Source of the DNA: Planctomycetota bacterium
Lineage (GTDB): Bacteria; Planctomycetota; SZUA-567; H5-PLA8
Direction: 5' to 3'
DNA: 50,630 nucleotides
Assembly (NCBI GenBank): GCA_045863855.1
Contig: BTVV01000037.1
Location: 1 to 50,630 of the forward strand
The notes beneath the pieces are model-generated. The model made no database searches, was not told the DNA's origin, and worked only from the letters and a program-made list of their open reading frames with translations. Position numbers and translations under genes: made by a program. Below, piece after piece: positions 1-50,630 of this stretch (position 1 is its first letter; every line of letters starts with the position of its first letter).

Positions 1-496
1 CTTCAATGAAGCGGCGGTGGTCGTCGGGCTTCACTTCGCGCTGGATCACCGTCGCGGCCATCTCGGCGGTGAATTCGACCAGCCGAGTGCGCAGCTCGGC
101 GATGGCCTGCTCTTGTGCAAGCCCGATCTCGCGCTTGGCCCGCTCGAGCATCTTGGTCGCTTCGGCTTGCGCCGCCGCCTGGATCTCGTCGCGCACCTTG
201 ATCGCGTCGCGCTTGCCTTCTTCGATGATCGCGGTGGCTTCTTCCTTGGCCACGGCCAGGCGCTTCTCGTATTCGGTCGCCTTCTGCTCGGCTTCCTTGA
301 AGCGCGCGTCCGCGTCGGCAATCTTCTTGCCGATGCGCTGCTCGCGTTCGTCCAAAGCCTTCAGCAGCGGGCCCCAGGCGAACTTCCACAGCACCGCCAG
401 CAGCGTGAAGAAAACCACGCAAGTCCAGACCAGGACTTGCATTTCCGGAAGCAGGAAGTCCGCTCCGGCGCCCAAAACGCACAGTTTCCCGAGCAT
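1..496 (-). CDS. atpF: F0F1 ATP synthase subunit b (runs off the window edge)
   Basis: Manual translation from the ATG at 496 (alternative GTG at 505): MLGKLCVLGAGADFLLPEMQVLVWTCVVFFTLLAVLWKFAWGPLLKALDEREQRI...AQAEATKMLERAKREI. One N-terminal TM helix with the AWGP motif, then a coiled coil. Lies directly downstream of atpE. Not in the ORF track because no stop codon falls inside the window. Confidence 0.95.
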   Translation of the reverse strand, partial: MLGKLCVLGAGADFLLPEMQVLVWTCVVFFTLLAVLWKFAWGPLLKALDEREQRIGKKIADADARFKEAEQKATEYEKRLAVAKEEATAIIEEGKRDAIKVRDEIQAAAQAEATKMLERAKREIGLAQEQAIAELRTRLVEFTAEMAATVIQREVKPDDHRRFIE

Positions 497-576
497 GTTC
501 TTCACCCTGCCCTGCGCCTACGCGACCACACGAGGACCCGCGCCCGCGGATCCCCGCCGCTCACGACTACGCTAAC

Positions 577-951
577 TTAGCGCTGCGAAACGGCTTCGCC
601 GTCTTGCACCTTGAGGCTGACCGCCGGCGCTTCCGGAGCATCGGCCTTCGTGTGCTTCTCGGCCGGAGCAGCTGGAGCCTTATCCACGGCCTTCATGTAC
701 ACGTCCTTCGGGTTGAGCAGGATCGCCACGATCAGCGCGAAGAACGTAAAGCCTTCGATCAGCGCGCCTAGCACGATCGCCGTACCGCGGATGTTGCCGG
801 CCGCTTCGGGCTGCCGAGCGATACCTTCCATCGCCGCCGCCGCCAGCTTGCCGATGCCGTAGGCCGCGCCGATGACCAGCAGCCCCAGACCCAGGCCCAT
901 GCCAATCAAGGCCAGACCGTAATCGCCACCCACCTGCGCCAAAGTCAACAT
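577..951 (-). CDS. atpE: F0F1 ATP synthase subunit c with a C-terminal extension
   Basis: GxGxGxG-like helix 1, ARQPE loop, carboxylate in ALIEGFTFF. RBS AGGAGGAG upstream of the ATG at 951. Confidence 0.95.
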   Translation of the reverse strand: MLTLAQVGGDYGLALIGMGLGLGLLVIGAAYGIGKLAAAAMEGIARQPEAAGNIRGTAIVLGALIEGFTFFALIVAILLNPKDVYMKAVDKAPAAPAEKHTKADAPEAPAVSLKVQDGEAVSQR

Positions 952-1047
952 GACTGAACTCCTCCTCCTGCGCGTTCTCGGGTCCGGCACGCGCCGGCCC
1001 TCGTCCTGCACCCACACCAACCCGCTGCGGTACGCAGCCCCCGTTGC

Positions 1048-1968
1048 CTAGTGCTCCGGGTGAACTGCCGCGCCCACAAAGATCACCGACAGCATCGTAA
1101 ACACGTACGCCTGAATGAAGCAGACCAGGATTTCCAGCATCGAGATGCCCAGCGCCAGCGGGACACCGACGAAGATCATGCCGACCGCGATGCCCGTCGG
1201 CAGCGCTCCGCCTACCACCCCTAGGGCCAGGATGTTCGAGATCACCAAGTGGCCGGCGATCATGTTCGCGAATAGACGCACGCACAAGACGCCGCACTTG
1301 ATCACCGGGCCCATGAACTCCAGCAGGAACATCAGCGGCCACATCGGCCACGGCGTGCCGGGCGGGACCATGTGCAGGAAGTAGTGCGCGAAGCCCTGAT
1401 TGGCGATGCCCAGCAACGTCAGGATGACCCAGACCGAGACGCCTAAGACCAGCGTCACTCCGAAGTTACCCGTCACGCCGCCGAATTCGGGGATCATCCC
1501 GCACAGGTTGCAGGAGAGGATGAAGAAGAAGTAGGTCAGGAAGAGCGGCGTGTAGTGCGCCGCGTGGTGCCCGCCGGCGGGAATGACCAGCTCGTCGCGC
1601 ACGAAGAGCAAGAGCGCTTCGACGGCGTTGGCCAAGCGTCCGCGGGTCGGTTCGTCGCGCCCGACGTTGTTCAACACTTTGCGTGCAATGCCGGTGATCA
1701 CAAGGGCTAGCAGGAACGCGATGACCGTCAGCCCGGTCATGTGCTTGGTGAATTCGAGCTTCAGCGGGCCGATCGTCTGAGGCGCATAGCCGGCGTATTC
1801 GAGATGCCCATGGTCGCCGTAGGGCTTCCAATACAGCTTGCCGTCGGCGCCCAAGCCGAGCATCACCTTGTCCATGATGTGGTGCATGGGGTCGCCGCCG
1901 CCCCCACCGTGATCGGCGTGGGCTTCGTGGGCGCCTTCTGCGTGCGGAGCGTGCGCTTCTTCAGCCAT
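1048..1968 (-). CDS. atpB: F0F1 ATP synthase subunit a
   Basis: VRLFANMIAGH with the conserved Arg; LEILVCFIQAYVF motif; multiple TM helices. Confidence 0.97.
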   Translation of the reverse strand: MAEEAHAPHAEGAHEAHADHGGGGGDPMHHIMDKVMLGLGADGKLYWKPYGDHGHLEYAGYAPQTIGPLKLEFTKHMTGLTVIAFLLALVITGIARKVLNNVGRDEPTRGRLANAVEALLLFVRDELVIPAGGHHAAHYTPLFLTYFFFILSCNLCGMIPEFGGVTGNFGVTLVLGVSVWVILTLLGIANQGFAHYFLHMVPPGTPWPMWPLMFLLEFMGPVIKCGVLCVRLFANMIAGHLVISNILALGVVGGALPTGIAVGMIFVGVPLALGISMLEILVCFIQAYVFTMLSVIFVGAAVHPEH

Positions 1969-2368
1969 GGCGTTCGGACGATGACTCCGTAGAACCTTGG
2001 TCCACCAACACTTGCATCAGCCAGTATGACTCCAAGAACAGCAACGCCAAGTACGTCGCGGCCATGGTCAGCAGCGCGGTCTTAAACTCCGGTCCGCGCC
2101 ACGCCGAAAAGCCCCAGGACAAGCCACCCAGCAGCGCCAAGCGGAGCAAAAAGCCCGCGCCCCAGACGCCCCAGATGTCCTTCTTCCCCGCCGACTTAGC
2201 CTGGGCTCGCGCATGCCGGGTTTTAATCACCCAGCCGCAGACGAAGCCCACCGCGCCGAGCAAACCGCCGCCCAGCGCGCCCGCGTACACGTCCGCCCGC
2301 GGGCCGATCCATTCTCCCGCCGCCAGGACGGCCGCGATCAGAAGTACCGCGCCCGCCGCCGCTTTCAC
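1961..2368 (-). CDS. atpI: ATP synthase protein I-like membrane protein
   Basis: Four hydrophobic segments; immediately upstream of atpB and overlapping it. Confidence 0.7.
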   Translation of the reverse strand: MKAAAGAVLLIAAVLAAGEWIGPRADVYAGALGGGLLGAVGFVCGWVIKTRHARAQAKSAGKKDIWGVWGAGFLLRLALLGGLSWGFSAWRGPEFKTALLTMAATYLALLFLESYWLMQVLVDQGSTESSSERHG

Positions 2369-2384
2369 GCGCGCACTCCGGCGC

Positions 2385-2603
2385 CTACAAGCTCGACTTC
2401 AGGAAGTGGTACAAGCCCACGACCACTCCAAACATCCCAAAACCCACGGTGCCCCAAGGCGACCAGCCGAATTTGCCGTCCAGCCAGTACCCCAGCGCCG
2501 TAAAGCCCCCGATCGCAACGGCCAACTGCATGCCTAAGTTCAGGTACTGCAAGCCGTTAGGCGGCTCTTTTCGCTTCGGCGGTTGCGCCTCCGGTTCGTT
2601 CAT
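2385..2603 (-). CDS. AtpZ/AtpI-family small membrane protein
   Basis: 72 aa with the pattern LGMQLA...LGYWLDGKFG.SPWG...G..GV..GLY, typical of the first gene of atp operons. Confidence 0.85.
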   Translation of the reverse strand: MNEPEAQPPKRKEPPNGLQYLNLGMQLAVAIGGFTALGYWLDGKFGWSPWGTVGFGMFGVVVGLYHFLKSSL

Positions 2604-3224
2604 CCGCCCGCTCCGCCCGACGCCTTTGGCGACGGTTCAACGCCACCGAACGAGCCAGCCGCATCCGGGGGCGCCAAACTCAAGGAGCATTACGTGCGGC
2701 GTAGACCGAGGACGCAACTCCCTTGCCTGCCTGGGTGTTACCCCAGCACAGCGAACGATGCTCACGTGCAACTATGAAGCCTTATGAATTAGTCTTGGAA
2801 ACCGGGAAGTCAAGCAAAGGTCAGATAGGAAGTATGGAAATTTTGGACGAGGCGGGCGCTCGGAGGCGCTTCGGACGCGCGGCGTCGCACGCACGTCGTT
2901 CGATTTTTGCCGCTCGGGACGCTATATCGCTCAGGGTGCATACCGCGCGGGGGATTCCCGTACCGATCGGTCAGAACCGCTGCACGTCGGGCAAATATTC
3001 GATCGTGCCATATTTCTGCTATATTTTCGATACGCTTTAGGTATGCGATTTCGAGCGTTTTTGCACTGGTGCAATCGGCAAAATTCAAAATTTTGGCGAA
3101 AAGATGCCGGTCCGCGGCTTCGTGCGGCCGGCTTTCGATTTCGGTTCGCGGGGTTTGAAGGCAGGGCGCTTGGTTGAAGGGTGTGGCGCGGGGCGCTTCC
3201 GCGGGTGACGTGCGAGCGCATTCG

Positions 3225-3956
3225 TCATGCCGCATGCGGAGCTTGCGGGGACTCGTATCGAACCACGGCACGCCACCACCCGATCCAACCCCAGAGCATG
3301 GCGATACTGCCGGCGAAGCCGATCAGGTCGATCATGGCCCAAAGCGAAAACAGCGACAGGTCATCGCGCATGGCCTGCGCTAAGAAAAAGAGGCCCCACG
3401 CCACGACGCCGTCCACCCAAGGCAGCAGGGCCAGCCAGAAGATCATGGTGGATTGGCCGCGCAGCCGAAGGGCGCTCAGGAAGCAAAGCGCGCCGGCCAG
3501 GAGGTAGATCGATAGCAGCCCCAGCGCGAACGTTAATGCCTCCTCCGAGGATTCCTGAGCCAAGCGGAATCCGGCGAAGAAGTAGCAGGGCACCAAGGAA
3601 GCCAGCCACAACACCCCGGCGAGGAACACTTGCGGCAGGCGCCGGGCTCCGGGCCGCAGCACGGAAGGCCAGCAAATGAAAATGCCCACCAGCCCGTTGA
3701 GCAGCACAGGGAAAAAGAACCAGGAGCTTCCGATGAGGAAGTAGGAGCAATAGGCGGGCGACATGCTGGGACTGACGTCGCCGATGGCCAACTCGTATAA
3801 CGAGTGGATCTCGTTCACGACCGATTGGCCGGACAGCACGAGCGCCACCAGCACGACCAAATAGAACAGGACTCCGCAGCGCGCCAGTCGACGCCAGCCC
3901 TTGCCTGGGTCCGCAAGATAGGCCGGTTGCAGCACGGCGCCTCCCGGTGAAGCCAC
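3225..3956 (-). CDS. Hypothetical integral membrane protein
   Basis: 243-aa ORF with about six hydrophobic segments; no recognised motif; start codon uncertain. Confidence 0.6.
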   Translation of the reverse strand: MASPGGAVLQPAYLADPGKGWRRLARCGVLFYLVVLVALVLSGQSVVNEIHSLYELAIGDVSPSMSPAYCSYFLIGSSWFFFPVLLNGLVGIFICWPSVLRPGARRLPQVFLAGVLWLASLVPCYFFAGFRLAQESSEEALTFALGLLSIYLLAGALCFLSALRLRGQSTMIFWLALLPWVDGVVAWGLFFLAQAMRDDLSLFSLWAMIDLIGFAGSIAMLWGWIGWWRAVVRYESPQAPHAA

Positions 3957-4104
3957 CTCATTTTGGCGTAAGGTTCTAAACAGTAATCGGGATGGGGTGT
4001 TTCAACGAATTTTGCGTCCCCTTGTTGCGCGAGGTATGCGGCTGAGTAAGCGGGGCGTGCTTGGGCCTTGCTTGGTTGAACTTCGCAGCTAGGCTCGATG
4101 CGGG

Positions 4105-4164
4105 TGGTGAGGCGCGGAGCAGCGCCAACGGCGCCTGCGGCGGGGCGCCCGCTCCAGGCCACCC
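4105..4164. repeat. ~60-bp dispersed repeat, copy 1 (upstream of ORF 4263)
   Basis: tggtgaggcgcggagcagcgccaacggcgcctgcggcggggcgcccgctccaggccaccc aligns end to end with 4798-4859. Confidence 0.8.
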
Positions 4165-4262
4165 GACGCCTGCTATTGGTCGGCCGCCCAATATTTCAAA
4201 TACCTTGAGGTGGAGATAAATAAGTCAACTTTCGAGTTGCAGGCATAAGAAGGAAGATTGAA

Positions 4263-4682
4263 ATGAGCCTTGGACTCTTTGGTATTAGGTTCTTTCTCCA
4301 AATCCACCTCCTAACTTGCATCATTTTGCTTATGGTAAGCGCATTCTTTATGTGGTTGAACTGGGAAAGCGAAAGGCTTTGTGACTATTCGACAAGTGGT
4401 GGAGTGTTTCAAAAGGTAGTACACAAAGGATGGCCCATGGAGGCTATTGCAGAAGTTTCTACAGGTAAGCTGGATGGTAGCTATACAAAAGTCGAATATC
4501 GGTTAACCGAGACGGTATACGGAAAATCTCGATATGGACCTGTAGTTCATAATTTTCTTATTACGCTATTGTCTGTAGTCTTTTTTGCCATCACTATCGA
4601 ATATGTTTTGCGTAATACTTCAGCCAGAGCGAACGCAAAGCCTGCCAAGGGTCCGGCCCCGCGCAAGGAGACCGGCAAATGA
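4263..4682 (+). CDS. Hypothetical two-TM membrane protein (QIHL...GWP pattern), AT-rich
   Basis: N- and C-terminal hydrophobic helices flank a soluble loop containing GWP. Purine-rich RBS-like region upstream. GC clearly lower than the flanks. Confidence 0.7.
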   Translation: MSLGLFGIRFFLQIHLLTCIILLMVSAFFMWLNWESERLCDYSTSGGVFQKVVHKGWPMEAIAEVSTGKLDGSYTKVEYRLTETVYGKSRYGPVVHNFLITLLSVVFFAITIEYVLRNTSARANAKPAKGPAPRKETGK

Positions 4683-4797
4683 CCTCGCCGCACATTTAGA
4701 TGCTCGCCGTGGAGCAAGTGACCGGACCTTACATCGCGCGCGGCAAGTGGGGTTGGATCGTGGTGAGCGGGAGGGGAACGAACGCCGATACGACTGC

Positions 4798-4859
4798 TGG
4801 TGAGGCACGGAGCTAGCACACGGCGCTTGCTACGTGGCGCTCGCGGGTCCAGGCCACCC
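4798..4859. repeat. ~60-bp dispersed repeat, copy 2 (upstream of ORF 4901)
   Basis: tggtgaggcacggagctagcacacggcgcttgctacgtggcgctcgcgggtccaggccaccc; same ends as copy 1. Confidence 0.8.
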
Positions 4860-4900
4860 ACCCAATCCTCTATCCTCTCAAGTATAGGTAAGGAGCACCC

Positions 4901-5413
4901 ATGGGAAGCGTAGAGTTAGCCATTCCTATCGACGTTCCTTGGCGAGTGGATTTTAGCGGCCAGAGCTTGAAGGCATGCCTCTCGCCAGATGGAAGTGCCA
5001 CCTTGGAATTTGTGGCTTATTATGGCCCTACGGATTTGAACGAAGACCCTGGTGAGTTAAAGGGTAGACCACAGTACCCAGTCAGAATTGTTGTTATAGA
5101 ATTAAAATACGTGCTTCATTTTGAGTGGAAGCATAAATTTGACGAAGGCTCTTCAAGGCGAGATGAGGTTGACCTGAGTAGAATCCCATTCCGCTTGAAG
5201 GACTTTAAGAGTGTATCTGAATACGAAAAGGCATGGTCCGCCCTGGGGAAGTGCCCAGATCCAATGGTTTACCGGATTCAAAATTCAAACCTCTTGAATT
5301 CACTGGTCGCAAAAGGCGTAATAGAAAGTGGTTACTTTATTCACCTTCTGGTGGTTTCTAGGAATGCTACTGTAGATGGTGTTTGTAATGAATGGGAATG
5401 GAGAAAAGCATAA
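4901..5413 (+). CDS. Hypothetical cytoplasmic protein, AT-rich (possibly immunity-like)
   Basis: Clear RBS (AAGGAG) before the ATG; 170 aa; low GC; C-terminal G.CPDP..Y.I.NS...H...W.W pattern. Confidence 0.75.
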   Translation: MGSVELAIPIDVPWRVDFSGQSLKACLSPDGSATLEFVAYYGPTDLNEDPGELKGRPQYPVRIVVIELKYVLHFEWKHKFDEGSSRRDEVDLSRIPFRLKDFKSVSEYEKAWSALGKCPDPMVYRIQNSNLLNSLVAKGVIESGYFIHLLVVSRNATVDGVCNEWEWRKA

Positions 5414-5638
5414 GCCGGCGGCACGGTCAGTCCCTCTACTGCTCGTAAACGTGTCACCCTTTAAGGATTTGGCGCCACGGCATGCAGCGTTCATCACCGA
5501 TGATTTCTACTGCAGGAATGCTGGTGAACGAAGCGGAGGGGAGCGGCGTTTGCCTGTTGTAGATATTTCGCGTGCGGCGCAGCAGGCAATAGGCAGGCGG
5601 GGTTTGCACCGAGTCGGTTTAACGCAGGAGACGAGCTC

Positions 5639-5887
5639 GTGTCTGTGTGGAGCTTGCTTCGAAAACGAGATCTGGAACTATGCACGCTAAGTTTGGTGGC
5701 AATTTTGGTTTCTTTGGAGGTGCTGAGGCACTGGAAGTATCCCGATGAATTTCGATATATGCTGATCATTACCTATATTGTCCTAGGGCCGTGCGGATGT
5801 GCGCTCATTTGGAGCCAACTTAAAAACGAAAGGGTATTCGCCTACTTCTGCTGGTGGAGCATCGGGTTCGTTTTCATACTTGCTTAG
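5639..5887 (+). CDS. Small hypothetical membrane protein, AT-rich
   Basis: GGAG upstream of a GTG start; 82 aa with three hydrophobic stretches; low GC like the neighbouring ORFs. Confidence 0.5.
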   Translation: MSVWSLLRKRDLELCTLSLVAILVSLEVLRHWKYPDEFRYMLIITYIVLGPCGCALIWSQLKNERVFAYFCWWSIGFVFILA

Positions 5888-5991
5888 CTCTACGCCTCCT
5901 GCCGGCGCGCTTCTTTCGCGGTATAGCCGTGTCGATATTCTGCGTCGAAGGTCCGCGCGCCGGGGACGTGGCGGCTCGAACGTGCGTTCAG

Positions 5992-6010
5992 CGCGTCCCT
6001 GCGGGACGCG
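5992..6010. repeat. Short perfect hairpin CGCGTCCC-TGC-GGGACGCG (REP-like)
   Basis: 8-bp perfect inverted repeat directly before the tandem repeat cluster. Confidence 0.55.
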
Positions 6011-6013
6011 AAG

Positions 6014-6241
6014 GGCGACGGCACCGCCCCCCACCACTTACGCTCCTTTGGTAAGGGAGAGAAGGTCAACGGCACTACGGCGACGGGCATACCACCCCCT
6101 CTAACTCCCCCTTGCAAAGGGGGAGAAGCTTCCGGGACTACGGCGACGGCACCCCCTCCTAACTCTCCCTTTTTAAGGGGGAGAAACTGAAGGGCTACGT
6201 CCTCTCCACCCCTCTGGCCCCCCCCTTGGTAAGGGGGAGCG
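6014..6241. repeat. Four tandem degenerate ~60-bp REP-like units with a CCCCCTT-nn-AAGGGGG hairpin
   Basis: Units end in ctcctttggtaagggagagaa, ctcccccttgcaaagggggagaa, ctctccctttttaagggggagaa and cccccttggtaagggggag. Units 1-3 begin with (ctac)ggcgacgg. Confidence 0.85.
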
Positions 6242-6332
6242 CTTTCCGGGGTGGCTGGAGGCGGGTGATAAAATGCTCAAAATCTTGGGGCGCTGGGGCG
6301 GGTGGCAGTGTATGTTGGTATATGAATCAGAT

Positions 6333-6407
6333 TTAATACAGAACTGATACAGTTGGCTTAATGGATTACAGGCGCACTGGGTCTTCTCTTGATACAGCTT
6401 GATACAA
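6333..6407. promoter_or_regulatory. Candidate operator: repeated T(G/A)ATACA boxes upstream of the GntR-type regulator
   Basis: ttaatacag (6333), ctgatacag (6344, inside the palindrome AACTG-ATA-CAGTT), ttgatacag (6389) and ttgatacaa (6399), all in an AT-rich patch. Confidence 0.5.
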
Positions 6408-7495
6408 CGGTCGAGGCGGCTGCGCGGCGCAATGCGATGCAGGTGATGCAGGCGTTGCGGATGCAGATCGAGGCGGGGGCGCTGCCGGGCGGGACGTATC
6501 TGCCGGCGGTGCGGAAGCTGAGCAAGGCGTACGGCGTGGCGGCGAACACGGTCTTGCGCGCGGTGCGGATGCTGATCGAGCAGGGCTTGCTGGAGGCTCG
6601 GCCGCGGCGCGGGTACCTCATCCTGGAGTCCAAGCCGGCGGCGGTCTCGTTCGCGTACTTGATGTCGACGCAGAATATCTACGCGGGCTTCGACGCGCTC
6701 TACAAGCGCTTGATGCAGGACTTTCGGAATAGCGCCGGATCGCGCGGCGAGCATTGCACGACGATCGTGCTGAATCCGGGCGACGAGCGGCACACGGTGG
6801 AGCAGCACGGGCTCGAGCGCGTGAACGGCTTGGTGCTCGATACGCCCAACGAGTTCCTGATCGCGTGGGCGCGCAAGCAGCGGATCGCGGCGGTGCTGAT
6901 CGACGACGTGGACGTTCGCCGGCGCGTGCCTGCGGCGGTGCAGGATAATTTCGGCGGCAGCTTGGCGGCGGCGGAGCATCTGATGGGGGCGGGTTGTTCG
7001 CGGATCGCGTGGTTCGGCAAGTCGCTGGATCATCATCACGCTCAGGCGCGTTACGGCGGTGCGGCGGCGGGCTTGGCGGCGGCGGGCCGGTCGTTCGCGT
7101 CGGAGCATTTTCTGCCGGCGGATGCGTGGGAGAACCCGGGGCTGCTGGAGCGGGCGGCGCGGGAGATGCTGGAGCAGCGTCCCGACGGGGTGCTGGCGTT
7201 CTGGCTGCCGATGGCGGCGGCGGTGGTCGCGGCGGCGCGGAGTTTGGGGTTGAAGATCGGGACGGATTTCCGGTTCGCGGGCTGGGTGTGCGAAGAGCTG
7301 CACGAGTCGTCGTACGCGCCGCTGTTCGAGGCGGAGGTTCCGCCGGCGGTGGTGTGGAGTTCGCGGCGCATGGCGGAGTTGGCGCTGGAGGCGTTGCGTG
7401 CGGCGCCGGAGTTTGCCGACGGGGCGGCGGCGGCGACGTTGGTGCCGTGCGCGTTGCGGGCGACCGGCGCGCGGAGCGGGCCGGCATCGGCCTGA
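6389..7495 (+). CDS. GntR-family regulator with a LacI-type sugar-binding domain (AraR-like architecture)
   Basis: N-terminal wHTH LPAVRKLSKAYGVAANTVLRAVRML..QGLL...PRRGY; C-terminal DN.GG..AAAEHL..G..RIAW. True start may be the ATG at 6437. Confidence 0.9.
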   Translation: MIQLDTTVEAAARRNAMQVMQALRMQIEAGALPGGTYLPAVRKLSKAYGVAANTVLRAVRMLIEQGLLEARPRRGYLILESKPAAVSFAYLMSTQNIYAGFDALYKRLMQDFRNSAGSRGEHCTTIVLNPGDERHTVEQHGLERVNGLVLDTPNEFLIAWARKQRIAAVLIDDVDVRRRVPAAVQDNFGGSLAAAEHLMGAGCSRIAWFGKSLDHHHAQARYGGAAAGLAAAGRSFASEHFLPADAWENPGLLERAAREMLEQRPDGVLAFWLPMAAAVVAAARSLGLKIGTDFRFAGWVCEELHESSYAPLFEAEVPPAVVWSSRRMAELALEALRAAPEFADGAAAATLVPCALRATGARSGPASA

Positions 7496-7531
7496 AGCGG
7501 GCGAGCGCAATTCTATTAAGGAGCCGGTTCG

Positions 7532-10465
7532 ATGGAGCGTCGACGAGAGATGCGTGCGCGAACGTACGGTTCGCGGTGCGGGCCGTGGGCGCTGCTGGCG
7601 TGCGTGGCGTTTGGGGCGAGCGGGCTGGGCGCGGCGGAGGATCCTCGCGCGCTGGCGGAGTTGGTGAAGGCGACGTCCGGCGTGGAACAGGGTTTGTGCC
7701 TGGCGGTGGACGCTCCGGCGGAGCTGGTGGCGGAACTGGCGAAGGCGAGCCGGATGTACGTGCAGGGTTGTACGTGGGATGCGGGGAGCGTGGCGGCGGG
7801 CCGGGCGGCGCTGCAGAAGGCGGGCGTGGCCGGTCGCGCGGCGCTGCTGCCGGTCGAGGTGGAGCATCTCCCGTACGCCGACAACTTGATCAATGTGGTG
7901 GTCTGCCCGCAGTGGGGGCGCAAGCCGGTGGCGCTGGAGGAGGTGCTGCGCGTGCTGGCGCCCGGGGGGACGGGCCTATTGGGAAGCGATGCGAATGCCG
8001 GGGCGACGGCGGGGTTGGATGCGAAGCTGAAGCAGGCGGGCGTGACGGAGGTGAAGGCGCTGGCGCGCAAGGGGTGGCTGGCGTTCGTGAAGCCGACGCC
8101 GGCGGAGTTCGGGACGTGGACGCACAACTTCGGCGGTCCGGATTTGAGTTACATCGGGGACGACCGCGCGGCGGGTCCTTGGGAGGAGCTGCGCTGGGTG
8201 GCCGATCCGCGCTGGGGCGCCTTGGCGGGGACGTATTCGGGGCGCGTGACGAGCGGAGGGCGGTACTACTACGCGGAGCAGCGTTCGGACCATGCGTGGT
8301 GGGTGGCGCGTGACGCGTACAACGGCACGGAGTTGTGGCGGTTTCCGCTGGTCGGGAAGGGCTGGGTGCCGCTGCATGGTCCGGGGAATACGCTGGCGAG
8401 CGACGAGCGCTTTGCGTACGCGACGCATAACGGGACGCTGACGGCGCGCGACGGCAAGACCGGCGCGGTGGCGATGGAATACAAGCTCCCGCTGACGGCG
8501 CGGAACATCACGACGGTGGGCGCGCATCTGCTGGTGAGCGACACGGCGAAGAACATCGCGAATTTCGGCAGCGCGGCGGCGGTGGAGAAGGCGACGGGGA
8601 AGGTGCTGTGGCAGAAGCCGTCGGCGTCGCATCCGCCGTCCGAGGGCGGCGTGGCGTTCGTGCTGGGCGCGACGGACTTGGAGGGGGTGGAGATCGCGAC
8701 GGGGACGGCGCGCTGGAAGACGGCGCTGCCCAAGGCGGACGGTTTCCCGCGCGTGTTCTGCAAGGCGGGGATCGTGTACGTGGTGACGACGCCGAACTGG
8801 AAGCCGCACACGCAACTGGCGGCGTTCGACGCGAAGAGCGGCGCGCTGCTGTGGAGCGACAAGACGCAGTGCGCGAAAGCGAGCGCGATGCTTCCGGTGG
8901 GGACGGACTTGTGCCTTACGATTCCCAGCAAGCCCAACAAGATCACGGTGCTGGACGGCAAGACGGGTGCGGTGACGCGCGAGATGCCGGTGGGTAACTT
9001 CAGCGGGAAGTGCTACGGCTTCACGGGCAACGCGGAATACCTGAGCTACGGCTGGGGCGACTGGCTGCAGATCAAGACGGGGGCCGAAACGAACAAGAAG
9101 ACGCTGCGTTCGGCGTGCTTCCTGGGCTGCGTCTTCGCGAACGGGCTCACGTATTTCCTGCCGCACCATTGCGACTGCGGGGTGACGCTGCGTGGGATGC
9201 TGGCGCTTTCGGTGGCCGGCCAGCGCAAGTGGCTGACGGACGAAGCTCAGGAAGGCAGTCCGCGGCTCTTCGCGTCGGGCTCTCCGCCGGCGCCGGCGGC
9301 CGAAGGCCCGGACGATTGGCCGATGTACCGGCTGAACGCGGCGCGGTCGAATGCGACGGCGCAGAAGCTGCCCGCTCAGGTGAAGCTGCTGTGGAGCCAG
9401 AAGCTGGGCGATGCGGCGCTGACGCAGGCGGTTGGCGCGTACGGTCTGGTTTACGCGGCCGAGCCGAAGACGCACCGAGTCTTCGCGCGGGATGCGGCGA
9501 GCGGGAAGGAAGTCTGGTCGTTCCTGGCGGACGGGCGGGTGGAGTATCCGCCGTCGCTGCATAGAGGGCTGTGCCACTTCGGAACGGGCGGGGGCTCGGT
9601 GTACGCGCTGGATGCGCGGACGGGGAAGGAAGTCTGGCGTCTGCGTGCGGCGCCGGCGGAGAAGTACATCGCGGAGGAAGGTCAGTTCGCGTCGGCGTGG
9701 CCGGTAATCGGCGGGGTGCTTCCGCTGAACGGCGAGATTTTCTTCACGTGCGGGCGCTCGGTGGGCGTGGACGGCGGATTGTTCATGTTCGCGGTGGACG
9801 CGGCGAGCGGAAAGATCCGCTGGCGCAAGCGCGGCGGGACGTCGGGCGGCGATTTCTTCCTGAGCGACGGGAAGGATCTGTATCTGACCAAGACCTCGTA
9901 CAAGATCGCCAACGGCGAACGGATTCTGGGCGGCAAAGCGGCGACGACTCCGGGCTTGCTGCGCACGACGGCGTACTTGTCGCCGGTAACGGTCTGCGAC
10001 TACATGGCCTGCGTGGAGCCGTCGCTCTCGCACCAGAAGCACGTCGAACTGACCGACGGGAACACGACGGGCGAGAACCTGGCGTTCAACGAGACGGTGG
10101 GGGTGGCGGCGTGGCGCTACCGCTTCGGCGTGCCGCCCGAACTGATGAAGAAGGACCAAGCCGGCCAGCGCTTTCTGTACGCGCGCAACGCGGACAAGTC
10201 GATCCGCTGGCGCATAGACGAGGGCTTCAAGCTGCAGATGCTGGGGGTGGTGCTGGCGGGCGAGCACGCGTACATGGCGGGGGTTCCCACGGAGAAGGCG
10301 TCGGCCGAGAAGAGCGAGCTGTGGGTGCTGGGCATGGGCGACGGGAAGACGCTGCAAGCGCTGCCGCTGGAAGGCAAGCCGGTGTACGACGGCCTTTCGG
10401 CGATCGGCGGGCGGCTGTATCTGGCGCACGAAGACGGGACGCTGTGCTGCTTCGGAGCTCCGTAG
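7532..10465 (+). CDS. Exported PQQ-like beta-propeller protein with an N-terminal methyltransferase-like domain
   Basis: Signal peptide; HLPYADNLINVVV...EVLRVLAPGG (class I MTase-like); repeated DAxxGxxxW blades (ARDAYNGTELWR, ALDARTGKEVWR); DDWPMYR motif. Confidence 0.85.
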   Translation: MERRREMRARTYGSRCGPWALLACVAFGASGLGAAEDPRALAELVKATSGVEQGLCLAVDAPAELVAELAKASRMYVQGCTWDAGSVAAGRAALQKAGVAGRAALLPVEVEHLPYADNLINVVVCPQWGRKPVALEEVLRVLAPGGTGLLGSDANAGATAGLDAKLKQAGVTEVKALARKGWLAFVKPTPAEFGTWTHNFGGPDLSYIGDDRAAGPWEELRWVADPRWGALAGTYSGRVTSGGRYYYAEQRSDHAWWVARDAYNGTELWRFPLVGKGWVPLHGPGNTLASDERFAYATHNGTLTARDGKTGAVAMEYKLPLTARNITTVGAHLLVSDTAKNIANFGSAAAVEKATGKVLWQKPSASHPPSEGGVAFVLGATDLEGVEIATGTARWKTALPKADGFPRVFCKAGIVYVVTTPNWKPHTQLAAFDAKSGALLWSDKTQCAKASAMLPVGTDLCLTIPSKPNKITVLDGKTGAVTREMPVGNFSGKCYGFTGNAEYLSYGWGDWLQIKTGAETNKKTLRSACFLGCVFANGLTYFLPHHCDCGVTLRGMLALSVAGQRKWLTDEAQEGSPRLFASGSPPAPAAEGPDDWPMYRLNAARSNATAQKLPAQVKLLWSQKLGDAALTQAVGAYGLVYAAEPKTHRVFARDAASGKEVWSFLADGRVEYPPSLHRGLCHFGTGGGSVYALDARTGKEVWRLRAAPAEKYIAEEGQFASAWPVIGGVLPLNGEIFFTCGRSVGVDGGLFMFAVDAASGKIRWRKRGGTSGGDFFLSDGKDLYLTKTSYKIANGERILGGKAATTPGLLRTTAYLSPVTVCDYMACVEPSLSHQKHVELTDGNTTGENLAFNETVGVAAWRYRFGVPPELMKKDQAGQRFLYARNADKSIRWRIDEGFKLQMLGVVLAGEHAYMAGVPTEKASAEKSELWVLGMGDGKTLQALPLEGKPVYDGLSAIGGRLYLAHEDGTLCCFGAP

Positions 10466-10730
10466 CGGCGGGCGGCGATCCTTGCGGCCACAGGTCCAGG
10501 GGTTCGTTCCGGAACCCTTCTTATATTCCATTAACCGAGCGCAGCGCGCATTCCGGCTGCCGCATTTTTGTACTCCAGCTATACACAAGCTGCACAGCGC
10601 GCCTTGGGATCCCGATTCGACTGGGCGGATGTGCCTCGGATTCATTTTCCTGCGCGGTTGGTCTATTGGTTGCTTACAGCTTTCAACTTGTCAATATTCA
10701 TCGTGATGCGCATGGACTGGAGAAGTCATC

Positions 10731-12944
10731 ATGGGTCGTTTGCGGATGGTGTGGGGCATCCTGTGCGTGCTGGCCGGTTTGAGCGGGTACCGTGCGGCGC
10801 ATGCCGGCGAGGCTGAAGGCGGCAAGGACGCTCCGAAGCCGGCGGAGGTGAAGCAGGAGACGGCCGATCCGGGTCAGCCTCCGGCGGCCGAACCGAAGAC
10901 GATCGAAGTGACGGTGACGGCGGTGGCGACGAAGAGCGAGCAGCAGCCCTACGAAGTGCCCAACCAAGTGGGGGTGGTGACCAGCGACGAGATCACCGAA
11001 CGCTTGCAATCCAGCGCGAGCTTCGTCGACGCGCTGAAGGAGCAGCCGGGCACGTTCATTCAGAAGACCGGCCCCGGCCAAGGCAGTCCGTACATCCGCG
11101 GGTTCACCGGTTTCCGCAATCTGCTGATGATCGACGGGGTGCGCTTTAACAACTCGGTCTTCCGCGAAGGCCCGAATCAGTATTGGGCGACGATCGACCC
11201 GCTGTTCATCGACCGGATCGAGTTGCTCCGGGGGCCGGGCAGTTCGCTGTACGGATCGGACGCCGTGGGCGGCGTGGTCAATGCCATGAGCAAGAGCACG
11301 GATACGTGGAGCGACGGGACGGAAGTGGGCGGGATGGTGTACTACCGCGCGGCGAGCGCCGAGCGGAGCCACGTGGGACACGTGGAGGTGAAGGGCAGCC
11401 ACAAGGACAAGGTCGGTTTCATTTTTGGCGGGAGCTTCAAGGATAACGACGACTACATGGCGGGGGGCGGCGTCGGGCAGACGGAACTTACGTCGTGGCA
11501 GGACGGGAGCTTGAGCGGCAAGGTCGAGTACCGCCCGGCGAAGGGGCACGAACTGACGTTCTACGTCGACCGCTTCCGGCAGAACGATTCGCCGCGGACG
11601 GAGCAGACGGTCTTCTCGAAGACGTGGGAAGGGACGAGCCACGGGACGCAGCTCAAACAGGAGTTCGACCAGAACCGTCTGCTCTCGTACTTGAAGTACA
11701 AACTCAACGATACCGGTACGGACGCGATCGAGGAAGCCGAAGTGACGCTCTCGTACCAGAATACGATGGAGGATGTGTACCGCGGCGACGTGAACGGCGC
11801 GGAGCGATTCGCGAGCTTCGAGGTGGATACGTATGGCGCTCAGGCGCAGTTCAAGTCGCGCGCTCCGCTTTTCGGATTGCTGACGTACGGGCTGGATTTC
11901 TACCACGATTCGATCCAGTCGGCGGAGAAGCGGATCTCGGCGGCGGGCGCGCTTTCGGTACGGCTGCAAGGCCCGGTCGGCGACGACGGTTCGTACGATC
12001 TCTTCGGCGCGTACCTCCAGGACGAGGTGGATCTGTTCGACCGGCACCTGACGCTGACGGCGGGCGGGCGCTTCGAGTACATCGCGACCGAGAGCGAGAA
12101 GTTCCAGAATCCGGACACCGGCACTCGCGACGACTTCGAGGCGGACTGGTCCAGCTTCGTGGGTTCGCTGCGCTTCCTGATCCGGCCCGACTTGAACCAC
12201 GGCGACCACTGGCACGTCTTCGGCGGCGTGCAGCAATCGTTCCGCGCGCCTTCGTACCACGACCTGACTTCGTTCGATTCCGGCGCCACCCAGGAAATTC
12301 CTTCGCCCGACGTGGAGCCCGAAGAGTTCACGACCTACGAACTGGGTTTCAAGACGCGTTACGGGGATTTCGAAGCCGAGTCCAGCTACTACTACACGTT
12401 CATCCACAACCAGCTCATCCGCGAACCCACGGGCGATCCGGGCCCGCCTCCGGTGGTGGTGAAGCGCAACGGCGGCAAGGGGTACATCTACGGGGCCGAG
12501 TTGGCGCTGCGCTACACGTTCTTCGAAGACTTCCAAGTCTGGGGCAACGTGACGGTCACGGAAGGCGATATCATGCAGTTCGACAACAACGTGCCGCCGG
12601 TGAAGCGCCGCCAGGTGGTGGACCGCCTGATTCCGGTGATGAGCCACATGGGCTTCAAGTACCAGCCCGTGGGCGAAAACTGGTGGGTGGAATTGCACGC
12701 CGATGTGTTCAGCGACGCCAACCGGCGCAGCTTCGGGAACCGGGCCGATACGCGGCGGTTTCCTCCGGACGGCACGCCCGGCTTCGGCGTCTTCGGGATT
12801 CGCGGCGGCGTGAAGCTGCTGAAAGACCGGCTGCGGATTTCGGGCGCGATCCAGAACATCGCGAACTCGGACTACCGGATTCACGGTTCGGGTCAGAACA
12901 TGCCGGGGATCAACGCAATCCTGGGGCTTCAGTACAACTGGTAG
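10731..12944 (+). CDS. TonB-dependent outer-membrane receptor
   Basis: Signal peptide; TonB-box-like EVTVTA; plug motifs SPYIRGF and IDRIELLRGPGSSLYGSDAVGGVVN; C-terminal aromatic residue (YNW). Confidence 0.95.
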   Translation: MGRLRMVWGILCVLAGLSGYRAAHAGEAEGGKDAPKPAEVKQETADPGQPPAAEPKTIEVTVTAVATKSEQQPYEVPNQVGVVTSDEITERLQSSASFVDALKEQPGTFIQKTGPGQGSPYIRGFTGFRNLLMIDGVRFNNSVFREGPNQYWATIDPLFIDRIELLRGPGSSLYGSDAVGGVVNAMSKSTDTWSDGTEVGGMVYYRAASAERSHVGHVEVKGSHKDKVGFIFGGSFKDNDDYMAGGGVGQTELTSWQDGSLSGKVEYRPAKGHELTFYVDRFRQNDSPRTEQTVFSKTWEGTSHGTQLKQEFDQNRLLSYLKYKLNDTGTDAIEEAEVTLSYQNTMEDVYRGDVNGAERFASFEVDTYGAQAQFKSRAPLFGLLTYGLDFYHDSIQSAEKRISAAGALSVRLQGPVGDDGSYDLFGAYLQDEVDLFDRHLTLTAGGRFEYIATESEKFQNPDTGTRDDFEADWSSFVGSLRFLIRPDLNHGDHWHVFGGVQQSFRAPSYHDLTSFDSGATQEIPSPDVEPEEFTTYELGFKTRYGDFEAESSYYYTFIHNQLIREPTGDPGPPPVVVKRNGGKGYIYGAELALRYTFFEDFQVWGNVTVTEGDIMQFDNNVPPVKRRQVVDRLIPVMSHMGFKYQPVGENWWVELHADVFSDANRRSFGNRADTRRFPPDGTPGFGVFGIRGGVKLLKDRLRISGAIQNIANSDYRIHGSGQNMPGINAILGLQYNW

Positions 12945-12974
12945 AGTCCTTACCGGTTCCTGGCCGCGCGCGGC

Positions 12975-13002
12975 TTGCGGTACTCGGAAGGGGGCATAGA
13001 AT
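12975..13002 (+). promoter_or_regulatory. Candidate sigma70 promoter for the uppS operon
   Basis: TTGCGG-N16-TAGAAT. Confidence 0.45.
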
Positions 13003-13083
13003 CCTGCCCGTTCAGGGCTTCGTGAAGCGGCCGCCGCCGAAGACCGATGTTCGGCTCGCGCCGCGGAGAGGATTCGCGCGCCG

Positions 13084-13863
13084 GTGTCTTTGCCCGCCAA
13101 AACGGCCTTTCCGCACCGTGCGCCGCCCGATCTTCGGGACGCCCGGCTGTGGCCCACGCTGGAGCCTCCGATTCCCCGGGCGGCGATGCCTCGCCATGTC
13201 GCGATCATCATGGACGGGAACGGGCGCTGGGCCAAGCGGCGCGGCTGGCTGCGCGTCAAGGGACACGAGGCCGGCGCGGAAGCGGTGCGCGATATCGTGC
13301 GTTACGGCGGGCAGATCGGCCTGGGCGCGCTGACGCTCTACGCCTTCAGCACCGAGAACTGGAAACGCCCGCGGCGCGAAGTCCAGTACCTGATGCGGCT
13401 TTTGAAAAAATATCTCACCGAAGAGCTGGCCGAACTGCACGCCAACGGGGTGAAGCTGACGTCGATCGGGGACATCGCGGCGCTGCCCGAGGACGTGCGG
13501 GAAGAACTTCTTTTCGTGCAAAGCGTAACCGCGGCGAACACGGGCCTGAATCTGTGCCTGGCGCTGAACTACGGCGCTCAGGACGAGCTTGCCGAGGCCG
13601 CTCGCAAGCTGAGCGAACGGGTGCGGGAGGGCGAACTGCCGCCGGAGGCGATCGACGAGGCTGCCGTGGAGGGCGCGCTGCAAACGTCCGGGATGGCGGG
13701 ATTGGATCTGCTGATCCGGACAGCCGGTGAGCGGCGTCTGAGCAACTTCCTGCTGTGGCAGGCCTGCGACGCGGTTTTTCACGTGACGGAGACATGCTGG
13801 CCGGATTTCCGGCGCGACGATCTGCGTACGGCGCTGGACGCGTACGCCGCGGTGCCGCGGTAA
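13084..13863 (+). CDS. uppS: Undecaprenyl diphosphate synthase / isoprenyl transferase
   Basis: PRHVAIIMDGNGRWA, YAFSTENWKRP, DLLIRTAGERRLSNFLLWQ. Confidence 0.97.
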   Translation: MSLPAKTAFPHRAPPDLRDARLWPTLEPPIPRAAMPRHVAIIMDGNGRWAKRRGWLRVKGHEAGAEAVRDIVRYGGQIGLGALTLYAFSTENWKRPRREVQYLMRLLKKYLTEELAELHANGVKLTSIGDIAALPEDVREELLFVQSVTAANTGLNLCLALNYGAQDELAEAARKLSERVREGELPPEAIDEAAVEGALQTSGMAGLDLLIRTAGERRLSNFLLWQACDAVFHVTETCWPDFRRDDLRTALDAYAAVPR

Positions 13864-13866
13864 GAG

Positions 13867-14799
13867 ATGCTGCGCTTCCGCGTCCTCGCCGCCACGTGCA
13901 TGATCGCGCTGCTCGTCGCCGCGATGTGGGTGGACTTGGTCTACCTGAAGGACAGCTTCCTGCTGCATCTGGCGTTCCTGGGCGCGACGTACCTGGGGAT
14001 GCGCGAGTTCTGGACGCTCTGCCGCGCCGCCGGCCATCAGACCTTCTCGACGTGGGGCACGCTGGCGGGGTGCACGCTGGTCTGCATCCATTATTTTTAC
14101 GTGCATACGTGGGGCGTGGAGAACGGGGTCACCGACCCGGTGGCGCAGTTCCGCGCGCTGCATCAGGCGGAACTGCTGCAGAACGGCGCGATCGCGCTTT
14201 CGATCCTGGGCGTCTTCGTGCTGACGGCGCGGCGGAAGGATTTCCCGCATTCGCTGGGCGGCCTGGGCGTGACGAGTTTGGGGCTGATTTACCTCTGGTT
14301 CCTGCCGTCGTTCGTGCTGAAGCTGCGGCACCTGGGCGAGGACGGGCTGCCGGGCGGTCAGAACTGGAACCGTTTCGGTCATCATCTGGTGGTGGCGACG
14401 ATCGTGATCGCCAAGGGCTGCGACGTCTGCGCGTATCTGTGCGGGCGCTGGCTGGGCAAGCGCAAAGCGTTCCCGCTGATCTCGCCGGGCAAGACGGTGG
14501 CGGGGGTGGTGGGCGGGCTGGCCGGTTCGCTGGCGCTGGCGTTGCTGCTGCATATCCCGGCGATCGGAGCGCTTCCGGCGCCGATTTTCACGCTGCCGGA
14601 GACGCTTGTCTTCGGGCTGCTGGTAGGCTTCGCGGGGATGCTGGGCGATCTATCGGAGAGCTTACTTAAGCGCTCGGCGGGAGTTAAAGACGCGGGCCAT
14701 CTGGTGCCGGGGTACGGCGGGGTGATGGACGTGATCGACAGTCTGGTGGTGGCCGGACCGGTTGCCTATTTCCTGGTCCCGGCTATCATAATGTATTGA
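13867..14799 (+). CDS. cdsA: Phosphatidate cytidylyltransferase
   Basis: ISPGKT and [31 protein letters not shown]; follows uppS. Confidence 0.95.
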
Positions 14800-14854
14800 G
14801 CCTTGGCGTGCCCCGAGGCTGGCGGTATTCCGGGCGCCGAGGATAGCTCACCCT

Positions 14855-15958
14855 TTGAGACGGACCATCGAGTTGGACGACCCGGAGATCGCTCGGGCGT
14901 TGTTAGGTGAAGGCGACTGTCATCTGCGCCGGGTGCGGGACGCGTTGGGCCTGGAGGTGGTGGTCCGCAACGATCTGCTGCTCTTGCAAGGTCCCGAGCG
15001 CTCGGTGAAGCGCGGGGAACGCACGTTTCGGGACATGCTGGCTGCCATCCGCGACAGCGGGCATCTCGAAGCCCGGGATGTGGATCTGATTTTGGAGGCG
15101 GCGTTGAATCGCGAGCCCTTCCCGCAGCCCGACGACGAACTGTCCCGGCCGCCTCAGGCCTCGGAAGAATGGCACGATCCGTCCATCCGGCACCGGCGCC
15201 ACCGGCGCAACCGGCGCGAACACGAAATTTTCCTGCCCGACGAGCCCGGCGAATGGGGCGCGCCGGACGAGAGCGTGCTGGCGGGTCGCGTGCGCACGTT
15301 CTCGGAAGGTCAGAAGCGCTACGTCGAGGCGATCCGGACGCACGACGTCGTCTTTGCGTCGGGTCCGGCGGGCTCCGGCAAGACGTACCTCGCGGTGGCT
15401 CTGGCGCTGGAGGCGCTGACACGGCGGATCGTACACCGGCTGATCCTGGTGCGGCCGGCGGTGGAAGCCGGGGAGCACCTGGGCTTCCTGCCGGGCGACC
15501 TGCGCGAAAAGGTCAATCCGTATCTGCGCCCGCTGTACGACGCGCTGCACGATCTGCTCAATCCGCTGCAGGTGGAGAAGTTCAGCGAACGCGGCATCGT
15601 GGAGGTCGCTCCGCTGGCGTTCATGCGCGGGCGGACGCTGAACCACGCGTTCGTCATCCTGGACGAAGCGCAGAACACGACGCCGAAACAGATGAAGATG
15701 TTCCTGACGCGGCTGGGCAACCAGTCGCGGGCGGTGATCACCGGCGATACGACGCAGGTGGACTTGCCGGACGGCAATCCGTCGGGTCTGGCGCACGCGC
15801 AACGCGTGCTGAAGGGCGTGCCGGGGGTGGCCTTCGTGGGCCTGGAGCGCGAGGACATCGTGCGGCATCCGCTGGTGCAGCGGATCGTGGATGCGTACGA
15901 GGCGAGCGAGCAGGGCAAGCGCGAGAACGGCGACGGGCGCGAGACGACGCGGCTATGA
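14855..15958 (+). CDS. phoH: PhoH-family ATPase
   Basis: [46 protein letters not shown]. Confidence 0.97.
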
Positions 15959-16054
15959 ATCTATCGAAATGCGTAACGCGGTTCGGCGCCGGCCCTGCCG
16001 AATCCGAATTGCCATGCCGCGGCGGCGAATGCCGCGCAGGCGGGAGCGTATGAC

Positions 16055-18589
16055 GTGAGCTGGCTCGACTTCATGCGCGGCCGCGGCGGAGCGCGGCGAG
16101 CCCGCACGGGCGGACCGGCGCTGGGTCCGGTGCGCGGGCGTGAAGAGACGGGCCGCCCGTCGGAACGGCGCACGCTGCCCGGCCCCGCGGGGGTGCTCTT
16201 CTGCGCGATGCTGGTCGGCGCGGTGGTCTTCATCATCGATTACGGCGTGCTTCCGCCGCCGCTGCACGAAAAGGACATCGCGCCGGCGGACTTCGAGGCG
16301 CGCGAGTCGTTCAGCTACTGGGACCACGATTACATCCGGCAGTTGCGCGAGTCGGCCGCGGAGCAAGCTCCGCTGGTCTTCGAGGTGGCGCCGGCTTGGC
16401 GCGGCGAAATTCTGCAAGACCTGCGGCGGATGTGCGAAATCGTGGAAGGCGCCGGCGGGCTCGAACCGGCCATCGTCGCGATCAACAGCCCGAAGGAATC
16501 GCAGCTCGTCGAACGTCTGTTTCAGCACTACACGCGGCTGGGCAAGCAATCGCTGACGCGGGATCTGCTGTGGGACATCGATTTTCAGTTGCGCACGATC
16601 GAAGTGGAAGGGGTGCTGAGCCAGGAGCACTACCAGAGCTACTGGCAAAAGCGCGAGGCTCGGCGGGTGCTGGTGCGGCAAGGCGACGACCCGGCGCTCC
16701 TGCCGCGCGAATCGCGGCGGCTCAAGTCGGTCCTCGAAGCGCAGCGCGAACTGGCGGAGAAGCTGGCCAATCTGCCGCGCTACGCCGAACCGCTGCAGCG
16801 CGCGCTGGCGCGGCACCTGGAAGAACGCCTCAAGCCTAACCTGACCTACGATCCTGATGCTTCGGCGCTGCAGGCGCAGGCAGCCCAGGAGCAGGTTCCG
16901 GACGCCAACCGGCGGGTGCGTAAGGGCGAGCAGATCCTGGCAAAGGGCGAGCCGGTCGGAAGCGACCAGTTGCGCATGCTGCGCGAGGAAGCCAAGGCGT
17001 ACAAGGCTTCGCTGCCCTGGACGACGTACGCCTTCCGGATCGCGGGGATCGCATCGCTGGCGGCGGCGGTGCTCTATCTGGCGCTGGTGGCGCTGCGGCG
17101 GCTGGAGCCGGGCATCTTCCTGCGGCGGCGGCAACTCGTGCTGCTGGGGCTGGCCTGCCTGGCGGTGCTGGCGGTGGCGAAGGGCCTGATGCTGGGCGAG
17201 TTGCCGCGGCAGCTCGCGCCGGTGACGTTCGCGGCGGTGATCGCATCGCTGGCGTTCTCGCAGGGCGTGGCACTGGTGATCACGCTTTCGCTGGCGCTGC
17301 TGACGGGTTTCACGGCCGGCGGCGACATGAGCCTGGCGCTGACGCTGCTGCTGGGCGGCTTCATCACCGCGCTGCCGTCGAAGCGCCTGCAGAAGCGCTT
17401 CGATCTGCTGTGGTACGGCCTGCTGGGCGGCTTCGCGCAAGGCGGATCGATCCTGCTCCTTTCGCTGCTGCGCAGCACCGGGATTCTCACCGTCGCGGGG
17501 CTCTCGCAGTTCGGCCTGCCGATGTTCCAGTTCCCGACGGCCGACGAAGCGCTGTGGGGTTTCTTGAATTGCGCCGGCTGCGGATTGCTGCTCTCGGCGC
17601 TGCTCCCGCCGCTGGAAGTGCTCTTCGGGATCATCACCAACATCCGGCTGTACGAGTTGTCCGATCCGACGCACCCGGGGCTGCGCAAGATCCAGCTTGA
17701 GGCGCCCGGCACCTGGGCGCACACGCTGCAAGTGGCGTCGCTGGTGGAGCCGGCGGTGGAAGCCATCGGCGGAAACATTCACCTCGCGCGCGCGGGCACG
17801 TACTACCACGACCTGGGCAAGACGCTGAAGCCGGAGTACTTCGTCGAGAACCAGATGGGCGCGGAAGAACGGCACCGGCGGCTGGCGCCGAGCGTGAGCG
17901 CGCTGATCATCACGTCGCACGTGAAGGACGGGATCGAGCTGGGGCGCGATTACGGGCTGCCGCAGCAGATCGTGGATTTCATCCCCGAGCACCACGGGAC
18001 GACGCTGGTGAGTTTCTTCTATCATTCGGCGCAAAGGCGGGCCGAAGAGGACCGCGCGCAGGGCAAAGGCGGGCAGGTTCAGGAGTCGTTCTTCCGCTAC
18101 CCCGGCCCCAAGCCGCGCAGCCGCGAGACGGCGGTGCTGATGCTGGCGGATACGATCGAAGCCGCCTCGCGGACGCTGGAAGCTCCGAGCGCGACGCGCC
18201 TGCAGCAGTTCGTGCACGAACTGATCATGTCGAAGCTGCTCGACCACCAGCTCGACGACTGCGAACTGACCTTCCGCGATCTGGCGGTGATCGAAGCGAC
18301 ATTCCTGCGCGTGCTGGTGGGGCGCTTCCACGGGCGCATCCGGTACCCGGGCCAGGACGAACAAGGCAGCGGCATTCAACCCGGCGGCAAGGTGGGGGGC
18401 AGCAGTTCGCGGCTGCACAGCGTCGAGCAGAAGACGCGGAAGATTCCGCGCGAGGCGCTTTTGCAGGCCGAGGCGGAAGCCGAAGGCCGGCCGCTGGCCT
18501 CTCCGACGCCGGGCGAGATCGCGCCTGCCGCGGCCGCGCCGAGTACGGACGGCGAGCCGGCGAACCCGCCGCGCGGCCATTCGAACTGA
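16055..18589 (+). CDS. 7TM-HD (HDIG) phosphohydrolase, PgpH-like
   Basis: Extracellular domain, multi-TM block, then APGTWAH, YYHDLGK, HVKDG, EHHGT, MLAD; phoH-HD-ybeY synteny. Confidence 0.92.
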   Translation: MSWLDFMRGRGGARRARTGGPALGPVRGREETGRPSERRTLPGPAGVLFCAMLVGAVVFIIDYGVLPPPLHEKDIAPADFEARESFSYWDHDYIRQLRESAAEQAPLVFEVAPAWRGEILQDLRRMCEIVEGAGGLEPAIVAINSPKESQLVERLFQHYTRLGKQSLTRDLLWDIDFQLRTIEVEGVLSQEHYQSYWQKREARRVLVRQGDDPALLPRESRRLKSVLEAQRELAEKLANLPRYAEPLQRALARHLEERLKPNLTYDPDASALQAQAAQEQVPDANRRVRKGEQILAKGEPVGSDQLRMLREEAKAYKASLPWTTYAFRIAGIASLAAAVLYLALVALRRLEPGIFLRRRQLVLLGLACLAVLAVAKGLMLGELPRQLAPVTFAAVIASLAFSQGVALVITLSLALLTGFTAGGDMSLALTLLLGGFITALPSKRLQKRFDLLWYGLLGGFAQGGSILLLSLLRSTGILTVAGLSQFGLPMFQFPTADEALWGFLNCAGCGLLLSALLPPLEVLFGIITNIRLYELSDPTHPGLRKIQLEAPGTWAHTLQVASLVEPAVEAIGGNIHLARAGTYYHDLGKTLKPEYFVENQMGAEERHRRLAPSVSALIITSHVKDGIELGRDYGLPQQIVDFIPEHHGTTLVSFFYHSAQRRAEEDRAQGKGGQVQESFFRYPGPKPRSRETAVLMLADTIEAASRTLEAPSATRLQQFVHELIMSKLLDHQLDDCELTFRDLAVIEATFLRVLVGRFHGRIRYPGQDEQGSGIQPGGKVGGSSSRLHSVEQKTRKIPREALLQAEAEAEGRPLASPTPGEIAPAAAAPSTDGEPANPPRGHSN

Positions 18590-18601
18590 CCGCACACGCC
18601 G

Positions 18602-19198
18602 ATGGCCCGCCTGCACGCTCCCACGATCGCCGCGCGCCGGATCGCGCGCCCCGGCGCGCCGAAGGCGCCCAGCCAAGCCGACCTGTCGCGGCTCTTCGCG
18701 GCCGCATGGCGCGCGGCCTCCCCCGCCCGGCGGCCGAAGCCCCAGGCGTTCGAGCGCCTCGCCGCGGACGTGATGCTGGTGGGCGACGCAGAGATCGCGG
18801 AGCTGAACGCGCAGCATATGCGCCACGACGGGCCGACGGACGTGCTTTCGTTCCCGATGGGCGAGCCGGACTTCGAGCGGAAAGCGTATTTTCTGGGCGA
18901 GATCGTGGCCAGCCACGAGACGGCGGCGCGGGAGGCCGCGGCGCGGGGGTTGGAACCGCGTGACGAACTGGCGCGGTATTGCGTGCACGGGTTTCTGCAT
19001 CTGCTGGGCTACGAGGACGGAACGCCGGCGCGGCGCAAGGCGATGGAGGCGGTGCAGGAGCAGGCTTTGGGGGCGTGGGGCGGCACTTCAACCACCAAGA
19101 ATTCAACCAACTTCAAAAGGCAAAAGGCAAAGGGCAAGCCACGGCTACGATCAGGTCAGCCGCCCGCGGCCAAGGACCAGCGGCTCCGCGGCGTCTAA
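18602..19198 (+). CDS. ybeY: rRNA maturation endoribonuclease YbeY
   Basis: LN..MRHDGPTDVLSFP, LGEIV, VHGFLHLLGYED. Confidence 0.93.
   Translation: MARLHAPTIAARRIARPGAPKAPSQADLSRLFAAAWRAASPARRPKPQAFERLAADVMLVGDAEIAELNAQHMRHDGPTDVLSFPMGEPDFERKAYFLGEIVASHETAAREAAARGLEPRDELARYCVHGFLHLLGYEDGTPARRKAMEAVQEQALGAWGGTSTTKNSTNFKRQKAKGKPRLRSGQPPAAKDQRLRGV
19114..19137 (+). repeat. Heptamer tandem repeat CAAAAGG x3 in the ybeY 3' end
   Basis: caaaagg-caaaagg-caaaggg-caa. Confidence 0.65.
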
Positions 19199-19253
19199 CC
19201 GCCGAGCGGCGACGGCGCATCTGGCCGGACACGATTTCCGAAAATGATCTAGA

Positions 19254-20114
19254 ATGCCTGCACCGTTGCTTACTGCACCCGCCGCACGGAGCCGCCCGTT
19301 GGAACTGCCCGATTACGTCACGTTCGAGCGCCCGCGCGAATCGTTCGAGACGCCGGCGCTTTCGGTGGTGATTCCGGCGTACAACGAAGCGCGCCGGATC
19401 GGCCCGCACCTGGACAAGATCCAAGCGTATTTCTCGGCGCATCCCGAGCCCTATGAGCTGCTCGTCGCCAGCGACGGAAGTTCGGACGGTACGGCCGAAT
19501 TGATTCGCGAACGCATGCAGAGCTTTCCTCGGCTGGGGCTGGTGGCCTATGCGCAAAACCGCGGCAAGGGGCACGCCGTACGCATGGGCATGCGCGCGGC
19601 GCGCGGCGCTCAGCGGCTCTTCGCCGACGCCGACGGTTCGACCCCGATCGAGGAGATCGAACGGCTGCGCGCGGGGCTGAAGCAGTCGGGGGCCGAGATC
19701 GCGGTGGGTTCGCGTGCGCTTCCGGCGCCGGGGATCGAACGGCAGATCAAGCCGCACCGCTACGTGATCGGACAAGTCTTCCGGATGCTGCGCTCGGCCT
19801 TGATGGACGTTCACGTGGTGGACAGCCAGTGCGGTTTCAAGCTGTTCGGCGCGCGGGCGGCGGACCTGATCTTCCCCGCGGCGCAGGTGGACGGCTTCGC
19901 GTTCGACGTGGAGTTGCTGTTCCTCGCCGCGCGCTGGGAACTGGCGGTGACCGAGGTGGCGGTGAACTGGCACGACGACCAGGCGAGCCGCGTGAACCTG
20001 CTGACCGATCCGTTCAAGATGCTTCGCGACATGTGGCGCGTACGCCGCATGCACCGCGATACGCCGCGCCCGGCGCCCGCGCGCGATCCGCTTCCCCAGA
20101 CCACAGAACGCTGA
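19254..20114 (+). CDS. GT2 glycosyltransferase (dolichyl-phosphate beta-glucosyltransferase-like)
   Basis: [50 protein letters not shown]. Confidence 0.93.
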
Positions 20115-20132
20115 GCGCGGCGGCGCGCACAC

Positions 20133-20861
20133 ATGGAAGCCGAACTCTTCGATGCCATCCATCGGCACGGCAAGCGGCACTGGTGGTTCCGCGGCCGCCG
20201 CGCCGTCGCCTTCGCACTGATCGACCGATACTTCGACCGCCGCGGCGGCGCGGTGCTCGACTTGGGCTGCGGAGCGGGGACGAACCTGGAGGAACTCACG
20301 CGCTACGGCGCGGTCTCCGGCGCCGATCCGTCCGCTCAGGCGCTCGAGTATTGCCGCACTTTCTTCAAGGGCCGGCTCGACGAAGTCTGGCTTCCGGACA
20401 AGGTGCCGTACGCCGACGCGACGTTCGACCTCGTGGTGATGCTCGACGTTTTGGAGCATGTGGAGGACGACGCCGGCGCGCTCAAGCAGGTGTTTCGCAT
20501 CCTGAAGCCCGGCGGGACGCTGGCGCTGACCGTCCCGGCGCTGCGCTGGCTGTGGAGCCAGCACGACGTGGAGCACCACCACTTCCGGCGCTACCACCGG
20601 CCCGATCTGCGTGCGCTGCTGACCGCGCAAGGCTTCGAGATCCGTTACATCAGCTACGCCATGTTCCTGCTGCTTCCGCCGATGGGACTGGCGCGGCTGC
20701 TGCTGCGGCCCAAGACGTGGAGTTCGAAAGACCTCGAGTCGGGCACGCGCCCGAGCGCGCGGCTGTTCGAATGGATCTTCGCGTTCGAGCGGCACCTGAT
20801 GCGCATCGCCCCGCTGCCGATCGGCGGCTCGCTGGTGGCGATCGCGCGCAAGCCGCCCTAG
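20133..20861 (+). CDS. Class I SAM-dependent methyltransferase
   Basis: [42 protein letters not shown]. Confidence 0.93.
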
Positions 20862-20981
20862 GCTCTGTCCCGAAACGCATTTCGGCGTCTGCTTGCGGGG
20901 ACCTGCGCAGAGCTTCGTCAGCCTCACTCTGCTAGGTCCGCGCGGCGCATCCACCTTCGAAGCGTTTTGGGGCAAAGCCTA
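20859..20981. mobile_element. Miniature inverted-repeat element (MITE/REP-like), copy 1, 123 bp
   Basis: Left end TAGGCTCTGTCCCGAAACGC; reverse complement of right end TAGGCTTTGCCCCAAAACGC (17/20 match). The internal sequence is shared with 21975-22056. Confidence 0.75.
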
Positions 20982-21050
20982 AAAGCGAGAGCCGCAGGCG
21001 GGTTCGTTTTGCGCTGCGGACCGCGCCGCGCGACGGCTACAATCCCCGGC

Positions 21051-21977
21051 ATGCCGATCCTGAAAGACCGCGCGATCGTACTGCGCACGTACGAAGTCCA
21101 GAACACCAGCCTCGTGCTGGTGCTGCTGGGCCGGCGGCTGGGCCAGATTCGCGTGCTGGCCAAAGGCGCTCGGCGCTGGCAAAAGCGCGGCTTCGAGCAC
21201 GGCTTCGATTTGCTGGTGGAAGGCGAACTGGTCTGCTATCCGCGTCCCGGCGACGGCTTGTGGATCTTCAAGGAATGGGACGAGCGCGCGCGCCCCGCGG
21301 ACTTGGGCCTGCGGCTGCCCGCATTCGGCGCGGCGTGCTTTCTGTGCGAATTCGCGGAAGCGCTGACACGCGAAACGTCGGGCAGCGGCGGCGAGCAGTC
21401 CGGCGGCGCGGACGACGAGCCGCTGTACGAACTTCTGCGCGCGGCGATCGAGGCGCTCGATGAAGGTGTCGCACCTGGCGCGGTGCTGATTCAGTTCACG
21501 CTCCAGGCGCTGGAAGCGCAGGGCTTCCTGCCGGATCTCGACTGCTGCGGCGCGTGCGGCGCGGAACTGAACGCTTCGCGGCGTCCGGCGCGGCTGAGTC
21601 CCGAAGGGCTGGTCTGCGAGGCCTGCCTGGCCGGAGAGGCGCTCGAGAAGCTGCCGGTGGGCGCCGCGCCGCCGGGCGATCCGCGCGATCTGGCGCGGCT
21701 GCTCGATGCGGCGCCGGGTTCGCAGCCCGCGGCGGTGGTCTGGATCAGCCCCGAGCTGCTCGCGGCGTTGAAGCATATCAAGCGTACGGGGAAGCCGGTG
21801 CGGCTAAGCGCCACGGCCGCGCGGCTGGGCGCGCGGACGCTGGTGGCGCTGGTTCATCATGCGCTGGAGCAGGATCTGCGCACGCTGCGCGCGGCGGCGC
21901 GGGCGGTGCTGGCGTTGGGGCCGCGGAAGGCCCCGCCTGCACGGTCGGCGCCCCCCGGCGCGCGCGCGGCGAACTAG
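21051..21977 (+). CDS. recO: DNA repair protein RecO
   Basis: N-terminal OB fold (DRAIVLRT...G.IRVLAKGARR), Zn-finger CGACG...GLVCEAC, position near phoH/ybeY. TACAAT lies 7 nt before the ATG. Confidence 0.88.
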   Translation: MPILKDRAIVLRTYEVQNTSLVLVLLGRRLGQIRVLAKGARRWQKRGFEHGFDLLVEGELVCYPRPGDGLWIFKEWDERARPADLGLRLPAFGAACFLCEFAEALTRETSGSGGEQSGGADDEPLYELLRAAIEALDEGVAPGAVLIQFTLQALEAQGFLPDLDCCGACGAELNASRRPARLSPEGLVCEACLAGEALEKLPVGAAPPGDPRDLARLLDAAPGSQPAAVVWISPELLAALKHIKRTGKPVRLSATAARLGARTLVALVHHALEQDLRTLRAAARAVLALGPRKAPPARSAPPGARAAN

Positions 21978-22056
21978 GCGCTGTCCCGAAACGCTTTTCG
22001 GCCTCCGCTTGCGGGGACCGGCGCATACGCCTTCGAAGCGTTTCGGGACAAAACTT
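21975..22056. mobile_element. Miniature inverted-repeat element, copy 2 (shorter internal region)
   Basis: TGTCCCGAAACGCTT...AAGCGTTTCGGGACA is a perfect 15-bp IR. Shares gcttgcggggacc and ggcgcat..ccttcgaagcgttt with copy 1. Confidence 0.75.
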
Positions 22057-22063
22057 GACACCT

Positions 22064-22085
22064 GCCGGCGGGATGCCGGCGCTAC
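22064..22085 (-). repeat. GTAG-type REP-like palindrome GTAGC-GCCGGC-ATCCC-GCCGGC
   Basis: GTAG tetranucleotide followed by a GC hairpin, between the convergent recO and kinase genes. Confidence 0.55.
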
Positions 22086-22096
22086 GCAGAGCGGTT

Positions 22097-24076
22097 TCAG
22101 TCGGCGGCGGGCGAGGCTTCGGCGCGAACGCCGGCGGCGGGGAGGCGCACTTCGAAGCGCGCGCCGGGGCGTCCGTCCGCGCGCGGCACGAGTTGCAGCG
22201 TACCGCCGTGGTCTTCGACGATGCGGCGGGCGATGGAGAGCCCCAGGCCGGTGCCTTTGCCCATCGGCTTGGTGGTAAAGAACGGTTCGAAGAGTTCGCG
22301 CTGCAGCAATTCGGGCACCCCGGGCCCGTCGTCTTCGACGATCAGGAGCACGCCGGCGTCCTGCGGCGCTTCCCTCGCGCGCAGCGCAACCCGCCCGCCT
22401 CCGCGGCGCGCGCGCTCGGTTTCTTCGAGCGTCTCCAGCGCATCGGCGGCGTTGGTAACGAGGTTCACCAGGACCTGTTCGAGTTCGTTGGGCGCGACGG
22501 CCACTTCGGGCAGATCTTCGGTGGGCGCGGCGCAATCCAGCTCGATGCCGCGCAGCTTCAGGCTGTGCGCGGTGAGTTCGGCGACTTTGGTGAGCAGCCG
22601 CTCGGGCGCCACGCGCTCGCGTTCGCCGCCGGTTTTACGCGCGAAGTCGAGCATGCCCTGGACGATCTTGCGGCAGCGCCGCGTCTGGCTCTCGATCGCC
22701 TCCAAATCGGCCTCCTTCGCGGCACGTCCGGCGCGGGCGTCTTCCAGGACCATCTGCGCGTAGCCCAGGATCGTGCCCAGCGGCGTATTGAGTTCGTGCG
22801 CGACGCCAGCGGCGAGGCGTCCGACGGCGTGGAGCTTCTCGGCGTGGCGCACCTGACGCTCCAGCGAGCGCCGCGCGGTCACTTCGCGCGAGACGACGAC
22901 GACGCCCTGCGCTTCCCCTTCGGGGGTGCGCACGGCGCTGACGGTGTTCTCGAAGCTGCGCCCGCCGGCCTCGAGATCGACTCGGACGGGCCGCTCGGGG
23001 GCTTCGAGGGCCTTCGGCGGCGCGGGCGGATCGGCGCCGAGCATCGCGAGGACGCTGGGACAGAGTTCGCCGCCCTGTTCGAGCGCGTCGTGGAGGCACT
23101 CGTCGGGATCGCCCTTCTCGCACGCGTCGGGATCGTCGCGCGGGTCGGCGCCTTCGTGGACGCACGGTTCGTGCAGCGCTCCGCGCGAACCGGGTTCGGC
23201 GACGAGCGCGCCGGCGCGGCGCAGCGTGTCGGTCAGCGTTTCCACGCCGCTGGACTGCGCGGCGCTGTTGGCTAGTAGCACCTTGGCGTGGAGATCGACG
23301 ACCATCACGCCTTCGTTCATGCATTCGAGAATCGCGCGCGCGCGCTGGTGCTCGGCCTTGAGCTTGCGCTCGGCGCGAGCGAGGCGTTCGACACGGTCGG
23401 CCAGATCGGCGTTGAGGCGGCGCACGTCGCGGCCGCGGCGGCGCAAGTGTTCCATGATCGTCGTGACGAGGTAAGCGCTGAAGCAGAGCGTGAGGATCAG
23501 CGCGAGCGCCAGGCCGCCGCGTTCCCAAAGCGAAGCCGGATGGAAGCCGAGTTCCACTTCCAGCGGCCACGATCCCAGCCAGGGCAGAGCTTCTGCGAGG
23601 GCCAGGAAGGCGACGACGCCGCTGGTCAGCGCCGCGACGCCGTAGGCTTTGCGGCGGTCGAAAAGGATCGCCGCGATGACCACGTGATGCGTGAAGAAGA
23701 AGACGAAGGGATTCGAGAGCCCGCCGGAGAAGAAGATCAGGAGGCCGAGACCGACGATGTCGAGGCCGATTTGGAGCAGGCCTTCGGCGAGCAGCGCGCG
23801 CAACGCGCGGTCGGGATGGTTGCGCCGCATGCCGAACAGCGCGAAGTTGAAGACCAGCATCGCGCCCAGCACCGCCCACAAGGCCGCGGGCGAAGCGACG
23901 ACTCGAAAACCTTGCGCCAGCGCGACCGCCAAGCAGACGCCGCTCAAGGCGATCCAGCGCAAGTTGATCAGCCAAGCCAGCCGGCCGTCCAGCTCGTCGC
24001 GCTGGGCCAACTCTTCGAACGGGTCGGCAGGAAACCCGACCGTCGTCGGCTGTGGTTCAGTCGCCTTACCGATCAT
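22097..24076 (-). CDS. Membrane-bound sensor histidine kinase (TM block, PAS-like domain, HisKA, HATPase)
   Basis: RLAWLINLRW N-terminus, SGG.SNPF TM motif, H-box AHELNTPLG, N-box NLVTNAADA, DDGPG, FEPFFTTK, GTGLGLSI. RBS GGAAGG before the ATG at 24076. Confidence 0.95.
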   Translation of the reverse strand: MIGKATEPQPTTVGFPADPFEELAQRDELDGRLAWLINLRWIALSGVCLAVALAQGFRVVASPAALWAVLGAMLVFNFALFGMRRNHPDRALRALLAEGLLQIGLDIVGLGLLIFFSGGLSNPFVFFFTHHVVIAAILFDRRKAYGVAALTSGVVAFLALAEALPWLGSWPLEVELGFHPASLWERGGLALALILTLCFSAYLVTTIMEHLRRRGRDVRRLNADLADRVERLARAERKLKAEHQRARAILECMNEGVMVVDLHAKVLLANSAAQSSGVETLTDTLRRAGALVAEPGSRGALHEPCVHEGADPRDDPDACEKGDPDECLHDALEQGGELCPSVLAMLGADPPAPPKALEAPERPVRVDLEAGGRSFENTVSAVRTPEGEAQGVVVVSREVTARRSLERQVRHAEKLHAVGRLAAGVAHELNTPLGTILGYAQMVLEDARAGRAAKEADLEAIESQTRRCRKIVQGMLDFARKTGGERERVAPERLLTKVAELTAHSLKLRGIELDCAAPTEDLPEVAVAPNELEQVLVNLVTNAADALETLEETERARRGGGRVALRAREAPQDAGVLLIVEDDGPGVPELLQRELFEPFFTTKPMGKGTGLGLSIARRIVEDHGGTLQLVPRADGRPGARFEVRLPAAGVRAEASPAAD

Positions 24077-24400
24077 GTCCGCCTTCCTGCACGTGAGCAC
24101 CACTCGACCCGCCTACTATAAAGGAGGACTCGGGCGTGAACAGGGCGCAGCGTGGACTGTCTTTGGAGCTTCGGCAATCCTTTTAGTCCGCACAGGTGCA
24201 AAGGTTATTGGGAATTTGTTGGCTGAAATACGACTCAAATCCAGGGAATTGTGTTTCATCCCGCTTCAAATTCAACATAATAACCACACAGCGTGCAAGT
24301 CGGGGCTTGTCAAGCGCGCTACGGTACTCGGGTTCTGGATCTGACCCCTCGCCCGCGCGTTCGCCCGATCTCGATCGGTTTCGCGTTCGAAACGGTAAGG

Positions 24401-27400
24401 ATGATACGCATCATGGGTTTACAACGAGGCGGGGTCCTGCTGCTGACCTTGACTCTGTGCGGGCTGAGCGCCGAGGCGGCCACCTTTAGGTGGACGGGTA
24501 ACGCGGGTAATACGCTATGGGGGACCCCGGGCAACTGGGACCGCAACAGCGTGCCGGGCGCGGGCGACGACGTACAGGTGCCCGGAAACGCCGTGATTAC
24601 GGTCAACGTGCCGGGCACGGTCCGCTCGTTCTCGGTCTCCCAACAGCGCAGCCTGGTGCTGAAGCTCGACCAGAACTTGACCGTGAGCCAGAACTTCACG
24701 CTGGGCCAGCACGTCAACGCGGTGTTCGAGAGCAATGCGAACCGCACGCTCGACATCGGCGGTAATTTCACGGTCGGACAGCATTCGACCCTGAACCTGA
24801 ACAGCGGGAACGTGCTGATCGGCGGGATCGCCGATTTCGACTCGCATTCGACCTTCAGCATCAACAGCGGTTCGTTCATCGCCGAAGGCGATATCTTGAT
24901 CGACCAGCATGCCAACGTGTACATGAACGGCGGGCTGATCCGCACCGACGAAGATTTTCATATCGACCAGCACGCCAACGTGCATCTGAATGTGGGCGCC
25001 ACGCTTTCGATCGGCGGTGTGCTCAACAAGGACAAGAAGGGAAACCTCTACAACAACGGCGGCACGCTGCCGGTGACCGTGCGCGAACTGCGCGCGTCGC
25101 CCGAAGCCGGCGGCGCGCTGGTGGCATGGGACGCGGCCTCCGAAGAACGCAACCTGGGCTTTCATGTCTGGCGGCGCGAGGCGCCGGAGGCCGCGCCGGG
25201 AGACGAAGCCGGTCCCGTTGCTCCGCGCGCGCCCGGCGGCAAGACCTTCGTCTCGAATGCTTCGGGAAACTGGAACAGTTCGAACACCTGGCGCGATCAG
25301 AACAACCAGCCCGGCGTGCCCGGACCGCTGGACCTCGCGACCGTTCGCAGCAACCATCAGATCACGGTCAACGCGGCAGCCACGGTGGATTTCCTGACGC
25401 TCAATACGAGTGCGGTCCCCGCGCTATCGTTTACAGGAGGCAACGATCTGACGGTGCTGACGCGCCTGGAACTGCAACGCAACAGCGAAGTGCGTTCGGC
25501 CTTCTTCAGCTTTGGGTCGAAGCTCAATCTCGCTCACAACGCGGTATTCGATTTACGCGGGCACGCCTTCACGATCTCCACAAGCGTCCTATTGAGTTCC
25601 ATGCAGGTCGATTTAGGTAACGGCGATTCGGCCAACCAGTCGGCGCATATCGTGAATGCCGGCAACATCACCGTCTCCGGCGCGATCATCGCCTCGGGCC
25701 TGTTCATGCTCGGCTCGCGCAGCGATATCGCTCTGAACAACGGGAGCGTCCTCGCGGTCAATTCGGGCGGCGTCTTTAACGCCATCGCGGGAACCGATTT
25801 CATCACCGACTACGTGCTGCTCCACGGCGCCACCACGGCCGACCGCTACACGGTATCGCTCAACGGCGGCGCGCTGGAATGGGACCATATCAAACTCGAG
25901 AACCTGGGAGCGGCCGGCCTGACGATTACCAATACGGTGGACACGAACCCCGGGCGCGTCTGGTTCGCGAGCGGGACGGCCGGCGGGCGGTACATCACCT
26001 ACAACGAGAGCACCTCTGGCGACAGCTACCGCTTCACGGACGTCTCGTTCTCGAACAGCGGCGTTGCGCAGGCCGTGCGCTTGCCCAACGGTAGCAACGG
26101 GACGTTGATCTTCGACCGGCACGCCAGCGATACGCCGCCCAACCAGAACGTGAATTGGCTGGGCCCGAACGTGAACGGCGTGATCCACCGCGGCAGCGTG
26201 GGCGATTTTCCGCCCATGTCGCACTTCGACGGCACCGGCGGCGTCGTGCAGTGGGGCAACGCGAATACGCTGCCCGTCACGGTCACCGGCCTCGACGCGA
26301 TGCTCGAAGCCGGCGGTGTGGTCGTGACGTGGGACGTGGCGTCGGAAATTCAGAACCTGGGCTTCCACCTGTGGCGCGGTTCGGTCAAGACCTCGAAACA
26401 GGCGGCGCGCGCGGCCGGAACGCAAGGCGGCTGGATCGAGGAACCGCTCGCCGAGACTCCCGCCGAGCTCGAAACGCGGAGCGCGCGTGGGCGCGAACTG
26501 CCCGCTCCGGCCGCGGATTTGGAGACCTCGATGGCGGCGCAGGGCTGGCGGCGGGTGACCGACGCGTTGCTGACGGGACGCCTCTCGCATCCGGCTTCGA
26601 AAACGTACCGCTTCTACGACGCGCCTGAGGCGCCGGGCGTGTACGAATACGCGCTCGAATCGGTGGCACTTGACGGCACGCGCGAACTTTTCCGCTTCGC
26701 GTCGCCGCCGGTGCGGCTGGACCGCTCGGGCGGCGCTCCGGTAACGCTGGCCGGCCTCGATGCCATGCTAGCGCAGGTCGAACGCAGCTTCGTGTCGGCG
26801 CGCGGACGGGACGCGCGGGAGCGCTTCGCCGCGGCCGGTCCGTTACGCTCCGCTCGCGTGGCGGTGCTGCATGACGATCCGGCTTGGTCGCCGGCGCGCT
26901 CCGCCGAAGCCGGCGTGGATTCGGCTCAAGCGGACTTCACCAGTGTGGCCGATGCGAAGAACGTGCATCCCGGCTTCGTCCCGCCGCCGGGCATGCCCAG
27001 CGTGCGCGAAGTCGCGGCGCGGGCCGGCGGCGACGCGGTGCTGGCCGATCTGCCGGCGTACCAAGCTGACTTGCCCGGATTGAAGAGCGCGCGGCCGCCC
27101 GCCGCGGGCTTCGACGCGGCGAAGCTCGTCACCACCGGGCGCGGCGTACTCCTGATCCGGCAGGCCGATCTGCCCGGCGGCTACGCGCTGGCGGGTTCGC
27201 AGTTGTGGTACGAAGGGCGGCCGAGCAAAGCGCTGGCCTACGATGCCGACCGCGATGCATGGGCCGTCTACGCGCCGGGGTATACCGACGATTATACCGA
27301 CCGCGACGCGTACTTCCTGCGCGCGGGCAAGCGCACGGCGGCCGGAAAAGCGCCGGCCGCGAAGAACCTCTTCCGCGACGGGTTGACCGCGTTCACCACC

Positions 27401-29164
27401 GCGCCGGCGCGCGCCGAAGCGCGCTTCGAAGATCTGTATTTCCAGTTCAACCGCAAGCCGCGGATCTTCCGGCCCTACTTCTCGAGCCAGTTGCTCAGCG
27501 CCACCGATACGGCGGGCACGACGCGAAACGTGCAGGTCGCCACGCCCTCGGCCACGGACGATGCCGCTACGCTGCGCGCGATCGTATACAGCCATTCGTT
27601 CGAGGACGCGGTGGACCCCGATCACGAGTTGCAGGTGGTCTTGAACGGTACGCCGCTGGGTCAGGCGCGCTGGGACGGCGGCCAGCGCATGCTCGAACTG
27701 AGCTTCGACGTGCCGGCGGCGCTCCTGCGCGACGCGGCGCCCAACGACGTGGCGCTGACGACCCCGGCGCTGGCCGGCGTGGCTTCGCAGCTCGCGTTTC
27801 TGTACTCGGTGCAGGTGGATTACACGAAGCGGCTGGAAGGCCCGGGCGCGGTGGTGCTGGAATCCGGCCCCGCGGGGCTGTACGAAGTCTCGGACCTGCC
27901 GACGGAGCGCGTCTGGGTCGTCGATGCGCGCAAGCCGCAAGCGGCGAAGCTGGTGGCATGCGAAACGCAAAGCGACGGCGCGGGCGGATTCGTCGCGCGC
28001 TTCAAGGCCGCGCCCGGCGGCGGGCACGGCTACCTGATCGTTCCGTACGGCGCGGAACTGCTCCCGCAAAGCGTGAGCACCGCGCGGATCGAAGCGCTCC
28101 CGCGCGGCATCGGATACCTCGCCACCGGACCCGCGCTCTTCGAGGACGAACTGGCGCCGCTCCTGGCGCAGCGCCAAGCCGAAGGGCTGAACGCGGTCTT
28201 CGTGGACCAACAGCAGCTCTTCGACAGCTACGGCTGCGGACGCTTCGGCCCGGCGGGGATCTACCGTGCGGCGTACGCCGCGAAGCCGCGCTTCCTCTTA
28301 TTGGCCGGCCGGACCACCTACGATTACCGCGGGCGCGTGGCCCCGGCGGGGATCGATCCGCTCTGCCCGACGATCCTGGCGACGAGCAGCACGCTGGCGC
28401 AGATTCCGGGCGATCCCTGGTACGGCGATTTCGGACGCGGACCGCAGGTCGCGGTGGGGCGCTTCGCGGTGAACACCGAAGCGCAGCTCGCGGCAGCGGT
28501 GCAGCGGACGCTCGATCACGCGGGCCTGCCGGGCAGCGGCGCGACGGGGCTTCTGGCGGCCGACCGACTGGACGTGAACGCCGGACACTTCGGCCTGGGC
28601 GCGGACCTGATCGCGGACGGCGCGCCGTTCGTGGATTGGTCGAAAGCGTATCTCGGCGATACGCACGCGGCGGCGGCGGACGTGACGCAGGCGCTGCAGG
28701 ACGCCTCGGAAGACGGTACGAATCTGGTCGTCTTCGTGGGGCACGGCGCGAGCAACCAGTTCGCGATCGAGAACGTGCTGAACGCGGCGAAAGCGGCCAC
28801 GTGGTCGGGCAACTCGGTGTTGCTGTCGGCCACCTGCACGGTCAACTATTTCATGCACGACCTCGCGGTGCTGGACACGATCCCGGAGTTGCTGATGACG
28901 CAGGCCGGCGGCGGAATCGCGGCTTCGCTGGGCTCCAGCGGCTATACGACGCACTCGACGCTGGTGGATTTCAACGCCGCGCTGCTTTCCAATCTGCCGA
29001 AGCATCGCACGTGGGGCGAAGCGCTCCAGGCGGCACAGCAGGCGGCGCGCACGCGAGCGGCTAAACTGGCCCGCGGCGGCGATCCCGAAGCACCCGGCGT
29101 TTCCGATCTCGTCCACGAATTCTGCCTGCTGGGCGACCCGGCGCTCCCCATTTTCGAACCGTAG
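24401..29164 (+). CDS. Large exported C25-family (gingipain-like) cysteine peptidase with duplicated N-terminal modules
   Basis: Signal peptide ending AEA-ATF; two Asn/Gly-rich passenger domains, each followed by TLPVT..W..ASE..NLGFH.WR; C-terminal C25 motifs LLLAG, DPWYGD, VAVGRF, FVGHG (His), SATC (Cys), LLGDPAL. Confidence 0.88.
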   Translation: MIRIMGLQRGGVLLLTLTLCGLSAEAATFRWTGNAGNTLWGTPGNWDRNSVPGAGDDVQVPGNAVITVNVPGTVRSFSVSQQRSLVLKLDQNLTVSQNFTLGQHVNAVFESNANRTLDIGGNFTVGQHSTLNLNSGNVLIGGIADFDSHSTFSINSGSFIAEGDILIDQHANVYMNGGLIRTDEDFHIDQHANVHLNVGATLSIGGVLNKDKKGNLYNNGGTLPVTVRELRASPEAGGALVAWDAASEERNLGFHVWRREAPEAAPGDEAGPVAPRAPGGKTFVSNASGNWNSSNTWRDQNNQPGVPGPLDLATVRSNHQITVNAAATVDFLTLNTSAVPALSFTGGNDLTVLTRLELQRNSEVRSAFFSFGSKLNLAHNAVFDLRGHAFTISTSVLLSSMQVDLGNGDSANQSAHIVNAGNITVSGAIIASGLFMLGSRSDIALNNGSVLAVNSGGVFNAIAGTDFITDYVLLHGATTADRYTVSLNGGALEWDHIKLENLGAAGLTITNTVDTNPGRVWFASGTAGGRYITYNESTSGDSYRFTDVSFSNSGVAQAVRLPNGSNGTLIFDRHASDTPPNQNVNWLGPNVNGVIHRGSVGDFPPMSHFDGTGGVVQWGNANTLPVTVTGLDAMLEAGGVVVTWDVASEIQNLGFHLWRGSVKTSKQAARAAGTQGGWIEEPLAETPAELETRSARGRELPAPAADLETSMAAQGWRRVTDALLTGRLSHPASKTYRFYDAPEAPGVYEYALESVALDGTRELFRFASPPVRLDRSGGAPVTLAGLDAMLAQVERSFVSARGRDARERFAAAGPLRSARVAVLHDDPAWSPARSAEAGVDSAQADFTSVADAKNVHPGFVPPPGMPSVREVAARAGGDAVLADLPAYQADLPGLKSARPPAAGFDAAKLVTTGRGVLLIRQADLPGGYALAGSQLWYEGRPSKALAYDADRDAWAVYAPGYTDDYTDRDAYFLRAGKRTAAGKAPAAKNLFRDGLTAFTTAPARAEARFEDLYFQFNRKPRIFRPYFSSQLLSATDTAGTTRNVQVATPSATDDAATLRAIVYSHSFEDAVDPDHELQVVLNGTPLGQARWDGGQRMLELSFDVPAALLRDAAPNDVALTTPALAGVASQLAFLYSVQVDYTKRLEGPGAVVLESGPAGLYEVSDLPTERVWVVDARKPQAAKLVACETQSDGAGGFVARFKAAPGGGHGYLIVPYGAELLPQSVSTARIEALPRGIGYLATGPALFEDELAPLLAQRQAEGLNAVFVDQQQLFDSYGCGRFGPAGIYRAAYAAKPRFLLLAGRTTYDYRGRVAPAGIDPLCPTILATSSTLAQIPGDPWYGDFGRGPQVAVGRFAVNTEAQLAAAVQRTLDHAGLPGSGATGLLAADRLDVNAGHFGLGADLIADGAPFVDWSKAYLGDTHAAAADVTQALQDASEDGTNLVVFVGHGASNQFAIENVLNAAKAATWSGNSVLLSATCTVNYFMHDLAVLDTIPELLMTQAGGGIAASLGSSGYTTHSTLVDFNAALLSNLPKHRTWGEALQAAQQAARTRAAKLARGGDPEAPGVSDLVHEFCLLGDPALPIFEP

Positions 29165-29233
29165 GCGTCTCCCTTCCTATACAAGTCCCGCGCAGCAATG
29201 GAATTTCCGGGGGCCTGTCACCGAAGCTCCGTA

Positions 29234-29262
29234 TTGCGCCGCGAGGCGAGCGCGGGCATAAT
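29234..29262 (+). promoter_or_regulatory. Candidate sigma70 promoter for the PqqD-kinase pair
   Basis: TTGCGC-N17-CATAAT, followed by RBS GGAGGT before the ATG at 29283. Confidence 0.55.
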
Positions 29263-29282
29263 GGGGTTTCGGAGGTGCACGC

Positions 29283-29678
29283 ATGCCCGTTTTCAAGCGA
29301 TCGGACAAGGTGGTCTGGGACGAACTCGCAGGAGAGGCGGTGCTCGTGCAGCCCGACCGCGCGGCAACCTTCGTGCTGAATCCCAGCGGGGCCTTCGTCT
29401 GGAAGCGCTGCGACGGTCACACGCCGGTCGACCGGATCGTGGCGGACCTGTCCGCGGGCGGCGCCGAAACGGCGCGCGTGGAGGCCGAGACCGCGGCGTT
29501 CTGCGCGGCGCTCCAGGCCAAAGGCCTGCTGGAAGAAGCGCCCGCCGCACCGGCACGCACGGCGCCGCCGGCGCGCTTCGCCGCGCCGTACGTCGCTCCG
29601 CGCGTGAACCTCGAAGAGCTGGCCGACAAGCCCAACCAGCGCCCCGGCAAGCGAGACATCGGCGGCAGCCGCCCGTAA
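29283..29678 (+). CDS. PqqD-family RiPP recognition element (RRE) protein with a C-terminal YxxP-containing tail
   Basis: VVWDELAGEAVLV...FVLNPSGAFVWKRCDG..PV..IV..L...F...L..KGLL is the PqqD fold, followed by an Ala/Pro linker and YVAPRVNLEEL. Confidence 0.9.
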   Translation: MPVFKRSDKVVWDELAGEAVLVQPDRAATFVLNPSGAFVWKRCDGHTPVDRIVADLSAGGAETARVEAETAAFCAALQAKGLLEEAPAAPARTAPPARFAAPYVAPRVNLEELADKPNQRPGKRDIGGSRP

Positions 29679-29688
29679 CCCGCCGCTC

Positions 29689-30624
29689 ATGCCCGCCACG
29701 CCCCTCCGCGCGCTGCGGCGCGTCGAACTCTACGGCTATCCCCTTACGGTCGAAGGCGCGTACACGCCCCGGCAGTGGACGCTGCTGGCCGGAAAGCGCG
29801 AACCGCGCGGCGGCGCGCCGGCGCTGCTGCACGCCGTTCTTGAAAAGCCGCCGCACGCGCCGCTGCCGAAACCTCAACCGGGCCGGCTGATCGTCGGCGA
29901 CGAGTTCACGCTCGACTGCTCGAACCGCGTGCTGCGCTGCCGCTTGCCGGCTTCCGGATCGTCCGAACGCCGCCGCCTGAACGATGCGCGCGAAAGCCTC
30001 TGCCGCCACGCGCTCTTCGCGCTGGGCCTGCTGGCCGAACGCCTGGGCCCGCGCGCCGTCTCCACACCGGGGATGGGCAGGCGCGTGCTGCTGAATCTGC
30101 ATGCGTCGTCGGTGCTGGGCCGCGGCGGGGCGCTGGTTTTTTGCGGGCGCAGCGGATTCGGCAAGACGACGCTCGCCACGCAACTGCTTTCCGGGGAACC
30201 GCAGATCGAGTACGACCTGACGCAGATTCTGATCGACCTGTCGGGACGCGAGCCGCCGCGGGTGATCCGCGTCGCACCTTACCTGAAGCGAAGCATCGCG
30301 GACGCCGCGCGGGATCTGCCGCGCGCGGCCTCGCGAAAGCGTATGCGCGCATCCGCCCAGGAGCTGGCGCACTCGGCCGCGCCGCCGCTGGCGGGACTCT
30401 TCTGGCTCCAGCAGGCTCCAAGCTGCGCGCTGGAGCCCATGCCGGCCGCCGAGGCGGCGGCGTACTTGCTCCCCCCGCTCCATTTCGCGTCTGAATTGCG
30501 CGCAGTGGGCCGCCGGCTGAGCCTGCTGCGGGCGCTGCTGAAACAGTGCGCTTGCCGGCGGTTTCGATTTCCCAAGAGCAAGGCGAAGGTAGAGCGATAC
30601 TTGAAGGACGCGGGTTATATATAG
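29689..30624 (+). CDS. HPr kinase-related P-loop protein (ScmC/lasso-kinase-like)
   Basis: LHASSV....GALVFCGRSGFGKTT (His plus Walker A), PLAGLFWLQQAP..LEP...AEA..LL; 10 nt after the PqqD gene. Confidence 0.8.
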   Translation: MPATPLRALRRVELYGYPLTVEGAYTPRQWTLLAGKREPRGGAPALLHAVLEKPPHAPLPKPQPGRLIVGDEFTLDCSNRVLRCRLPASGSSERRRLNDARESLCRHALFALGLLAERLGPRAVSTPGMGRRVLLNLHASSVLGRGGALVFCGRSGFGKTTLATQLLSGEPQIEYDLTQILIDLSGREPPRVIRVAPYLKRSIADAARDLPRAASRKRMRASAQELAHSAAPPLAGLFWLQQAPSCALEPMPAAEAAAYLLPPLHFASELRAVGRRLSLLRALLKQCACRRFRFPKSKAKVERYLKDAGYI

Positions 30625-30633
30625 GCGCGGCGA

Positions 30634-31458
30634 TTAGAAGTCGTCGAGGTTCTCGATCGCCCTGTTTTCCCACTGCGGCGTGGAATCGAAGATGCTGCCG
30701 TCCATGGCGAGGTTCTTGATTTCGGGGATGAAGTTTTCGGTATCCGGGTCTTTGACGTGCCAGAAGCAGCGCACCAACGGAAACCAGGAGTCCGGGTAGC
30801 CGTTGGTGATGCTGGTGTTGGTGTGCAAGAACTGGTCGCCGTACTTCTGCTGGTAGAATTTGGTTTCCTGCCACGTGACGCGGCCGGTACTCCCGTCCAC
30901 GTTGGTGTCGATGACATCGCCGTCTTTATTCGGATCGCCCGGGACGCTGGGCGTGAAAAAGCCGCCCGAACCCATGTCGTAGTACTCGACCCAGCCGTTC
31001 CACCAGCCGCAGGTGGCGCTGTTGAATTCGTACATGTAGGAACTGTACGGGTTGTTGGCGGGCAACCCGTTGATGGCAGGGCCTTCGTCGGTCTCGGCGT
31101 ATTGCCCACTCGCCTGAACTCTTGGTGGGTTCGGCTTGCCGCCTTCCCGGCCGCCGCTGGGATCCAGCGGACACTGGTAGAGCCGCGCGTCCTGGCCGTA
31201 ACCTTCGTGGAAGAGCGTCGTGAGCCGCGGCGGAAAGTTGGTCTTGTACGTATCGTTGCTCATGTCGTACTGCAGGATGCCCGAATGATGCTGCTTGAGC
31301 TGGCTCATGCATTGAGTAATGCGCGCATGGCGGCGCGCTTGGGCGAGGACCGGCAGCAAGAGCCCCACCAGCAAACCCAGAATCGAGACCACCACCAGCA
31401 GTTCGGTGAGCGTGAAGCCCGAAGCCCTGCGGCGGCGCTGGTTCAATGGGCCATTCAT
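30634..31458 (-). CDS. Prepilin-type N-terminal cleavage/methylation domain protein (type II secretion pseudopilin, DUF1559-like)
   Basis: G|FTLTELLVVVSILGLLVGLLLPVLAQAR..AR...C.SQLKQ; YQCPLD; terminal MDGS. Confidence 0.9.
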   Translation of the reverse strand: MNGPLNQRRRRASGFTLTELLVVVSILGLLVGLLLPVLAQARRHARITQCMSQLKQHHSGILQYDMSNDTYKTNFPPRLTTLFHEGYGQDARLYQCPLDPSGGREGGKPNPPRVQASGQYAETDEGPAINGLPANNPYSSYMYEFNSATCGWWNGWVEYYDMGSGGFFTPSVPGDPNKDGDVIDTNVDGSTGRVTWQETKFYQQKYGDQFLHTNTSITNGYPDSWFPLVRCFWHVKDPDTENFIPEIKNLAMDGSIFDSTPQWENRAIENLDDF

Positions 31459-31610
31459 GCGTAGCGGGTGTCCTCTCCAGCATTTCTACCCGTCTTACCG
31501 GAGCGAAGTCACGGGGCGTACGCGGAATATTAACACAAGGCGCCGCTTGATGTTACAGAATTCGAGGAAGCCTCTTTTTTACGGATCGCGCGACGCGCGG
31601 TTTATAGGGA

Positions 31611-31646
31611 CCACCTCCCCTACCCCGCCTTGGCAAGGGAGGAAAC
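31611..31646. repeat. Solitary copy of the CCTT-nn-AAGGG REP-like unit
   Basis: ccacctcccctaccccgccttggcaagggaggaaac resembles the units at 6014-6241. Confidence 0.55.
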
Positions 31647-31706
31647 GACCAAGTCCAAGGCAAACGGCTTAGAACACCTCCCGCCCCGCCGGCTTGCGGC
31701 CTCCGT

Positions 31707-32675
31707 TTACTTCTTCGCTTTAGGCTCGTTCGCGGGAAACCGCGGCGGCTTCCCGGCCAATACGCGCAGAATATCTTCCACCACGGCCGCGTAGTTGAAG
31801 CGCGCTTCGGCGGTCTGGGCGGCGTTGTGCGGGCTGAAGACGGCGGTCTCGCAGGCCAGCAGCGGGTGGTCGGCGGGCGGGACTTCCGGATCGAAAACGT
31901 CGATGCCCGCGCCGGCGAGTTTGCCGGCTTTTAGCGCGGCGGCGAGCGCGTAGCCGTCCATCACCGCCCCGCGTGCGCAGTTGACCAAGTGCGCCTGCGG
32001 GCGCATGCGCGCGAACTCCGCCGCGCCCAGCATCCCGCGCGTCTTGGGCGTCAGCGGGACGTGGACGGTCAGCACGTCGCTCTTTTCGAGCAGCGCGCGC
32101 AGCGGGACCTTCCGCGCCTTAAGCTTCTTCTCTTTCGCCGGGAACTTCAGCAGATCGGTGTAGATCACGTTCATCCCGAAGCCGCGGTGCGCGATCTCGG
32201 CGACGCGCGTCCCGATGCGCCCCAAGCCCAGCACGCCGAGCGTCTTGCCTTTCACCTGGAGCGATTCGTGGCGGCTGCGGAAGCCGAAGTCGATCGCGCG
32301 CATCGCGCGGTCGCCGCGGCACGTGAACTTGGCCAGCGCCAGGATCATCATCCAAGTGTGCTCGGCGACGGCGTCCAGGCTTCCGGCGGGCGTGTAGACA
32401 ACCCAGACGCCGCGTTTCGCCGCGGCATCCAGATCGATGTGATCCAGCCCCACGCCATGCCGCGCGACCACCTTCAGACGCGGGGCGGCGGCGAGCACCT
32501 TATCCGTCACCGCGCCTTTGGTGCGGATCAGGATCGCGTCGCAGCCTGCGGCGGCCGCGGCGATGCCGGCTTCGTTCGCCTCGGCCGGACGCACGACCTC
32601 GCAGTGCTTGCGCAAGATCGCGTCGTAATGCTTATGAATCGGTTCCACGAGGAGACAGCGCGGTTTTTCGGGCAT
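31707..32675 (-). CDS. D-isomer-specific 2-hydroxyacid dehydrogenase (SerA-like, no ACT domain)
   Basis: RHGVGLDHID, GKTLGVLGLGRIG, VNCARG, GIDVFDPE, SPHNA. Confidence 0.93.
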   Translation of the reverse strand: MPEKPRCLLVEPIHKHYDAILRKHCEVVRPAEANEAGIAAAAAGCDAILIRTKGAVTDKVLAAAPRLKVVARHGVGLDHIDLDAAAKRGVWVVYTPAGSLDAVAEHTWMMILALAKFTCRGDRAMRAIDFGFRSRHESLQVKGKTLGVLGLGRIGTRVAEIAHRGFGMNVIYTDLLKFPAKEKKLKARKVPLRALLEKSDVLTVHVPLTPKTRGMLGAAEFARMRPQAHLVNCARGAVMDGYALAAALKAGKLAGAGIDVFDPEVPPADHPLLACETAVFSPHNAAQTAEARFNYAAVVEDILRVLAGKPPRFPANEPKAKK

Positions 32676-32760
32676 GGGCCACGTTCCTGGGGCGTCGAAA
32701 AGAAGGCCCGAAAGCTTAGCGCGGCGGGGACGTTCCGCACAGCACCGGCGCCCGGCTCGC

Positions 32761-32789
32761 TTGACGCTGGCCGAATAACCTCTTAAGGT
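32761..32789 (+). promoter_or_regulatory. Candidate sigma70 promoter for the TPR-DHH genes
   Basis: TTGACG-N17-TAAGGT. Confidence 0.55.
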
Positions 32790-32836
32790 GCCGGAGCTTG
32801 CAACGAATCGCCAAGCGCGTGAACCCGGGAAGAACG

Positions 32837-34417
32837 ATGTCCGGCAGCTCCTTAAATTCGTGGAGTCGTTCTCGACGCCTGCCTCGCGGCTTGGCGCTGT
32901 GCGTCTTGGCGTACGCGCTGCTGGCGCCGACCGCGCGCGCCGCCGATACGGACCCCGAAGTCGGCCGGTTGCTGGCTCGAGCAGCCGAAGCCTCCGAACG
33001 CGCCGACGCGCTCGAACGCCAGGCGCGGCAGCAGTTGCTCAGCAGCACCGGAGAGGGCGCCGCGGCGATCGAACGCTTGCAGCAGATGGAAGAGGCGCAC
33101 GCGGACGCCGAAGGGCAGTTCCGCGCGGCGCTGAAGGCCGACCCGCAGCATCCGCTGGCGCTCGCGGCCTTCGGGCGCTTCCTGATCGCGCGCAATCGCT
33201 TCAGCGAAGCCGCCGTCTGCCTGGACCGGGCGCTGGAAAGCGCGCGCAGCGCCGAAGCGTTCCTGGCGCCCGAACGCGCGGATCTGTACCGCACGCTGGG
33301 CGGCGCGCTGGAACGCTCGGGGCAGACGCGCCCGGCCGTGCTGCGCTACCGCAAAGCGCTGGAACTGAACGGCGCCGACGGGCGCAACGGGATCTCGCTG
33401 GCCGTGGCGCTGTGCGTGCTGGGGGAACTCGACGAGGCCGTCCGCACGCTCGATAAACTTCTCGCCGTTCCCGCCTTGCCGGAAGCCCAGCGCGCGCTGG
33501 CGCTGTACACGAAAGGTTACGCGCGCGAGGAGGCCGGCGAACCCGAAGAAGCGCTGGCCTTGTACCGCGATGCGTCCGCTCGCTCCAAGCTGGCCGGCGT
33601 CTCCGATTCGGCGGGCGCCGGCGAAGTCGCGCGCATGGCCATGCGCCGCGTGCAGCGCCAGTTGCACGGATTTCGGCTCCAGCCTCTGGCGCGCGAACGC
33701 TACAAAGAAGCCGCGCACATGACCAAGCTGGGCGACGAACTGCGGCGAGCGGCGCTGCAAGACGCCGAAGCCTTCGCCAAGGCGCGCTCGGTACTTTTCA
33801 AGCTCGAAGGCGAAGCGCGGCTGGAACCGTTCGAGCGCGAGCCGCTGCGGTCGTTCCAGGAAGCGCAGGTCTATTACCAACTCGCCATCGAGACCGAACC
33901 GCGCTACGCGCCGGCGCAGCGCGAATTGGGCCTGACGCATCTGGCCTTGGGGCAGTTCGAAGCGGCGCGGACGCACCTGGAAGCCGCGGCGCTGTACGAT
34001 CCGCTCTCGCCGCAGACGCTCTCGGCGCTGGGCGAAGCGCGCATGCTGCTGGACGATTGGGAAGGCGCGGTGGAAGCGTTCACCAAGCTGATGCAGGTCG
34101 ATCCGCATTACGGTCCGGCGCATCTGGGTACGGCCCGCGCGCTGGCCAAGCTGCACCGTTCGCCGAAGGATTGCACGCAGGCGCTGGACGCGCTGGACCG
34201 CGCGCAGCAGCTCGGCGTCGATCCGCTGCTGGTGCGGCAACTCGAAAAACCCGTCCGCGAGGCGCTGGCGGCGTTGGAACGGGGCGAAAAGCTCCCGGCG
34301 CCGGTGCGGCGCTTTCCGCGTCCCGGCGACGAACCCGCGAAGGCGAAGCCCGCCGAAGTCTTCGAACCCTGGAAGGACAGCATCCTGGATGTCCCGCAAG
34401 GCCGCAAAAAAAACTAG
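32837..34417 (+). CDS. Exported tetratricopeptide-repeat protein
   Basis: Signal peptide (ARA-ADT); multiple TPR units (ALKADPQHPLA, YRKALELNG, AIETEPRYAPA, LMQVDPHYGPAH). Confidence 0.88.
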   Translation: MSGSSLNSWSRSRRLPRGLALCVLAYALLAPTARAADTDPEVGRLLARAAEASERADALERQARQQLLSSTGEGAAAIERLQQMEEAHADAEGQFRAALKADPQHPLALAAFGRFLIARNRFSEAAVCLDRALESARSAEAFLAPERADLYRTLGGALERSGQTRPAVLRYRKALELNGADGRNGISLAVALCVLGELDEAVRTLDKLLAVPALPEAQRALALYTKGYAREEAGEPEEALALYRDASARSKLAGVSDSAGAGEVARMAMRRVQRQLHGFRLQPLARERYKEAAHMTKLGDELRRAALQDAEAFAKARSVLFKLEGEARLEPFEREPLRSFQEAQVYYQLAIETEPRYAPAQRELGLTHLALGQFEAARTHLEAAALYDPLSPQTLSALGEARMLLDDWEGAVEAFTKLMQVDPHYGPAHLGTARALAKLHRSPKDCTQALDALDRAQQLGVDPLLVRQLEKPVREALAALERGEKLPAPVRRFPRPGDEPAKAKPAEVFEPWKDSILDVPQGRKKN

Positions 34418-35519
34418 GCCGTCCCGTCCCCGAGCCGCGCGCAAGCCGGCCGCCGCGTCCGCGCCATCGGGCATCCGATTGCCCATGCTCGGCGATCCGC
34501 ACGACATCCACATCGCGCGCGAGATCGAACGCAAGGTCCTCGAGGCCAGGCGCATCGTGGTCCTGGGACACGAACGCCCCGACGGCGACTGCGTCGGCAG
34601 CACCGTCGCGCTGGGCATGGCCCTGAAGGCGCTGGGCCGCGACGTCCACGTGCTGCTGGAGCCCAAGCTCCCGGTGCGCTTCAAGTACCTCTTCGAACCC
34701 GGCGAGGTCCGGCCCAAGCAGAAAGGCCAATCGACGCGGCGCTACCCCGCCGACTTGGCCATCGTGCTCGACACCACCGACGTCGACCGCATCAGCGGGC
34801 TGGTGCCCGCTCAGATCGCCGGCATCACGATCGTGAACATCGATCACCACATGTCGAACAACAACTTCGGCGATCTGAACTGGGTCGACACCTCGGCGGC
34901 GGCGGCGGGCGAACTGGTCTACCGGCTCACTTCGGTGCTGGGCTGGGCCGTACCGCCGGTGGCGCTGGACGCGCTGTACACGGCGCTGGTGACGGACACG
35001 GGGCAGTTCGCGTACAGCAACACGACGCCGCGCGTGCTGCGCATGGCCGCCGAACTGCTCGCCGCGGGCGTGGACGGCGAGGAACTCTGGCGCCGCTTGT
35101 ACCTCGACAAATCGCGCGCCGAACTGGACCTCGAAGCGCGCGCGCGGACCAGCCTGGAAGTTTGGGCCAACGGGCAGATCTCGTGCATCACGCTCACGCA
35201 AGCCGACTTCGAAAAGACCGGCACGGGCCCGCAGATGACGCAGGAATTTCCGGGCATCCCGCGCGCGCTGGCCGGCTCGAAGCTGGCCGTCTTCTTCTAC
35301 GCCGTCAACGGCGGGAAGGACACGAAGGTGAGCATCCGCAGCGTCAAGGAACTGGATGCCTGCGCGCTGGCCAAACGCTTCGGCGGCGGGGGGCACCGCC
35401 AGGCCGCCGGGTGCACGATTCCGCTGCCGATGAAAGAAGCGAAGGACCTCTTCCGGCCCGCGGCGGAGAAGATGCTGAAGGAGCACGCGGCGCTGAGTAC
35501 GGCCGGCAAGTCCGATTGA
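34389..35519 (+). CDS. nrnA: DHH/DHHA1 phosphoesterase (NrnA-like oligoribonuclease / pAp phosphatase)
   Basis: GHERPDGDCVGS, NIDHH, TDTGQF, SIRS, FGGGGHRQAAG. Start may be at 34485. Confidence 0.92.
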   Translation: MSRKAAKKTRPSRPRAARKPAAASAPSGIRLPMLGDPHDIHIAREIERKVLEARRIVVLGHERPDGDCVGSTVALGMALKALGRDVHVLLEPKLPVRFKYLFEPGEVRPKQKGQSTRRYPADLAIVLDTTDVDRISGLVPAQIAGITIVNIDHHMSNNNFGDLNWVDTSAAAAGELVYRLTSVLGWAVPPVALDALYTALVTDTGQFAYSNTTPRVLRMAAELLAAGVDGEELWRRLYLDKSRAELDLEARARTSLEVWANGQISCITLTQADFEKTGTGPQMTQEFPGIPRALAGSKLAVFFYAVNGGKDTKVSIRSVKELDACALAKRFGGGGHRQAAGCTIPLPMKEAKDLFRPAAEKMLKEHAALSTAGKSD

Positions 35520-35582
35520 CCCGCCGCGCGGTTGCCGGACAATGGAAGCAACCGGATGACCCTACCTTTTAAGGAGCTTCGC

Positions 35583-36398
35583 ATGGGCAGCCTCAAGATC
35601 GGTGTCGCGCTGTGGTCGCTGGGTTCCACCAAGACCTTCGAGGAATTCGAGCTGCGGCTGGATCAGGCGGCGAGCGCCGGCGTGAAGGGCGTGCAACCGT
35701 GGTGCGTGGACGAGGCCAAGTGGGACCTGGTCTGCGCGCTCGACCCCGAACGCTGCGCGACGGCCGAACAGCGCCGCGCCGTGCGCCAGGCCGCCGAAAA
35801 GCGCGGGCTCGCCATCAGCGGCTTCTGCGCGCAGGTCGCCGGCCCCAAGACGCTGGGCGGCTTTGGCGAAGAAAAGGGCCTCGCCGGACGCTTGGCCAAG
35901 ACCCAGAAAGCGCTGCAGATGGCCGGCGAGATCGGTTCGCCGGTCGTCACCACGCACATCGGCCCGATCCCCGAGAACCGCGCCGACGCGGTTTACAAAC
36001 GCTTCGTCGAAAGCGTGAAGACGGTGATGGCCGACAGCGGCGAAGGGATTTTCGCGCTGGAGACCGGTCAGGAAAGCGCCGCGGGGCTCAAGCAGTTCAT
36101 CGAAGACGTGGCGCACCCGCGCTTGAAGGTGAACTACGATCCCGCCAACATGCTCAAGCACGGCGTGGTCGAAGGCGTCCCGATCCTGGCCCCGTTCATC
36201 GTGCACACGCACGCGAAGGACAAGCACCCCGTCACCGGCAAGCCCACCGTCGGGCAGGGCGCGGTGCCGTGGAGCGATTACCTCGCGGCGCTGAAGAAGA
36301 TCGGTTACAGCGGCTGGTACGCGCTGGAGGACGAGAGCGGCGCCGAAGACGTGCTGGCTTCGATCGCGAGCGGGCGGAAGTTTTTGGAAGCGTTTTAG
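35583..36398 (+). CDS. Sugar phosphate isomerase/epimerase (xylose isomerase-like TIM barrel)
   Basis: RBS AAGGAG; ALETGQE, VNYDPAN, HTHAKD, G.G.VPW, GY.G...LEDE. Confidence 0.92.
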   Translation: MGSLKIGVALWSLGSTKTFEEFELRLDQAASAGVKGVQPWCVDEAKWDLVCALDPERCATAEQRRAVRQAAEKRGLAISGFCAQVAGPKTLGGFGEEKGLAGRLAKTQKALQMAGEIGSPVVTTHIGPIPENRADAVYKRFVESVKTVMADSGEGIFALETGQESAAGLKQFIEDVAHPRLKVNYDPANMLKHGVVEGVPILAPFIVHTHAKDKHPVTGKPTVGQGAVPWSDYLAALKKIGYSGWYALEDESGAEDVLASIASGRKFLEAF

Positions 36399-36401
36399 CC
36401 T

Positions 36402-36422
36402 CAAACGGCAAACGCCAAACGG
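36402..36422 (+). repeat. Heptamer tandem repeat CAAACGG x3
   Basis: caaacgg-caaacgc-caaacgg immediately after the stop codon. Confidence 0.65.
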
Positions 36423-36464
36423 CAGGCATTCGACAAGCCCTAAAGTTGGGTTAGCTTCTCCGCC

Positions 36465-36965
36465 ATGACGCCCGTCGAGATGCCGAAAGCCAACGAGAAC
36501 CTCACCGAAGCCACGCTCGAACAGTGGCTGGTCCGCGAAGGCGATTCGGTCCAGAAGGACCAATCGATCTGCATCATCATCACCGATAAGGCCACCTTCG
36601 AGATGCCTTGCCCGGCGGCGGGCACCGTGCGCAAGATTTACGGAGAAGAACGCGCGGTGCTTCCGGTCGGCTACATTATGTGCGCCGTGGGCGCGCCGGA
36701 TGAAGCCGTGCCCGAAAGCTACGCCACGCGCAACACGCACACGCTCGCCACGCACCGCGGCGCGGTGACGGCCACGGGGGCCTCGCTGGGCGCTTCGGTC
36801 GCGCCGGCCGCCGCTCCTCAGGCGGTTCGAGCGACGCCCGCGGCTCGGCGCTTAGCCAAGGAGAAGGGCATCGACTTGGCGGCGGTGGCCGCCGGCATGA
36901 AGCTGCCCGGACCGGTCAACGAAAAAGACATCTTGGCCTTCCTGGAACGCGGTGGTTCTCAATAA
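36465..36965 (+). CDS. Stand-alone lipoyl domain plus peripheral-subunit-binding domain protein
   Basis: W.V.EGD.V...ITDKAT (lipoyl Lys) ...P.AG; ATPAARRLAKEKGIDL...G.V.EKDI; stop codon before any acyltransferase domain. Confidence 0.88.
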   Translation: MTPVEMPKANENLTEATLEQWLVREGDSVQKDQSICIIITDKATFEMPCPAAGTVRKIYGEERAVLPVGYIMCAVGAPDEAVPESYATRNTHTLATHRGAVTATGASLGASVAPAAAPQAVRATPAARRLAKEKGIDLAAVAAGMKLPGPVNEKDILAFLERGGSQ

Positions 36966-37058
36966 CTTTCGACAGAGCCGGGGGCTTCACGTACACTACC
37001 ACAATGTGCGCAACCGTCTGCGCGCACCTCACGGCGTTTGGTCCAAGGACATGACCCG

Positions 37059-37445
37059 ATGATCGTCGGCCTCGGGTTGGACATCGTGGAACTGGACCGG
37101 ATCCGCGCGATCTACCAGCGCCATCCGGAACGCTTTCCGCGCCGCATCCTCACTGAAGCCGAGGCCGCGTATGTGCTGCGGCACAAGGACCCCACCGAAC
37201 GCCTGGCCGGACGCTGGGCCGCCAAAGAGGCGGCGCTCAAAGCTTTGGGCACCGGTCTGGCCGCCGGGATCCGCTGGCGCGACGTGGAGATCCTGCCCGA
37301 CGCGCGCGGAAAACCCTGTCTGCATCTGCACGCCAAAGCCCGCGACCGCGCCGCCGAACTCGGCGCCACGCAAGGGCACGTGACCATCACGCACGGGCGC
37401 GATATCGCCGTCGCGCAGGTGATTCTGGAGCGGCTCGAACCATGA
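37059..37445 (+). CDS. acpS: Holo-ACP synthase
   Basis: MIVGLGLDIVE, LAGRWAAKEAALKALGTG, GKP, VTITH. Confidence 0.96.
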   Translation: MIVGLGLDIVELDRIRAIYQRHPERFPRRILTEAEAAYVLRHKDPTERLAGRWAAKEAALKALGTGLAAGIRWRDVEILPDARGKPCLHLHAKARDRAAELGATQGHVTITHGRDIAVAQVILERLEP

Positions 37446-38458
37446 CCGCGCCTCTGAACCGGATCGTGATCTTCGGCGCCGGGGCGCTTGGCGGCCTGCT
37501 CGGCGGGAAGCTCAGCCGCGTGGCGCCGGTGGTACTCGTCGCGCGACCGGCCATGGCCGCTGTGCTGCGCGCGCATGGGCTGCGCCTCGCCGGACAGTCC
37601 AACGAGACGATGGCCTGCGGGCCGAATTTTCAGGTCGTCTCCGATGCGGCGGCCGAACTTACGCTGCAACCCGGCGACGCCATCCTGCTGACCGTAAAAG
37701 CCGGCGCGGTCAGCGAAGCGCTGAACGACGTCGCGAGCCTGCCCCGCGCGCCGGGCACGCCCGCTCTGCCCCTTTTCGGTTTGCAGAACGGAACCGGATT
37801 CGAAGGCGCGCTGCACGCGGCGGCGGCACGCGGGTTTTGCCCGCTGCATGCCGTCGCGCATATCGGCGCGACGCTGGTCGAACCCGGCCTGATCGAAGAT
37901 TGGGGCGGCGAACTGTTGCTTCCCGAAGGTTCCGCGGGGCAGGCGCTGGCGGCGTTGCTCGCGAACGCCGGACTGAAGGCGCGTACGCTGCCCGACCTGG
38001 AAGTCTGGCGCTGGAAGAAGATCGCGTTCAACTGCGCGCTGAACGCACTGAGCGCGATTCTCGAAGTCCGCAACCGCGAGACGATCCGCCCCGAATGGCG
38101 CGCGCTGCGCAAGCAGGTGCTGTGCGAAGCCCGCGCGGCGGCGGCGTTGCACGGCGTGAATCTCCCGCCCACGGAAGCATTACTGGAAGAATTCGAAGGC
38201 CGCGCCAAGGCCAGCAACAACGTCAATTCGATGTGGCAGGACCTCCAGCGCGGGAGGCGGACCGAGGCCGCCTACCTTAATGGAGCGGTCGCCGAGCGCG
38301 TGGTGCTCAAAGAGCGTTGGGCGCCGGCGGCGAATGCCTGGCTGGCCCGGATCGTCCAGGAATTAGTGGACGCGCGCGACGAGACGGCGCAGGCGGAGAT
38401 CCGCCTGCGCGGCATCGCGCGTTTGCAGGCGCTGCAAGCTGGGGAAGCGCACGCGTGA
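37442..38458 (+). CDS. panE: Ketopantoate reductase family protein
   Basis: IFGAGALG, LTVKA, LQNG, WKKIAFNCALN, SMWQDL..GRRTE..YLNG; ATGA overlap with acpS. Confidence 0.88.
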   Translation: MTAPLNRIVIFGAGALGGLLGGKLSRVAPVVLVARPAMAAVLRAHGLRLAGQSNETMACGPNFQVVSDAAAELTLQPGDAILLTVKAGAVSEALNDVASLPRAPGTPALPLFGLQNGTGFEGALHAAAARGFCPLHAVAHIGATLVEPGLIEDWGGELLLPEGSAGQALAALLANAGLKARTLPDLEVWRWKKIAFNCALNALSAILEVRNRETIRPEWRALRKQVLCEARAAAALHGVNLPPTEALLEEFEGRAKASNNVNSMWQDLQRGRRTEAAYLNGAVAERVVLKERWAPAANAWLARIVQELVDARDETAQAEIRLRGIARLQALQAGEAHA

Positions 38459-41424
38459 ACACGCAAACCACGGGCCTCTATTCGGCGCTGCCCCCAGCCT
38501 GCCCGGCCTGCGGGACCGCGCTGCCCGAGCAGGCGCAGTATTGCCCCGGTTGCGGCCGGCGCATGCAGCCGCTGGTCAGCCATTCCGCCGAGACCGCCAC
38601 CGGTCTGCCGCCGGCCGCCGCCACCGCCGCTCCGGCGCCGCCGCCCATGCAGGCCACGCAATCGCTGGGACCGCCCGGCCAAAACGAGACCCGGACGCAA
38701 GCGCCGAGTGTGCAAGCCGAACTGCCGCAACGCTACAAAGTCATGCGCCTGATCGGGCGTGGCGGGATGGGCGTCGTCTTCCAGTGCATGGACGGCCTCC
38801 TCGAACGGCCCGTCGCGATCAAGCTGATGTCCGACCGCTATCGCCAGGACCCCAAGGCCGAGAAGCGTTTTCTCCGTGAAGCCCGCGCGCAGGCGACGAT
38901 CAACCACCCCAACGTCGCGCAGGTGCTCAACGTCGGCGTCACGGACCAAGGCCGGCCGTACCTGGTCATGGAGTACATCGAAGGGCGCGATTTGCGCGCG
39001 ATCATCCGCGAGCATCCCGACGGGGTGGATATCGTGCGCGCCTGCCGGCTGGCCGAAAAGGCCTGCGAAGGGCTCGCCGAAGCCCATGCGCGCGGCGTCG
39101 TGCACCGCGACCTGAAGCCGTCCAACCTCGTGGTGCTGCTCGATCACCGCGGGCGCGAACAGGTCAAGATCCTCGACCTGGGCCTCGCCAAGATCATCGG
39201 CGGCTCCACCGATCTTAAGACCATCACCGTCGATACCGCCAACATGCTTGTCGGGACGCCGGCGTACATGAGCCCCGAACAAGTCAGCGGAGCCGAGGTC
39301 GATCCGCGCGCGGACCTGTACTCGCTGGGCGTGATGCTCTTCGAACTCTTTACCGGACGGCTCCCTTTCGACAGCGAGACGCTGGAGGGCTGGTTGTACC
39401 AGCACCTGCACGCGCATCCGCCACTGCCTTCGACGCAGCGCGCAGAACTGGCCGAGGTTCCAGACCTCGACGCGCTGGTGCTGTGGTGCTTGGCCAAAAA
39501 TCCCGAGGACCGGCCGAGTAGCGCGGAAGAATTGGGCGAAGCGCTCAGCCGCGTCCGCGCGCACGTGCCGACGTACCTCACTTCGTCCTACGCCCAGCCC
39601 AAGCCCGTATCGTCCTCGGCCTTGCCGCCCAGCGGCCCCGGTCGCGGCGCGGACAGCAGCGTCTACGATCCGCAGGCGATTCGCCGTTCGCTGACGGCGC
39701 TGTACGCGCGCCCGGCCGGCGAAACCGCACCGCCCGCGCCGCCGCCTCCGGAGCTGGCCGAACGCGAGGAAGACGCGCCGCCCGATGCCGAGGAGATTCG
39801 GCGCGGGCATTTCCTGGAAATCTCGCGCGCGGCCGAAGTCTGCGAAGAGCAACAACAGTGGATCGACGCGATTACCAAATGGAAGGAAGCGCTCCAGTTC
39901 GCCGACGATCCGGAAGCCGTGAATTCGCAGATCGAATCGCTGAAGCGCGAAGTGGAATTCGAACGCTTCCTGGGCACGATCCGGCATTTCGCGACCGGCG
40001 GCGATTGGGCCAAGGCCGAAGCCGCGCTGGCCAGCGCCGCCGCGATGCGCCCGGCCGATCCGCGCATCCAGCAGGCCCGCGCGCGGCTGCCCCGGCGACT
40101 CGTCGAAAGCTGGCTCAAGAGCGTGCGGCAAAAACTGAGTGTCATTCCCGAAGGCCCGCCGCGCCGGCACCTCCTGCGCTGCATGACCGTCGCCCTCGCC
40201 AAGCTGGGCGACATGTCGCTGGTGATCGATCTGCTTCAAGAGCAGGTCCGCGACAAGGAAGCGCGCATTTCGTGCATGGCGCACGCCGCCGAAGCCGCCA
40301 TCCAGGCCGGGCTGCGCGAAGGCATGCGCCCCAACATCGAGCGCACGCTACATATCGCCGAGGAACTCCCCGATGGACTCGCGCGTTACCGGGCGTTCCT
40401 GGACATCGGGCGCGCGCTCGTCGCCTACGGCGACATCGAAGCCGCCGAGAAAATCCTCACCCGCGCGCGCGAAGGCTTCACGGCCAGCCTGCGCAGCCCC
40501 GAAGTGATGAAGCAGGTCATCAAGAACGCCGGCCTCACCACCACCCGCATCGGGCGCAGCCGCCGCTCCACGCGCCTCTCCGATTTCCAGACCGGCCAGA
40601 CGCCCAGCGGCAACCTGGCGACGATCGCCGAGATTCAGGCGCAGGCCGGGCTCGTCGCGTCGGCCACCGAAACCTGCGGCCTAATCGAAGACCCCTGGAT
40701 CCGCAGCCAGACGCTGGCGCAGGTGGCCGAAACGCTCGCGTTGCACGGGCGGCAGGCCGAAGGCGAACAGATCGCGCAGACCATCTCGTTGCGGCTGGCC
40801 AAGGCCAAAGCGCTCAGCGCCGCGGCGCTGGCGCGCATCCGCAAAGGCGACCTCGAAAGCGCCGCCAAGCTGGCCCGCGAGATCGGCAGTCCCGAAGCGC
40901 GCGTCCCCGTTCTCGCGCATCTGGCCGCCGCCTGGATCCAAGGCTCGGAACAGACGCGCGCGCAGAGCTTCCTGAAAGAAGCGCAGGAAGGCGGCGCCGA
41001 AATCAGCAGCCCCGGCACGCGCATCAGCGCGCTTCTGAAAGCCAGCGAGCCGCTCCTGCTTGCCGGGCGCGAAGACCTGGCCCTGCCCTTCCTTTCGCTG
41101 GCCGGACGGCTGATCGACGGGATCGAAGACCCCACCGAGCGCCTGCTCGATCTGCTCGAACTGGCCACCACGCGCCTCCACGGCGATCCCAACTGGGGCG
41201 AAGAGGCCAACCTGCCTACGCCGGTGCGCGACATCTTCGTCCGCGCGCTCGGCACGCTCCCGCGCGTCGCCAATCCCACCGACCGTGAGGAATGCCTCGA
41301 GAAGCTCGCGCAAGCCTTCGGCGAAGCCGGCGCCCACGAACTCGCCGACCAACTCCTCGCGCAGGTCCAGAACGACCAGGAGCGCGTCATCGTCCAGGTC
41401 GGGCTTGCCTTCAGCGTGCTGTAG
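38455..41424 (+). CDS. Hanks-type Ser/Thr protein kinase with N-terminal zinc ribbon and C-terminal helical repeats
   Basis: CPACG..CPGCG; GRGGMG.V, VAIK, HRDLKPSN, DLG, GTPAYMSPEQ, DLYSLG; GTGA overlap with panE; no TM segment evident. Confidence 0.95.
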   Translation: MNTQTTGLYSALPPACPACGTALPEQAQYCPGCGRRMQPLVSHSAETATGLPPAAATAAPAPPPMQATQSLGPPGQNETRTQAPSVQAELPQRYKVMRLIGRGGMGVVFQCMDGLLERPVAIKLMSDRYRQDPKAEKRFLREARAQATINHPNVAQVLNVGVTDQGRPYLVMEYIEGRDLRAIIREHPDGVDIVRACRLAEKACEGLAEAHARGVVHRDLKPSNLVVLLDHRGREQVKILDLGLAKIIGGSTDLKTITVDTANMLVGTPAYMSPEQVSGAEVDPRADLYSLGVMLFELFTGRLPFDSETLEGWLYQHLHAHPPLPSTQRAELAEVPDLDALVLWCLAKNPEDRPSSAEELGEALSRVRAHVPTYLTSSYAQPKPVSSSALPPSGPGRGADSSVYDPQAIRRSLTALYARPAGETAPPAPPPPELAEREEDAPPDAEEIRRGHFLEISRAAEVCEEQQQWIDAITKWKEALQFADDPEAVNSQIESLKREVEFERFLGTIRHFATGGDWAKAEAALASAAAMRPADPRIQQARARLPRRLVESWLKSVRQKLSVIPEGPPRRHLLRCMTVALAKLGDMSLVIDLLQEQVRDKEARISCMAHAAEAAIQAGLREGMRPNIERTLHIAEELPDGLARYRAFLDIGRALVAYGDIEAAEKILTRAREGFTASLRSPEVMKQVIKNAGLTTTRIGRSRRSTRLSDFQTGQTPSGNLATIAEIQAQAGLVASATETCGLIEDPWIRSQTLAQVAETLALHGRQAEGEQIAQTISLRLAKAKALSAAALARIRKGDLESAAKLAREIGSPEARVPVLAHLAAAWIQGSEQTRAQSFLKEAQEGGAEISSPGTRISALLKASEPLLLAGREDLALPFLSLAGRLIDGIEDPTERLLDLLELATTRLHGDPNWGEEANLPTPVRDIFVRALGTLPRVANPTDREECLEKLAQAFGEAGAHELADQLLAQVQNDQERVIVQVGLAFSVL

Positions 41425-41489
41425 CGTCGCGTGCGGCATCCGGTAACATGCCGGAGCCTTTTTTCCCCAATACCTCGTGGAGTCAGCGC

Positions 41490-42290
41490 GTGCCGGACCA
41501 GTGGGCCATCGTGACCGGAGCGTCCTCGGGCATCGGCGCAGCCATCGCGGAAGAACTCGCCGCCCGCCGCTGGTCCGTCGTCCTTGTCGGGCGCGACGAA
41601 GAGGCGCTGGCCCGCCAGGCCGCGAAGCTCGCCCCACACGGCGTCCGCACGCTCACGATCGCCGCCGACCTCTCCACTTCCGAAGGCTTGGCGCGGGTGC
41701 GCGCGCGCCTGGCCGAGGAAAAGCTCCCCGTTGCCGCGCTGGTCAACAACGCCGGCTTCGGGCTGCACGCCCCGTTCGAATCCACCGCTTCCGCCGACGA
41801 AGCGCGCATGATCGACTTGCAGCTCAAGGCGATGCTGGAACTGACCAAGACTTGCCTGCCGGGAATGCGCGAGCGCAAGCACGGCTACGTGCTCAACGTG
41901 GCTTCGGTCTACGCGTACAGCCCCGTCCCGCAGCAGGCGGTGTACGCGGCGTGCAAAGCGTTCATGCTCTCGTTTTCGCGCACGCTGGCGCTGGAACTGG
42001 ACGGTTCCGGGGTGAGCGTCACCGTGTTGTGCCCGGGCATCACGCAGACGAATTTCCGCGCGCGCGCGGGGATGAAGGAAAAGCGCTCGGCCTTCGGTTT
42101 AAGCGCCGCGGAAGTCGCGCGCATCGCGGTGCGCGGTATGCTGAGCGGGAAGCTCGTCGTCGTTCCCGGCTGGGGCAACACGCTCTACGTCTGCTGCGCG
42201 CGCTGGCTGCCCGCGGGACTGCTGGGCCGCTTCACGCGCTGGTTCAATCGCCGCCGCGGCTTGACGCCGCACGCCGGAGAGAAGGCATGA
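41490..42290 (+). CDS. Short-chain dehydrogenase/reductase
   Basis: TGASSGIG, LVNNAGFG, NVAS, YAACK, LCPG.T.T.F; GGAG before the GTG at 41490. Confidence 0.93.
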   Translation: MPDQWAIVTGASSGIGAAIAEELAARRWSVVLVGRDEEALARQAAKLAPHGVRTLTIAADLSTSEGLARVRARLAEEKLPVAALVNNAGFGLHAPFESTASADEARMIDLQLKAMLELTKTCLPGMRERKHGYVLNVASVYAYSPVPQQAVYAACKAFMLSFSRTLALELDGSGVSVTVLCPGITQTNFRARAGMKEKRSAFGLSAAEVARIAVRGMLSGKLVVVPGWGNTLYVCCARWLPAGLLGRFTRWFNRRRGLTPHAGEKA

Positions 42291-43987
42291 TCAAGGACAT
42301 GAAGTGGTGGGGCTGGGGCGATCCGGCCTTCGTCTTCCCGATGGACGAAAAGCCGCTCTTGTGGCCGTTCATTCGCAAGAGCCTCGGGCTGACCGAAGAC
42401 AGCCCGCAGACGCCGCCCGTCGACCGCGCGCAGGTCAAACTCCCCGAACGCCGCCGCGGCGCGGACTTCGAAGCCGCCGTCGCGGCGTTCCTCGAAGCCG
42501 GACAGATCGCCGCCGACGACGAGCAGCGCCTGATCCACACGTACGGCAAGAGCTTTCCCGATCTCTTCCGCGTCCGGCGCGGCATCGTCGCCAACGCGCC
42601 CGATCTGGTCCTCTTTCCCGAAAGCCACGAGGACGTCGAACGCATCGTCGCGGCGGCGCGCCAGACCGGCGTGCGCCTCGTCGCCTTCGGCGGCGGGACC
42701 AACATCGTCGGCGGCGTCGAGCATCTCGATCCCAGCGCCGTGCGCGTCACGCTCGACATGCGGCGCATGAACCGCGTCCTGGATATCGACCGGCATTCGT
42801 GGACCGCGACGATTCAGGCCGGAGCGCCCGGCCCCAAGCTCGAGGACGATTTGCAGGCGCTGGGCTTCTCGCTGGGGCACATGCCCGACTCCTTCGAGTT
42901 CGCGACGCTGGGCGGCTGGCTGGCCACGCGCAGCGCCGGGATGCAGTCCGACGCCTACGGCAAGATCGAAGACATGGTCGTCGCGCTCAAACTCGTCAGC
43001 CCCGCCGGCACCCTGAGCACCAGGCTGACGCCGAAATCCGCCGCCGGCCCCGACCTCGACCAGGTCGTCGTCGGCTCCGAAGGCGTCCTGGGCGTGATCA
43101 CCGAAGCGGTGATGAAGGTGCACCCCAACCCGGCCGTGAAAGATTACCACGGCGTACTCTTTCCCGATTTCGAATCGGGCAGCGAGGCGATCCGCGAAGT
43201 CATCGGCCGCCGAGCCGCGCCGACGATGTTCCGCCTGCAGGACGTCGACGAAACCCAGCTCGCCTTCTCGATGAAGTCCCCGTCCACCGGGATCTCCGGG
43301 TTCATCCAGAGCCAGGTGAAGAAGTACCTCAAGGCCAAGGGCTACGCGCAGCCGTGCCTGATGATGGTGGGCTTCGAAGGCGAAGCCGATTACGCCGCCG
43401 AGATGCGCCGGAAGGTCCTTCCGATGCTCAAGAAGCACCGCGGCTTTCACCTCGGCAATTCGGTCGGCAAGACGTGGGCGAAGAACAAATTCGCCGTGCC
43501 TTATCTGCGCGACATCCTGATGAACCACGGCTGCATGGTCGATGTCGCCGAAACGGCCGCCGTCTGGTCGAAGCTGATGCCGCTCTACCACGCCGCGCGC
43601 AACGCGATCAAGGAACAGTTCAAGAAGGAAGGCTACCCCGGCTACATCGGCTGCCACATCTCGCACTCGTACGTCGACGGCGCGTCGCTGTACTTCACCT
43701 TCGCCGCGCGGCAGATCGCCGGCCAGGAACTCGAACAGTACTACCGCTTCAAGCGCCTCATCACGCAGACGTTCATGGAAAACGGCGGCACGCTCACCCA
43801 CCACCACGCCGTGGGCTACGAACACCGCCCCTGGATGGAACGCGAACTCTCCCGCCCCGGTCTGGAGGTCCTTCGCGGCCTCAAGCGCACCCTCGATCCC
43901 GACAACATCATGAACCCCGGCAAGCTGATTCTGCCCGCCAGTGCGGAAGCGCTGGCGTCGGCGCCGGAGTTCGAAGTACCGCGGTAG
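42287..43987 (+). CDS. FAD-binding oxidoreductase, alkyldihydroxyacetonephosphate synthase-like
   Basis: KWWGWG, FGGGTN, GH.PDSFEFATLGGWLATRSAGMQS..YGKIED, GSEG.LGVIT, CHISH.Y..GASLYF, HHHAVG, DP.NIMNPGKL; ATGA overlap with the SDR gene. Confidence 0.9.
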   Translation: MIKDMKWWGWGDPAFVFPMDEKPLLWPFIRKSLGLTEDSPQTPPVDRAQVKLPERRRGADFEAAVAAFLEAGQIAADDEQRLIHTYGKSFPDLFRVRRGIVANAPDLVLFPESHEDVERIVAAARQTGVRLVAFGGGTNIVGGVEHLDPSAVRVTLDMRRMNRVLDIDRHSWTATIQAGAPGPKLEDDLQALGFSLGHMPDSFEFATLGGWLATRSAGMQSDAYGKIEDMVVALKLVSPAGTLSTRLTPKSAAGPDLDQVVVGSEGVLGVITEAVMKVHPNPAVKDYHGVLFPDFESGSEAIREVIGRRAAPTMFRLQDVDETQLAFSMKSPSTGISGFIQSQVKKYLKAKGYAQPCLMMVGFEGEADYAAEMRRKVLPMLKKHRGFHLGNSVGKTWAKNKFAVPYLRDILMNHGCMVDVAETAAVWSKLMPLYHAARNAIKEQFKKEGYPGYIGCHISHSYVDGASLYFTFAARQIAGQELEQYYRFKRLITQTFMENGGTLTHHHAVGYEHRPWMERELSRPGLEVLRGLKRTLDPDNIMNPGKLILPASAEALASAPEFEVPR

Positions 43988-44229
43988 GGCGGTGACCGGT
44001 GACGGCGCGCAGCGCCGGCGTCTCACGGGTTTCGCTAGAGGCCTGCGTCGGGTTCAGCGCGCGCCCGGTTGGGTGAAACGCCCCTGCCCTTTGCGCGCCC
44101 GCTTTTCCAACCGCCACCCGATCAACCCCAGCGCAGCGCACGCAAAGAGGAGGTTGATGCTCCACTTCAGACAGGCCAGGGCAAGACTATCTTCCAGTTC
44201 TACGATCCATGGAAACCCTGCCTTCGCCC

Positions 44230-46917
44230 CTACTTCCCTTGCGCCGCCGCCGGCGCCGAAAGCTCAAGCGACTTCCCTTCCACGCGCATGACGAAGAGCG
44301 ACTTGTAGTCCGAGGGCGCCCAGAGCACGTTCCGCCGGGTATCCAATACGGGCGAAAACGTAATGCTGCCCACTTTATCGTTCGGCTTCGACGCTTCGAA
44401 GGTCCATTGTTGCTTGGCTTGATCCCAGACCGCTTTGGAGGAAGTCTTGGTGATGTTCGTCAAGACCCAGCGCTCCCCCGCCGGATCGTAGGCAATCTGC
44501 CGGCCCTCTAAAAAGCCCATGCCGAAGAGCACCAGATCCTGCTCCGGGAGATAAACGGTCTCGCGGTAGGTGTAGAAACGATCCCCGATCACGTCCCGAT
44601 GCTTGGGCTCGACCACGCGCAGTTCCTGCGTCGCCGGATCGTAGCGGTAGATTTTCCCGTTGGGCTTCTGGTAGCTGCTCGCGGCGTGAAGGTACAGAAC
44701 CTTGCGCTTGCTGTCCCAAGTCATCCCGCCTTCGTCGCCGTGCACGTTGGCGGGAAGGGCCGCGCCTTTGACCGGCAGATCGGTCCACTTGAGCGCCTTG
44801 GCGTCGAAGAGGCCCAAGTACATCTTCTGAGCGGGCGCTTCCGTGCAGCCTCCCACCCAGGCCATCACCCCCAGTGGCGTCGATACGCATTTCGTACTGT
44901 ACAGGTTGTAGACGAACGGCTGATGGGGCGTATAGCCCGTCCAGTCCCGGCGGTCGGGATCGTACACATGCGTGCCGGCGCGGTGCAGGGCCACCATCTT
45001 CCCGCTCACCGCATCCCAGGCGTAATTCTTGTACGTATGATTCTGGCAATCGGGGCGTCCGGTGAACTGGTTGCCCAGCACGATGCCGCCCGCCACGTAG
45101 GGAATGCTCCAGCGGTTAATGCCCGGATGGTAGTGGTGCACGATGTCCGCGGGATCGGCGCAGTGCCCGCCCGTCCAGAAGTACATCTGATCGCGCAGCG
45201 GATCGTACAACGCCGTGCCCCACGAACGCTCCGGGCACGGCCGCGGCGCTTGCGGGACCTCCACCCACCGGTTGGCCGGAAGCGCCGCCAGGAACGCATC
45301 CACCGGCGCGGGCTCTCCGCGCGGCGCGCCGTCGTACCACCCCGGATCGTACGCCTCGACGCTTTGCGACCGGTAGTGCCGGACGCCGCCCGCCACGCCA
45401 TGCCGGGCGGTCAACTCCGGCGCCGCGGCGGACGCATCGAGCTTCAGCATCCACGTGCTGCTCGTCATGTAATCCTGGTACGTGTTGCCTCCCACCGCGG
45501 GACAAATCAGCACGCCGTGCGAAGTCAGGACCATGGCATTGTTCACCACGAACCAAGGCGTCTGATCCGGCGACTTCTCCAGCACCTCCGGGCCGGGTTT
45601 AACGAGCATCGTCCAGGCCACCGCGGCGGGATCGAACTGCCACACTTCCGCATCCAGCTTTCGGGAGAAGGATTGGTATTTCATCCGGTCCAGGTAGGCA
45701 TTGCCCGAAAGCAGCAGGATCGTCTTGGCGCCGGGATGCCAGAACATCTGCCCGCCGAAGCGGGCCGACGGCGATTGGGCCGGGTGCAGCCGCTTCCAGC
45801 TGCGTGCGCCGCATTCGTACAGCCAAGTATCGCCGAGCAGGTAATCCCCGTGGTCGCCGCCAAAGACCACGAAGGCCTTGCGTTCGGGATCGTACTGCCC
45901 CATCGCGCCGGTCCGCGGCGTGGGCTCGCTCGCCAGCCAGTCCAGCGCCTCGTCGCAGCGCCACTGCGCCGCCTCCGCATCGGCGATGCCGGCCGCTTCG
46001 ACCTTCCCCGACTCGAATGCCCGTGCGGCCGAGCCGGCTTTTTCAGCCGCCGTCCGCAGCGATCGAACGGCCGCCGCCAGGCTTTGCGCATCCACTCCCG
46101 CGGCAGGGCCTTCCTTTTCCAACTGCGCGGCCAACTGCGTGCAGGTCTGCGCGCACTTCGCTTGCGGCGCCGCAAGCCGAGCCTGGCTTTCCTTAAGGAG
46201 GTCGGCTTCGCTTCGGCCCGAGTAATACAGATTGCGCGCCTGCGCGACGGCTTCCTGCTGCGCGGCGCGAGCCTGATCCACGCTCGCGCGCAAAGCCTGG
46301 AGCGCCGGCTTATCGGTGGAACCCTTGCGCCAGACATTCTGATCCAGCGCGTAGACCCAGTTCCCCAAGCTCCCGGAGGGTGCGCCGCCCGATGCCCCGC
46401 CGATGAGATGGAGCTCTTTGTTTACGGGATCGAAGAGCGTCAACGCGCCGGACAGGACCGGCAACTGGGCGATGGCCGAAAGGCCGTCCAGAGGCGTGTT
46501 GGAGGCCACGCGCTCGCCCGCGAGACTCTCGGAACCTTCCGGCAGCGTGACCGTGAACGAAAGCCGCTTGGTCGAATCGTGAACCTTGAGCTGGGCCTTG
46601 ACCGGCAAGGCCGGTTCGTCTTTGTACTCGCTCCACACCGCGGTGGGCGCGTCGTAAATCATTTTGCCCGGCTTGGGACTCTCGCGGCGCGAATCGCGGT
46701 GCATCCCGCCGATGAGCACCAGCTTCTGTTCGCGGGCCAGCCAATGCACGCCGGCCCCCACCCGGTTCCCCGATTGGCCTTGATCCAGTTTCGTCCAAGT
46801 ATTAGCGGGGAGCTTTCTGACCCACTCCGGCGCGTCCGTCTCCGCCGCTCGGGCCGAACCGGCCGCGCTCAACAGGCCCCCCAGCAACGCGACGGCAACG
46901 GGATTGAACTTACGCAT
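44230..46917 (-). CDS. Exported Kelch-like beta-propeller protein
   Basis: Signal peptide (ARA-AET); repeated YDP....VFGG....DTW.Y....W units; WTGGH and HTY motifs; RBS GGAGG. Confidence 0.82.
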   Translation of the reverse strand: MRKFNPVAVALLGGLLSAAGSARAAETDAPEWVRKLPANTWTKLDQGQSGNRVGAGVHWLAREQKLVLIGGMHRDSRRESPKPGKMIYDAPTAVWSEYKDEPALPVKAQLKVHDSTKRLSFTVTLPEGSESLAGERVASNTPLDGLSAIAQLPVLSGALTLFDPVNKELHLIGGASGGAPSGSLGNWVYALDQNVWRKGSTDKPALQALRASVDQARAAQQEAVAQARNLYYSGRSEADLLKESQARLAAPQAKCAQTCTQLAAQLEKEGPAAGVDAQSLAAAVRSLRTAAEKAGSAARAFESGKVEAAGIADAEAAQWRCDEALDWLASEPTPRTGAMGQYDPERKAFVVFGGDHGDYLLGDTWLYECGARSWKRLHPAQSPSARFGGQMFWHPGAKTILLLSGNAYLDRMKYQSFSRKLDAEVWQFDPAAVAWTMLVKPGPEVLEKSPDQTPWFVVNNAMVLTSHGVLICPAVGGNTYQDYMTSSTWMLKLDASAAAPELTARHGVAGGVRHYRSQSVEAYDPGWYDGAPRGEPAPVDAFLAALPANRWVEVPQAPRPCPERSWGTALYDPLRDQMYFWTGGHCADPADIVHHYHPGINRWSIPYVAGGIVLGNQFTGRPDCQNHTYKNYAWDAVSGKMVALHRAGTHVYDPDRRDWTGYTPHQPFVYNLYSTKCVSTPLGVMAWVGGCTEAPAQKMYLGLFDAKALKWTDLPVKGAALPANVHGDEGGMTWDSKRKVLYLHAASSYQKPNGKIYRYDPATQELRVVEPKHRDVIGDRFYTYRETVYLPEQDLVLFGMGFLEGRQIAYDPAGERWVLTNITKTSSKAVWDQAKQQWTFEASKPNDKVGSITFSPVLDTRRNVLWAPSDYKSLFVMRVEGKSLELSAPAAAQGK

Positions 46918-46949
46918 GAATCCACCCTCCCCGGCCCCAAGCTAGGCTG

Positions 46950-47005
46950 TGCATATTATAAATACACCAATATAATAATATTTGTAGTAAAACTATTAAC
47001 TATCC
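46950..47005. promoter_or_regulatory. AT-rich divergent promoter/operator patch
   Basis: TATAAT on both strands (46955-46960 minus, 46971-46976 plus), between divergent genes in an otherwise GC-rich sequence. Confidence 0.55.
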
Positions 47006-47238
47006 AGACTGCTTGCGGAGTGGTTCCTACTATCGGCTGTGAGGCCCCGCCGTCCCATTTCAAGGCAGATCGGGTGACGGCACGGGAGGTGCTTATTCAT
47101 AGGTTTGGTGGGTTTCTGGTGTTCCCCGGTGCAGGAAACTCCACCAAACTCACGTCGAACGAATAGGATTCGCCTGCGCGCTGTAGGGAAATCCGATTCG
47201 CTTCACAACCGCTTGGCGCATCTAGCTTTAAGGAAGAG

Positions 47239-49278
47239 GTGGGTATGCCGCCCAAACGCACGACGAAGCCCCGAAGTACGGGCGCCGGCCGAATTTGGGC
47301 GCCGCTGCTGGGGCTAGGCCTCTTGGCGGCCGGCTTAATCGGGTCGACGTCCGATTTGGACTACGGCTCCGGAGTTGTGCGGGCCGACGGCGAGGAATCG
47401 CCCAAGGTGGCGATCCCCAACCCCGCGGCGGTGCCGGGCTTCCCGGTCAAGAACGCGGTCGACCGCTTTATCCTCCAGCGCCTTCAGGACGAGAAGCTCG
47501 AACCGTCCGGAGCGTGCAGCGACGACGAATTCATCCGCCGCGTCTACCTCGATCTGGTGGGGGTAATCCCCAGCCGCGTGGCCGTCCGCGCGTTTCTGAA
47601 AGACCCGGCCCCGGCCAAGCGCGAGCGGCTGGTGGCCGAACTGCTCAAGGACGAACGCTACGGCGACCATTGGGCGATCATGTGGGGCGATCTGCTGCGC
47701 GAGCACAGCCGCCCGGACAACAACGAAGGCATCCTGCCCGGCGACCTGCGCGACTGGATCCGCACTTCGCTGAAAGAGAACTGGCCCTACGACAAATTCG
47801 TCACCGAACTCCTGACCGCCGAGGGCCGCCCCGACCAGAACGGCGCCGTCAGCTTCTTCCTGCGCGACAACAACGACCGCGTCGAGACGGTGAACATGGT
47901 CTCCATCGCCTTTATGGGCACGCGCATGCAGTGCGCGCAGTGCCACGACCATCCCTTCGACCGCTGGACGCAGGAAGATTTCCACGGAATGATGGCCTTC
48001 ATGGCTCCGCGCACGGTCACCTTCGTCGACGAGAACGCGACGCTGACGCGGATGAAAAACGAAGACAAGCGCATCCCGGCCGAGATCAAGGCCAAGATCG
48101 ACCCGTTCCTGGCGCAGGCCGAGGCGGCGCTGAAGGCCAGCGACGCCGCGACCGAGGGCGAAGCCGGCGGCGACATGATGATGATGGGCGGCGCGCCGAA
48201 GAAGGCCGAAGCGCCCAAGCGCGGTCGCGCCGTGCCGCTGATGCGCCAGATGGAAAAGGCCGTCGAGGAGGCGTTGGGCAAGGAGCAAGCCGAGCGGCTC
48301 CGCCAGATCGTGCGCCGGCACACCATCAAGCGCGTCGTCGAACGCCCCACCGGCGAGTACCACATGCCCAACGAGGGCGACGGGCAGGATAAGCGCAAAG
48401 CCGGCGGCGAACTCGTCAAGCCCGCCTTCCCGTGGGAACCCGACAGCGCCGTCCCCTCGAGCCTCTCGCGCCGCGCCGCGCTGGCCAAGTTCGTCACTTC
48501 GAACCGCCAGTTCGCGCAGGTCCAGGTCAACCGGCTCTGGGCGCAGCTCATGGGCCGCGGGCTCGTCCATCCCGTCGACGATTTCCGGCAGAAGAACCCG
48601 CCCACCCACCCCGAACTGCTGGAGTGGCTGGCCGACGAATTCATCCGCAGCCGCTTCGACAACCAGCACATCATCAAGCTGATCGTCAACAGTTCCACCT
48701 ACCAGCGTTCCACCCGGCCGACCGAAAAGAACAAGGAAGACAAGGAGCTCTTCAGCCACTTCGAACTGCGCCGCATGACGGCCGAACAGATCCACGATTC
48801 GCTCCTCGTCGCCACGGGCCAGCGCGAACCCCTGCAGCGCGTGGGCAAACCGCGCTCGACGGCGGGGAACGACAGCGGCCGCAAGAACAACGAACCCGTC
48901 TGGGCCGTGGAGGTCCAGACTCCGGCGCGTGGCGGTTCGTTCCTGGAGATCTTCGGGCAGCCCGACCGCGAGCAGGTCACGGTGGAGCGCGAGAACGACG
49001 GCTCCATCACGCAGGCCCTGGAGATGCTCAACGGAGGCGCGATCAACCAGAAAGTCGCCGCGACCGGCAATCACATGACCAAGCAGCTCATCGACCTGAA
49101 GCTCCCGTCCGACAAGCTCATCGAAGAACTGTTTTTAGCGGCGCTCTCGCGCCTGCCGACGCCCGATGAAGCCAAGGGTCTGAGCAAGATCGTGCGCGGC
49201 AATCCGCCGCCCGCGGAGCTCGTCGAGGATCTGTACTGGGCGCTGCTGAACTCGCGCGAGTTTGTCTTCGTGAAATAA
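47239..49278 (+). CDS. DUF1549/DUF1553 (PSD1-type) planctomycete protein
   Basis: N.VDRFI, D.EFIRRVYLDL.G, CAQCHDHPFDRWTQEDF, VNRLW..LMGRGLV.PVDD, P.HPELL.WLA, QAL.MLNG, DLYWALLNS.EF. Confidence 0.95.
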   Translation: MGMPPKRTTKPRSTGAGRIWAPLLGLGLLAAGLIGSTSDLDYGSGVVRADGEESPKVAIPNPAAVPGFPVKNAVDRFILQRLQDEKLEPSGACSDDEFIRRVYLDLVGVIPSRVAVRAFLKDPAPAKRERLVAELLKDERYGDHWAIMWGDLLREHSRPDNNEGILPGDLRDWIRTSLKENWPYDKFVTELLTAEGRPDQNGAVSFFLRDNNDRVETVNMVSIAFMGTRMQCAQCHDHPFDRWTQEDFHGMMAFMAPRTVTFVDENATLTRMKNEDKRIPAEIKAKIDPFLAQAEAALKASDAATEGEAGGDMMMMGGAPKKAEAPKRGRAVPLMRQMEKAVEEALGKEQAERLRQIVRRHTIKRVVERPTGEYHMPNEGDGQDKRKAGGELVKPAFPWEPDSAVPSSLSRRAALAKFVTSNRQFAQVQVNRLWAQLMGRGLVHPVDDFRQKNPPTHPELLEWLADEFIRSRFDNQHIIKLIVNSSTYQRSTRPTEKNKEDKELFSHFELRRMTAEQIHDSLLVATGQREPLQRVGKPRSTAGNDSGRKNNEPVWAVEVQTPARGGSFLEIFGQPDREQVTVERENDGSITQALEMLNGGAINQKVAATGNHMTKQLIDLKLPSDKLIEELFLAALSRLPTPDEAKGLSKIVRGNPPPAELVEDLYWALLNSREFVFVK

Positions 49279-49314
49279 GCCGGTGCGCGCACCACGCGCC
49301 TGGCCAGAAGCATG

Positions 49315-49360
49315 CCGTCTGAGGTTTGGAGTTTGACGTTCGTTCGTTTCTTGCCGTTTG
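49315..49360 (-). repeat. Heptamer repeats CAAAC(GG/TC/CT) on the minus strand
   Basis: Reverse complement reads caaacgg...caaactc-caaacct-cagacgg; shares CTCAAACGGCAA with the 36400 locus. Confidence 0.55.
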
Positions 49361-49384
49361 AGCCCTGGCTCCCGGAGACCTTCC

Positions 49385-50630
49385 ATGTCCAAGCAAGCAC
49401 CCACTGGACGCGAACGCGGCTGTATCGACTGCGACGGCGTTTCGGGCTTCAATCGCCGCAACTTTCTTAAGGCCGGCGCCTTCGGCTTCATGGGCCTGGG
49501 GCTGCTGGACCTGATGCGCGTCTCGGCGCTGGCCGACGAAGCCGATAACGCCAAGTGCGACGCGGTGATCCTGGTCTGGCTCGCCGGCGGACCCAGCCAC
49601 ATCGATACCTTCGATCCCAAACCCGGCCAGACCACCGGCGGCCCGTACAAGCCGCTGGACACCAGCGCCGACGGAATTCAGATCAGCGAACATCTCCCCA
49701 CCATCGCGCGGAACATGAAGCACGCCGCGCTGATCCGATCGCTTTCCAGCAAGGAAGGCAGCCACGAACGCGCCACCTACGAGATGCACACCGGCTACAA
49801 GCCGCTGGGCAGCATCAAACATCCCAGCGTCGGCTCGATGGTGGTGCAGCAGAAGTCGCGGCGCAACGAGGAGATTCCCAGCTTCATCTCGATCGGGAAC
49901 CGCGCCTTCGGCGCCGGCTTCCTGGGTTCCCAGTTCGCGCCCTTCTACATCGGCGATCCGAACAACCCGCTGCGCAACATCGCGCTCAGCCAAGGCGTCG
50001 ACGAGTCGCGCTTCCTGCGCCGCGTGAACCTGCTCGAGTACGTGGACAGCAACTTCGCCGGACAGAAGCGCGCCGAAGCCGTCGCCGAATACGGGAGCTA
50101 CTACAGCGACGCGGTGCGCATGATGGCCAGCAAATCCCGCGAAGCCTTCGATACGTCGCGGGAAAAAGAGATCTACCAGGTCGGTTACGGGAAGAACAAC
50201 TTCGGCCGCTCGCTGCTCATGGCCCGCCGCCTCGTCGAGGTCGGCGTCCGCTTCGTCGAAGTCACCTTGGGCGGCTGGGACAACCACAACGAGGCCTTCG
50301 AAGCGATTCAGCGCAACAGCGCGACGCTCGATCCGGCCCTCGGCACGCTCATCGAGGACCTCCAGGCGCGCGGGCTGCTCAAGCGCACCATGGTCATCTG
50401 TACCGGCGAGTTCGGCCGCACGCCGAAGATCAACGCCCAGAACGGGCGCGACCACTATCCGCGCGTCTGGTCGGCGCTCATCGCGGGCGGAGGCCTCAAG
50501 ACCGGCTACGTCCACGGCAGTTCCGACGCGACCGGATCGGCTGTGAAGGACGACCCCGTCCGCCCCGGCGACATCCACGCGACCATGATGGAACAGTTGG
50601 GGATCAACTACACGCACGAGACCTTCACGC
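49385..50630 (+). CDS. DUF1501 domain protein with Tat signal (runs off the window edge)
   Basis: Manual translation: MSKQ..CDGVSGFNRRNFLKAG, ILVWLAGGPSHIDTFDPKP, ARRLVEVGVRFVEV..GGWDNH, GEFGRTPKIN...GRDHYP. Canonical partner of DUF1553. Confidence 0.95.
   Translation, partial: MSKQAPTGRERGCIDCDGVSGFNRRNFLKAGAFGFMGLGLLDLMRVSALADEADNAKCDAVILVWLAGGPSHIDTFDPKPGQTTGGPYKPLDTSADGIQISEHLPTIARNMKHAALIRSLSSKEGSHERATYEMHTGYKPLGSIKHPSVGSMVVQQKSRRNEEIPSFISIGNRAFGAGFLGSQFAPFYIGDPNNPLRNIALSQGVDESRFLRRVNLLEYVDSNFAGQKRAEAVAEYGSYYSDAVRMMASKSREAFDTSREKEIYQVGYGKNNFGRSLLMARRLVEVGVRFVEVTLGGWDNHNEAFEAIQRNSATLDPALGTLIEDLQARGLLKRTMVICTGEFGRTPKINAQNGRDHYPRVWSALIAGGGLKTGYVHGSSDATGSAVKDDPVRPGDIHATMMEQLGINYTHETFT

Follow-up and report, generated by a model that had tools for sequence, protein, structure and literature searches.

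Linear polyphosphorylated peptides (LPP), encoded by lppAKBSDN clusters in Bacillota, are the closest described relative of the locus studied here (Popov et al. 2026, PMC13381572). According to that paper, no biological role is known for HprK-phosphorylated RiPPs. As LPP is described there, our locus shares with it a YxxPxV-type leader, a lasso-B1-like RRE with matching pocket residues, an HprK-like kinase and a PF14907-type NTP transferase (here encoded in trans), and a lasso cyclase is absent from both. However, RRE and precursor form one ORF here and are fused in all complete relatives, whereas LPP has a discrete RRE and a separate precursor gene. Our core is nearly invariant and basic, with its Ser near the C-terminus, whereas the Ser of LPP lies at core position 3. 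Furthermore, neither an SpI peptidase nor an MsbA-like exporter was found at the locus, the DNA comes from a planctomycete, and the gene is linked to giant C25 proteins; the term C25 occurs 0 times in PMC13381572.

Paeninodin and pseudomycoidin (PsmK, PsmN; PMC6993621) provide a second precedent. In that paper, an HprK-type kinase acts on a Ser at the precursor end, and the nucleotidyltransferase could add hexose to the phosphate. A sequence-only reading of our locus had invoked this paeninodin-type terminal Ser, but the Ser of the fusion tails is third or fourth from the C-terminus. The fusion also lacks the penultimate Thr and the Asp/Glu at core positions 7-9; counted from the putative cleavage site, Leu113 occupies position -2, and core residues 7-9 are P, G and K. 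Neither a macrolactam cyclase nor a B2 protease was found at the fusion locus, in a genome 94% complete. Genome-wide, PF13471 gave one match, below cut-off, and PF00733 gave three, the best being a full-length AsnB-like gene with no RRE match nearby. A lasso product, already thought unlikely in the sequence-only reading, was rejected for want of a cyclase or B2 protease at the locus, of the penultimate Thr and of the core Asp/Glu. The fusion resembles LPP and paeninodin tailoring, yet it belongs to neither family.

A further likeness is to SynChlorMet (ScmC, ScmD, ScmE/F; TIGR04248-04251). Among NCBIfam models, the RRE scores best with ScmD (E 5.4e-10, below cut-off), and the Cys-type relatives described below carry an ScmC-like kinase and rSAM/SPASM. 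However, all scores are below the cut-offs, the ScmD model covers 84 aa and is tailless, and no radical SAM gene is present at our locus.

PorU is the transpeptidase of PorU-type anchoring. The C25 protein of our locus resembles this type IX sortase in its C25 domain, its His-Cys dyad and its PorU-like N-terminal region. In contrast to PorU, it follows a large passenger in the same chain and is present in 2 to 26 copies per genome, its NF033707 score of 87.9 bits is far under the cut-off of 420, and PorV was found in 0 of 5 genomes searched, in which the control matched. Outside Bacteroidota, an acceptor for C25 domains is not known to have been described. Literature searches yielded no paper on C25 with PorU or sortase in planctomycetes or on peptidase C25 with RiPP; among the open-access papers covered, none joined PqqD/RRE, HPr kinase and C25 peptidase. 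A natural RRE-precursor fusion was likewise not met in titles and abstract beginnings or in passages of PMC7470986 and PMC12710340.

Layout of the locus

The window, the whole stretch of DNA analysed here, comprises 50,630 nucleotides of a Planctomycetota bacterium (GCA_045863855.1, contig BTVV01000037.1; genome G000 below). A homologue at 56% identity and a locus at 98% identity likewise carry the label Planctomycetota. The fusion gene, the kinase gene downstream and the C25 gene upstream together fit on 6.2 kb. The features are as follows.

24401..29164, + strand: giant C25 protein, ~1,590 aa if translation starts at the likely ATG (24401), in a 1,623-codon ORF
29234..29262, + strand: candidate sigma-70-type promoter, TTGCGC-17-CATAAT, weak -35, below the scan threshold
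29271..29276, + strand: Shine-Dalgarno GGAGGT, directly before the fusion ATG
29283..29678, + strand: RRE-precursor fusion gene, ORF of 131 aa, translated as in the sequence-only reading
29283..29537, + strand: RRE/PqqD domain, residues 1-85, pocket L32, N33, F73, L83 (PF05402, structure matches)
29538..29576, + strand: Ala/Pro linker, residues 86-98, the least conserved part (mean 0.25)
29577..29624, + strand: tethered leader, residues 99-114, with Y103, P106 and V108 (conservation, model strand)
29625..29675, + strand: putative core, 17 residues, basic, Pro/Gly-rich, with Ser129 and a terminal Pro (conservation, pN/pS)
29689..30624, + strand: HPr-kinase-like (PEPCK-fold) P-loop protein, 311 aa (model pLDDT 87, fold matches, motifs)
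G000:C85:2562-3257: PF14907 nucleotidyltransferase, stand-alone, in trans

An ORF with a PqqD domain, an Ala/Pro linker, the motif YVAPRV and a short tail had been read from the sequence, and this layout was borne out. PF05402 spans residues 18-83 of the fusion protein (E 9.7e-14, 51.9 bits against a Pfam cut-off of 23.4). The codon of Tyr103 lies at 29589-29591, that of Pro106 at 29598 and that of Ser129 at 29667-29669. We infer from the sequence that the leader ends at a cleavage site between L113 and A114; counted from there, Ser129 is the sole Ser of the putative core, at position 15 of 17. A signal peptide is absent from the fusion protein. PF05402 matched two other proteins of the genome, one of 533 aa (weakly, at the C-terminus) and one DUF2063 protein, and neither showed a link to the fusion.

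As for expression signals, the gene had been credited with its own candidate promoter and a strong ribosome-binding site. The latter stands as GGAGGT, and the TTG..17..ATAAT arrangement is retained at the equivalent place in two genomes of the same genus (G001 and G002); however, a consensus scan returned 0 sites at the candidate promoter. In RNA runs, contigs from a relative 95-99% alike span the fusion gene in 4 of 4 runs from three studies, but such contigs reveal neither strand nor level and may stem from DNA carry-over, and they give only a hint of transcription.

On the minus strand at 30634-31458 lies a prepilin-type N-methylation gene (PF07963), whose synteny is kept in three genomes of the genus. 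In the RNA runs, very deep contigs of other organisms match the 5′ part of this gene.

Conservation of the core within the fusion family

Fusion relatives were found in 23 of 61 related genomes. The first search with the fusion protein gave 43 places in 21 genomes; alignment searches added G017 and further copies, and a profile search added G060. Every complete flank ORF recovered bears a tail, the exceptions being two contig ends and one broken copy, and the tail is nearly identical in homologues at 56-60% identity. Two types can be distinguished. The R/P type, present in 15 genomes of the window's order including its own, has a basic, Pro/Gly-rich core with a C-terminus that is most often RRRPSPRGNSGPG. 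The Cys type has Cys-rich cores and is represented by nine genes in nine genomes, G018 having both types.

The R/P-type alignment comprises 65 sequences, 31 from loci and 34 tail-bearing matches, and is partly selected because those 34 rows were chosen by eye for a tail. Within it, the mean top-residue share is 0.65 in the core, 0.50 in the RRE, 0.37 in the leader and 0.25 in the linker. Thus, the expectation of a conserved YxxP with a variable tail was not met: Tyr103 is retained in just 26 of the 65 sequences, and conservation peaks in the core. Pro106 occurs in 53 sequences, position 108 is hydrophobic in 63, and a leader-end pattern (hydrophobic 113 followed by G/A/S at 114) occurs in 39. 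Position 129 is S/T in 64 of 65 (Ser in 59, Thr in 5), and Pro131 is present in 62. YxxP falls within the last 45 residues in 26/65 family members vs 17/453 neighbouring proteins; this enrichment and the near-identity in homologues show that the tail is no chance feature.

An unselected test of core conservation is provided by the 11 complete paralogues of G014. Their last 12 codons show a pN of 0.045 against a pS of 0.67, and their RRE regions share 25-75% identity (median 40%), which indicates that the core is under purifying selection as a peptide, with the tethered leader free to drift. A 20-sequence codon table was set aside: its rows had been chosen by a tail pattern that missed 2 of the 22 complete genes through an R-to-K change. 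Free variation of synonymous codons, TCN/AGY switches at the Ser among them, led us to reject an RNA or DNA element as the cause of the tail's conservation.

In a tree of 53 RRE domains, the 31 R/P-type rows lie on one side of a branch with moderate support (91/77) when G012 is left out; branch support in this tree is too weak for ordering events. A phylum-wide search gave matches in 126 of 401 genomes, chiefly discrete PqqD genes in which a stop codon falls within the matched region, and 22 discrete-PqqD loci outside the class were retrieved from it. An ESM Atlas search returned unnamed PqqD clusters only. When the tail profile was run against all six frames of G000, no separate free precursor was found, the fusion gene being the only convincing match (next best E 0.006). 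Two seemingly stand-alone tails in G011 were rejected, as they turned out to be contig-end fragments. The broken paralogue, L048:407-1687 (G014:C83), has its RRE half and a tail-like piece on opposite strands, which suggests that it arose through inversion.

Predicted presentation of the leader by the RRE

The AlphaFold2 model of the fusion protein (42 sequences) has a pLDDT of 90.6 overall and 95 across residues 101-110. Structure prediction had been proposed as a check on the YVAPRV region, which came out ordered, with strand 108-113 added to the RRE and starting at V108, that is, P+2. The core is poorly ordered, the residues after the leader having a pLDDT of 60-73. The best structural matches of the RRE are lasso B1-leader complexes (5v1u, 5v1v and 6jx3; Z 11.4-12.1, rmsd 1.6-2.5). 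With the NisB-NisA-leader chain 4wd9, the alignment reaches residue 116 with 94 residues aligned, against 78-87 for most RRE-only chains; the extra residues aligned in 4wd9 would be the NisA leader.

The LppB-LppA complex has pockets formed by L32, N33, F74 and L83, with a leader strand that begins at Pro+2 (PMC13381572). The corresponding pocket residues of the fusion, L32, N33, F73 and L83, are retained in 65, 57, 60 and 58 of 65 sequences, respectively. The sequence-only reading had compared the leader with YxxPxL. YVAPRV does fit the pattern [Y/W]xxPx[L/V/I/F/A] given in PMC13381572, but the actual motif is YxxPxV. According to the model, the RRE groove very probably holds its own leader in cis, matching the register seen when other RREs bind their leaders. 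The earlier proposal of an RRE-precursor fusion is thus upheld by the conserved leader and core and by the extra strand in the model.

Kinase, nucleotidyltransferase and associated enzymes

The model of the downstream kinase matches PEPCK (Z 11.1) and HPrK (Z 7.5-8.3). No Pfam or NCBIfam family was reached above cut-off, and a PDB sequence search gave nothing significant (best E 0.15). A His, an intact Walker A and the second Asp are present, and E-Y-D replaces the Asp-Asp pair; most relatives of the kinase carry D-D, the first Asp of the pair being Tyr in the window's genome. A PsmK D-D double mutant is inactive (PMC6993621), and the E-Y-D kinase, in which only the second Asp is retained, counts against a kinase step. 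The view that this HPr-kinase-like neighbour is the likely modifier of the near-terminal Ser gains support from its fold, Walker A and motifs.

The kinase occurs in 15 of 61 genomes, essentially in single copy and always together with a fusion (14 of the 15 R/P-type genomes), and none was found in the other 38 genomes, where no fusion was detected. Eight genomes have the kinase gene immediately after the fusion. In the four genomes of genus g10 it stands alone before cmk, with up to 13 or more fusion genes. The PF14907 nucleotidyltransferase, which the sequence-only reading overlooked along with the link to the upstream C25 (PorU-like) gene, is present in 21/23 fusion genomes vs 4/38 others. 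It adjoins a kinase or sits one gene off in G018, G019, G021, G024, G026 and G028, and was undetected in G007. G012 has a fusion and C25, but it alone among the R/P-type genomes showed neither a kinase, with the downstream protein as query, nor a nucleotidyltransferase; its fusion (L043:9560-10177) carries a ~65-aa low-complexity insertion in the RRE.

The Cys-type relatives have a different enzyme set. A radical SAM/SPASM gene lies directly 3′ of five of the nine Cys-type genes (G017, G018, G032, G048 and G060), and the kinases of G021, G024, G026, G028, G032 and G048 have an N-terminal S24/S26-like domain. Neither a radical SAM/SPASM gene nor an S24/S26-kinase fusion was seen at R/P-type loci. 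Judged from these sequences, core chemistry tracks the neighbouring enzyme set, so the tail would behave as a precursor should. Neither a leader peptidase nor a transporter was found at R/P-type loci, nor an MsbA-like exporter among their called neighbours. G000 has seven PF00717 matches away from the locus, and the one closest to the Cys-type domain lies in a prophage-like region.

A prophage-like stretch with a small S24/S26-like gene occupies G000:C46:8000-24000. A separate RiPP-like cluster was noted at L081:8695-13831 (G004:C81), containing an HPr-kinase-like gene, a PRMT-like methyltransferase, a 66-aa lasso-like precursor and a discrete PqqD.

The giant C25 protein upstream

The giant protein begins with a signal-peptide-like N-terminus, as judged by eye, followed by a repetitive passenger, the PorU-like N-terminal region and a C-terminal peptidase C25 domain (PF01364, E 3.4e-39). 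Its catalytic residues are a His (GHG, codon 28742) and a Cys (codon 28835), a dyad that is invariant in 25/25 aligned neighbours. The protein appears to be exported. Its relatives, ~1,100 to >3,700 aa long, have adhesin-like passengers (PATR, laminin G) and a conserved PorU-like region.

A PF01364 match lies ≤1.5 kb upstream on the same strand in 34 of 46 fusion genes, a count that omits tail-only contig-end fragments and discrete PqqD matches. Three more fusion genes are preceded by a contig-end fragment ending like a C25 gene, which gives 37/46. For the R/P type, C25 is upstream of 34 of 38 fusion genes, four having no adjacent C25; in G001, fusion and kinase occur without a C25 neighbour. 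A metagenome scan gave 24 family loci, 11 of which repeat sequences already in the set; 18 have a C25 neighbour, three have no upstream DNA and three lack C25. A C25 gene is present in 23/23 fusion genomes vs 4/38 others, but these genomes are kin, so that the linkage counts overstate independence.

In the other direction, once five weak rows are set aside, a fusion follows 34 of the 94 C25 matches and is missing behind the remaining 60; in G015 the figures are 3/26 and 23/26. Since most C25 matches have no fusion behind, the peptide need not act one-to-one with C25. Among neighbouring genes, RRE distances correlate with C25 distances (Mantel rho 0.79 in G014). This is the outcome expected of cassette duplication, which can explain adjacency without one-to-one function.

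The second C25 protein of G000 (G000:C32:4232-7732) has no fusion behind it and lies downstream of pilin-like genes. The Cys-type fusions L058-L061 (G021, G024, G026 and G028) have no C25 neighbour, and three of them follow prenyltransferase/squalene-cyclase-like alpha-alpha toroid genes.

Discussion

The present study reveals an RRE, a leader and a conserved core fused in one protein. As a whole, the locus is best explained, by a modest balance of probability, as a fused, minimal LPP-like pathway serving giant C25 proteins. The RRE would very probably grip its own leader and present the core. The downstream HPr-kinase-like protein would then phosphorylate Ser129, a step that we consider likely in view of its fold, the gene order and known HprK-type peptide kinases. 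Whether or not the PF14907 nucleotidyltransferase, encoded elsewhere, goes on to decorate the phosphate is an even call; co-occurrence and the pseudomycoidin precedent point to it. Removal of the leader near L113-A114, followed by export, may come next, although we propose it with some hesitation.

Synteny and genome co-occurrence make a functional tie between the fusion and C25 probable. The modified core would likely serve the C25 proteins, most probably as acceptor or ligand of the PorU-like domain. Our preferred role within this tie, though a speculative one, is that of an acceptor to which the C25 domain joins the passenger of its own chain. PorU-type anchoring uses the amine of an amino acid (seryl or glycyl) on a sugar (PMC7468200). 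The peptide pathway could conceivably build the anchor of a self-sorting surface protein, the released N-terminus of the decorated core being the acceptor; this too is tentative. An invariant core with a new N-terminus after a hydrophobic-G/A end would suit such a role. Several observations speak against the pathway as a whole: the kinase and nucleotidyltransferase are undetected in G012 and the latter in G007, and the window's kinase has E-Y-D in place of D-D. Besides, the peptide is made in the cytoplasm, the C25 protein is seemingly exported, and no leader peptidase or exporter was found for the R/P type.

The product could instead be an ordinary LPP-like phosphopeptide RiPP, secreted or intracellular, with C25 merely a co-regulated envelope gene that was co-duplicated. 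Its enzyme set equals that of LPP clusters (HprK kinase, NTP transferase and YxxP leader; PMC13381572), and the 60 of 94 C25 matches without an adjacent fusion, the four R/P-type fusions without an adjacent C25 and the RRE-C25 co-variation predicted by cassette duplication all agree with it. Nevertheless, we regard it as unlikely: LPP cores are highly variable (PMC13381572), whereas fusion cores are nearly invariant among paralogues; the kinase and transferase genes have moved off, whereas the fusion has remained behind C25 genes; and C25 accompanies every fusion genome but few others (23/23 vs 4/38). Another view, quite unlikely in our judgement, is that the protein stays uncut in the cytoplasm as a phospho-switch or chaperone, its kinase-toggled basic tail controlling C25 synthesis or export. 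Such a role would fit a strongly basic, Pro-rich tail, a single kinase serving many paralogues, and the lack of a signal peptide and, at all R/P-type loci, of a leader peptidase or transporter. It accords poorly with the leader-end pattern in 39/65 sequences, with the co-occurring nucleotidyltransferase, and with the radical SAM/SPASM neighbours and S24/S26-kinase fusions of the Cys type, which are typical of peptide maturation.

The sequence-only reading had also offered the tail as a mimic of the leader that blocks the RRE groove in cis; a separate precursor would then have to displace it. The model does position the leader in the groove. However, the residues after it, poorly ordered in the model, are the most conserved, the leader itself drifts among paralogues, and the tail profile reveals no second convincing peptide in G000. 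This alternative is weakened because the post-leader core is the most conserved part, and we consider it very unlikely. A fused precursor is favoured over a mere groove blocker because the core is the most conserved part and the paralogues keep Ser129.

If the fusion is such a precursor, the locus offers a minimal pairing of one 131-aa, putatively self-presenting substrate, one kinase and one C25 protein. What this locus adds is the minimal cysteine-free form, the core that stays invariant over many paralogues (up to 13 or more have it in common) and the layout of one kinase for many cassettes. Both the role of the phosphopeptide and the acceptor of C25 could be tested with two or three genes. 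Should the peptide prove to be the C25 acceptor, it would represent a new mode of surface-protein anchoring and a natural peptide-ligation tool; even if it is not, the fusion is a natural one-chain RRE-substrate design.

C-terminal and passenger domains of the C25 proteins

Several features of the C25 proteins were noted in passing. After a Pro/Thr/Ala-rich spacer, 35 of 50 of them (L029-L056, L127-L141) have G-x-F or G-x-x-F as their last residues, which might act as a signal for export or anchoring; the window's C25 protein does not have this ending. A C-terminal domain of ~150 aa ends seven to nine G000 proteins (contigs C149, C53, C18, C5, C13, C122 and C34; weaker in C35 and C6) and some C25 proteins of relatives (L027:9120-9572, L037, L089, L090, L134 and L138). 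It has no Pfam match, and in the Atlas it comes closest to clusters of unnamed proteins from Planctomycetota (score 0.87); C25 may act on it as a sorting domain. In the window, two passenger domains begin with LPVTV, at 25067 and 26270, and presumably resemble the domain found ahead of the type IX sorting signal in cargo proteins of Bacteroidota.
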